From NCBI GenBank assembly GCA_001244265.2, contig CDLV01000007.1:2170001-2234000 (forward strand): a stretch of 64,000 bases of DNA, in the 5' to 3' direction. A model generated the notes under the pieces. That model was not told where the DNA came from. It saw nothing but the letters and a program-made list of their open reading frames with translations, and ran no database searches. Source of the stretch: Microbotryum violaceum (Eukaryota). Positions 1 to 64,000 of the stretch are shown here, piece after piece (the stretch's first letter is position 1; each line of letters opens with the position of its first letter). Position numbers and translations under genes: made by a program.

Positions 1-1374
1 GTACCAGAGTTGGAGCTAGCGTCGTCGGAGCGCGATCGGTTTGCGCGTGGACCACTTTTGGTGAAGTGGCAGCCGGCAATCCCACCCGCGATCGCACTGG
101 GCAGAGAGACAAGCGGCAAAAAGTGGGAAGGGGCAAGAAGACCTCAGCTTCGGTTCCACTCTCCTAGCTCGACGTCACCGCACGATCATCCAACACATCG
201 GGCACTCACCCAGCAATTAGGAAACTAACAATGACTACAACATACAAGGAACGACGATGCGCTTTCCTCTTTTGATTCTGCGCGGACCAAGGGTTCCTCT
301 TCTCATCCGTCGGAGCCTGCATCTCGGCCTCCTTCACGATCGAGGAAGCATCGAGGCGACTGTAAGGCATCATATGGGAAGAATAGAGAGCCGAGAAAGG
401 TCGGGGTGGACTGGGTGGGATCATGGCGACGGCTCGAGGTGGTGATGGGTGTGAGAAGAGGGTTGTGGAGGGCGAATGATTGTTGAAGTCGATGAGGGAC
501 CTGAATTCGCATTCACCCCCTGTCTTGTCGGAGTAGGCTGCCGATGCGACGTCATTACTTCGGTCCGAAGAGGGCATCTTGCTGGACGGTACTGTAATGG
601 AGAGGACGCTCGCACGAGTTTCGTCGATTCAAGAATACTGATCCGAATGGATGAAAGGCGGCACTGAGATGACCCCAATATTTGTGAGGACCGAAGAAGA
701 GTGAGGTGTCCAGATGGGGGTTATGTGGCAATAGCCCAAAATACTTCACAAGTGTCCCAGTGAGGAGAAGCCTGATCTCACATGGTGGAAGCTCTCCTCG
801 GCTATCGGAACGTGCGTTGCAAGACATGCGCTTACGAATCTGAATCGAAGCCCTCGAAGAGGAAGAAGAGGAAGAAGAGGAAGATACCGTCATCATCGAC
901 TTGGTGAGGGAATGTCGGGTTCATTCCGCCAAACACTCTGCCTCGAATGACGACCTTCCGAATTCCGAATCATTCTGGTGCCAAATCTGGATCCAAATGT
1001 ATGACAAGATTTCAATGCTGAATTCTCTCCCGAAGGGAAGATCCGTGTTCGACTTCTAGCGAAAATCCCGACCCCAACCGAGGCACTATCGAAGGAGACC
1101 GAAGCCTACGGAAGCAGCTTATTTTTTACATTATTTTGGACCAGAGAAAGTACTGATGGTGCCCAGGTTCCTTTTTTCAGCCCTTTTCCCGTTTTAGGTT
1201 CTAAAAAGGGAACCGGGGGTGAAAAAAGCTGATTCTCATCGATGGGAGACCGAAGACGTCGGCGCGCCCCACGAACTCCCACGAATTGCGGCTTGGACTC
1301 GTGCAAATCATTAATCACGAGCAGCGCGCCCAGTCCTTCGCCGACCTAGAAGACGAGCGAAGCAGCCCATCAGC

Positions 1375-2424
1375 ATGTCCCTAGCGCGATCGTGCGGTCA
1401 TTTGGCGCGTCTTACCGGTGTGAGATCAACAACATCTACAGCACCCTCTTACTTCACACGGCCGACAGCAAGCCATCGATCAATACATGCCTTCACACCG
1501 ACCGCACCTCGTTCGTTTTCCTTAGCCTCTCGCACGATTCCCCGTGACGTTACTGGCTCAGCTGACCCCTTTCAACGGTGTTCTACAGTGCTGAAGAAGA
1601 AGGCAGGCAAGAAAAACGCTGCATCAGCCGTTTCCGATGCCTTTGACGCCTTAGAGTTCGAGGAGGACCTGATCGACGACATCGACAGCGAACCCACGAC
1701 CACCTCCACCTCCAACAACGGTAAATCAACATCCGACTACCCTTCCTTGCACGCCTACCTCTCTAAACGCCTCGAACTCCCCCACTTTGCCTTCAAATCC
1801 AACATCCCTTCCGTCTCCGCCGTCAAAGGGTTGTTGCACCTCACCGCGCGCGACGATCGTTCTAGGACCTTGCAACTGCTTAAACTGTGGCGTCAACGCA
1901 ACCTTCCTTACCCCAACAGCGAAACCTCGTCCGAATTCGTCCGTTCCTGGACGAGAATGAACGAAATCGAAGAGATGGTTCAAGTGCTCGCGCGAAGGGA
2001 TCTCTACGGTTTAGGCCTGGTCCAACCCGGGGACTTTGTCAACGCGTTGCAGAAGTTGACCACTGTCGAGGGGGAGGTCGCGGATGCAAAGACCTTGATG
2101 CCCAAATTGGAAACAGCCAAGACGATCCAAGAACTCTTGAGGCTCGAAGGCGTGAATGATCTCACGGCCGTCGTCTCGACACTTGCTATGGCATTGCGAT
2201 TGAACGAATCCAAGGCCGTGAGGCGACTGCCGGCCTTGATCGACGATCTCTTGGCCGAGGTCAGGGAGATGGACTCGGAGGATGCGGTCAAGAGTCTCAA
2301 GGGTGTACCGGGGGTAGAAAGACAGGCGTGGGTGGTGAAGAAGGTCCAGGAGTGTCAAAACAGGGTTGCCGAGCCTAAAGACCGAGCCCTATTGGGCAGG
2401 ATCTTGGACAAGGTGCAGCAGTGA
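1375..2424 (+). CDS. Hypothetical protein (349 aa, single exon) with probable mitochondrial targeting presequence
   Basis: Long ATG-initiated ORF. N-terminus MSLARSCGHLARLTGVRSTTSTAPSYFTRP is Arg/Ser/Thr-rich with no acidic residues, and the C-terminal half looks helical. No family recognised. Confidence 0.7.
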   Translation: MSLARSCGHLARLTGVRSTTSTAPSYFTRPTASHRSIHAFTPTAPRSFSLASRTIPRDVTGSADPFQRCSTVLKKKAGKKNAASAVSDAFDALEFEEDLIDDIDSEPTTTSTSNNGKSTSDYPSLHAYLSKRLELPHFAFKSNIPSVSAVKGLLHLTARDDRSRTLQLLKLWRQRNLPYPNSETSSEFVRSWTRMNEIEEMVQVLARRDLYGLGLVQPGDFVNALQKLTTVEGEVADAKTLMPKLETAKTIQELLRLEGVNDLTAVVSTLAMALRLNESKAVRRLPALIDDLLAEVREMDSEDAVKSLKGVPGVERQAWVVKKVQECQNRVAEPKDRALLGRILDKVQQ

Positions 2425-2486
2425 TGTGGGCGTTTGAAGAAGAATTGCAATGTAGTGGTAGCGAGCCAACAGGCAAATTCAAAGTC

Positions 2487-5285
2487 TCAAATTTCCTCAT
2501 CCGTCTTGGCTCGCTTTGCCTCGGAAGTTGCGGACCGTTCATCGACCCCTGCAATCGCGGCGTCTGCGATGGACCGTTTTGGTGACCCGTGCACCGACTT
2601 CTCGTTATCCGTTTCGATCAACACGACCCTCGACGGCTTTCGGATCCATCCTTCGCCTTCAAGAGGTGGGGCCTCCCTCGTGGACCCCAGCCGCAGTGCC
2701 ATCTCCACCTCTACCCCCTCCATCTCCTTCTGTCCCTCCGCTGCCGTACCTTCTTTAGCCTTCTCCCCCACTTCCTGTGTCGGTTCAGGCGAGATCGGTT
2801 CCTCCGGTGCTCTATTCGCATCCTCAATAGCTTTGAGCAACAGATCAAAATCGCCTGCCTTGATCTTGTTGAAGAGGTTCAAATGCTGCAATGACGCGGC
2901 CCTCGTCGCTCGCCAATGCAATGAAGACAAACGTAATTCATGCTGTAGTGACATGAACCACACTCAGATTCAGTTCACCCTCCTGCAGATATTATATAAG
3001 TGTGATCAAGACCCACCTGCTCAACTTCCCCCTTCACCTCCTCCTTCTTGACTCTGTCCGTCGACTCGTCCTCCATCACCGCCTTCTTGCTTTTAATCAT
3101 CTTCTCACACCTCTGCCATTCAACCAACAAAGAATTGAAATCGTTCCTCGGCAAATCCGGTTCATAATCCTTCAACGTCGTCAGATTCCTTTCCCAAAGT
3201 CCGGAAAGTACGGGATTCCCGAGTTTGTAAGGGTAGTTCTTGGGTTTGCGGGAGAGGGTAACGAGTTTGGAGCGCGCGGTTTTCGAGACTTGGTCGATAG
3301 GGAGAGGGGAGAGTTCGAAGGGCTTGCAGGATTGCAGTTTCCAATTAATCTGTCAAAAGCTCGCTCAAAGATCATCAGCGCATGCTCATTCTTCACCTCG
3401 TGAAAGGATCATTCCTCGCGACTCACCCAATGTTGTTCCCTCTTGAGCATCACTTCGATCGCATCCCTGAACCTTCTCCCATGCTGCATCGCATCCAACT
3501 CCCTTACGGACCGCTCTCTCAAATCCCTCAGCCATTTCTCATGCTTCGCCCCCACTTCATGAGGTCCATACACGAGCGTGTTGGTCACGCCTTGGCTTAG
3601 GGTCCGTATTCGTTCTGGAGGGGTGAGGGATATGAGGAATTGGAAGAGGATGAGGAATTGGACGAGGATCTGGCGACGGAAAGTCGGGTCCGCGAGCTGT
3701 AACGAAGCAAGCGTTTCCCACGATCAGTATTCAACTTGGCAGATCTAGGGGCGTGCCTCGATGCTCGACTCACTTCGAGTTTGAGCAAATTCCGACTGGT
3801 CAAGAAGCGCGGGAAAAAGTAGTCCCCCAGCGCCTCTTCATCAACCAGACCATCCGTCACCATCGCCAAAGTCAGAGCCTTCCCATTCGCCACGACCTTG
3901 GTCGGATCCGTCGCAGCCCCAGTAAGATCTTTTTCCTTTTTGGTCTCGACGGCGAACATGTCGAGCGTCTTGGATAGCTGCAGTCGGAGCGTGTCGAGCG
4001 CGTCCGGTCCTCGCACAGGTGGAGAAGCGACGAGCGCGACTGGGTCGGTGAAGATCCTCTGGAGACTCCAGAAGATTGGGTAGAAAGAATCAACTTTGTC
4101 TGTGGGAGAGTACGCAAGGTACGGGCTGTGAATACATGGGTCGTCACTGGTCTTTATTCCACGCAGTCTGATCACCTTCTTTGACCTCCGCCGTCGGCTC
4201 CGTCTCCTTCTCCTGGTCCGCGGCCTTTTCATGATCTTGACCGTCCTCCTCTTGCTCTGCATCTGTTTTCTCCCCATTCTCTCTCCCCTCCTTCTTACCC
4301 TCTTCCTCTCCTTTCCTCCCCGCGTCCTCATCATACAATGTCTTCTTGCCTGTATTAAAGTTGCCCCTCAAATTGACTCCACTCTTCTCACTCAACGGAA
4401 AGACCGAACTGAGGAAGACGAGGATCCGACCGCTGAAAATGACGTGTTCTTGTTTGGAGCGGGGGAGGCGTCGTAGAAGTTCGTTGAGCATACGGAGGAT
4501 TATGAGGCCTTTGCCTTTGCCTGGGACCATGTCCTGGAGAGGAGATTAAAGGAAGGGATAAACCACAGCCTCACTGCCAATGGCTCACCTTCCTTCACGT
4601 GGCGCTGGGATTCATTGTACTGACCTTTGTCAATCGTTTAGACCTAGATTCGATATAGAGCCATGTGCTCTCGCATTGCGAGATGGTCTGCATGTCCAAC
4701 AGCGCCGAGATAGCATTCAGAGGGCTCACGACGTCCGTGTGGCCTGTTCGTGGGGGGGTTTCGGATGCAACGCTTAGTGTTTCATGTTTTTATTTTGATT
4801 ATCTGCTGGAATCTCACCTCTTTCCGAGAAGGTTTGCATCAAATCCAACAGGTCGAACTGCATCGCCGGCGAACCGACCACGGAGTCGACGCTTGACCAG
4901 GCCTGATGCACACAAAAAAAAAAATTACTCATCATCAGCTTGCCCCACCAACCTTCCAAAATGTTTCCAAGCACCCTACGCTTACCGTTTCATGCAATCT
5001 CTCCTCCAAGCTCCTCTCCAACGCTTGCCTTACCACCTCATTCCGTCTCCTCAGCCTCTCCCCATCTTGCGCCTTCTCATCCTCCGCAATCAATCCCTGC
5101 AGACCATCAACCACGCCATCGACCAAGCGACCCATCGTTTGCTCATCGATGGGATCGGTGATGGGATCGACCGTTCGGGTTGGTTCGTGGCGTATCCTTT
5201 CGAGGGTGGAGAGGGCCGAGCTGAGGTGCGATTCGAGCGAAGTTCGGAGGGAGGTGTAAATGGACATGATGGACATGATGGCCAT
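2487..5285 (-). CDS. THOC1: THO complex subunit 1 (THOC1/Hpr1-like), multi-exon
   Basis: Spliced exons carry LRMLNELLRRLPRSK..FSGRILVFLSSVFPLSEKSGVNLRGNFN, FYPIFWSLQRIF and YFFPRFLTSRNLLKLE, typical of THOC1. The start could be any of three tandem ATGs (5285/5276/5267). Confidence 0.85.
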
Positions 5286-5658
5286 ATGTTCCTTTGGTCT
5301 TGGTTCAGTGCAGAACGAGACACTCAAAAACGGCCTCGATCGAAGGAGAACGAAGCGCGTTTGACGTCGAACTCGGACAGATCGTGCAGGCTCAACGTGA
5401 GCGCGTGAGCGGTGGCTAGCGGTGGAGTGGGGTGGGGGCTGCAGTTACGCCGTCCACAACTCTCAGCCGCTGTCAGCCACTCTCTTGACTGAGCCGCTCA
5501 GTAGCTCTCAGTCTCCCTTAGTCAGCTCCCCCGTATCTGTCAGTACTTCTCAGTGCGCTCGATCGAGTCCGATCATATCATATTCACTAAGACGTAGTGC
5601 TTCAACTATCATAGACTATATTTTTCTCAGCAAGAAGATGAGTCACACCGCTTCCGTT

Positions 5659-7323
5659 TCAAATTCCCCCACTGCGTACCTGCGCCCCGACCGCCTCCAA
5701 AGCATTCCTGATATCCTCCACCAAATCCTCCTCATCCTCTAACCCGACCGAGCACCTAATCAGCTCCCCATCGATACCCAACTCCCTCCTCCTCTCCACG
5801 GCAACCCCACCATGTGTCATCAACAACGGCGCTTCGATCAACGATTCGACGCCTCCCAAACTCTCAGCGAGGGTGAAAATTTTGAGTCGACGAAGGAAGG
5901 CGTCCGCTACACCGGTTTCGGTTTGGCTTTGGGCGTGATTCGAGACGATGTGGAACGAGACCATACCTCCGCTGGGGAAACCTCGAGGACCATCCCTGGA
6001 GAAACCTCGCTTCGTTGCCCATCGTTGCGCAGCGGTTGAGAGTTGGGCCCACGCCAATTCGCGCTCGCGCTTCTCGCCTCGTGACTCGACACTTCGCTTC
6101 AAGCCGGGGTATCGTACATCTCGGACGAGCCCGGCGGGAACGGCTTCCTCCTCGAGATAAGTCGCGAGTGCAAGGGCGTTCAGACCATGTTGGCGCGAGC
6201 GAACAGCGAGCGTCTTGAGCGAGCTGCGTGAGGAAACGTCATGCCTCGTCAGCTTAAGGGAGGCAAGTCGGCATAGATCAATAAAACGTACCGAATGATC
6301 AACCAAGCATCGAACGGGCTAGGCACGTTCCCGTACGCATTCTGCAAAAACCTCAACTTGCTCAGGATCGTCGGGTCCGAGGTGATCGCGAAGCCCGAAA
6401 TCACATCGCTATGACCGCCGAGGTATTTTGTGCCCGAATGAGTGACGACCGTCGCGCCCAAGGGCAAGGGGTTCTGGTAATAAGGGTTACCAAAGGTGTT
6501 GTCGATAACGAGGGGGATCGAGTGCGCTTTGGCGACCTGTGCAAGGAGGGCGATAGGAACGAGGGAGAGCATCGGGTTCGTTGGGGTCTCGGCCCAGATG
6601 AGTTTGGTATCGGGTCGGATCGCCTCTTGGACCCGCTTGACGATCGCGTCATCCTCCTCGCGCTGAAGAGCTTCCTCTTCGGCTTCGGACAGAGGCTGAA
6701 CGGGAGATTGGTCTTTGAGGTCGTAGGCCATGTCGACGAACGTCGTCTCAACTCCACTTTGGACGCTCGCGACTTGGAGCATGTACCGAGACGTGCCGCC
6801 GTAGACGTCACCGACCCTGCGCGATTGGTTATCCCGAGTCAGCACATGCCGCCGCTTCTCCTCGAATACTCACAGGGGGTTACTAGACTTACGAAACAAC
6901 ATGACCTGCCTGTCCGGCCAACCCACTCACGACCGTAGCCGTCGCCGCACTGCCCGAAGCAAACGCAACCGCCGCCGGACCTCCCGCGAAACTCTTGCTT
7001 TCAATCCCCTGCGCCCGTAGATTCTTCTCCAAAGCGATATCGGCCTGTCCCTCCAAACTAGCGACAAGCCTCTCCAACGCCAAACGAGTAGGGTTGGAAG
7101 ACCGACTGTATTCGAACCCCTTTGAGGGTTGACCGGCCGCAGATTGGGCGTAGGTCGTGGAGAGGTCGAGGGAGGGGACCACACCCGCGCTGGAGGAGAG
7201 GTATGGCTCGGAACCGATGTGGATTGCGCGCGTTTCAAAGGACGGCTGCGAAGACGAGGACTTGATGGGCGCGGGAGAGTGGCCATTCGTGTAGGATGAT
7301 CGACTGAGATCGAGGGGCGACAT
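5659..7323 (-). CDS. CYS3: Cystathionine gamma-lyase (PLP-dependent Cys/Met metabolism family), 3 exons
   Basis: Motifs FETRAIH, YSRSSNPTR, DVYGGT, ETPTNP, DNTF, HSGTKYLGGHSDV (PLP lysine) and AESLGGVESLIEAP..MTH. Confidence 0.93.
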
Positions 7324-7325
7324 GC

Positions 7326-7353
7326 TGGTCTGTGGTCTGTGGTCTGTGGTCTG
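7326..7353. repeat. (TGGTCTG)4 minisatellite immediately 5' of the CYS3 ATG
   Basis: Four exact 7-mers ending 2 nt before the minus-strand start codon. Confidence 0.85.
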
Positions 7354-7932
7354 TGTGGGGATGGTAAATTGGCTTGACCGAACGAGGAGAGTGGAGGCTG
7401 GCAGCTAGAAGGGTATGGGCAAGTGAGCTAGGGACGGATGGAGACGAGACCGAGATGAATCCGACTATGCTGGTGCGCTTTGCTCGTGGCTAGGTGCTAG
7501 GTGTGACTGATGCGATAGGTACAGGCAATGGAAGGAGAGAGAGAGAGAGAGAATCAGAGAGAAGAACAAGTGAAACGGACGCGAATAGTGGCGGGGGCGA
7601 GCGATGCTGAACGAGGATGACAGAGCGGACGAGAGGAGTGTGCCTGTCTCTTATCACATCATCGAGCGCACGAGCTGTCGTGACCGCCGAGCGACTGCCG
7701 AGCGAGGCCGAGCGGCGGGAATTAGTCAGCTTGTCGCGCCGGTTCCGTAAACCGCGGCGCTGGGTTGTCGGCGACCAGGGAAATAAATGTCTTTGGTAAC
7801 GATTGCTGCGCACGACGAGACTAGATAGGTATAGGCAAGTCTAATAAACAGAAGAGTAGATGGCATATAGGGTGAAACATAAAAACAAGTCAAAAGTACA
7901 CCAACGACCGCGTCCCGAGCCGGTTTACCGTT

Positions 7933-10900
7933 TCAGGTCAACGCCGCCGCCGCCGCTTCGTACCGCGCTCGTCGAGCCGCCAATCCCGATGGAACGCTCG
8001 CCGAAGTCCTCAACGAGGTCGGCGAACCATCGGTACCGCTTCGGCTATTGGAACGCGCAAACACACCCCCGCGACCCATCGTCGTATTGACGAATGCTTT
8101 GGCGAGCGAAGGGGAGTGCACACGCGTAGGAGACGACGAGAGCCAGGCTGAAGGTGAGGTCGGCTTCCGAGCGGGCAAATCTCGGTTGCCGACGGGCAGC
8201 AGGGGTTGCGAGACCGAAGTTGTCAGAAGGGCCTTCTTGGCCCCGAATCTTGGTAGAGGCTTGACCATATGGACCTGCAACAAGACAGCTACTTTTTTTG
8301 TCAGTTCACAGCAGAACACCACATGTCCGAAGCATTTCCTCAAGGACGCACCTCTTCCTCCGGTTCCTCAACCACATTCGCCACCGCCGACCATTTCCTT
8401 GCTGCATCCGAAACTGCCCCTCCCCTCCCAGCCCTCATCGCTTGATAGCTCAAATCATTCGCACTCGCGAACGACCCCATCGTGGGCGAAGAAGGCGGTC
8501 GCGCAAGGTCGCCTTCAAGCCAGCTCGATTTAGTGGGCGAGCGTCTCGCCTCCAAAGGGAAATCATGCTTGCTCGACAATCGACAAAGGTAACTCCCCGA
8601 CCGAACGATGCGATCGTTCTTGTGGATCACGGACTCCATCGTCGGTTCGAGGGCTTTGAGGACCGTGTTGGATTCGGATCGCTTGAGAGGGGAAGCGGGT
8701 CGTACGTTCACGGGTTCGGAGCGGGTCGATTGATGGCCTGCTCGAGTCGAGGCGCGCAGTGACCAAGGCGAGATGCTGACCGGCTTCGAAGGTGACGAAG
8801 TGCTGGCGGGTGGATGAGAGCGCATCAAGGGTGACTGAGGTCGTTCATCGCGAGCCGAAGGGAGGGCCTTGACTTGTGGGTCAGGCGCCACCTTCGGCGA
8901 ACTTTGCAGCCAATTGGCAACTCGGGACACCGCATCTTTCTTGAGCACTTGCACCTCGGCACCGTCAACAACCTTGCGTCCATTCTCGACGGGCAAGATC
9001 AATTGCTTCGAAGTCGTAGGCTCGAGTGTAACGCTAGCAGTCACACTGGGTCCAGCCAAGTTGTTACCTACGGGCTGGGCATCGTAAGTGTTGCGATTGC
9101 GAGATTTGAACGTGGGACGTCGACGCGGCGTCTCTGGTGAATTAGGAGCCGCCAGCGTGACTTGAGGAGGAACGGCGGCCTCAGGCGTAGCCACTCGAGG
9201 AGGTTCGGGTTGTGATGGCGGTTCCCGAGCTGGTATAGCCGCGAGCTCGACTGGTTGTGCCTGACGAATTGGCTGAGCAGGCTCTGGCCTGCGCTCATCC
9301 GCGACTGTCTGCGTCGTCTCGACCTGGTAAACCACAGGTGATCCGACCGTATCCTGACGAGCCCTCGGCGGCGGGTACGCAATTCCGGCCCTTGCCTTCC
9401 TGACCGCTTCAACCGTATCATCTACCTTCATCCCATTCCCAACCGACATCGTCCTGACCCTTCCACTTGCCTCCGCGACCGAGACCGAATGAACCTCCGG
9501 CGTAGCAGGTCGACTGAGGCGTTTCTCCAATGCGGACAGCCCTCCTTCCGCCCGAGGGAATGCCAATCCCCGGCTGGGCGATTTACTTGGACTAGGAGGG
9601 CGACTCTCGAGTTTGGCGTCCCCGATTGGGGCGGAAAAGATGTCTTGCGCCCTTGGCGTTGACCTCGGCGGTGACTTCGGTTTAATCTGCGCATCGGACG
9701 GCTCGTGCTTTTTGTGATTTGCCGCAGCGGACGTCCTTCGATCCTCCTCATCCACGAGATCCTCCAAATTCTGCGCAGAGCTTCTTGTAGGCATGATCGC
9801 CATATGACCATGAACAGATCGAACAGCTTCGTCATTCGCCTCACTAAGATCCTTGAGCGCGTTCACCACTTCGGGTTTCATCGAGCACGCAGTCCCCGCT
9901 TGACTTTCCCCATCCTCCCCAATCGTCTCGAGCAAACCGGTTTCGGAGGAAGTCGACAGTTGTTGGACTAATCCATTACTTATCGTCGTCGATGCAAGTT
10001 GTGGAGAAGAGTACCTCGCCGAAGGTGCAGAAGGTGGAGGGGGCGTCGAACGAGCTGTGGATGATCCCGCCGATCCAGGCCGATGGGTCGAAGGCGCAGG
10101 CGAGTTGGAAGGCTCAGGGACCGACGTCGGAGCGTACTGGTCCCACGTCGAGGGAGGGGTCGCGTAGTTGAGGCCATACGTCGAGGCGCCTGCGTCTGTG
10201 CATTGATTCGTAAGACATGAAGGGATAGCCGCAACGTGCGCTGGGCTTTGCTCGTTCGGGGCTGGCGATCGAAGGGGTGGTGGAATTGGTGGGCCCGCGT
10301 TCCCGTTCGAGGGTAGCGCCATAGGGTGGAATCCATTGTAAGGAGGTCCAGTAGGGATGGGAGGCAACGAATGTGCCGACAGCGGTCTCGGCGGCGGAGC
10401 GTACGGTGACGGGAAAGTCTGCCCATTGACATTGACAGGCGGTGGTGGCGCCAAAACGGCATAGTCGCCCGGATGCCCATTGAACGAGATGGACGAAGAC
10501 GGACGCGGTGGAAGAGGTTGATGGCGGCTCGAGACGGTCGAAGCAGGTGTAGGAAGCTGCTGTTGGTTCTGGTGCGCCAGACGATCGCAGAAACGAGAAG
10601 GCGTGAGATCCGGCTGATTCGGGTTCACGCCCACGTAGAGATCCGCCGCAGACGGGGAGGGTGGGATTTCATAATGCTGCGACATCGATTGAGGCATCAT
10701 GTACTGCTGTTGCGAGAGGCCGCCCACGAACGGTGACATGAATCCAGGTCCTGGCAAAGGCGAACTGCCAAAGCTGACGACAGATCCTGATCGTGACGGG
10801 CCCCCTCCGACCTCGTTGAGGTCGACGAACGATCCTGCTCGTTCTTGCGCGTTCAAGAATCCGACAGGTGAAGGCGAGAGGACAGGGTGAGACTGATGAG

Positions 10901-12761
10901 ATGCGGGAGGTGCAGTCTTGGAATCGACTTGCTCGCGAATGAAAGCATGCGCGGAAGGTGGGAGTGAATGGGGGTGCGCAATGAAGAGGGGTAGCTCGAC
11001 CGCAAGATCGCTCGCGAGCAGTCCACCGTCGGCTTCGATTTTGACGAACGCATCAAGTTCAAACAGCTTGCCCTTGCGTACGGTGATAACTTCTTCCCTC
11101 GGTAGATCGACAACAATAACACATTCGCGCTCTTCGCCTGGAGGGAACGCGAACTCGGCGCCGTGAAAGCTTTGGCTCGTAATGACGGCCGTGACGATCG
11201 GTGCTGGGATCATCGGCTCTTGACCCTCGGGATAGATGATGCGTAGTCGTCTGCAGATGGACACTTTCAGATCAGAGACCTGCGTTTGTCGACCTCCCAA
11301 GTCAGCTCAGTTGCGCTCACCCCCGCGTGCAACTCGTCACTCACATGCTTTTTGGTCCCATTCTTGACCCTAGCCTGGATCGTAATCCGGCCCTTGCCAA
11401 TCGCACCTACTTCCGTATCGCGGCGCCAAAAGAGTCTGACAGGTTTCTCATCCCAGTCCCCTTTACCTACACTGCACGTTAGATCGAGCTTGCCTTCCCC
11501 ACCGAGTCGTAAGCTCGCCGCCGCTCTTCCCTCTTTGGCGTCCCACCATACTCCGGCTTCCCAATCGGCCCACTGAGAGTCACATCCCAGAAAACAGACA
11601 ATCAACCTTACACGCTACGGTGTTGAGTCCTCGATCATGACTCACCCTTTCCACGACGGGGACAGGACACTTGACGGATCGAACGTCGACGCTACCGCCA
11701 AGGACAGAATTGGCAAAAGCTCGAAGCTCGTAGCGCATCGTCGCGTTCGTCCCGAGCGTACATGACGAAGGCGCTTCTTTGGGAAGCTTGAAACTGAACT
11801 TGAACTTGGTCTTGCCTTTGAGGGCGGGGTAGTACCCCTTGTGGCCGTTGATGGGTTTCGAGCCGGGCACGACGGCGTTGGAAGGCGGTAAGGTTCCGCC
11901 TTGGAAGTCGATGCGCGAAGTGAGGATTCGTCTTGTCGAGGTGTGATTTTGAGATCGCAGTTCTAAAAGGTGTGAATGGGTTAAATATGTAATTGTCAGT
12001 GCCAGGTTCCTGCTCCTCGCCTGGACCGAATCATGTCAAGCTTGCGGAGTCAAGTCGGGCCGGCTCGAAGCACAAGCGGTAGCCGCTCGTAGATGTACAA
12101 GAGCGTAGAAACCCATCCATGATGATGAAAGTCGTGCCTTGCACCCTTTTCCCATTCATGAGCCTGTGGTACCCCAAGAGGGCATATGGCGCGTGTTGGA
12201 CTGGATGAGCCGACGAGTTGAATGACGATCGCAGTCGACGCGTCGGCGGTTCGTGGGGGATCGCTGTCCATCCCACGCATCGTGGCGAACGGCCATGGTG
12301 ATTTCGCCAGTGGTGATCATGCTTGCAACTCATAGTGCGTGCCCAGATAAGCACCGAGCTCGATCGCAAGCCGTGCATCGCAGCGCATCGCTCGATTCGT
12401 CCGTCCGTTCGGCTGCAGTCCTCGTGTCCGTCCCTCAGCGCCAAGACCTTGCAAGAAACTGACCTTCAAACCCCGTAAACTCGACACCCACCTCCCCCAG
12501 CGCCAATAGATCCGTTGCGACCCCGACCTCCAATACCCCCCTCACCGTCTCCCCAGCCAACCACCAGCCCGGATCAATCGCGATCTTGAGCCTGAGCACA
12601 CTGTCGTTCAGCGTCCCCGTCGACGACGGCGCAAGCGGCAAGGAGGACCCCTTATTACCCGCCTCGGAGCGATTCAACGCGTTCGTCGATGATGATGATG
12701 AAGAAGCGTGGGCTATACCTCGTTCGGTCATCGAGTGCATCAACGCCTTGGGGAGACCCAT
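7933..12761 (-). CDS. Arrestin-fold (arrestin N/C domain) protein with long Pro/Ser-rich disordered tail, multi-exon
   Basis: Exon 1 WLAGETVRGVLEV..VGVEFTGFE, then exons with FKFSFKLPKEAPSS..RYELRA and ITVRKGKLFELDAFVKIEA..LAVELPLFIAHP. The 7933-8275 ORF joins as last exon via a GTGCGT..TTGCAG intron. Intron 1 is 501 nt (12463-11963). Confidence 0.75.
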
Positions 12762-12981
12762 GTACAGAGTGGGATTCCGCCGGGGTTGTTCGAATTGGTC
12801 TTTGATCTCCGAGTCGTGAGTCGAACAACCTCACGCGGCCAAAAGGGATGAGCCGAAAGCACGGAACGGCGATGGTCCGTGCGCACCATCAACCACGAAC
12901 GGGCGACAATTTTTCAGGCGAACCTCATCAATTCCTTTTTATACAACAACGTTGCAATGCAACAGTCACACTATGCACACC

Positions 12982-15900
12982 TCAAGCATAAAACGCCTCG
13001 ACCTCTTCCAAGACCTGCCCCGCCTGATGTCGCACCAATCCATCCTCGTCCGTGCCCTTGACGTACTCCAGAACAACCCTAATCCTCCCTAAATCGACAT
13101 CCCACTCGTCCTCTACTTCATTCCGCACCTCCTTCTTGGCCTGTTCTGCCGAAACGAAGACCTCTTTCGAAAGAATGATGGGGTTCTTGATCCCACCCGT
13201 TCCAGAATTGGGCATCTTCATTCCTCCTTTCCCGAAAGGGTTCTTCTCGTCATAGCCCTCCTCATCCAGCCCCTCTTCTATCGCTGCATACTTCAGCTTC
13301 TGGATCGACCTCAACGTCAATGACAAAAACAACACCGCGGACCTTCTGAAAGCCGGATGGTTCGTGTCCTTCGAGGTGGGATCGGGCGTCTCTTCAGGTC
13401 GTTTCTTTTGGTCCGCGTTATCCGAGGCCGTCTTGAAAGGGTTCGGTAGCCTCGCCGTTCTTCCCTCATCGTCGTCATCAGAACTCGAATCCTCCTCCTC
13501 GAGTTGTACCTGCCTCTTCCTCCTCACAGGCCTCGACTCGATACTCAATAACGTCAAACACGCCTCCACAACCATCCCAACCCATCCCTTGACAGCCTTA
13601 ACGTCGACTTCAACACAACTCGCCAAAACAGTCAATGCCGAGCTCCTCAAAGGCGTCGGCAAGTCCCGTCCTCTCAAAACCACCAACAACGTCGGCACGA
13701 GATCGGCCACGAGAATGGATAGCGCTTGACCCGCTCGTTCGATCACTTGCGTCAACGTCTCGGCCATCCTCAAACGTTTATCCAATTCGGCCCGTCCGCC
13801 TTCGTCCTCGGAGATAGCCTTGAACCCTTCACTCGACCCTCCTCGATAAACCATTAACAACCTTTGTACGATCTGCTTTCCATGCACATCAGCAAGTGAT
13901 GAAAGCCCCTGGATCGCATTCAGATAGAGGAACGAATCCTCTTCCGAAAGGGACTGGACAAAAATGTCCAATACTGCCGGGACGAGCGCGGGATCGGTTT
14001 TGAGGAATGCGTCTCCTGAATGAACGAGCGTCCGAAGGAGGGAGAGGCCTTGGGCTCTGACAGGTAGGAGAGGATCTTGGAGGTAACGGAGAGCGAGTTG
14101 ATACGTCTTGCGTGATTCGCTGTAAGGAGCCGCCTTGGATTCCGTTGCTCCAATTGTGGTCGACGCGTAAAGTGCTTCCCTAGCAGAAAGGACGAGCTTG
14201 GCTTCTCTCGCCAAGGTAGGGACCAACTCCGACTTGGATTTCTCGGCGATCGAATCGAGCTTCTCGTAGATCGTCGACATGAGCGCGTTCGAAGAAGGTG
14301 AGATGCTTTCGTTCGCTTCCAATAGGGCGAGGAGGAGCGTCAAGGCCGTCAGACGCATCTCGTCGGCTCCGACACCAGGGATGATGGGTTCTTCGCCGTT
14401 ATCTTCTTCGGAAGCCTTGCTCGGGTCGTCATCGATGAGAATGAGCTTGAATATACTCGGACTTTCCTCCTTGTTGACTTCCTCAATTTTGACATCGGTA
14501 TCCTTCGTTTCCTTTCCATCGTCCTCATCGTCCTCCAAGGCGTGTGCAACGAACCCAACGAGTTGTTCCGGTTTCTTCAAGATCTCGCTACCCATCTCTT
14601 CGACCATTTGTGTTACCAACTGAAGCCTCGTCAAACTCCTAAGCACCCACAAAACACACAAGGTCAACTTTCAATGTCTATCCTCGACGGCGATTTGGAA
14701 GTAAGATGACTCACTTCTTGACCCCTTCTAATCCCTTCTCCCTCCTCAACACACTCAACTCGTCCAACCACCTAATCAGCAGCGCCCCATTCAAATCCCC
14801 ATTCCCACACTCCTTCAACCACCCTACCACACTCTGAGCATCCACCATCGAGTCCAAGTTCGCCTCCTCTTCTCGCTGTTTCCCTTTCAAAGGCTCGAGC
14901 ACCCGAATCGCTATCCCCCCCTGGGCCAAGGGGTCGACGACGAACTGCGCTTCCCTCCCCCCATGATCAAACCCGAACACCTCCCCTTTCTCCATCCTCT
15001 CAATCGCCCTCGAAAAAATCTTGACGCCCTCATCGACCAATCCTCCTTCGACTTCAATTCCGTTTTCCTCCGTTTGAGAATCTACAATCGATTTGTTCCA
15101 CACTTGTAACAACGCTTTAGTCTCCTCGTTGAAGCGCGGATCGACACCACCCAAAGAAGGATGGGTTGATGCGAGGGATGGGTTGAGTGAAGTGTAGAGA
15201 CTCAAGAGCGTTTCAAGGATCGGCGAAAGAAGGTTGACCAAGAATGATGAATAGGAAGGGGGCGCGTAGAGGGTGATCCATGAAAGTCGAGTGAGGCACG
15301 ATAGTAGCTCGAACGGAGTGACGACGGGTGGGTTGACGTCATCCTCCGTGACTACAGAGGACGGCGAGGCGCACAAATAATCAAAAGGCAGACAAGCCGC
15401 GTAAAGTTTCTTGGAGATGAAGAGGGCGCAAGAAGGGTGGGGCGGGGTGAGGATGAAATGGGAGAGGACGTAGACGGTGATTTGCAGGATCGTGGCCGGA
15501 GGTGGCGGGGTTTTGGATGATACTGGGTCCAGGGAGGATTGGATAGCCGAGTCAAGGATGTCAAAGAGCTGATGTAGTGTTGAGGAGTAATCGTCCTTCT
15601 AAGCGTAAGGAGAATCGGTTAGCGAATAGCCGTGAAAATGACCCGTGCTTTCCAGCCTACCTCATCTTCCACATTCTCCGACCGAGCCCTCAACAATCTC
15701 ATCGCCAAATCCATCTTTCTCGTATCGACGTGATCCGCCGAGCCCGCTGCAGATCCCACCCCGACAACGACGACCAACAAGGATCGAACGCCTCCCGTGC
15801 GCAAGAGTTGTCGCGAGAGCAAGTTGGCGATCGTCGGTTTGCTCCAGTCGTTGTCTGTTGAGGATGTGGACAGTATGGCGAGTAGGTTTGGGATGATGAC

Positions 15901-16759
15901 GGTGGGTGGACGACTGGGGAAGAGAAAGCGGGCGATGAGCTTCCAATTTTCTCCTTCGACTCATTTCCTTGGAGAGAAAACAGTCTTACCTATCGAGTAG
16001 TGCGTCCAATTGGTTCTGATACTCCGACCTAGGTGGTTCATCCACATGTTTTGTCGGCGACTTTGAGAGCTGCACCAACCCACCAATCAAAGGCAGTAAC
16101 ACCTGAGGGATAATGAGCTGCTTCATCTCCCCATCCGCTCGGGGCCCAATGAGCTCCAACACGCCCTGTACGAAATGCTGCAGTCGTCCCTGACCACCAG
16201 GTATAGTTTCCCCCTCGACGATCTCGACGATCTTGGATTTGTTAAATGCAGTCGGGGATCGCCGAGACGTCATCAAAGAAGTTGGCAAGATTCCTGCGGC
16301 GACGTATCTTGCGATCCCCCATCTTGCGACGATTCCGGCAAGTTGAGAGACGACTTGGTTGTCCTTGACGCTTAACTTGGGTGGCGGTGGTGGCTTGACT
16401 TCACCGCGTGCTTTCGCGGGGGCAGGAGGTGGAGCGGTCTCCTTGCGCGAAGTCGTTTCTTGAAGCAGTAGTTCATTGACGTTGGCGAGACTTTTTAGAG
16501 CGGCTCGTGCAGTCTCGCGTTCCAACTCGTCTTGACCACTGGTTCGATCCAATGACTCCGGAGTCTCTTCCCCTCTAGCCCTAGCTATCAGAGCATAATA
16601 CCCGACCAATCTGCGCTGCAACAACTCATCAAGCTGCTCCTGCCTGTTCTTGCTCGATGAGGTTGCTGACGAAGGCGAAGGGAGCTTGTTCGGGGGTTGG
16701 TCTAGGCCTAGTAAAAACGCACAGGCTTTGAGTTCGTGGCGCAACGCGGTGTCGGGCAT
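12982..16759 (-). CDS. RTP1: RNA polymerase II assembly/import factor Rtp1 (TANGO6 family), multi-exon
   Basis: C-terminal block YLQDPLLPVRAQGL..EEDSFLYLNAIQGLSSLAD..RLRMAETL..LRSSAL and end motif DEDGLVRHQA. Helical-repeat N-terminus begins MPDTALRHEL. Confidence 0.8.
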
Positions 16760-16979
16760 TCGAAAACTGTCACGGAGGGCGACGTGAGCCGACCACACGC
16801 ACGAGCTGCGGAGCTGAGCTAAGCCGGGGAACTGACGTACGGACGAGTCCAAGCGAGGGAGCGAGCGCTGCCTTTGGTTGCGAACCTCGAACCTGCCTAG
16901 CTTCACCCTGCTTCCCCATTCGACTCAGCTCACAACAGTCGTGTACCTCATTTTCCTCCGGGACACCTTTCTCTGGGAG

Positions 16980-17057
16980 ATGGACGACGACAATCCGTTC
17001 ATGAGGACGTTCGTGCCTCAGCTGCCTGGCTCGACCTTGCATCAGCAACTGCAGCGT

Positions 17058-17090
<33 letters not shown>

Positions 17091-19040
17091 ATGGGATATC
17101 GATTTGCCCATTCATCATCAAAGGTAGAAGATTTCCGATCCAGTGCATATTACCCTCAAAGCCAAACCAAGTCCTATCTCTGCTCCCGCAGCGCGACCGC
17201 TCCACCTCACCCACATCCTCCACATCAAGCTCCTCCTCCTCATCCCGAGCTCCATCCGAAGCACCTCTCGAAGACCCTTTGGACTGGGGCGGAGACGTCA
17301 CGTTGGACCGAGAACGCAATCATGCGGAGGACTCGGAAGGCGGTGATGGCGCGACGTTCAAGGAACTGCAAGAGCATAATGTCGGAATGAAGATGTTGCT
17401 TAGATTAGGGTGGACCCAGGGGAAAGGACTGGGCAAGGAAGGGCAAGGTAAATTCGTTTCTTCACATCCTTTAATATCTCGTTGCCACGTCCATCTCCAG
17501 CAACAAAAGCTGATGCTGACACGCTTCCTCTTGCCCCCCCCCCTCTCACGCAACAGGCCGCCTCGTGCCCATCGACCCCACCTCAACCGGCAACCTCCTC
17601 GGCATCGGCAAAGCCGCCCTCGACGCGCGCATGCTCGAAGCCTCCTCCAACCTTTCCTCTCGGCCACGAGAACTCGAGTCCCAAAGGATCGCAAAAGAGA
17701 CGCCCGATCAAAGAGAAGCCAGATTGGTCAGTCTTCGGAACTACAGCACCGCAGGCGCGTAGTACATGGGCTCATGGCAATGCGTGAGCGTCGAACATGC
17801 ACAGGCCAAAGCCAAGTTTGAAGAAAAAGTCAAGAACGAGGTTGCAGAAACGCTGAGGAAATTCAACTGCGATATTTGCAACAAATCGTACGTACTCTCA
17901 GCGTGATCTAAAAGAACCTTCTCAGAAGATTTGACTAAACCGGTATTCCCGTCCGTCGCTTTGCTCAGCTACACAACGGTCGGCCAGTATGACGAACACA
18001 CCAACTCGTATGACCATCATCACCGTGCTCGAGCCGTCGCGACCAAGCAGATGCAACTCGATCGAGCCAAGGCGAATGGTGAAGCCGACAGGAGGAGGGA
18101 AAAGGAACGCAAGAGAGAGGAGAAGGAGATGAGGAAATTGATGGAGAAAGCAGGGGTCAAGGTACCACTTGATAATGTAGTCCATGTGGCTACGACGGCA
18201 CCTGCTGTGGTCGAAGCGAAGAAGGTGAAGGAGGTGAAAAAGAGTGGGGCTGGCGGATGGGTTAAGTTCGGAGGAGGTCGCTTCGCTCCTGTTGGACCGA
18301 GTTCATCATCTTTAGTCACATCGACTTCAACACCCACTTCTTCAGCTTTCAACCCTGTTGGTGGATTCGCGCCGATCTCATCAACATCATCGTCAACATC
18401 CTCGCCTAAACCAGAACGATACGATTCACCCCTCGCGCCTAAAGCCAGCGGATGGTCAAGCATCGCTCCCTCCACATCACCGACAGATTCTCAAAGCGCT
18501 CATATCCCTACTAAAAGTGCGCGCATCACTGCGCCCCCTCGTTTCCGAGCAGGGGGCACGATCGAACCCTCGCCGGTGTTCGACGCGGCCGCACCGACGA
18601 CCACGGCGCCTCGCCCGCCTCGACATCTACCGCCACCACCTCCTCCGCCGCCGTCGGTGCCTTTCGGCCGACCCTTTCCGCCATCCGTAGCACCACCTCC
18701 TCCACCCCTATTACCTCCGCCAAACGTGATAACCGCGACAGTATCGAAACCACGATGGAATGACATCCCCACTTCAGCCCCACCTCCATTGCCAGCTTAC
18801 AACGCCCCGCCCCCACCACCTCCACCACCCTCCAATCCTCCAACCAATCCAGGATCTAGGTCCCCGTTCGAAACTTCCCCTTATTCAACGTCCGCCCCCA
18901 GCTCAAACTTTGGTGGAAGCTTCAAACCTGCTGATATGGCATCTTTATCATCAGTCGCCCCACCCTCGAATCGCGGAGGTTTCGGCTCGGGCTCGCAAAG
19001 TGGTTTCAAGGCGAGTTTCAAGCCGATCCCGAAGCGTTGA
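16980..19040 (+). CDS. G-patch domain + C2H2 zinc finger protein (GPATCH8-like), polyQ N-terminus, Pro-rich tail; 5 exons
   Basis: G-patch NVGMKMLLRLGWTQGKGLGKEGQG. Spliced finger FNCDICNKS|YTTVGQYDEHTNSYDHHH, followed by a coiled coil. Confidence 0.82.
17058..17090 (+). repeat. (CAG)10 CAA coding microsatellite (polyQ)
   Basis: Seen directly, in frame in exon 1 of the G-patch gene. Confidence 0.95.
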
Positions 19041-19856
19041 TGGAAGCACCTTGACTTTAGTCATTGTCTGAGTATGAGTATCGTATTTCATCTTGTTGTC
19101 ATATTATTTACGAGAGGAGAAGTACAAAGTCGTCTTCGTTTGGCCCCCACCTCAATGCGACCGCTTGGGGGAATACACTTCGCCGTCTGTGTCTTCACTC
19201 TCTCCTTCCACTCCGTCTAACTGTATCGACTCCGTCTTCGACGTGCCTCTCTTCCCCCCCCCCCCCGTCCCCCCTCTCAACAGTTTCGGCCCTTTCTCTT
19301 CTCCTCTTCGTTTCGAGCTTGCTGGGCTAATTCCTTCAAGACGGAAGCAAACGCTCCTTCAAACCCCGTGTCTACCGGGCTTGACGACCTTTGGACCCCT
19401 TGCGCGTTCCAACAAACTTCCGCAACTCCGCCTCCGCAGAGATTCAAGAGCGTAGGAAAAACCTAGCAAGCTGTCGATGCTGGTGCTGTACCTCGCAAGT
19501 CGATAAGCAATGTAGGAACGTGCGGCGCGGGTAGTGTTCAGCCAACAAGGCCGGCCCGTGCGCCGTCGCACTTGTCGCGCGGCGCGGTGGCGTCGTTCGC
19601 CGTCTTTCGAAAGGAGCTCCCGCAGAAGTTGTACGCTTCCGGCGCGGGAGCGGGAATGAGGCGCTGCACGACGCAAATTTCAGCGTACTCTTTCGAAGTA
19701 GTCTTTGACTTGGTTTGCACAGTGATCCAAAGCACCATATCAACATCGAAACATCTATATCGCCGACAATACACAAAAGAGGCAGATACAACTCGACGCA
19801 GCTCGGCACGGTCGGCAGCTGCGCGCTGCGCCAGGCCGCCCGACAGCACCCCACAA

Positions 19857-21175
19857 TCAGGCCGCTCCGAGCCGAGCTACACGCTGTATTGCCTCCTCAG
19901 CTTCACCTACAATCCGCTTCACGATGGTCTCGGTCTTTGCAAAGTCTTCGCCTTTTGAATCTTGTCCGACCAAAGTCACACTTGTGCCTGGGTCGATGGA
20001 ACATAAATTTGAAGAGCGGGCCTTGGTCAGCGACCAGCTCGCCCACATCGTCACCGTAGACCACAACGACCCCACTCACCAGCCCAAACAATGATCCTCT
20101 CAGTATCATCCTCCTTGACCGCTTCCGTATACTTCCTCTTCCCTTCCTCACTCGCAACGTCCTCCACGCTCTCCTCCGTCGTCAAATTCCTCACCCCCCT
20201 CCCATCGACATGTTCGCCCCACCCCAATGTGCCCCTCGCATGGTCAAAATTCATACTCCGCACCGTCTCTTCCCCCTTGGCGGAGATAATGCGTTTCTTC
20301 TGACCTTTGGAGTAGGTCGCTTCAATTGTGGGGAGAAAAGCGGTTCCGATGATGGCACCCGAAGCACCGAGAGCGAGGATCGCAACGAGTTGAGCACCAG
20401 TCGCGATCCCTCCACTACCGAGGAGTAGAGGGGCCGATGGGAAGGTCGGTCCGAATTGGGCTGCGACGGTCGGGATGAAGGAGATGATGGGGAGTCCGAC
20501 TTCGTACGTCGGACCATGGCCACCGGATTCGAGACCTGTGAAACGGGAGTGTCGTCGGGTCCGAGTATTAGTTCCCATTTCTCCAAGAAAGCAGAATTTT
20601 CGGCCCGATCGCACCCCTACCCCTTTTCCCGCCTTAGATTCCATCGACAACGTACCTTGAGCAGCCACGATATCGACCCCTTCCCACTCCTTCATCTGCA
20701 ACACCTCATCCACAGATCCCCCCGCGACAAAGACCGACATTCTCTTCCTCCTCTTTCTTTCCTCGACCCCCTCCTTGAGCTCCCTCTCCATCGCCTCCTT
20801 CTCCAATGCTCTAATCCTCCCAACCCATTCCTTCAAGTACGCCCCAAAACTCAACCAAACCCCCTTCACCTTGGCCTCCACGATCGTCTCCAAAAACCGC
20901 TCCGCCATATCCGGTTCCCCGTACGCTTTCTCAAACTTCCAACAAATCAACCCGATCCCAAAAGGGATTGCATCTCCTTGCTTCAATCCCAACGTCTTCC
21001 GACCGATCTCGATTTGGTTCTTCAGTTCTTGCAAGGGTGTATGACCACTGGCGATGAAGCCGAAGGCACCGGCTTGGATCGCCGCGGAGGCGAGGAGACC
21101 TCCTGCAGCGCCGGCCATCGGCGCGACGACGATGGGGTGTTGGATGCCCAGAAGATCGGTGAGGGCTGTGCGCAT
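19857..21175 (-). CDS. Nitronate monooxygenase / 2-nitropropane dioxygenase family flavoprotein, 3 exons
   Basis: LTDLLGIQHPIVVAPMAG, AQG|LESGGH, SGGIATG..GASGAIIGTAFL..EA, VWAG|TSV. Intron 1 is 20655-20536 and intron 2 is ~20079-19989. Confidence 0.9.
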
Positions 21176-21985
21176 GGTGGTGTTAGGTAGATTTTAGCGT
21201 GTTCTTGCAGATTTGACGGGCAGCGCTTGGAATTGAGACGCAGTTAGGAACGACAGAAGAGGGGGGGACGGGGCTTAGGGACTCGATCCGTGAAAGTGGG
21301 GCCCGCGCCCAGAGTTTCCCGAGGTTCCCCGCGGGCAATGACCTCAATTCGCCCGCTGAGCTTTTCGAGTCCTATGGCTTGACTCAGCAAATCGGGCCGC
21401 AAGAGATTATCAATTTGCATCTTGCGAGGGAGGTGTCTTGATGCTGACAACGATGTCAAATAAGAGCTCTGAGCAACTGCAACATGTTGAAAGTACTTAG
21501 GACTCCTCCGGCGAGCCGGAGGCAGGATTTTGCCCAATTTAAATTCTAGTATATGCTGGAAAGAAATAAGTGTTCCATTTCGTAAAGCTTACAAAATTCC
21601 CTCAAACCGAACATTTCGTCGATCAAATCGGAATTTCATTTCTTTCATCATCTAGCTTCTACGTCCGAACCAGAACAAACACGCCGCCGGGAAAGGAGAA
21701 TCCCATCCAGAGTCCAACCCTTCAAACCACCCCATTCCTCCTCTCGAGAAAAAGAAAAACCCCGCATGTCTTTCCTTTTTGAAACGCGCGTTACTTTGCG
21801 AGCGAACCAAAAAAACTATTATAAGCGGTCACATTGGAGAGAGGTGTTTCAAGACCACAAGAGAAGGGGTGGGGAGAAGAAAAGAGCGAGGTCCTTAGGA
21901 AGGGAGAACGTAACAAAGAGAGGGAGAGGAAAACAAAGAAAGAAGATCGAAGCCCCCCCCCCCTTTGATTGCGCGTTTCCTTCAT

Positions 21986-24536
<2,551 letters not shown>

Positions 24537-25088
24537 GCTTGAAGAACGAAGAGGGGGTACGGGGTGTGATGCGTAAGAGCGAACGAGACGGAAGCGAGCG
24601 AAGGCCAGGCAAATCGGCGCACCCAACATGCACCAAGGCTCACCACAGGCAAGCACAGGCAGCAGCCACACGCCGCCAACCTCCTCCAACGCCTGGCCCG
24701 CGCCTGCCCGCGCCAGCAAGAAAATCGCCCTGATCGTCCCGGTGTGTTGGCAGGTCCGGCAGGCGCTGGCGCCCGACGGTGGGCCGGGGCAGAGCAGCGC
24801 GCCTGACACGTTTGATTAAATGATGCGACCTGAGGATTTTGCGACCGAACAAAACTTGTCCAAATTCACTAAAATAACTTCAAAACATGGAACCAACCTG
24901 GATTCTCTCATCAATGTAGACATCTCCGTTCCGCGCCTGCCCGGAACTTCGCGGCCGCGACAAATCTGGGCTAGGGCCTCCCACTACTCCCTGGAGCACT
25001 AGTCCCTGGAGAGAATTTCAGATATCATTTGCTTCTATGAGGTAATCCACCAAGATAAGCGAGCTGATGTAGTCATTCCAGCTGAGTG

Positions 25089-28000
25089 TTATTTGATACA
25101 CCTGCGATGGATCGCCGCGCCCAGCGTCTCGGCCGAATTCTTCCTCGACTCGACCAACGCATGGGCCCAATCGAGGATCGTGTCATCGTCAAACTGTGAG
25201 TATCATGGAATGTGTTCGAGAGTCAGCATCGTTTTGATGGTCACTATCTGCGTGATCTGGTCGGAGAAACGAAGTCGCAAGATCCCACCATGTACCTTCT
25301 CAAACTGCTTCAACGTCACAACGTTCCCAATGACCTTATTCCTCTCCTTCCCGACCTTCTTGGCCCAGTTCGTCACTTCTTTTCCGATCTTCTGCGTCGC
25401 CTCCCGGGATTTGGTGCGGAAGTTACGTAGCCTTTTGACGTGTTTGGCGTGGTCAGTCGCCTTTGTGGAGGTCAGATGCTCCGTTACGATCCCGAGGGCG
25501 AGGTCGAGTAGACAGTAGGCCTGGGCAGTGCGATCGGTAAGTGTGAGCTTATAGGGCTGCTTAGAAACTGATTGAGACAGTGCTTACCTCGAACGCATTC
25601 GCAGCAATGGATAGCACCTCCCAAGGAAGCCGTGCCGAGTCCTCCATCGCAGACGTGAGCGATGCAAGTTGATCTGCACGCAGATGGAGGCGAATTTTCT
25701 CTCGTCAGACATGACCTCATGAGTACCCTAACAGAAGCAAAGATTTACCCGAGAAGAAGGCGTATGCTAGCTGTTCTGGCTTGGGATCGTCCAATGCGGC
25801 CACAAAGACCTTGCCGGCCAGCCGCGAAAATTCGACCATCGCCTTCTCGGATGGCAACAACTGCAGGCAGCGATAATGGTCAGCAACAAAATCACCTACA
25901 TTTGGATCTGATCCACTCACTTCCGTCGAGTCGAATGCGTGCTCGCTTCCCTCATTGACAACAGCAAGAGGATCCAAGAACCGCTGATAAGCCTGCGCGA
26001 TGGCCGTCATCCACTCCCGTCCCAGTCTTGGCGGCCCCAATCCCGTCTGATCCCAAATCGACGCCTCGTCTTTACGCTGCAAGTTTGGGATCGTATCAAA
26101 ATCGCGATTATCGGAATACCGGTTCGCATCGCACGATTGTAAGATGGCCTTGAGAGGATCGGTGGTGAACCCGAGGGAAGGATTGACGGCACCACGCAGA
26201 AGTTGAATGCGCAGACTCTCAATGAGCACGAGATCTCTGGTGTACGAGTTGCTCAAGCGCGTTTGAAACTCGACGAAATCCTCGATCTGTGGGGTAAGCG
26301 CATGTGATGAACGCTCCCGCGCCTAGTACACCTGTAGCTTCACTCAGGCGGCGACTGACTTTGGAAAAGTTGTGAAGCATAAACGCGCGAACGACCATGT
26401 CGGCTGCTTCGTCAAGCCCAGCACCATACCACTTCTTGGCTTTCCTCAATTCGTCCAAAATACCGGCATCGTTCGCCGACGTGGTGGCGCCTGCGGCATT
26501 GGCAAAAATCGAGCCCCTGGTGGCAGCGACGTGGATAAGCGTATCGAACTGGATCGACTTGATCCCTAAGCTCCTGTTGAGATCCATCGCTATCGAAGAC
26601 GCTCCCAATTGCCGCTGGATATTGATTGCCAACAACCTGATCTGGTACTTGTGTCTGGATCGTTGCAGGGCATAATCGAGGACGAGCAAGGCCGATTCAA
26701 GTCGACTTCGGTCACGATCGAGATGGTAGGCTGAGACGAAGGCTTGCGCGGCCAGAAGAGCAAAGTCGTCCGCCGGCTGGAGATCAGTCGAGTCGAAGTG
26801 GGACCCAAGGGGTAGCACCTGGAAGTATCGAGTGAGGTAGGAATGGGCGAGGATGACTTGGGTTTCAGCCGAAGTCCAAGACGGAGCGAGGAAGCGTGCG
26901 ATCTTGGCGGCGTTGATGAGCGAATACGCCAGTTTTTCCGTCTAAAGGGAATGGTCAAGTCTTGCTGAGCGAGAACCCAAAACTTCTCTGATGAGTACAG
27001 AGCTTACGAGATCACCAGCATTGTTGCCCCTCTCTTCCATCTTTTCCCTGGTCTGTGTTGACTCCTCCTCGTCAAGGACCTCCAGGTATGCTCGCAGGTC
27101 ATCAAAGCAGCACATCTTGCTTTCGAACCGCTCGAAATACCTCGTCACTAGCTTTCCCAATCGCTCCGAGCCCTCGTCCCATCCTCTTCGCCGATTCTCT
27201 CGGGCGATCTCCAAAACACCAAGCAGATACCCTCGTTCATGCGGAGCGGAAGAGGCATGAAGCCCTTCGGAGAACTGTTCGAGGAGTTTCCGGGTCTCAT
27301 CGACTAACTGCTGTCCCTCCGCAGTCGGTGACAACCGAGGTGTGAAATCCGACGAATCGGACGAGCCAGCAAAGGCGAGGGAAGAATCGTCAGCCAGAGC
27401 GAAAGCGGAGCGGATGAGGTAGAGAAGGGTGTGCCAATTGGTATCACTGTAAAAGCAGGTTCAATCAAAATGTGAGCTCGTGCGATCCAAGATCTGCTTT
27501 CGCCGGAAGAGAACTGACCCCTCCTCTATCCCTGTCTTCATCCGTTCCCAGCCCGCCTTCCACTCCCCGCTTGCCCTGGATCCGTGCTTCAACTCGACCT
27601 CCCGTCTCCAGATCTTCAGTCCTAGTCCAGTTGCGCAATACGAGTCCGCTTCGGGTGATGCCAAGTGCCGCAGTAGCCTGGCCGTGGGTGGCAGCTCCCC
27701 CGCCGAACTCGGAAGCGAGGGAAGAACTAATGCCGACGTCGATTCCGACGGCCGGTGGACTGCACAGAGTTCGAGGAAGCGTGTGACAAGATGGAACTCG
27801 TGATCGGATTCGTATTGTTGGTCCTGGTCGCTGTTAACTCCTTCCGAGGTTGGCTTGAAGTGAGTAGCCAACTGTCGCTCGGCCAAAGTCAGCAGCACCT
27901 CGTTCGTCTTGTCCACGTCCGCCCCCGCTGTTGTTGGTGAGCTGCGGACCCGCAGGAGAATCGCCGCGACCGACCACCACAGGTAGTGCGTCTGGTTCGG

Positions 28001-28783
28001 ATTGTTTTTGTGCAGCCGCATACTCGTCTGTAGACCGCGTTAGAGCACAGAGATGGATCAGCAACTGAAGCATCTTTCATGGCGAGGTTCGGGTCAGACG
28101 AACCTGCTGGGCACTCTTGTAATTTCCCGAGCGGACAAAGGCTTGGAATGCTTCGATGTTGACATCTTCCTTATTTGGATGCCGCTCAACCGCGAGGCTC
28201 ATAAGCGCATCGACCTCTTCATGAGCAGCGTCTGTTCGAGATTCGGTGTTACAGGCGTAAGTGAGCCTGATCTTCTGTCCGAGCCAGCTGTGCCGCGATG
28301 GTGACTCTCACTCTACTCACCTTTGTCGTCGTTCACCGCAGCTATAGTACAAGCGATTACCAACAACGTCTCGGGATCGCCGAGCCCGGCTCCGTTCGTG
28401 TGAGTCTTGATGTACTCGATCGTCGACTGGATCTCTTTGCGAGCCGAACCAGACATCGGTCGAGGTCCACTAAGTGCCAAGCAGTTCAGCGCCTGATGGA
28501 CCAAACAATGAGTTCAGTCGTTATATTCTCAAACCACCATATACCTCTTTTGAGCTGACATGGGCCAGGTAGTGATGCGGCAGCTTCTTGAGCTGTTTCG
28601 CAACCGCGAGCTGGGCCGTCTTCCAGTTGTGTACCTCGAGTGCAGCTGTACCGCCACCAAATATTTCCCAAATCAGCTCAGTCCATCAAATCCATGATAT
28701 GGCAAATCAAGCTGAGCCGATTGCGGGTCGAACGTACCACAGATGGGTTGAAGCGCACGAGCTTCGGCTGGTGCGACCGACAT
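25089..28783 (-). CDS. MDM20: NatB N-terminal acetyltransferase auxiliary subunit (Mdm20/NAA25), multi-exon
   Basis: N-terminus ARALQPI..ALE..NWK; MRLHKN..YLWWSV; YFERFESKMCCFDDLRAYL; QPADDFALLAAQ; YQIRLLAINI..LGIKSIQFDTL. Confidence 0.85.
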
Positions 28784-29148
28784 CTTGCGGTACAGCACTC
28801 CATTCACCAGGTGGGATAACGGCATCGCCATTCTGCCAGCTCTCTTCAAAGCTCCGTTTCCTGCTCCCCGTTTGCTTGAGGCTGTCGAGCACGTGTATGA
28901 GGGGGGGGGGAGAGGGACAAGATGGTGACGAAGTGGCGCGGGTTGCAAGTGGGGGAAAGTCGGTTGGGCTTGGCTCTCGTCTGTCCCCTTTCTCGAATAA
29001 GTCTGGTTAACTTTCTCCCCCCGATTTCCTGCGAAACCGGTGCAGGGCTCTCATACTCACCGCCTCAATGTAGATGTTCTAGGATACTTCCCAAATTGCA
29101 TATTGCGCCCCGAAACACCCCAATTCTCCAAGAAGACAGCATACATTT

Positions 29149-30870
29149 CTACTCGGCGGCGATCAAAGTCGCCTTGCCTGCACCCGTACCCATGCACAAA
29201 GTCGCGACACCGACCTTCTTGTCCGTCCTCTTCAACTCGTAGATCAACGAACTTAACAGACGACCTCCAGTGGCCCCTAAAGGGTGACCGAGCGCAATCG
29301 CTCCTCCCTTGGGGTTCACCTTCTTGATGTCCAAACCGAGCGTCTCGATGACCATCAAAGATTGCGAGGCGAAGGCTGTGAATGAAAAAGTACAGACAGT
29401 CAGGACTTCATCGTTTTCAGTGGGAACCCAGGAACGTACCCTCGTTCAGCTCGAAAATGTCAACATCATCCTTGGAGATGCCGAACCTCTCAAACAACTT
29501 CGGCACAGCGTACGCGGGTCCGACACCCATGATCCTCGGCGGCACACCGACAACGGCCGAACCGACCCACTTGGCCAGAGGCTTCAAGCCCAGTTTTTCC
29601 GCGACGTCCCTCCTGACCAAAGTCAACGCACTTGCACCATCCGAGATCTGCGACGAGTTGCCCGCCGTTCCGGTTCCATCGGCCTTGAACGCGGGCTTCA
29701 ACTTGGCCAGCGACTCCATCGTCGTCTGAGGCCGGATGCCTTCATCTTTTGAGATCGTCTTGATCTCGGTGCTCTCCGGCTTGTCGCCCTCTGCCGGGGT
29801 GACCGATCGAACCTTGATGGGCACGATTTCTTCGGCGAGGTAGCCAGCATCCTGGGCGGCCTTGGCCTTGGCATGCGAAGCGCAGGCGAATCTGTCCGAC
29901 AGAGATAGACATGGTTATACTTCAGAATGAAAGGCTCATTTTCATCGAGGAGGCAGGCGAGGGGGCAGGTGCGCAAGACTCACTCGTCCTGTTGCTGGCG
30001 CGAGTACCCGTGCTCGGCCGCGACGTTTTCCGAGGTCATGCCCATCGGCATTAGACAGTCCTGAGCGTCCTGGGACTCGCTCTTTTTGATGAAACGGGAG
30101 ATGTTGACAGGGATCGCTCGGGTCTGGATTGAATGTGAAACGAGATGAGCAGAGAAACGGTGTCAGCTGGCCAAGCGCGATACTAAGTAAAACGGAATCA
30201 AAAGTGGGGCTCCGAAGCCAAGGAGGACTCACCCCGTAATCTCTCGTCATGTGCTCCACACCAGCGGCGACTCCCATGTCAATCATACCACTCTGGATCG
30301 ATTGAGCGATGTCGGTCACAGATTGTAGCGAGGAAGCGCACTGTCGGTTGACGGCCTTGAATCCAGAGACAATTGGGAATCTTTCGGTCGTGGGGGCGAT
30401 GCGCCGCGGCTTGTCAGCGGAGGTGCAATCAACAGCTTCGGTGGACACTAAGATCACGGCAAGCGGGTCGTAAGCTTACCCAGCATCCAGACTAGCCAAC
30501 CTCCCCGACTTGGCTCCCCCCAACTCCATCAACACCGTTCCGACATGGATGTCCTCGACGAGGCCGGACTGGACATCGACGCCTTGCGCCTCGAGCTTCT
30601 TCCGTGTCGACTTCAAGACGTGCGAGAGTAACTCTTCCGGGTACATGTCCTTGTAAGCGCCACGGAACTTGGCGATCGGCGTTCGTAGAGAGGTGACGAT
30701 CTATGGGGATTCGGAAGCGGATGCCGAGGGTGAGCCGCGGCTAGAGTTCGGGATCCTCGGCTTCGGCAGCGGCGTCATAAGGTCATGTACGGTGTACTTA
30801 CCACGACGTCATGGGCGTTCTTCTTGAGGATGTTGGAGAGAGAGCGGCGAACGACAGTAGCTTGAACCAT
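29149..30870 (-). CDS. POT1: 3-ketoacyl-CoA thiolase (beta-oxidation, Pot1/ACAA1-like), multi-exon
   Basis: AVNRQCASSL (catalytic Cys), AGVEHMT, AGNSSQISDGA, ELNE|AFAS, VNPKGGAIALGHPLGATG, LCMGTGAG. Confidence 0.92.
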
Positions 30871-31058
30871 TTTGAGGGACGGAAGCGAGGAAACGCGGGA
30901 CGAGTGTGAGGTGCTGAATGGAGTACAAGAGCGAAGGATTGTCTTCCGGCAACAACTGGGCAGTGGTGCTCGACTCGCATGAGCTCGCACAGACCACCAC
31001 TGGGGCAAACTATTCAGAGCACTTGTTGCGAGCGCCAGTCAGCATTGTGCATCTCGAG

Positions 31059-31142
31059 TCACAAAAGAGGATAGGACAAACGTTTTGACTCATGTTCACA
31101 AAAGAGGATAGGACAAACGTTTTGTTTGACTCATCATGTTCA
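31059..31142. promoter_or_regulatory. Tandem duplication (29-bp exact core) carrying two TGACTCA (AP-1/Gcn4-type) sites upstream of the thiolase
   Basis: TCACAAAAGAGGATAGGACAAACGTTTTG at 31059-31087 and 31096-31124; TGACTCA at 31086-31092 and 31127-31133. Regulatory function is inferred. Confidence 0.55.
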
Positions 31143-31240
31143 ATGTACGATGCAAAAAAAAGGATATTAGTCCCAGTAAACCGATATTCAACTGAGCCCT
31201 TCGAGCGGACATCTTTCGAAACTGAGGGTGCAGGTCGCAC

Positions 31241-31246
31241 AAAAAA
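31241..31246 (-). terminator. RNA polymerase III terminator (T6) of the tRNA gene
   Basis: T6 run on the minus strand, 15 nt downstream of the tRNA 3' end. Confidence 0.75.
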
Positions 31247-31261
31247 TGTTATGAACCAACT

Positions 31262-31363
31262 AGAGCAATGCCGGACTCGAACCGGCAACCCTCAGATGTC
31301 ACGTACTCGCGTTGGAACGCGACTAGTAGAAGTCTGAAGCGCTAACCATTGCGCCAAATGCCC
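31262..31363 (-). tRNA. tRNA-Arg(UCU) with 29-nt canonical 37/38 intron
   Basis: Minus strand folds as GGGCATT/ATTGCTC acceptor stem (one G-U, one U-U), D arm GCGC-AATGGTTA-GCGC, anticodon arm TCAGA-CT TCT A[intron]A-TCTGA and T arm GCCGG-TTCGAGT-CCGGC. Length is 73 nt after intron removal. Confidence 0.93.
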
Positions 31364-31605
31364 ATGATAACCCCTATCTTGCATAGCTAACTTACACAAG
31401 GTAGGTTTTGCTATAACCGATCGTCTTAATATTTTGCGCTGGGGGGCGGCTTAAAAACAGCCCGACCCAGTCATTGTCCGATCCTGATGTGTTGGACATA
31501 GATATCATGAGATGTAAACTCAAAATCTCTCGACATCATGTGCATCGCCTTACAACATCCATCAGGTGGTGTCAACTGGGGATTGTCACGCGGCTTTGAT
31601 TGCAT

Positions 31606-33147
31606 TTAAACGTTTGTGAGTCTCATGGAAATCTCATACAGGGTCGCCGCCGCTCCCTGCATTTCCGGATCTCGATTTGCGATGCGAAGCTCGACCTTCT
31701 TCATCGCAGGAGCGACCTTGACCTTGGCCCAGTTTCGAACGGCAAGTCGAGCTCAAGATGCGTGCACCTCTTCGTAAGCTTCGGTGAAAGACAAGAACAA
31801 CTCCGAGGCGACGTTCTCGGCGGTGATTTTTCCCTTGAGGTCCTCAAAAGCCAGCTCGCGGAGCGATTGAGGCGTAGATAGTCCGCGAGCCGGTATATGG
31901 ATCTAGGACAGACGCTGAGAAGTCTATCGTTTGCTTCCGAAGAATCGGACCACTCGTCGGATTCGTCAGGGAGATCTGATGGATCGGCCGACGCGGTCTC
32001 GGGCGAGGTCTTCGGACGTGCACTGGTCCGACTGGACTTTGACTTTCGTGATCGTCGTTTCTTTTGTTTCGTTGGCTCCTTTGGTTTGTCTGCCGCACTC
32101 GTGGTGGTCTCCAAAGCTAGGAACTCGATCTGGGTCGACCGAAGCCATCCGAGCACGGCCCTGAACGCCTCGTAGTGCTGCGGAATATCCTCGGCGATGA
32201 CGATGCGATGGACCGGGACGGCACATGATCGGATAGCACTATTAGAGAGCGTCGACGACCCATCCTCCTTCCCATCTTCGGCTTCCATGTCCTCTTGTCC
32301 ATCAGACTCTTGAGCTTTGTCCTCATTGTCATCGCACAACGAGCTTTCGGCGAAACCGGAGCCGAGCAAGTCCTTCCAATATACAGACAAGACTCGCAGA
32401 AAATCGGCATTCTCCCAGAGCTGGCGGTTCGACTCGGGGAAGACGAAGACGACGTCGAAAGGGTGTTTGGCGCGGTGAAGGCCTAGTTAGGACACATGAG
32501 CAGCTTTGGTGACTGTGGTTGAAATGAAGAATCGTTCAGTGACTCACCATTCCATTGTAGTTTGACCTCCCCTAGTTCGTTGCCGGCACGCAGGGTGACG
32601 CGGAACTTGCAATGCGCAGTAGCGGAGCTGTGAGTCGATGATAATAGTTTATCTTTCTCGACTAGTGCGGTGGCGCGCTTCGCGCGCCATGACGTCACGC
32701 CACGTGGTTTGTCTCGTTCTAGAACGTTCTTTGTCTCGACGGCTTATTTTATTATATAGTTTTAAGGATAGTCCAGTTAACCTTCGACGAGCTCCAAAAG
32801 GATGGCGAGGATGTGTGCGATCCGCGCCAAAGGAGTCGTTCGTCCCAAGCAGATTCACTATGGAGACGGGTGACTTCTACCTCAAACGTGAAATCCTCGT
32901 ACATCTCGATTCGATAGGTGGGAGGTCGACCGTAGTCCGTTGCACAATTCACAGCGTTTTCGTATACCTTGAGTTCGCCTTTGGAGCCGTTCCACTGCAG
33001 TTTCCACAGGTTGGGTCGGTATTTGTCTTCGAACTTGCGATCGATGAACTCAAACCTTGGAGACGTGATGACGCATTTCTGACAATCCTCCTTTTTGAGA
33101 GTGAGGACAAAGCTCTATTGAACGCCTGGTTTGCTGAAGGCTGACAT
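31606..33147 (-). pseudogene. BTB/POZ-domain gene, disrupted
   Basis: BTB-like FDVVFVFPESNRQLWENADFLRVLSVYWKDLLGSGFAES..YEAFRAVLGWL..PRSIYRLADYL. The downstream frame (LRELAFEDLKGKITAENVASELF..AVRNWAKVK) needs frameshifts near 31868 and 31755-31745. In-frame TAG at codon 11 (33117-33115) of the putative first exon. Confidence 0.65.
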
Positions 33148-34728
33148 GGTGGTTGTCGGGTGTGCGTGACAGCGGTCAGGGCCGTCAGGGGAGCGACCTT
33201 GCGAACCGTTCGCTGTCACAGCAGAACGCCAACACCCGGTACGGTCACGTGCTGCCTCACATCCTGCCCACCTTTTCAACCTCTGGGCAGTGCTCTAGCG
33301 CGCTGGCGCGATCTGGTGCAGTGCATAGTGCCCCACATGTACCACAGATAACCGGTAGCAACCATAGGTCTCGCAAGGAGCCATACTAAGGTCTACTTTA
33401 CGTGTAATGATACACGTCGGCTGTTTCGCTTGAGATTTGACCGTTAATGGTTAGGAGTCCGCCGGCGACTCCTCGATGATACCCGTCGGAGCCTGTCGAT
33501 CGGCTCGCGTAGTCGACGGCGTACTCTTCGCAATGACTCGAATATAGCGGAGCCGATAACAACGTAGGCGTAGCTGAAAAGTTCGTTGTGCAAGAACCTA
33601 GAAGTCTCATCGAAAGCTGGCATGGTAGCACGGTGGATGCCGCCACCCTTCAACTTGCGAGTCGATGATGCACGTCCTTACTACATTCACTCGCTTTGAC
33701 TACAGCGTGTTGACATCAGACTTGATGGCTTCGAACATCCTCTTGCACAAGGCAGCGAGTTGGAGATATTCCGCCAGCAGAAAAACAGTCTGGGGATTGA
33801 CAAGCCAAGCGTCGGAGACTCGATGAGGATGCTTTATTGGGTGTCGTCTTTTCTACGTCGCTTCCTCGCGAGGGTGACCGGTCATACTTGGAGCCGAATC
33901 CCATCTCGTCATTCTCAAAGAATCCACAACCTTCCGACCGCCTGTCGACCGGCGATTGCGGGCTGTACACAACCGACGTCGAGCCTTGAACCACGTCTCC
34001 GCAGATGAGGCAGTGACCCATTGACCCCCGTCGATCTCTAGGGCAAGGTCGTTCGCCCAACCAATCTGCGTAGCGTTTGTGATTTCTGAACACTTGGACA
34101 GGGGGCACAGCTTTAGCCCCCGAAGGTTCTACCTAACCTAAAGCGACGGTCATCCGACGGGCATACTACGCTATGCCCCCACGTTCGATTAGTACGCACA
34201 TGCATGCACTGGGTACTTCAATCGCTCGTGATCCGTCTGGACCCATTACGCGCAAAGCCGAACAAACGCTGCAGCGCAATGTAGAAACGAAGAACAAAGG
34301 TATCATTCCCTCCGCGAGCGGAATCTTCACGATCTGCTCGTCTTGTTGATAAGCGCTAGAACAACGCATGCGATGACGCAAGTAGGTGGGAGTGATAAAC
34401 GAGAGTAACATAATGAGAAAGTAGGGTCGTGAAGTCCGATTACCTTGGTATACATAAAGGCCTGATGAGCATGGGTGGAATTTTCGCATCCACCGCGGAA
34501 TGTGGAAGGGGTCAAACAAAGAAGAGGGTGACCGGGATATCGAAGGAATGGGTGGAGTACTGAAGATAGTTGGCAAACGAAATGTTTCGGACGAGTTGGG
34601 TTAGAGAAGTACTGAACAACAGTGGGATTTGCGAGGATGCAGACGAGGCGTAAACGAGCGAGGCGAAGGCGGGGTCAGGAACAGAGAATGCTTAGGCAAT
34701 GAGGAAATGAGCTGGCGAATGACACCCT

Positions 34729-36607
34729 TCACGGTAGCCAAACCTATGGGTACACACCGTCATGCCTCAGCTCTAGTCATACCATATTGTGAATGAAGAG
34801 TGTACTGACTTTGACGGACTGATCGACCGATCCCGTAGCAACAACGTTGACATACTGAATTGTTTCGGCTGACGCCTCGGAAGTCCCATTCTTGCCCATA
34901 CCATTTGTCGTCGACCCGTTCGTGGCTGTCGACGAACTCCCAGGCGCGGGTGCTCGTCCCCAAGCAAGACATGTGACAAAATGCGAGTGTGCCTCGAGTG
35001 TCTTACTGCATCTCCCTGTCACCAAGTCCCATGTGCGGATCGTCTTGTCGTCCGATGCTGAGAGTAGGAACTTGCCCAACGGATGGAACACCAGAGCCCG
35101 AACCCAGTTGTCGTCTGTAAGTAAACAGTTGCCAACGTCAGTTAGGGCGGAGGTGAATATCCTGCACCTGTTAGCAGAAGGACTTACGCCCGACAAAGGT
35201 CTTGAGGCATTGCCCACTCTGTGTGTCCCACAGCTTGATCGTCTTGTCCCTCGACCCTGTCGCCGCGAATGCCCCCACAGTCTTGGCATCAGCTCCCTTG
35301 GGTGACTACAGTGAAGGAGCAAGGCTATCAGCATCCTCGCGTTCCAGTTGAATTTAGGAAAGTGGATAGATGCGTACCGTCAATCCTGCCAGTTCGCGGA
35401 TTGCTGGATATGCGGCGATAGGTGCGAAGACGGCGACCTCAATTACATGGTCGTGCCCCCTCAGCTCCGTTTTGGTCTCGCCTGTTTGAGCATCCCATAT
35501 TCTCGAAGTCTGAAATCATGTTCCTCCATATTAATCAGTACCAATGATAGTTTTGGAGTAGACGGTATCATGAACTGACCTGGTCCACCGAACAACTGAT
35601 GAGCTGCCTCCCGTCCGAACTCGGCAACGCGCTCCGGACCCAATCTGCATGACCCGAGAAAGTCTTGACACAGAATCTGAGCGATGGAGGGATGAGGTAA
35701 TCAGCAAGAGCGTTGGTAGAGTGAATCTGATGCAAGGTCAATTACTCACCCACTCGCGACCTCCCACACCCGAATGGTCCGATCCCGACTCGCCGAGATG
35801 ATGAAGTCGTCGTTGGGCAAGAATCTCGCCGAGCTAATCGAATGATCATGGCCATACAACGTCTTGACGTTCTTCCAATCGTTGTTGGTGTCCCAGACCT
35901 TGAGCGTCAAATCGGACGAACACGAGACCAGGAAATTGCCTTTGGAATCGAAGTCGACGTCTTGCACGGCTTTGGTGTGGCCTTTAATGGTGCGTTCGAA
36001 ATCGCCCGTCTCCCAGTCCCAGACTTTGATAGTCGAGTCTTCGGATGCTGATACGACCTGACTGAACGAGGGGTGAAAGGCGACTCGTGTCACGGGCGAG
36101 CGATGTCCTGCAAGCGAATGCCGTGCTGGTGCTCGGGGCAGCCAATCGGGGGAGGACGCCGAGGGTCGCTTCGAGGGTGCTGTCGATAGCTCATCCTGGA
36201 GCTGTGCATTCCGTGTCTCGAGCTCCATGATCTATTGGCACAGACGTCCCCAAAAATGGTTGATTCAGCTTGGCTGTCCCTGTAGGTGTCGTGGTGGGTT
36301 TGGGCATCTCTGACCTTCTTCTGCAGTCGGATAACACTGGTCCACTTCTTCTCCAACAGCCCTGAATGTTTAGCCTTGGGATCGATCTCGAATGAAGCTA
36401 AGTTGGCTTCCTCCTTGAGGACGGCGAACGTTTGCGTGTATCCGATCGTATTGAGGTAGTCCAGCATGGACTTGTGGCTGCGAGGGGTCAAGGGGGACGG
36501 GGAGAAGCAAAGAAGGGGTTAGGACTTGGACCTGACGCGGCAAGGGTGTGAGAGAGTGATAAGACTTGCAGCTCATCCTTTTGCCGTTCACTGAGCACGC
36601 TGACCAT
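34729..36607 (-). CDS. LIS1: Dynein regulator LIS1/NudF/Pac1 (LisH + coiled coil + WD40), multi-exon
   Basis: [63 protein letters not shown] and WD repeats; ends [11 protein letters not shown]. Intron 1 is GC-AG (36569-36478). Confidence 0.95.
35541..35597 (-). repeat. Source copy of 57-nt inverted duplication (LIS1 exon end + 5' part of intron)
   Basis: Reverse complement equals 37218-37274 with one mismatch. Confidence 0.95.
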
Positions 36608-37217
36608 GGTGGGTGGGGAGGGAGGGCGAGGAGGATGGCGATGACGATGGCGATGACGATGACGATGAGGGCCGACCTGACGCGAAGTCGGGAGTTCGTC
36701 CACGAGATCACGTCTCTAGCGAGACGTGTATACACGGTGGTATGCTAATGTCTCCGAGATACACTGGTATTGACTATGATTCACCCAAACGGGCCGCTAG
36801 TTGATGACCGAAGCCGACGACGAGCGAATGATCACGACCGCGCCCACGATGGGTCGTATGGAGACGGGCAAGGGGCGGCAGGCGGCAGGCAGGCGGCAGG
36901 GCAGCACGTGAAATCAGACGTCAAGGGCAGACGAGCAGGTTGATGGACAATCGCTAACGCAGAAAGAGTTGATAGATCTCTTCTCGAGACGGAGGCAATG
37001 TCGACCAGGCGAGAGCGGCGATTGTTGGACTAGATTCGATGGTGAGCTTAGGAGCTCAACGCTCAACGCTCGCGAGTGTCCGTGCGACCGACGCGACGGG
37101 CGACACCCGTAAATGAGATTAATGAGAGACGCAGTGATGGACGCAGTCGCGACGCCTGTGGTTTCGAACCGTTCGGTAAAGTACGCGCAAACTTTCTGCC
37201 CGGGCGGGCAAGCTTCA

Positions 37218-37274
37218 AGTTGTTCAGTGGACCAGGTCAGTTCATGATACCGTCTACTCCAAAACTATCATTGG
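37218..37274 (+). repeat. Inverted copy of LIS1 exon/intron junction in the LIS1-thymidylate kinase intergenic region
   Basis: AGTTGTTCAGTGGACCAG|GTCAGTTCATGATACCGTCTACTCCAAAACTATCATTGG is 56/57 identical to the LIS1 sense strand. Confidence 0.95.
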
Positions 37275-37478
37275 CGAACAACAACAAGAAAATCGCAACT
37301 ATAATATTTTAGCTTTCTTGTTCGGACGAATTAGCAACCGCTCTCGACCTTCGGCTCTCGTGCCCAGTCGCGCCGGCGCGTCCACAAGCGCCGTTTCGAG
37401 CTCAGCCATCCTTCCCACCGCGCCAACACGGCTTCACAGCTCCTCATCCGTTCCGTCCCGCGTCTGTTTGGTCGAGCA

Positions 37479-38476
37479 ATGTCGACCTCAGCATTGATGG
37501 CATCCAACTCGACGGGCAAGAGGGGCGCCTTTATCGTCTTTGAAGGGCTCGACCGGTCAGGCAAGACGACCCAGCTCCAAAAGCTCGTGGACAGGTTGCA
37601 ACAGGATGGTGTCAATGCCGCGGCTTGTCGTTTCCCAGGTGTGTTATACCCCAATATGAGCTACAGATTTATAGGTGGAGAATGACAGCTTAGGCGCGAC
37701 GCATCACACCTCATACTCATCTGACCCCCACCTGCGATCGCCCCCCACCCAGACCGGACCACCTCAACGGGCAAGATGATCGACTCGTATCTCGGATCAA
37801 AGTCGGACCTCGACGATCGAGCGATCCACCTTCTCTTCTCTGTCAATCGCTGGGAAAGAGCGTGAGTCATTGCAGTTATGTGGTCTTCTCAAAGTGTCGG
37901 CAGAATGCGAAGCTGATAAAGTCCGAATACAATCTGCCTGCTTCCGACCTCTTCCTCACAACTCAAATCTCGCTACACGAATATAAGAAAGGGTATATTG
38001 TCCGAGTTGGAACAAGGAAAGACCGTTGTATGCGATCGTTATGCCTTCTCTGGGATCGCCTTCAGCGCTGTCAAGGTCGGTGCTGGGAAGCTACAGACCT
38101 CGGTTTCGCACCCATGCTAATTTTCAGGGCCACCTTCCATGAATACCCAAAGGGTCTTTCATACGAGTGGTGTCTCTCCCCCGACGTCGGTCTCCCCGCT
38201 CCCGACCTTGTCCTCTTCTTCAACGTATCTGCCAAAGTTCAAGAACAGCGCGGTGGATTCGGCCAAGAACGCTACGAAACGACCGAGATCCAAAAGAACG
38301 TTCGAGCGATGTTTGAGAAGATTGGGAAAGATGTAGGGCATAGTTGGGAGGTCGTGGAAGGTGATGGGGGGTTGGAGGAGGTGGGAGAGGAGGTTTTGGA
38401 GAGGGCGAGGAGAGTTATTAAGGGAGAACTGGGACCGGTCAGGGAGTTGTGGAAGGATCGGTCGGGTAAGGCGTAG
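37479..38476 (+). CDS. CDC8: Thymidylate kinase (dTMP kinase), 4 exons
   Basis: RGAFIVFEGLDRSGKTTQ (P-loop), RFP|DRTT..IHLLFSVNRWE, VCDRYAFSGIAFS, PDVGLPAPDLVLF, RGGFGQERYE. Confidence 0.95.
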
Positions 38477-38642
38477 CCTGCAAACGAAAATCTTAGTCCC
38501 AAATGACCCTTGCGCCACATCTCGAAGGCGTGATCGTTGACAACTCGGATCCAGGAGGGACTGCTCACTTTCTCTCGTCGTTTGTGTCCGATCACGTGTG
38601 CGCATCCTATAGTTACAACATCATTCACTACACTTGCTTCGC

Positions 38643-39681
38643 TCATGACTGCTTGGTATCATTCACTTCGCTTGCCGCGTCCACCCTGACTGGTCGATTT
38701 TTGAGCTTCTCCAACTCGGCAATGACCGTACTCGCGGCCTGTCCGTTCGAACTCCAAGCGAATGCATGATCGGACCTCTCCAGCGACCTCGCCATATCCC
38801 CTGTGTGGACGTGCGATATCCAAGCTGGGCTCGGATTAACCAAGAAACCTCCTCGGATGCCTATCTCCACGATCTGAAACAAATGAAGCACCCTGATCAG
38901 CCCTTCAGCTGTTTCCGCCGAATGAAAGGGTTGACCATCTGCTTACCTGTTCAACGATATTTTCCAATTTTTCCTCTCTCAACAACCCCTCATTCCTCTC
39001 CTTTCGTTCCTTCTCCAGATCTAACGATAATTGCGCCAGCCGTTCCTCATGTGCCTCCAATTGGTCCTGGACTTGATCTCGCCGTTTCCCCTCCGCTCGT
39101 CTCGATCGCCAGTTCTCGGCCAGGACTGTGGTGCAGGCGCATTTGCTTCAGTCCCAATCATTCAAAAATATTCTTCAGTGTAATACTAGAAAGGCAGCTT
39201 ACTTATACTTGCTGCGAAAGCAAAGAGGAAGGTCTCGGAGATAAAGTTGGCGCCGGCGTCGATCGCTCTAGCGTCATTCAGCGGTCGAACCACCACCGGA
39301 TGCGTTTCTCCCAACAGAGAGACTCGCACTGTTACGATATCGAACGAGGACAGTCAGCCATCGAGTTCGCCAAATGTACGAGAGCCCGGGAAGATGACGA
39401 ACTCCTCATTTCCGACCGATGCAAGAACTGTGCGAACGAGATGGTCATTTCTCGGAACCGTTCATGTTCCTGTGTTATTGAAATGTCCCAGTATCGCATT
39501 TGAAGAAGGAGATATCAATTAGGCGGCACCGTTGAATGACGTGGTCAAGCTCCACTAGCACGTTCCTCGTCGACGACGACCCGGGGAGCGGTTTCCTCAC
39601 CTTGGCTTGATTCTTCAATCGATTTGCTATAGGCTTGCTCAAAGTTCTGAGGAATAGCGAAGCGATCTTGACGCTCGCCAT
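38643..39681 (-). CDS. OPA3: OPA3-like mitochondrial protein, multi-exon
   Basis: VKIASLFLRTLSKPIANRLKNQAK|EHERFR..HRSEMRMRVSLLG..RPLNDARAIDAGANFISETFLF, followed by a coiled coil. Confidence 0.9.
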
Positions 39682-40880
39682 AGTTGGTGTTCTGTGGGGA
39701 GCTGGCGGATGGCCCTCCGGAAATAACCTGGACGGAGTTGAACAGCTGCGGTGCGACGTTCTACGCGCTGACCTTCGGCACGGCTCGGCATGGCTGCCCG
39801 CGCCCTCCCGCGCCGCCGGCCGAGGTGCGTCGTCATGCCAACTCGGTATTCAAAACCGGGGTATGACATCTTTATACCACATTGCGATTATTTCTCATTC
39901 ATTTCACAACAATTGCCACAATCGCGACCGCGGGCTAATTGGAGCCAAAAGGGGGTCACTTCGGGACGAAGGCCGCCGGAGTGATCGATCGGATGGCCCC
40001 AAAACCCCGCCGTCAGAAGTTCGGCTTCAATCGAACCTTCGCCAGTGAATGGGGCCGCAGTACCGCTCCAACGGGTAGCATCAGGAGTCAAGTCCGCGCA
40101 TGTTCGCTTACGACGAAAGCTGAAATTCGCCATCCGAATCCAGAAAGGCGGTCAGTAGAACTTTGACGACCGCTACATCGGACTTTCTCGCTCTCGCCCT
40201 TCCTTCATTGGCCTTTCGTCGTGTCCGGCACACAAAGTCGTGTGACCACGTCAGCTCTATTCATTTACTCTTGTCATGTCGTCGCATACAATGCATGTCG
40301 CCAGTCCGCCTTCTTTTTCGTCTTCCATCGAATCGGTCGAGGAACCTCCCATCTGGACATTCACAGCCAAATTCGAGCATCTCATCGCGGAATTTGGTTC
40401 GACCGTTGAGGATTGGGAGAGTGGTGAGTTCAACTAAAACATACCGTCTTATTCAATGCCCTATGATCGTTTGCTGATTCAATCCTCTATTTTCGCAGCA
40501 TGCGCGGTCGCACCGGACTTGAAGCAGAGGACCCTCGATCAACTTGCCGACAAAGGACGCCGCGTCATACAGTCTTTTTGTAACGGGTGCTCGGCCCTAG
40601 GCCATGATCAAGTAGTGAGTGTGAACTACATTTCCTCATAAGGTATTTCTCCGATCACACCTCATCTTTTCTGCTGTTACCGTCTCGATAGCCACAGGAG
40701 CCACAGGAGCTCGCAGAAAACGTCGTACCAAAGACCCCTAACGCACAGACCCCTCCGGCCGACTCGGAACCGAGTTCGTACGACCATCGCCACATCGCCC
40801 TCGAGCTCGATGAGACTCCATCTCAGGCATCAGCACAAAGTCTAATATCTAGTCCTCAATCGTTTCTGGATGATATTCTC

Positions 40881-41939
40881 GTGGACGATGTGAGAACTGC
40901 GATCGTGCCAAGCTCGCAGGATGAGGCCACCCCTGTAGCCTTCACCTCGCTCACTGCCGCGCTTCGTTCGCTGTCGCCAAGCTTGACTATCCCTTCGCTC
41001 CCGCAACACGCCGCTTTAACTCTACCTACCCCCCACTCGGTACATTCCTTCTCGACTATCACCACTGTCTCGGGTACCAATGCCGAAACGGTCTATGTGC
41101 TCCTGATGATGAAGCCATCCCCCAAGTTTCCTTCGCGGAAGGACGGCCGTGAGCAGCTGTGTCCGCTCGTACTCGTCTCGAACATTTCCGCACATTCCCA
41201 AGAAGGTACCGCTCGTGATCTACTCGTCTTAGCCTATGAACCGAACTCAAAGGAAGACGAGCTACCGACGGAGCTGTTGACGGTCGTCAAAGACTCGCCG
41301 ACGATGATGACTTTGGCCCCCGACGGGACTGTCGTCGACAACGATGCTGCAGACACGATCGTGTTTGGGTTCCCACCCGGTTCGATCGTCCTGACACGAC
41401 CGAATGAAGAAGAAAAAGGGACCGTTGGCAAATCGAGGGGCGCGGCGGCAGGAACGCTGGATTCACGCTTGGCGTCTACCTTGGAAGGAAAGGGGTTCAT
41501 CGAGCAGACGCCGTTTCTTCCCACGATCAGGAAGCTGGAGGTCGGTAGCACCCCCTGGTGGAGGTCACAAATCTGTCGTGGTGATGTAGGTCCTATTCAG
41601 GCTTCTCCGATTCATGCGGCGTGCAATGGGCTGAAACTCTCCTGTTTACCCCGGCAGCACGGCCGGAGCAGCTCGACGCCCGGTTACTGGCAGGGAAACG
41701 CACGCAACGTCCGACGCAATCGAATTCTTCGTCACTTTGCAACATGCAAGCAAGGGATCGTCGCTCCTGAATTGACCGCGTTTGCCATTGCTTGTCTCAA
41801 AGCCGCCGGGCCTGCGAAAAAAGCGACGGTCCATCGTACTTTCCAGTTCAGCTTGCTACCGTTCAAGATCACCGAGACCGACGATTGGCCGACGACGATG
41901 AATCCGCTTGGCGATCAGCAGCACGTGCTCTCGGTTTGA
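40881..41939 (+). CDS. Orphan hypothetical protein (probably spliced; 5' end uncertain, may be decaying)
   Basis: 352-codon ORF starting at GTG, with a plausible internal intron (GTCGGT..GGCAG, ~41541-41657). No family recognised. Confidence 0.35.
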   Translation: MDDVRTAIVPSSQDEATPVAFTSLTAALRSLSPSLTIPSLPQHAALTLPTPHSVHSFSTITTVSGTNAETVYVLLMMKPSPKFPSRKDGREQLCPLVLVSNISAHSQEGTARDLLVLAYEPNSKEDELPTELLTVVKDSPTMMTLAPDGTVVDNDAADTIVFGFPPGSIVLTRPNEEEKGTVGKSRGAAAGTLDSRLASTLEGKGFIEQTPFLPTIRKLEVGSTPWWRSQICRGDVGPIQASPIHAACNGLKLSCLPRQHGRSSSTPGYWQGNARNVRRNRILRHFATCKQGIVAPELTAFAIACLKAAGPAKKATVHRTFQFSLLPFKITETDDWPTTMNPLGDQQHVLSV

Positions 41940-42402
41940 ACATGAACGAATTTCGGATCGTTGTTGTTGGGATCTTACCGAGACGTCTCTTATAAAGCTT
42001 GGCTCCTACATCACTGTTGGTAAAATAGTCGTACTTGATTCCTTAAATTGCTTGTTTGTACAGGAGCTTGGCGGACAAAGGGTCGGAACATGTGCAATGG
42101 CACCGCCTTCTGGCTGCCGTTTTTGGATCAAGCTCGGGCGCCGTCGGCATTGATTGAGATTCATCACCGCTCTTGGCTTTGAGCGCACCTTCGCAAGCCA
42201 ATCTCGACTCACTAACTACCAGAACTGCTTGCGGTGGTGAAAGATCGACCACACTCCCCCCTTCGACCCAGCTCATCCGGAGTCGGACATCATCCCTTCA
42301 GGCTTGAGGTGCCCGGGGCGCGCGCTCGGCGTCGGCGTTGCGCGACCGACGTGACGTGACGGGACCGGGACAAGACGAGGGAACGGGGGGGCATTGATCA
42401 TT

Positions 42403-45400
42403 ATGGCCGACGAGGAACAACCAGCCGCCTCCGTCTCCAGTCTACGGGCGAGGTTCGAGCAACTGCAATCGCCTGTGGCCCCCGGATTGGCCAAGACCCC
42501 ATCAATCCTTGCGAAGCCTGTTCACGCAGCGACAGTGTCTGCGACGACCCAGACGGCCTCAACTTCGCCCGTCGATGACCCTGCCCCCGCAGTGTCCTCT
42601 ACACCGTCCAAACCTAGTGCGAAGCCAGAAGACTCCAATGATGCTTCTCATAAAGTGGACACGGTTAAGGACAAGAAGCCTGCCCCTCCCCCACCGTCTC
42701 GACCTCACTACATTGCCCATCGCGTCGCTCGCGACAACCCATCGCCGAGTGCGATCAACCAACTTCTTTCGTCGACGAATGACTCGACTGTATCGTCCAA
42801 GCAGGACAAACCATCATTCTTAGCTTCATCGTCGTCCGCGGGGTCAGAAAAGCCCGACGCTCGACTGGTGGCATCGGAGAATGGGACTCATGCTTCGACG
42901 CTCAGGCCGGCTCCGACTCCACCACCGAGCCGGTCTCGGGCGAGCTCGACCGCAATTCCACCATCACCAGCAGCAGTTTCCGTCGAACCAGTAGTGGAGA
43001 CTTCAAATTCGAACCCAACTACCTCAGCACCAACACTGAACGCGAAATCGCCTCCACATCCCATCCCACCACTCGCGACTCGACCTACGCTCTCTGGCTC
43101 CTTGGCACCTGACCCGGCCTGTACATCGCCTGCTCGCAAGATCCCTCCACCTGTACCGGCCTCACGGAATCTCAGAGCAGTATCTCCGGGTTCTATTTCC
43201 ACAGTAGGCGCCGAAACGGCTCCTCCTTCGTCCACATCCAGAGCATTGACCCCTGAAAGCTCTTCGACCCCACCGCACTGCGACGCCTCCGTTTCGTCGA
43301 TCGCGCCAAAGTTCAACGGTCCTCAATGGCGGCGACATCGTGCTACGACCGGGTCTAGCGCAGCGCCTACGATCGTCACCTCGATGGCTCCCGATGTCGA
43401 AGACCGCCCGAGCGCCAAAGGTGATCATGCTCCGGAGCATTCGTGCGGATACTCGGACGAAGACGAGGATTCCGAAGATGCGTGTCAAAGCGGTCTCGAT
43501 GACGAAAGCGAACGGATGCGGAGCGAAAGTCCGGAGGATCTACGTGGACCCCAATACTCCGTCAGAGCTCGCCCGGTTGTACCCCAGCGACCGAGCATGG
43601 GTGCAAACTCTTACCCACCGCCGATCTCGGGACCCCTACCACGATCGCCCGCGTCCCCGTTCTCTGCCAGGCCTTTGGCTCCACCAACTCCGACCCGACT
43701 ACCTTCTTCAAGCGCTGAAGTTGGCTTTGTCCGATCAGCGTCCTCGAGCACGAGCTCAGGTTCTATGGATTCCCTACCTCCGCCACCTCGTAAGATTGCA
43801 CCTCCAATCCAAAAGCTGTCCGATCCCGTGCGAGTCACTCCGAAAGTCCCGGCACCTCCGGTCGATCCCATTGCAGCACCTACTTCTTCAATCTCAGTGC
43901 AGCCATTCCTGTTGTCCAAGCCGGCGTACATCCCTCCACCACCTCCGTCTCGGTCCTTGGCCGTCAGTGAGCGACTCGCTCCGCTACGACCCATCATCGC
44001 GTCGACTTTGGAAGACGGTGGTAACTCTTCCGACGAGGGTGACGAAGATTCTTCCATCTACGCGAAAGCACAAGAACTACCCGATGCCACCTTTGCGAAT
44101 CGGCGTCCCCCAACACTGAGGAATCGACGCTCGATCCATCCCCAAGGTCAATTCTACTCTTTCGCTGTGCGAGGGACCAAGCTCGTCACCGGTCAACACC
44201 ACGTCTACATCTGGGGGACCGAGAAGAATTCGACGGCTTCCGATTCGGTTACTTTACCTGGTGAACACAAGGTCTATGCCCTCGAGTTCACCCCCGACCA
44301 AGACGGGAGGTACGTTTGGGCTGGGACCAAGGATGGTCACTTGTTCGAGGTCGACATTATCGAAAAGGAGGTGACGATGATCAGGCACCATGCTCATGGA
44401 GCACCGGTGATTGGGATATATCGTTGCGGGAATGGGATGTTGACGATCGATCATAACGGAAAGGTGTTGGTTTGGGGCGATGTTGGGGAACCTTCGGATG
44501 GAGGGGTTCGGCTGAGCGAGCGGAACAAGGGGCAGAGAGTGCCTGACAAGCAGAACTTGTGAGTCGAGGGAGATTGACGGACGCCAGCCAACGGACACTG
44601 ATCACGCTTTCTCAACGCCTCGATTAGTCACGCCGTCATCGGCACCCAACTGTGGACTTCGTCCGGCCCGGCAACCAAATCTGGCGCTTCGGCTTTCGCC
44701 ATGCGCTCACCTCAGATTCGAGTCTTTGACACCTCCGGATCCCGTCCTTGGACCGTCCTCTCTCGTCCCTTGATCGTTCCGGACGTCGTGGGTCAGATCG
44801 GCGCCGTGACAGCCTCAGCGGTCGTACCCGCCCTGGAACAGTCCGTCTTCCTCGGTCATGACAACGGTTACGTCTCAGTTTGGAACCGAGTCACCTTTGT
44901 GTGTGAAAAGGTCCAACGTATCAGTCCGTTCAAGGCAACGGCCATGGTCGGCATGGGCAAAGACCTTTGGGTCGGGTACAGGAACGGTATAATATCCGTT
45001 TTGGACGTTTCGTCGAGTGACGTGTGGATGGTCAAAAAGATGTGGAAAGCCCATGCTAGCCCCGTGACCAAACTCATCATCGATCCCACCTCACTTTGGA
45101 CGGATTCGACATTGCAAGTCGCAAGTTCGGGGAGCGACATGGTCGTTCACCTCTGGGACGGACTCCTTCGGGATGACTGGCTCGATGCCGAGATGCATCT
45201 CCGACAGCGGGATTATTGTACTTTCCGTTCCATCAAGGCGCTATGCGTATCGTGGAACGTTGATGCCTCAAGACCTGGGGACCTTATGGGCACCCAGACG
45301 AATCTGGACTTTCTCAACGACGTGCTTAGGAGCGTTGACGCACCGGATATCATTTCATTTGGGTTCCAAGAAATGGTGAGTGCAGTAGTGTGCTGGTCAT

Positions 45401-46575
45401 TGACGCTCGGGAACTGACTGGGTCCCTTGATCTATTCACAGATCAATTTGGAGGACAAGAAGCTCACTGCCAGTGAGTGGGAAGACCAAGTCGTCAAGAA
45501 TCTTCCCGTGCGCTGACACGTTTTTTTGGTTGCGTAATCCCATAGAGTCGATGCTTTTGGGAAAGAAAAAAGGCGACCAAAAATTTGCCGACGGTGTATC
45601 GTCGTCGTACCGAGTTTGGCACGACAAGCTCGTGCACGCTGTTCGCCTCGCCATGCCGCCCGAAAGCCCTTACGCCGTCGTCCACGTCGGCGACATGATC
45701 GGCCTTTTCTCGTGCATCTTCGTCAAATGTTCGGAAGCGTTGGCCTTGCGTGACGTGGCGCAGATCACGGTCAAGACGGGGATGGGTGGTCGATATGGTA
45801 ACAAGGGTGCGATTCTTTCCCGGTTCGTCATCGACGACACGTCAATCTGCTTCATCAACTGCCATCTTGCCGCGGGGCAGACTCATCGTCGTCAACGGGA
45901 CCGGGATCTCGTTGACATTCTCGAAGAGAAATCGGCCTTCTCCGAACTTGACGCTCGGTCATTCGGAGCTTATGCTCTCGGGAGTGGTGGCACGACCGTC
46001 TTTGATCACGAGCTAGTCCTCCTTTCCGGAGACCTCAACTATCGTATCGATGCTCGAAGGGACGTTGTCATCCAAGCCGTCAGGGAAGGGAACTATGCTT
46101 CTTTGCTTCCATACGATCAGCTTCGACAAGGCCTGGCGACGAACCAAACGTTCCGCTTGCGGTCGTTCAAGGAACCGCCGATCACTTTTGCGCCGACGTA
46201 CAAGTACGATCCGGGGACGGACGAATACGACACGTCGACTAAGAAGCGGACGCCGGCTTGGTGTGATCGGATCTTGTATCGTCAGTGTTGCTCTGATCTT
46301 GTATATCTTTGGGAGATTCGTACCTTCTGAACCTCCTGTTCTCATGTTTTCCAGGAGCCGATCGAGCCGACAAAGTCACCCCCCTCCCAGACCAATATCG
46401 TCGATGGGAAGTCAACGTATCGGACCATCGACCCATTTCAGCCGCTTTCGAACTTCGCATCAAACGTATCATACCTGATAAACGAGCGTTGGTGTGGAAT
46501 GAAGTGGAGAAGGCTTGGAAGGGCGTGGAGGAGAGTCGTTTGAGCGAGGCGCGGGAGTATTATCGTGGGTGGTGA
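42403..46575 (+). CDS. Inositol polyphosphate 5-phosphatase with Pro-rich N-terminus and WD40-like propeller, multi-exon
   Basis: Catalytic motifs SWNV, FGFQE, KTGMGGRYGNKGA, CFINCHLAAG, GDLNYRI, FAPTYKY, PAWCDRILYR, SDHRPI. Beta-propeller segments lie upstream (VWAGTKDGHLFEV, VFLGHDNGYVSVW). Confidence 0.92.
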
Positions 46576-46641
46576 AGGATGGAGGAAGCGTAACTCCTTC
46601 AATGGGACGTGATTGCAAGTTCTTAAAATCGTAGTATGCTA

Positions 46642-46918
46642 CCAGTGGGAACCCGTTACATTAACGGGAAGATGAAATTTAAATAGCAGGATAATTAAAC
46701 GGCCTGAATGATTTCAGCGCAAAGGTTACAACACCCAATACGAAGTACAGCAAAGAAACAAAATCCTTTCATCTTACGTTCATCGCCGAAACAGCCTGCA
46801 TGTCGCTTGTTGCCGGACTTGGCTTCAAACACTCGTGCAATGAGATCCGATGATTCGGAGTCGCGCGTCATCGTGATGAGAAGCGGAGGCTTTCCATGAT
46901 TGACAACGCATGCCATCG
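46642..46918. mobile_element. Small non-coding dispersed repeat, copy A (terminal hairpin; possibly non-autonomous Helitron-like)
   Basis: Collinear blocks shared with 50221-50239 and 55445-55715, including 23 identical nt at 46777-46799 / 55534-55556. Hairpin CCCGTTA-CAT-TAACGGG at 46652-46668; on the minus strand CTGG ends 10 nt later and is followed by T. Confidence 0.7.
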
Positions 46919-47359
46919 CATCCGAGTCCTGGTGCTATATGTGCATTTCGCGGTGCCTCTCCTGCCTTCACAGCGCAGCGAGCTCGCCGCAGAGCTCTCG
47001 CTCGATCTTGTCGCTCAGTGTCGTGGCACTTGCTCCTAGCCCAGACTTGAGAAACACAGAGGACGCTGACACTGTCCGATTCCGAGTTGGCGACGTTTGC
47101 ACCGGGTGAGTTTACTCCACGGCCCGAATTCGCGCGCAACTCAGGAGTACTGGTCTAGTACGTCTGTGGCCTTACGAGTGATTTCATTACAGCACAGTGT
47201 GGGCCCCATGATAGCTTAAGCTTACGATGAACTCTACTATCGAAAGCTTTGCTGGACATTACACTTTGAGGAACTTTTTTCCGAGGGCTGCAATGGAGCA
47301 GCGCATGATTTAGTTTTCCGCACGGTAGGTCCGAGCTCGAAAACAACTTCGAGCCCAAC

Positions 47360-48639
47360 TCACCTCCTTTGGCTGCGAGAAGAAGGAATGATTTCCTATG
47401 TAGGTAAGTCACATGAATCAAAAAAGATAGAATGAATGAACATGATGCTGTGACTTACGAACTTGGTCCCACGCCGGGAATACCTGAGGCAGCGTCTCCC
47501 AGAACAGCTTCGGGTACGTGACCTGAATAAGTTTCTCCAGTTCTGTGATCCGGTGCGAAAACACCATAAAATCAGCATGACCGCATTCGCCATATCCTCC
47601 AAGATACTCTGAACGCTTACCTTCTGTAACGATCCTATACCCCAGTTCGTTGGGGTGCAAGCCGTCGGGCATGTACTTGACGTATTTCTCCGAACCGAGC
47701 TTGCCTTCCACGACCGCGACTCGATCGATCGCCTCATGCGCATCAACAACAGACAAACCCAATGCCTTGCCCAAGCTTCGAACCAACTCGGCGTATTCCG
47801 CTGCACGTTCAGCCGTCCTTACTTCGTTCGCATCAACGACGATCCCACGGCTAGCCAACTCTTGATCCCATAATTCGGCTGAGAAAGGTGGGCAAGTGAT
47901 AAGGACGATCTCGGGTGGTGAAGGCAAGGATCGAGCCAAGCTGACGAGTGAGCGGAGGTTGTCCTGAAAGTCGACTTCGGAGACGTATTGCGCTGATCTG
48001 GAGGATACGCAGTCGTTCGCACCGAGCCAAATTGTGAGGAGGCGTACTTGGGGAGCGCTCGCCGGTCGAGGGAGGAACTGAATAGGGGTTGCGTATCAAA
48101 GCCATATTCAAAAGTCTGGAGAGAGTCTCGAGTAAACTCAAACTCACCTTTCGGGCAAGGTCAAGGCACCAAGCAGCTGGTGGAGGAGGAGGAGGACAGG
48201 GGTCAGCAAGGGGAGGCCACGGTCAATTATCGGCGGTAAGCGAGGCGGTCGGTCACCCGCACAGTCGGACACTCTTGCGACCGAGCCGTCGCGCACAGGA
48301 CCGTTCAGCAGCTCCGGACGGTGCTCCAACGGCCGACAGATCGATCAGAAGGTATGTTATGATAACTTGCAGTTATAGCCACCGAATCCTCTGTTGAGAA
48401 CGTCGTAGATGCGGGTGTAGCGATGCACGAGCGCCGCCCCCGGCCCACCCGGACCGAAGGCGCCTTGAGTGATTGAGTCCTGAAGGAATACCAAGTGGCA
48501 CAGGAGTGAGCGTGGATTTCCTTAATTGGGATACTAAGATTCAGACGGGGGTGAAATTCTAAAGCACCCCGATCATGATAATTTGATCGTAGGCGAAGGG
48601 ATAAGACGCTTCCGTCACCGGCGCTGCACCGGAGCTCAT
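47360..48639 (-). CDS. IAH1: SGNH/GDSL hydrolase, isoamyl-acetate-hydrolysing esterase (Iah1-like), multi-exon
   Basis: YDQIIMIG|DSITQG (block I), DVLNRGFGGYN|SAW (block II, across GC-AG intron 48370-48177), TIWLGAND (block III), DGLHP (block V). The last micro-exon is approximate. Confidence 0.88.
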
Positions 48640-48712
48640 GGGTGTGCTCATCGAGGAGGCCCCGGGGAGTGAGAAATGTAGCGAAAGAGGAAGATCCGGA
48701 AGGCGAGTGTCG

Positions 48713-50105
48713 TGCAATGTAATGCAATGTAATGCAATGTTAATGCAATGTTAATGCAATGTTAATGCAATGTTGTTAATGTAATGTAATAATGTAATGC
48801 AATTGTTAATGCAATGTAATGCAATTGTTAATGCAATGTAATGCAATGTTAATTCAATGTAATGCAATGTTAATGCAATGTAATGCAATGTTAATGCAAT
48901 GTTTAATGCAATGTAATGTTAATGCAATGTAATGCAATGTTAATGCAATGTTAATGCAATGTTAATGCAATGTTAATGCAATGTAATGCAATGCAATGTT
49001 AATGCAATGCAATTGTTAATGCAATGTAATGCAATTGTTAATGCAATGTAATGCAATGTTAATGCAATGTAATGCAATGTTAATGCAATGTAATGCAATG
49101 CAATGTCAATGCAATGCAATGCAGTGTTAATGCAATGTAATGCAACGTTAATGCAATGTAATGCAATGTTAATGCAATGTAATGCAATGCTAATGCAATG
49201 TATGTTTAATGCAATGTTAATGCAATGTTTAATGCAATGTAATGCAATGTTTAATGCAATGTCAATGTTAATGCAATGTTTAATGCAATGCAATGTAATG
49301 CAATGTTAATGCAATGTTTAATGCAATGTAATGTTAATGCATGCAATACAATGTAATGCAATGTTAATGCAATGTAATGCAATGTTAATGCAATGTAATG
49401 CAATGTAATGCAATGTAATGCAATGTAATGCAATGTAATGCAATGTAATGCAATGTAATGCAATGTAATGCAATGTAATGCAATGTAATGCAATGTAATG
49501 CAATGTAATGCAATGTAATGCAATGTAATGCAATGTAATGCAATGTAATGCAATGTAATGCAATGTAATGCAATGTAATGCAATGTAATGCAATGTAATG
49601 CAATGTAATGCAATGTAATGCAATGTAATGCAATGTAATGCAATGTAATGCAATGTAATGCAATGTAATGCAATGTAATGCAATGTCAATGCAATTGTAA
49701 TGCAATGTCAATGCAATGTAATGCAATGTCAATGCAATGTAATGCAATGTTAATGCAATGTAAATGCAATGTCAATGCAATGTAATGCAATGTTAATGCA
49801 ATGTAATGCAATGTTAAATCAATGTAATGCAATGTTAATGCAATCAATGTAATGCCATGTTAATGCAATGTAATGCAATGTTAATGCAATCAATGTAATG
49901 CAATGTTAATGCAATGTTAATGCAATGTTAATGCAACGTTAATGCAATGTTAATGCAATGTTAATGCAATGTAATGCAATGTAATGCAATGTAATGCAAT
50001 GTAATGCAATGTAATGCAATGTAATGCAATGTAATGCAATGTAATGCAATGTAATGCAATGTAATGCAATGTAATGCAATGTAATGCAATGAATGTAATG
50101 CAATG
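48713..50105. repeat. ~1.4 kb tandem satellite (AATGCAATGT)n with 11-mer variant AATGCAATGTT
   Basis: Pure 10-mer blocks at ~49386-49686 (~30 units) and ~49962-50091 (~13 units), flanked by degenerate 10/11-mers. Confidence 0.98.
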
Positions 50106-50220
50106 AAGAGCCGTTTGGCGTAGGTGGGACAGCACGAGTACGGTGAGGGAAAGGAAGGTGAAAGGAATCCAAGTGCAGTGGGGGACTCGCCTGAACTGAC
50201 CGGTCGCTTGAATCTGCTTG

Positions 50221-50281
50221 AATCCGTTAAATTAACGGGCGGACTTAATTTTGACGCCGATTTGGCCGACTTGAAAAAGGA
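50221..50281. mobile_element. Dispersed repeat copy B, left part (split by LINE insertion)
   Basis: AATCCGTTAAATTAACGGG matches AACCCGTTACATTAACGGG of copy A (17/19). Ends in candidate TSD AAAAAGGA (50274-50281). Confidence 0.65.
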
Positions 50282-50293
50282 AACTCCTATTGG

Positions 50294-51768
50294 ATGGACA
50301 ACAACAACAACACCAACAACGCCAGCCATGCTGCTATACCACCTCTTCGCCCTGACCCTCCCGATCCTCCCGGCCAAGCCCCCGCCACCACCACCAAATC
50401 ATACTCCGCCCCGGTCGGCGCCCGCTCCGCTGCGAAGCACGGAAACGCCACCGCCAACGCCTCGACTGCCGTCGCCGCCCTTCCACTGATGCACAACATC
50501 GAGAATTGTGTCATCATCAACACCCCACCCTCAACCTCGGTCGAGCAAGTCCTCCTCGCGCTTGACAAATACTACCCTGGCCTTACCGGCGCAATGACAT
50601 GCGTCATCAAGGGTCAGCGCGGCCTCCGCTTTCCCAAGGCCGCCGATCTCGACACCCTGGTGGCCAACGGCCTCACTGTTGGCAAGACTCTGTGCAAAGT
50701 CGAGAAGCTGTACAGCTCTACTAGAGGAGGTGTTGTACAATGCACCCTTACGGGCTTTTTCTCCGACCCCGAGGGCCTCTGCCTATTCGATGAGCAGATC
50801 GCTGCCTATGGCACGGTCCTCCGTCGTCGCATCCAGTACATTGGAAAGACGAAACACATCTCTGGGGTGTACGACTTTATCCTTGCCCTTAATGATGTAG
50901 ATGTTCTGCCCCCTGCCTCACTTTCTATTGCTTGTGACGGTGTCACTGAGCGAATCCCACTGAGGATCACCGGTGGCACGCGCCACCGCGTCTTCTGCCG
51001 TTCCGCGGCTCACGTCCGTAAGGATTGCCCCGTCGCCCCGGCGTGCAAGTCCTGCGCGAGCACCTCGCACGCCACCCAGCACTGCCCGGCCCGTCATGTG
51101 TCGAGCCCCCAGGGACCCCCCACGTCACGTGCCCCGCAAGCCTCCACCGTTACCACCGCCGCCCCCGCCGCCGTGTCCAAGTCGATCTCCCCGGCCTCCG
51201 CCCACGACCGCACGACCAAAAAACGTCGAGTGGAACAGGATCTGGCTGCCCAGACTGAAGATCTGTCCAACAGAGCTCAGCCCGATTCTCTGTCGAAGAA
51301 TGCCCGCCCCGAGTTCTCCTTCAATTTCCCTTGCAAAACTGCCACTCCTCCTGCCCCCAGCCTGCCTCCAATCAGGGAATTGCCTACTCCCTCGTTGAAA
51401 AATCCTCCGAGTCCCCCAGCTCAGAGACCACCTCTCCATCCCCAAGCCCTCCTCCGGCCACGCCAAAGTCGATCATAACTCGATCCAAGTCGATTGCCGC
51501 CCTCTCCAAGCCAGCCACTCGTGAAGCCCCTCCCACTGCGCCTGCCCTCGAAGCCTCCGAGCCGAGCCCCGAGCCGTCTTCGCCCACGCCGTTGCCCTCA
51601 GCCGCGCCCAAAGCCCGACCCGATGACGCCGACACCGATGACGAGGCCGACGAAGAAGCCGAAGACCAAGAAGCACCTCCTAAGGACGTGGAAGACGCTA
51701 TGGACCAAGATGATGAGCAAAATCCCAAACGTGTCTTTTGTTGCTGCCAACGTGCAGTCAACCAATGA
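50294..51768 (+). CDS. LINE ORF1 (gag-like, two CCHC knuckles), one frameshift near 51390
   Basis: HRVFCRSAAHVRKDC (first Cys replaced by Arg) and CKSCASTSHATQHC. The Pro/acidic tail continues in the 51331-51768 frame. Confidence 0.8.
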
Positions 51769-54700
51769 AGACCGTAAGCGTGCCTCTCTTTTCTCCAATC
51801 TCCGCTCCCATAACGCCGACGTCTTTCTCCTGAGCGAAACTGGCCGACCTTCCCCCAAAAGGGTGGCCCAGTGGACTCAGGAGTGCCAAGACTTAAAGCT
51901 CTCCGCTCTTTTCACTCCTTTCAACAACACTGCCATACTTTGGAAGAGCGACTCCGTGGTCATTACTTTTGATCCCGAGTCGCCTCCAAACACTCTTCGT
52001 GCCTCTTTCTCTTTCCCGGACCGAGTCACCGACGCCACCTTTTGTGTGGGTGATTCAAAAGTCCGGGTTGTATCAATATATGCGCCTTCCTCCGACAAGC
52101 CAGACAAAAAACGCTTCCTCTCACACCTCAGCACCGCCCTCCGACAAGTTGTACGTGACGAACCCTCGCCGCCTGCGCTCCTAGTCGGGGGGACTGGAAT
52201 TGTGTTGAGTCCCAGCCCCTCGATTCGGAGAACCAACACGGAACGAATTATGGGGGTCAGGAGATGCGCGACCTTGCCACGGCCAACAATCTTTTCGACG
52301 CCTATCGGCTCCATCATCCCAAAGGACGAGCCACGACGAATCGCTCAGCGCCCGGCACGTGCCGTCGCCTTGACCGCATCTATGTCTCGCCTGATTGGGT
52401 CGACCTCTTCCATGATCACAAAATTTGGGCTCCTGTCCTCAAATCGACGCACTCAATGGTTGTGGCACGGTTCCAAGTGCCGGGCGCAATCGACATCGGT
52501 CCGGGCAAATTCAAGCTGGGTTTGCACGTGATCGAGGGCGACGCGACCTGCGAGTACCTCACCTCCATTGTCCGCACCCTTTACAACAAAGCCCTCCTCC
52601 AGACGCCCAACGATCCACCAGCAGCTTGGACGTCCACCAAACACCGCCTGCTGCCCGAGCTGCAGGCTCTGGCCCGGACTTTCGCTCGGTTCCGTCGTGG
52701 CGGGTCGGAGCAAGAGAGGGCTGACCACTCGCGCTACGGCGCGGCCCTGCGGTCCCGCCTCGACCCATCTCTGGCGGGTCCCTCTTCCATCTTCATCCGC
52801 CTGCGCAAAGTGCGAGCATCCGACCTGATCCCTTCGCTCACGGTCAACGATGTTGTTCATTCCGACCCTGATTCGATGCTTGGAGCGGCCAGCGACTACT
52901 TCGAGCGGGTCTATGAGGACCGCCCCATCGATGACGCGGCCTTGAAGGCGATCATCGACGGCCTCGCTTCAACTCGCCTCTCCCCCGCGGACTCACTCAA
53001 GCTCGAGGAAGCGTACCCGTTGGAGGAGATGACAAAGGCTCGAGAGGCGTGTAAGTCGAACTCTTCGCCAGGGCCTGACGGCCTCCCGGTTGAGTTTTAT
53101 CGCGCTACGTGGCCGGCCACTGGCCCGATTCTTCGAGACGTCATCAACTCGATCCCCACCGAGGCCCGTCAGCCTGGACCTCTTCCCCGCAACACCGCCC
53201 ACATCCATCTCATCCACAAACGCGGCGAGAGGGATCAGCTTTCGAACAAACGCCCCATATCGCTCATCAATGCGGACGAGCGCATCATCTCGCAAGCCCA
53301 TAACCAGCGCCTCGCTCCCTTGCTCGAGTCCCTGATCGGCCCAACCCAACGTGGCTTTGTTCCGAACCGTTGGATCGGCACGAACATCGCTGAAGTCCAA
53401 TGTCTCATGGACCCTGGACTTCCGGGCTCTCTGGCATGCTAGCGGTGATGGACTTTGAAAAGGCTTACGATCGTCTTTCCCACCCGTACCTTGATGCAGT
53501 CCTCTGCGCCGTTGGCCTCGGCCCCAAAGCCCGCCAATGGTACCGAGCGACCTACACCAACCAATCTGCCTCGATCTTCCTCAACGGTTGGCTCTCTGCC
53601 ACTTTCGACATCCTGTCGGGCGTTCGGCAAGGTGATCCTTTGGCTCCGTCTCTCTTCGTCCTGGCGATCGAAGGTTTTGCCTGTCAGATTCGATTGAGAG
53701 TCAAGGGCATCGATATTGCGGGCCTCCAAAACGTTCGCGAACTCCTTTTTGCCGACGACGCTTGCTGCGCACTCCACAACCTCTCGGACCTCGACCACCT
53801 CAATCGGGCGATCGAGCTTTACGAACGGGCAAGTGCCAGCAAGCTCAGCAACGTCAAATCTTTCCTCTACCCCCTTGGAGCTTTTCGGGATCGGTCGATC
53901 GCCCCAGATCTCGGGACCTGGCGTCTCAGCGATTCGCAGTTTCGCTACCTTGGTATTCAGGTCGGGGTGGAGATCGCCGAGGATGCGGGCTGGGAAGATG
54001 TCAAGGCCTCGACCATCGCTCGGATACGCTCGATTCCGATGTACGATCTCCCATATGCAGCCAAGTGTTCGATCATCAACATCTACTGCTACACAACGAT
54101 CTTGTACTACAGCCGATTCCTTCCCACCCCAAGAGCGTTGTCAAGGAGATCGAGGAGGCCGCCATGCTCGCCATTCACAGTCGAGCTTCGGATGGTGCTC
54201 AGCGACGTCCGAAGGTCTCCCGGTCACGCATCTGCACCCCTCTTGATCACGGCGGCTTCGGTTTGATTGATCTGCCTCGGCGTCTAGCAATCGATCACGC
54301 GAAGTGGGTCTTCCAGCTCCGGGCCCCGGACGGCTGCTTCACACGCCACCTCTTCGACATCCGCATCCGCCTCCAGGCACCAAACGAACCAACCCCTTTC
54401 ACCTTGTCCAGACCGGCCCCCAACCAGTATCGTTGCCCTTGGATTTGGATCTGGTGGGCTTACTTTTGCCATCCTCCCCCAAAGTGGGACCATGCGGTGA
54501 GAAAAACGACAAAACTTCTTCCTGCTCGTTGGGTCCGATACTTCGAAGCCTGGGCGTTGGTGACCACGCTCAATCCCCCGGAACTCTCCAAGAGCCAGAA
54601 CCTCGAGCAATGGGCGACGCACGTACTCTACTTCCCAGCGGGCCACGGAATACAACTCGGTAAACCCGACGCTTTTTCGAGGGCCCGATGGCGAGGTGAT

Positions 54701-55265
54701 GACCCCGTCTTCGTTTGTGAACGCGTCCAAACGCCACCAAGTCTTCATCTTCCCCCTTATCTTCCCCAAGGGACACCAGAAGGTATTCGATCTGCCTGAG
54801 CAACGCTGGAACGCTTGGTGGAAGGCTTTGCGCAAGGTTCGCCGGGTTCACTCGGACGCCGAGGATACCGGCCACCTTCTCTCCCTGGGGTCCCTCCATC
54901 CGGGAAGCCAAGTCGCCTCCCCAACCAGCCCACATCCCAACAATCGATCTACCTCCTGTGTGATGTGCCTCTCGGAAGCACCCGAGTGCCTGGTTCACCT
55001 CGCGGTCGGCTGCCCATTTGCCCGGCGCCTCTGGTCTGCTCTGTTCCCGACCCCCCACCCAGTCTTTGTGGACTTTGTATGCCCGGTCGTGTCTCGCTCG
55101 GAACGTCGACTTGTCGAACTACGAGTCTTCTTATTTCACTCGATCTGGAAGCTCTGTCGCCGTCGTCGATTCTCGTCGGATCTTTTGGGTCCGATCACCG
55201 AAACGGAGTTCGAGGGGCTTCGAGCCTCTATCCAGGAGTCCAAGGGTCGCCTAGTGTCTCTGTAA
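51710..55265 (+). CDS. LINE ORF2 (apurinic endonuclease + reverse transcriptase + C-terminal zinc finger), four single-base frameshifts
   Basis: APE: ANVQ, LLSET, SIYAP, GG[D]WN, RLDRIYVS, STHS. RT: SSPGPDG, RPISLIN, QRGF, DFEKAYDR, GVRQGDPLAP, LFADD, YLG. Finger: CVMC..HLAVGC. Shifts at ~52190, ~53430, ~54130 and ~54675. Confidence 0.92.
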
Positions 55266-55441
55266 GACACCAAAGGGGGTTTTAGTGGGTATGGTTGATC
55301 CTGGTTCAGGGTCAATGAGTCCTACACTACTGGCTTCTGCCAGTGTGCGTAACAGCATTCCCTCCGACTTTTCCGAAGATTTCTAGGTATTAATATAATT
55401 ATGCTGTTAATGAAGTCTATCAAATAAAATAAAAAAAAGGA

Positions 55442-55715
55442 CGGATGAAATCCAAATCGCATGAGAATCGAAGAACAGTCTACATAATTTCAGCAGAGGT
55501 AAACAAACACGAACAAAAAACGCAAATATTTTCCGTTCATCGCCGAAACAGCCTGCCCATTGAAACATTCGTGCAATGAGATCTGGACGGTGGCATGCTT
55601 TAAGTGGTCGTTCGGCCACAGTGCAGTTTTGATTTCCGGCCGTTCGCGAATGGAGTCGCGCGTCACCGTGATGAACAGCACGGAGGCTTTCCAGATTTGA
55701 CAACGCACGCCAGCG
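55442..55715. mobile_element. Dispersed repeat copy B, right part
   Basis: GATGAAATCCAAATCGCATGAGAAT ~ GATGAAATTTAAATAGCAGGATAAT (copy A), plus shared blocks CGTTCATCGCCGAAACAGCCTGC, TCGTGCAATGAGATC, GGAGTCGCGCGTCA, CGGAGGCTTTCCA and TTGACAACGCA. Confidence 0.8.
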
Positions 55716-55746
55716 TAACGTCCGTGCAAGTAGTACGCAAAGAACT

Positions 55747-55981
55747 TGTGAGCCTGAGACCGCTGCAGTGGCCCGGGCGCGCCGCATCACGTGCAGACGT
55801 GCAGACATGCAGACGCTAGCCTCGCCCCGCGCGTCAGGCCGCGTCAGGCGTACGTCAGGCGTCAGGCGTTAGGCGTCAGGCGGTCAGGCCGTGCGCGCGG
55901 CTGGTCCAAAAGGAGGTAAGGTGAGACCAAGAAAAGGAGACATAATGCGAGAAGGAAACACAGGAGGTTGTCGATCTCACA
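55747..55981 (-). mobile_element. 3' LTR (235 bp) of Ty1/copia element
   Basis: TGTGAG...CTCACA terminal inverted repeats. Preceded on the minus strand by a G12 polypurine tract (55993-55982), 11 nt after the pol stop codon. Confidence 0.85.
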
Positions 55982-56004
55982 CCCCCCCCCCCCGACTTCG
56001 AGTA

Positions 56005-57440
56005 TCAGGGAGAGCAGACGCCAAGTCGACCGCGATGCCGAGCAAACAGATCGCGAGACAAAGCCTTGGTGAAGATATCGGCCGTCATCTCGCCGGTGGC
56101 GATGTACTGGACACTGATGTCGCCCAGGGAGACCATATCCCGGACGAAGTGTTCGCGGAGACGAATGTGCCGAGTGCGAGCGTGGAAAACCGGATTCTTG
56201 GTGAGAGCGTTAGCGCCTTGGTTGTCGCCATATATGAGGACAGGTCGGGAGGAAGGAAGGCCAAGCTCACTGAAGAGCTGACGCAGGAAGATAGCCTCCT
56301 TGCCAGCATGTGACAAGGCAAGGTACTCGGCGTCGCAAGTAGAGTCGGCAACCCGGGACTGGAGGCGAGATGACCACGAGACGGCCGCGCCTGCGAAGAC
56401 AAAGGTGTAACCCATGGTCGACTTGGAAGATAGGACGCAAGCACCCCAGTTACAGTCGGAGTAGCCAACCAAGGGCGCTGGATCCCCGCGAGCGTAGCGG
56501 AGGCCGTGAGACAGAGTGCCAGCGAGGTAGCGAAAAGCTGCTTGACAGCGCCCCAGGCAGCGGCAGATGGTGACTGAGAGAACCGAGCCAAGTAACCGAC
56601 GGTGTAGGCCAGGTCGGGGCGAGTACCGGTCGATGCGTACATGAGGGAGCCAATTGCCTGCAGGTACCGAGTGCGATCCGGGAATGGGGCGGGCTGAAGC
56701 TCGACTTCGAGGCGGAGATCGGCCTGCATGGGCGTGGCGACAGGGTGGGCATCGGACATACCAAAGCGAGCGAGGACGTCCTTGAGGTACTGCTCCTGAC
56801 TGAGGGGGATGGCGCCATCTGCAGAACGCCGAATCTGGATACCAAGGACGTACTCTGCCTCACCAAGGCGTTTGACACCATAGCGCTGCTCGAGGCCCTG
56901 GAGGGTGCGCTCGATCTCTGGGAGGGAAGGGCTGATCATGAGCAAGTCATCGACGTAGAGCGCGATATAGTGGTACTCATCACCGGCAGTTCGGACATAA
57001 ACACAGTGGTCAGACTCCGTGGCGACGTAGCCAAGAGCCGACAAAGCGGAGTCGATCTCGTCGTTCCAGATACGTCCAGCCTGGCGCAAGCCGTAGAGGG
57101 ACCGGTGCAGCTGGAGGACCTTGCCGGGCATGTAGATTCGTTCGGGCACGCGAATGTACAGAGGTGTGTCCAGTTTACCGTGGAGATAGGCCTTGTCGAT
57201 GTCAGCCTGGTGGACGTGGTACCCATGAGCGGCTGCAAGGGCCAGGAGTGCGCGAATGGATGTGAACTTGGCGACGGGTGCAAAGGTCTCGTCGAAATCG
57301 ATGCCTGAACGCGGAGAGTCACCGCGAGCAACCAGTCGGCCTTTGTAAGACTTGATTCGGCCGTGTTGGTCGCGTTACGTGCGGAAGACAAAGCGTGAAC
57401 CGAGAACCTTAGAATCCACGGGCACGAGGGAGGCGGAGCT
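56005..57440 (-). mobile_element. Ty1/copia pol remnant (RT + RNase H), 5'-truncated and dead
   Basis: [85 protein letters not shown]. In-frame TAA near 57376 and frameshift near 56540. No gag, integrase or 5' LTR. Confidence 0.93.
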
Positions 57441-58053
57441 GCTGTAGAAGCAATGTCATGCAAAGCCACGCGCTTGCCGTCCATTAAATACAATATAAGT
57501 GTAAACACTGTTTGACATCAAGGAAAGAGTGAAGGAAAATACAGGGAACGCTGTAGCTTCGTTCGACCGGCACGAAAAATACAAAAATCGCCACAGAGCT
57601 TGTACACGACTTCTGATCGGAACATGGACACCACAGGCAGGTGCGGCAGACACAACAGTATGCTGGTTCATCCACCACAGGCGGCCCTCCGGGCCGCAAC
57701 CTAGGTAAAAACAGTGATTTTAGGTACATTCCTTAACTCACTTATTTTTTTTGACTTAGTCAGGGTAAAGCGGGCGGCAAGGGGCGGCATCTGGCGGCAT
57801 GGCGGCAGCCGCCGAGTCGCGTCCTGTTCAGTCGTCCGATCCAGATCGCGGCGATCCCCACGACATTAAAGCCCACTGGCAGCGTGTGGCCTGATCGACT
57901 CGTGCTACCCATCTCATTCTACGGCACCGGCTGGGGCACTACACACTCCTTGAGCTCTCACTACGAAGGGAGTTCCGACTGCCCTGCGCTTCCCAGGCCT
58001 CGGACCCTAATAGTGGAATAGTGGAATAGTGTAACAGTGGCAGGCAGCGCACG

Positions 58054-60947
58054 ATGGCGCCCGTGTCATCGACCTCGCCCGTGACGGGGAGCGTGGTGCC
58101 ACCGTTTTACATCCACTCGTCGTCGCGTCACTTCCGCACCGTCGACGGACGCACCATTCTTTTACGTGGTATCAACCTCGCCGCATCAGCCAAGACGCCC
58201 GTCGGCCAACCGGGGGCCCAACTCGATGGCTTCTGGGAACACGCCAAGGACGGCGAGATGAGCTTCGTCGGGAGGGTGCTCGATCTCCACAACGGCGTCG
58301 CCGATCGTCACCTCGAGCGACTGCGCAGTTGGGGGTTCAACTGTCTACGGTACATTGTCAACTGGGAATCGATAGAGCACAAGGGACCGTAAGTGATCGT
58401 AGCGTGGCATGTGGCATGTGGCATGGTGTTTTGAGTACTCTCTAGGCTCCAAACTAACACCCCCACACTCGACTTTGCATCGCCAGCGGCCAGTACGATC
58501 AAGAGTATATCGACTACACCATAGCTCTGTTGCGCAAGTGCAAACAATGCGGCTTCTTGGTCTATATGGACCCTCATCAGGATGTGGTGAGTCCCACCAG
58601 ATCACGGTGGATCGATCACGGTGACCAAATTTGACCATGCCCTCTCCAAATCCTCCAGTGGTCACGATTCTCTGGGGGTTCCGGAGCCCCCTACTGGACT
58701 CTCATTGCATGCGGACTCAACCCAGAGAATTTCACCGTCACCAACGCCGCCGCGATCGAATGTGAATGGCCCCACCCGGACCACCCCGATCCGACCACGT
58801 TTCCGGCCATGATCTGGGCCTCCAACTATTCACGACTCGCGACGCAGACCTTGTTCACGCTCTGGGGAGCCGGCCGGGACTATGCGCCCAAGTGCATCAT
58901 CAATGGCATCAACATCCAGGACTTTCTGCACGAGCACTACTTCAACGCGATAAGGCAGCTCGGGAACGCGATTGCCGATGCCGGCGACCTGCTCGACGAA
59001 TGTGTCATCGGGTGGGATTCGCTCAACGAGCCGAATGGGGGCTATCTCGGCATCGACGATATCACCCAACATGGCAAAGAGAGCATCCTCAAGGTCCGTA
59101 CGATGCCGACCGCCTTTGAAGGGATGCGATTGGCGATGGGGGAGGCCGTCGAGGTCGAGAACTGGCGATTCAGCTCGTTGGGGCCCAAGCGGGACGGTTC
59201 GGTGCTCATCGACCCAAAGGGGGCCCGTGCTTGGCTGGACCCGGACGAAGAGAACGACGGCTCACCATATGGATGGGTTCGAGGACCAGACTGGCAGCTG
59301 GGGACATGTATTTGGGGCCTGCATGGCGTCTGGGATGTCGAGACGCGCGAGGTGTTGCAGGCCGACTACTTTAAGTGGTACCGAGGGCCGCAACCGGCTG
59401 AGGAAGCGAGACGAGAGGTGTTCTACGGCAGCGACTACTGGCTCGTCCATTGGCGGCAATATGCACCCATCGTCCGCGAGTTTCACCCCGAGGCGATCCA
59501 CTTCATTCACACCCCCGTGTTCCAGATCCCGCCCAAGATCGAAGGGCCCGAGATCCAGAACCGCGCCGCCTACTCAACGCACTTCTACGACGGTCTGACG
59601 CTGGTGACTAAGCACTGGAACTGGTTCAATGCCGACGCACTGGGAATCCTGCGCGGCAAGTACGCCTCGGTCGTGCTCGGCGTCAAAGTCGGCGAGACGG
59701 CCATTCGAAAATGCATGCGCGAACAGTTGGCGATGTTGAGGCAGGACACGTTCGATGCTCTTGGCCAATATCCGACGATGATGGGCGAGATTGGCGTCCC
59801 GTTCAACCTGGACAAGAAGAAGGCTTACCAAGATGGCGACTACACGGCCCAGGTGCGAGCCCTCGACGCGAGTCTCAACGCGTGCGATGGAGCTAATGCG
59901 CTCAACTACACCGTTTGGACCTACTGCCCGGATAATTCTCACCAATGGAGTGATCGATGGAACGGCGAAGATCTTAGCATTTGGTCCCCAGACGATGCGG
60001 AGCGGATGGATGATTTCCGAGGCTCGAATGTGCGCCTCGATCTCATGGGTCGCATCCCCGTAACCCGAGCTCGAGCAGCTTCGAAAGCGAGCTCGTTGGA
60101 TTTATCACGAAATAGCTCATCGGGTCAGCTTTCTGCGATGGGGGAGACGATCGCCGCACATCCTTCGCATGCGATCGGCGCTGCCTCTCTTGCGCTCGTC
60201 GTGCCGATGCACGGCAATGGTGCTAGGCTCACTTCGTCGAGCTCGGCGAACTCATCACAGCGCGAATTTTCCAAATCACAAGACGAGCGTTCGCCGTCCA
60301 GCACTTCCTCCGCCTCGTTGCTGCCTCCTCTCGCCTCGCAACCGGCGTGCTACCCCTTCGAATCCGAGAAGATCATCTCTCTCAACGACGGTGCTCGAGC
60401 AATCGCAGCTTTCTGTCGACCTTACCCGATCTTAACCGTCGGTACACCAACCAACATCAACTTTGACATCCGCTCATCCAAGTTCTCCTTCGAAGTCGAG
60501 CTTGACTCGGACGACTTTACTTCGGACCAAGGCGAGCTCGCAACAGAGGTCTTTGTTCCTTTGATCCACTACGCCGCGTACCCTTCCCGCGTCAGTCAAC
60601 TCATCAAGAATGACGATAACGCTTTGGCGAAGCTCACTGCTCCGACCGCTGCGAACTATGCGGTCTACCACTCGAAACGAACGCCCCCTGCCCCTACCAA
60701 GGACGAGGATGCGTCGGACGAGTTGGACGCGAGAGGCGCTCAACTCGCTTCAAGTTTGACTGAGCTTGAGGATCCGTTCAAATTGGCGCTCAAAGTCAAG
60801 ATTTCGGCGGGGAGGTGGGAGACTGAAGGGCAACGGTTAAAGTGGTATTACTCTCGACCAACTCAGGGGAAGGTCATGCTCAAAATTGAGATTGAAAGGG
60901 AAAAGGGGGCGATTCCGAAATGGTCTGTGAAACGTCCTTACGTTTGA
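58054..60947 (+). CDS. Glycoside hydrolase family 5 EGCrP-type (sterylglucosidase/glucosylceramidase; Egh1/Sgl1-like), 3 exons
   Basis: GRTILLRGINL, WESIEHKGP|GQYD, YMDPHQDV|WSRFSGGSGAP, IGWDSLNEP (acid/base), THFYD, MGEIG (nucleophile), WNGEDLSIWS, FCRPYP. Confidence 0.92.
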
Positions 60948-61516
60948 AGAGGAACCCCATACTGAATGCTTATCCGTTTTTCCTCTATCCGTCAGGGTCA
61001 ATCAATGGGAACGTACGCCAAGGCTTCGAAGGTTCTATGATCGCTGCGTTACTTACCCAACCTGCCTCCCTTGTACCCACGCAGGACGGCGCATCAATGC
61101 CCAACATGCGCCAACGTTTGGAAGAACTGCGAGCGCTCAAACCTTCGGACGCGTGCTGCGTTCAGTAGCATGGTCGGCCATATGTATGGGTCTCGTGTGG
61201 ACCTTGTATCGTCGCTTTATTTACTTTCCATGATTGGGCTCTTCTTTTCTTCTCCTGTTGTGACAACGAGCGCTCTCCTCAGTCCGGGCTTCTCATACCC
61301 ACTGCAATAAAGATGTTTTTGATGTTCCATTTACACCAAATCTAAATATTCCAATTTAATGTAACAGACAAAGAGAAGAAGAATCCAAGAAGGGTTGGCA
61401 AGAAGTCGGCAATGAGAAAACAAGTGAAACCCCACCCTTACACGGCTTGGATCGCGACTCGTCTCCAGATCCGGATTGAGGGTTGACGAGAAATATGGCG
61501 ACCTCGAGAATAATAT

Positions 61517-63464
61517 TTAAGCACTCGGTGCTCTGTCAAGGCGAGCAAGTATCGACGGATCGGGTTCTTCCTCCGGTTGGTCCGACTCCGCATCCATCTT
61601 GTCGGTACTCGTCGCGCACGTACTAGGTCCGGAGCTCGTTCGACTGCGCGAACTTGAATTTGCGACGCTTTCGAAATGACTTGATCTAGGAGAGGTCGAC
61701 GAGGTCACACTTTGAGGGTAACTCTGAGTGCGTTCCCGTTCAGCTGAGGTTTCGATCGTCGGAGGATTCGAGCGGCTCGATGCGGAGGCTTGGTGTTTCG
61801 CCCATTGCGGTAGCGAGGAAGGTGAGACACGGTATTGCCAGGGGTCAGAACCTTGTCGCTGCAGGCCGTACGATCGAGCATTCGAAGATTCGGAAGACGA
61901 GTTTGAGGGACCCAAGTAGGCTCTGGAAGATGAAGGAGGTGCATCCATTTGTAATCGAGGTAAAGTGACCCCCGCCGACTCGGCCCCTGGGTGATGGTTG
62001 CGCAAGGCGGCCAGAGACAGATGAGCGGCTTTTTCGAGACTGGACGAAACGGGGGAGTGTTCGCGCTCGTCCGGTTCTGCGCCTTCTTTCCGTGGTGTAG
62101 ACAAATTGGAGGCTTCTTGGTGTCGTGAGATGGTGTCGGGACCTGCGGTTCGATCCCCACGATAATTCATGCGCGGGACCCGGGGCGAGACAAAGCCCGA
62201 AGCGGCAGGCCGCTCGTACTGAGCCAGGTTGGGTTTAGTGTCCGGCTCGGAACGATAGTATACCCGGTTCTGTGGCGAACCTTGCGAATGTGATAGTTGC
62301 CGAGGGGACGTTGTTGCAGGCGGCACCGAAGGTTGCCGACTTGAGTGGCGGGGCGGTGAAATTGACCGACGCCGAGCGGACACCCCTGTCCGCGGATACG
62401 CCGGGCCCGAAGGCTGATAAGAGCGCATGGATTGTGGAGATGTCGGTCGCGAAGGGAAGTTGCGAGCACCTGGTGATTGCTGAACGAACCCACGCTCCCG
62501 ATTGTATCCTTCGCGCCAATCGGCCCACGTACGCTCTCGCCGTATCGCATTGACCACCTCCTCTTCGAGTTGCTGGATCCGCAGTGTGAGTTGAGCGTTG
62601 AGCTTGCTCAGACGGGTTACTTCGGCTTCACAAGCGGCGAGGTCGGCTTCTTCGGAAGTTCGGCTGGTGCGGAGAAAATAAGCGGAATCGAGGTTTCCAT
62701 TGTCAGCACAAGGTCTCAGTTGCGAGGTGCGGCAATCGGAAATGTATGCGCGCTAAGGAAGACGCCGAACAGGGGTGTGGGTCGTGGGTCCGTGGGGTTC
62801 GCAAGCCTAGGGCGCACGAGAGCAAACTCCGGCTCGAAACTAGCGTTGGCTCGATTTGGGGGCGCCGCAGGCCGAACTGAGCGCCGTCCTAGCAGGGGAT
62901 TAGGTCACCTGAATGGGGTACGACTAGGCGACCCATACCGAAGGTTCACCACAGGTGTCGACCCGAGCTGACCAGCGTGGAGCGTACAAGTTTCCTTTGA
63001 GCGACGTCAAAATGCGAGTTGATATGTCGATCCAGGTGGGACAGCAGCCGAACTTCCAAGGCGGGTGTGGGGCGAGGCGGACCTTGCGATGGTGCGCGGG
63101 AGGTGTCTCAATGACTCGTGAGACTCACCTTGGCCCTGTGCCGGGTGCCCAGGTACAGACGACGCCTCGAGCGGTGCACATGCTGCACTGAGGTGTACGC
63201 GAGCACTTAGCCTTGCGCTTGCGACACTGTGCCAAGGTAGAAGGTAGGGCAGGTGGGGGTTTTGGTCAGCTTCGTCCGCGGTGCGATCGTGCGCCAAGGC
63301 GTGGAGGTTTCGGGCAAACGGACTCCTCGCAACGCGCGTTTGTCGTAGGCGACCGCACGCGCCGGCCACGACGAGCGGAGGGGGGACGTGTACAAGCGTC
63401 GACTCACCGATTCGCAGCTGACATGCCGGCCTTCGCTTGATGGAACGGGTGACTGTCGTGTCAT
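61517..63464 (-). CDS. Zn(II)2Cys6 transcription factor (433 aa), 3 exons
   Basis: Exons 63464-63408, 63226-63129 and 62663-61517 splice in frame to C-ES-C-RKRKAK-C-SRTPQ-C-SM-C-TARGVV-C plus a coiled coil (EAEVTRLSKLNAQLTLRIQQLEEE). Not visible in the ORF track. Confidence 0.88.
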
Positions 63465-64000
63465 GGTCGTATTCGATCAGACTGAGCGCGTGAATCGAGA
63501 CGGGGTCCTGAGGTGAGGTGGGAAAGAGAGAGGGAAGAGAGCGAGACAGCAGACAACAGGGGAACAGAGAGGAGAGGGCGCGAGACGAGGCGAGGCAAGC
63601 GCGACGACGGCTGAAACCTCCAACAGAGGCCGAACAGCTAAGCCGCGATAACCCGTGTCGTATTTTTCTAACCTGGTGCGCCCGGTCAAGTCCCTCCGTA
63701 GCCCCTACAATAGGACGTGCGTGCTCTCGACGATCGCGTCAGTGCCCCCAGCTCGGCCTTGTCATCGGTTCCCATTTGCTTAGCCGAGAGTCCGACTACC
63801 CCCTGTCCGGCGGTCCTCGGCCCGAGTCACACGCCGATACGCATGCGCCGCGTCCACTAGCCCCCGTAGTACCCCTTGTTACCCCTTGTTGCCCCTTGGT
63901 AATGACACGATCCTGAGATTGAGGTGACGGTCCATCCATCCACTACGGGAAGCCTCGATGCAGAGGGATTGGCTTTCGCGACCTGGCAGCACGGACACGG

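Follow-up and report, generated by a model that had tools for sequence, protein, structure and literature searches.

A short inverted copy of the LIS1 exon 4/intron 4 junction in the LIS1/thymidylate kinase intergenic region, probably the scar of a templated insertion

Introner-like elements and duplicated introns consist of a whole intron with both splice sites, and are present in several copies. The sequence described here, a 57-nt inverted copy of an exon/intron junction of a LIS1 gene that is located between LIS1 and a neighboring thymidylate kinase gene, shares with them the presence of intron sequence and of a 5' splice site at a second place. However, it carries only 39 of the 70 intron bases together with 18 exon bases, and has neither a branch site nor an acceptor; with two copies in the window (the whole stretch of DNA that was analyzed, 64,000 nucleotides in length), it is not a mobile intron.

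Other parallels come from templated mutations. Inverted templated insertions have been described that are primed at microhomology and tolerate a mismatched 3'-most base, with Pol zeta implicated in yeast (MMB-TI; Osia et al. 2021, PMC8421209). As in those events, the LIS1 copy is a short inverted copy of a nearby template, with a candidate 8-nt microhomology at the switch-in point and possibly a mismatched 3'-most base. In the definition used in that study, however, the template lies within 100 bp or less, whereas in the present case it is 1.6 kb away (the arms are 1620 nt apart); moreover, the LIS1 copy is not a somatic or cancer event but a germline event that has been fixed in a fungus-like genome, and its ancestral allele was not seen.

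Templated inverted insertions at yeast DSBs have been attributed to synthesis by Pol delta at one of the two ends, the second being sealed by end joining (Yu et al. 2024, PMC11724301). The LIS1 copy would share with them the extension of one end from microhomology, the capture of the other by end joining, and a product that is inverted with respect to its template, but the local foldback events of that study are mostly of 5-34 bp and derived from break-adjacent sequence, as compared to approximately 48 nt from a distance of 1.6 kb here. Short-range template-switch mutations at quasi-palindromes, for which a role in yeast promoter evolution has been described (PMC7954356, PMC13100816, PMC8604942), likewise place an inverted copy within or beside a small, imperfect palindrome of a promoter region. 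In those events, the opposite arm or strand is copied within tens of bases and an existing repeat is homogenised, whereas the LIS1 case involves a foreign piece of a gene body.

We regard the LIS1 copy as a new and neat instance of a mutation type that is already known, and not as a new kind of system. The reading that we consider probable is that of a lineage-specific, fixed scar, namely a short inverted templated insertion for which LIS1 DNA located 1.6 kb away served as the template and which was primed by microhomology (MMBIR-like). If this is right, the locus offers a clean natural example of an inverted templated insertion in the kilobase range, with a legible priming junction and fixed in a wild lineage, and indicates that repair errors can seed promoters with splice-site-bearing sequence and perfect inverted repeats. 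Its value for studies of template switching, promoter birth and intron birth would be modest; only if the copy were transcribed together with LIS1 would it represent an unusual form of self-antisense splicing control.

A repeat search identified a single inverted pair of at least 28 nt in the whole 64-kb window, with 57-nt arms at 35541-35597 and 37218-37274 that are complementary at 56 of 57 positions (98%) and spaced by 1620 nt. The 32-nt core of the 57-mer occurs exactly twice in the window, even when up to three mismatches are allowed, and none of 100 dinucleotide-preserving shuffles yielded two matches. As in templated insertions, the sequence is thus an inverted copy of a template found elsewhere on the same chromosome, and it is unique in the window. 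In the donor arm (35541-35597, minus strand), 18 nt from the end of LIS1 exon 4 (encoding S C S V D Q) are followed by 39 nt from the start of intron 4, so that the arm spans the 5' splice site CAG/GTCAGT. From the LIS1 ATG (36607), the copy (37218-37274, plus strand) is reached after 611 nt in the upstream direction; a further 205 nt separate its other end from the thymidylate kinase ATG (37479). An earlier note on this DNA had reported a 56/57 inverted recurrence at 37218-37274, composed of 18 exon and 39 intron nucleotides and located ~610 and ~205 nt from the two start codons; the recurrence was reproduced by our search, the distances correspond to those measured here, and the composition agrees with the derived gene model, in which intron 4 spans 35579-35510.

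The arms differ only at 35589, where the coding strand has G (codon TCG), against A at 37226 (codon TCA), 9 nt from the left end of the copy. When 100-nt flanks were aligned locally, homology was seen to end sharply on both sides of the arms, and the flanks were mostly random-like, with the exception of a weak, gapped resemblance on the left side (GGCA/GC/TCA) that covers approximately 11 nt at most. A decayed larger duplication was considered and is ruled out by these unrelated flanks and sharp borders.

The LIS1/PAC1 gene (34729-36607, minus strand), whose exon coordinates were obtained from reading frames and splice signals, consists of eight exons (36607-36570, 36477-36315, 36231-35750, 35676-35580, 35509-35378, 35305-35188, 35114-34810 and 34743-34729). 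Intron 1 (36478-36569) is of the GC-AG type, and the spliced product is 450 amino acids long and ends in ...VKVWLP. Pfam recognizes a LisH_PAC1 domain in exon 2 (E 3.2e-12) and WD40 in exon 3 (E 2.1e-34, three repeats), that is, the N-terminal PAC1-type LisH followed by a WD40 propeller that characterizes LIS1/PAC1/NudF. Exon 4 ends at 35580 with the codons AGT TGT TCG GTG GAC CAG, and is followed by the 70-nt intron 4 (35510-35579, minus strand; GTCAGT...CAG), whose branch-site motif TACTGAT (35540-35534) is found directly past the copied part of the intron and therefore outside of the copy. In RNA from a related species (run X18), a 1757-nt spliced contig with exons approximately 96% identical to those of the window (in exon 3, 20 of 482 nt differ) omits six of the seven LIS1 introns at the derived coordinates, including intron 4 (35510-35579) and intron 1 (36478-36569). 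The thymidylate kinase gene (37479-38476, plus strand) is divergent from LIS1 and has a first intron at about 37634-37747, with a splice joint in X18; its first and last exons match Pfam Thymidylate_kin (E 5e-7 and 1e-7), with scores of 30.1 and 31.9 bits that exceed the gathering cut-off of 27. We note that the X18 RNA provides no cover at 37020-37423 and that its kinase contig starts at 37479, from which no conclusion is drawn.

In order to compare the locus to those of relatives, we employed 37 LIS1-like metagenome loci with 56-86% protein identity (86% for the closest one) and DNA identities of 64-76% over longer exon alignments, with short blocks reaching 87%. The end of exon 4 was examined in 15 of these loci, where the peptide SCSxD(Q/H) is conserved. 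A phase-0 GT/GC...AG intron of 52-80 nt is present at the exact exon 4 border in 13 of the 15; one of the remaining loci has an intron but its alignment ended early, and the other is intronless. The introns found at this border are unrelated to one another in sequence, and loci L001, L010 and L012 likewise use TCG for the serine codon in which the arms diverge. Since the exon end and the intron position are conserved in such distant relatives, the LIS1 arm is the donor and the intergenic arm is the copy.

Contigs from four runs, among 24 listed runs that stem from several studies and carry four organism labels, were compared to the window. The contigs total 21-31 Mb per run which, together with the short introns with CTRAY branch motifs and the PAC1-type LisH, suggests that the organism is a fungus. 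All compared DNA runs carry the copy, which was seen in independent DNA contigs of X13, X15 and X16. In X13 (organism B, DNA), three contigs (35000-35579, 35559-37256 and 37236-38000) bridge all four arm junctions. The contigs of X15 (organism C, DNA) cover 35000-35570, 35559-36171, 36577-37256 and 37245-37733; they have 39 letters inside the arm at two junctions, and are marginal at the other two, with 30 letters against a bridging rule of 31. The unitigs shared by the two arms are of raised depth: in X13, the depth is 47.3 for the 39-nt unitig 37227-37265, precisely the stretch common to both arms in this run, versus ~28 nearby, and in X15 the 48-nt unitig 35541-35588 has a depth of 8.5 versus about 5-6, so that the shared core is ~1.5-1.7 times as deep as its flanks. 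In addition, runs X7, X8, X9 and X12 of sample S7, from a third study (P3), contain 1.00, 1.00, 1.00 and 0.97 of the sampled words, respectively, and none was flagged as a possible source.

Over 3001 nt, X13 departs from the window at four listed single letters and by one deletion of 4 nt. Its donor arm carries a further SNP (35549 A>G) that leaves the copy unchanged and reduces the complementarity of the arms to 55/57. Because the DNA runs are at least 99.8% identical to the window, the four organism labels correspond to one shallow lineage. The copy is thus real and fixed within this shallow lineage despite the four labels, which implies nothing about its age.

The mismatch at 37226 divides the copy into a left end (37218-37226, plus strand), formed by AGTTGTTC followed by A, and a perfect 48-mer (37227-37274). 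In the left end, the eight nucleotides of AGTTGTTC match the donor and are followed by the sole mismatch; we propose that this segment is native microhomology that acted as a primer, and that the 48-nt core, which includes the shared unitigs of raised depth, would be the newly synthesised, templated part. The right flank, CGAACAAC (37275-37282, plus strand), corresponds perfectly, as a reverse complement, to the left end as it reads in the donor (GTTGTTCG); against the copy's own letters, 7 of 8 positions are complementary. Together, 37275-37282 and 37219-37225 form a small quasi-palindrome around the insert, and in a single-strand DNA fold of 37195-37300 the flank stem closes the insert. When 200,000 random window sites were used as mock right flanks in a Monte Carlo calculation, a flank complement of at least 7 nt at offsets 0-2 was obtained with a P of about 0.0007. 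The return junction, CATTGG/CGAAC, displays no visible microhomology. The sole mismatch is located at the putative priming junction, but a G-to-A change that took place later at a CpG would explain it equally well.

In the proposed mechanism, the ancestral target would have been ...CAAGTTGTTC(A/G)CGAACAACAAC..., a 7-8-bp quasi-palindrome (GTTGTTC..GAACAAC); in terms of priming, the uninterrupted site would have read ...CAAGTTGTTC and then CGAACAACAACAAG..., directly or within about 2 nt, with the 48-mer absent. A break or a stalled fork inside the quasi-palindrome would free a top-strand 3' end, ...CAAGTTGTTC(A), which thus ends in AGTTGTTC(A), and this end could anneal by its 8-nt microhomology to the LIS1 plus strand at 35590-35597. 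It would subsequently be extended by ~48 nt, past the exon 4/intron 4 border and as far as the last base ahead of the branch site, and be rejoined to the original right side, CGAACAAC... Such an event would be classed as microhomology-mediated template switching (MMBIR/FoSTeS-type) or synthesis-dependent end joining. As reconstructed here, the priming path would reproduce the observed orientation and borders exactly. Since no pre-insertion allele has been seen, the true extent of the insertion (48 or 57 nt), whether AGTTGTTCA is native and whether bases were lost at the target site are matters of inference. A mirror model, in which the right-hand bottom strand acts as the primer (GTTGTTCG-3' on LIS1 CGAACAAC), was rejected, as it would generate a direct and not an inverted copy.

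Of the three options put forward in the earlier note, a neutral templated repair insertion fits best, in view of the sharp borders, the perfect 48-nt core, the mismatch at the putative priming junction, the 8-nt microhomology and the non-random complementary right flank, as well as the absence of the repeat from 25 informative related loci and the existence of one lineage with an uncompensated arm SNP. The note's deduction that the template was DNA or pre-mRNA and not mRNA was also right, because intron sequence is included. The same scar could have arisen by the capture of a free LIS1 DNA fragment, or by repair synthesis on unspliced LIS1 pre-mRNA, but we consider such origins unlikely. Yeast DSBs do take in pieces of distant fragile loci (PMC11724301), a pre-mRNA template is formally possible given that the fragment contains intron sequence, and it is a curious fact that the copy happens to end beside the branch site. 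However, simple capture leaves the complementarity between left end and right flank (P about 0.0007) unexplained, and a pre-mRNA template would need a bottom strand ...GTTGTTCG-3' to prime next to CAUUGG/UACUGA, where there appears to be no complementarity. As far as contigs can tell, the chance that an assembly chimera or artefact explains the copy is negligible: the arm junctions are crossed by contigs of two other studies (every one in X13, whereas a pair of those in X15 have only 30 letters inside the arm), the depth of the shared core is raised, and the S7 runs contain 0.97-1.00 of the words. It is also extremely improbable that recombination between the arms switches the orientation of the 1.6-kb segment carrying LIS1 exons 1-4 and the promoter. 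One 195-nt contig of X16 does join 35637-35541 (minus strand) to 37275-37372 (plus strand), which is the junction expected after inversion, but the depth of X16 is only 2.5-4, its competing branches are uncovered and its contigs stop at 35527 and 37238; moreover, X13 and X15 have the reference arrangement only, and LIS1 would be split by the inversion. We read this joint between opposite strands as a low-depth chimera, in which a k=31 graph was linearised through the 48-nt exact repeat.

The remaining readings assign a role to the copy. In one of them, which the earlier note had raised as a nascent 5'-UTR intron of the thymidylate kinase gene, the copy would be a working 5' splice site (or a U1 binding site) on the plus strand. 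Indeed, this strand has an intact CAG/GTCAGT, and AG dinucleotides follow at the positions that the note had given, one ending at 37312 behind a T-rich run and the other at 37334. A spliceosomal intron would be expected to have a CTRAY motif 20-40 nt before the AG in addition to its 5' splice site, but the LIS1 branch site TACTGAT lies immediately past the copied stretch and there is no CTRAY anywhere in 37236-37400, as opposed to five of the seven LIS1 introns, which carry CTRAY 22-41 nt before their 3' end. In addition, a leader that included the copy would contain an upstream ATG at 37243, and a TATAAT-like element at ~37303, downstream of the copy, suggests that the kinase start may also lie downstream. 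With the branch site uncopied and CTRAY absent after the copy, this option is weakened, and a new kinase intron is highly improbable. It is quite unlikely that the copy serves as a regulatory antisense or forms a long-range duplex, in which a putative minus-strand LIS1 leader or promoter RNA carrying the copy would pair with the exon 4/intron 4 donor, in cis or in trans, and mask the splice site or feed RNAi. If both arms were present in one RNA, the computed duplex would be of 57 bp, with one G-U pair and about -108 kcal/mol, and the RNA contigs of the related species (X18) form a tiled series from the LIS1 CDS as far upstream as about 36978, so that the leader may be long, of at least ~370 nt. 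Nevertheless, LIS1 transcripts would have to start beyond 37274, while minus-strand RNA support ends at about 36990; the repeat is absent from the 25 informative related loci, the X13 donor-arm SNP introduces a C-A mismatch with no compensation, and 34500-38700 gave no matches when searched against Rfam at E up to 1. We consider it very unlikely that the scar was co-opted, with a putative minus-strand RNA from beyond 37274 (starting, for example, at the TATAAT-like element at ~37303) forming a duplex with the LIS1 exon 4/intron 4 donor. If this were the case, one repair accident would have given rise to a self-targeting splice-site mask or dsRNA trigger, and LIS1 splicing would be coupled to the activity of the promoter shared by LIS1 and the thymidylate kinase gene.

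Most likely, then, the copy has no function of its own; it is located in the shared promoter region, has no branch site and drifts independently of its donor. It is probably neutral, as the single SNP, the lack of conservation in distant relatives and the missing intron signals weakly suggest, and the X13 SNP is a small sign that the complementarity of the arms is not maintained. Among the 37 LIS1-like loci, 25 are informative, in that they include at least 1.1 kb upstream of exon 3 as well as the exon 4/intron 4 junction, and in none of the 37 does an inverted repeat of at least 20 nt connect the LIS1 body with sequence upstream of it; the repeat is thus not a conserved feature. The pre-insertion allele was not recovered among the 37 loci, where the intergenic region is too diverged for alignment. 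In tblastn searches with E up to 1e-3, a thymidylate kinase gene adjoining LIS1 was found in none of the 37 loci, and the divergent gene pair is thus itself lineage-specific. The only inverted matches present in these loci were one of 45 nt between the two ends of contig L001 and others of 20-22 nt located far upstream in L007 and L008.

One contig of the DNA run X16 joins 35541-35637, which spans the LIS1 donor segment on its exon 4 side (35541-35597, the end of exon 4 and the start of intron 4), to 37275-37372, the right flank of the inverted copy at 37218-37274, with the two parts on opposite strands. The most probable source of this joint is a graph chimera, formed at low depth through the 48-nt exact repeat, the perfect core common to the donor and its copy; an inversion allele is the less likely one. 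Next to the copy, 14 nt to its left, a 4-nt deletion at 37201-37204 removes one unit of a CGGG CGGG duplication; it is carried by the DNA runs X13 and X16 and absent from X15, and is an ordinary repeat-unit polymorphism.

LIS1 intron 1 (36478-36569, minus strand, 92 nt) is of the GC-AG type (GCAAGT...CAG), and this is confirmed by a spliced contig of X18, an RNA run of a relative, in which the 36477/36570 joint shows CT..GC ends when read on the plus strand. In a related metagenome locus, L007, the GC donor lies at intron 4, not at intron 1. Introns 4 (35510-35579) and 7 (34744-34809) both start with GTCAGT, and the codons preceding this hexamer are similar in the two (GAC CAG| versus GTC AAA|). 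A motif search of the introns found no CTRAY branch-site motif in introns 2 and 7.

X18 and X13 carry the same organism label. When compared over 35000-38000, X13 nevertheless differs from the window by approximately 0.15% and X18 by approximately 4% in the LIS1 exons. Several closely related species or strain groups, at least two, are apparently united under this label.

The LIS1 leader contains a run of GATGAC/GATGGC hexamers (36616-36716), where reads pile up in all four runs, at depths of 157-1144 versus 5-180 nearby, and where the same four runs show numerous loose contig ends. Pile-up and loose ends together indicate that similar repeats occur at many other genomic places, breaking contigs.

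A repeat search of the window identified a large minisatellite at 48692-50010, with TAATGCAATG-like units of 10-11 nt and a perfectly regular 10-nt array within it (approximately 49386-49685), as well as a perfect 29-nt direct repeat (31059-31087 and 31096-31124; spacing given as 37 nt). Two short blocks, of 29 nt (93% identity) and 28 nt (89%), recur in the same order between 46771-46884 and 55528-55679, approximately 8.8 kb apart, and may be the mark of a paralogous gene pair. In L001, a LIS1-like metagenome contig, the ends (1-45 and 4374-4418) form a perfect 45-nt inverted repeat that probably arose as an artefact when this contig was assembled.
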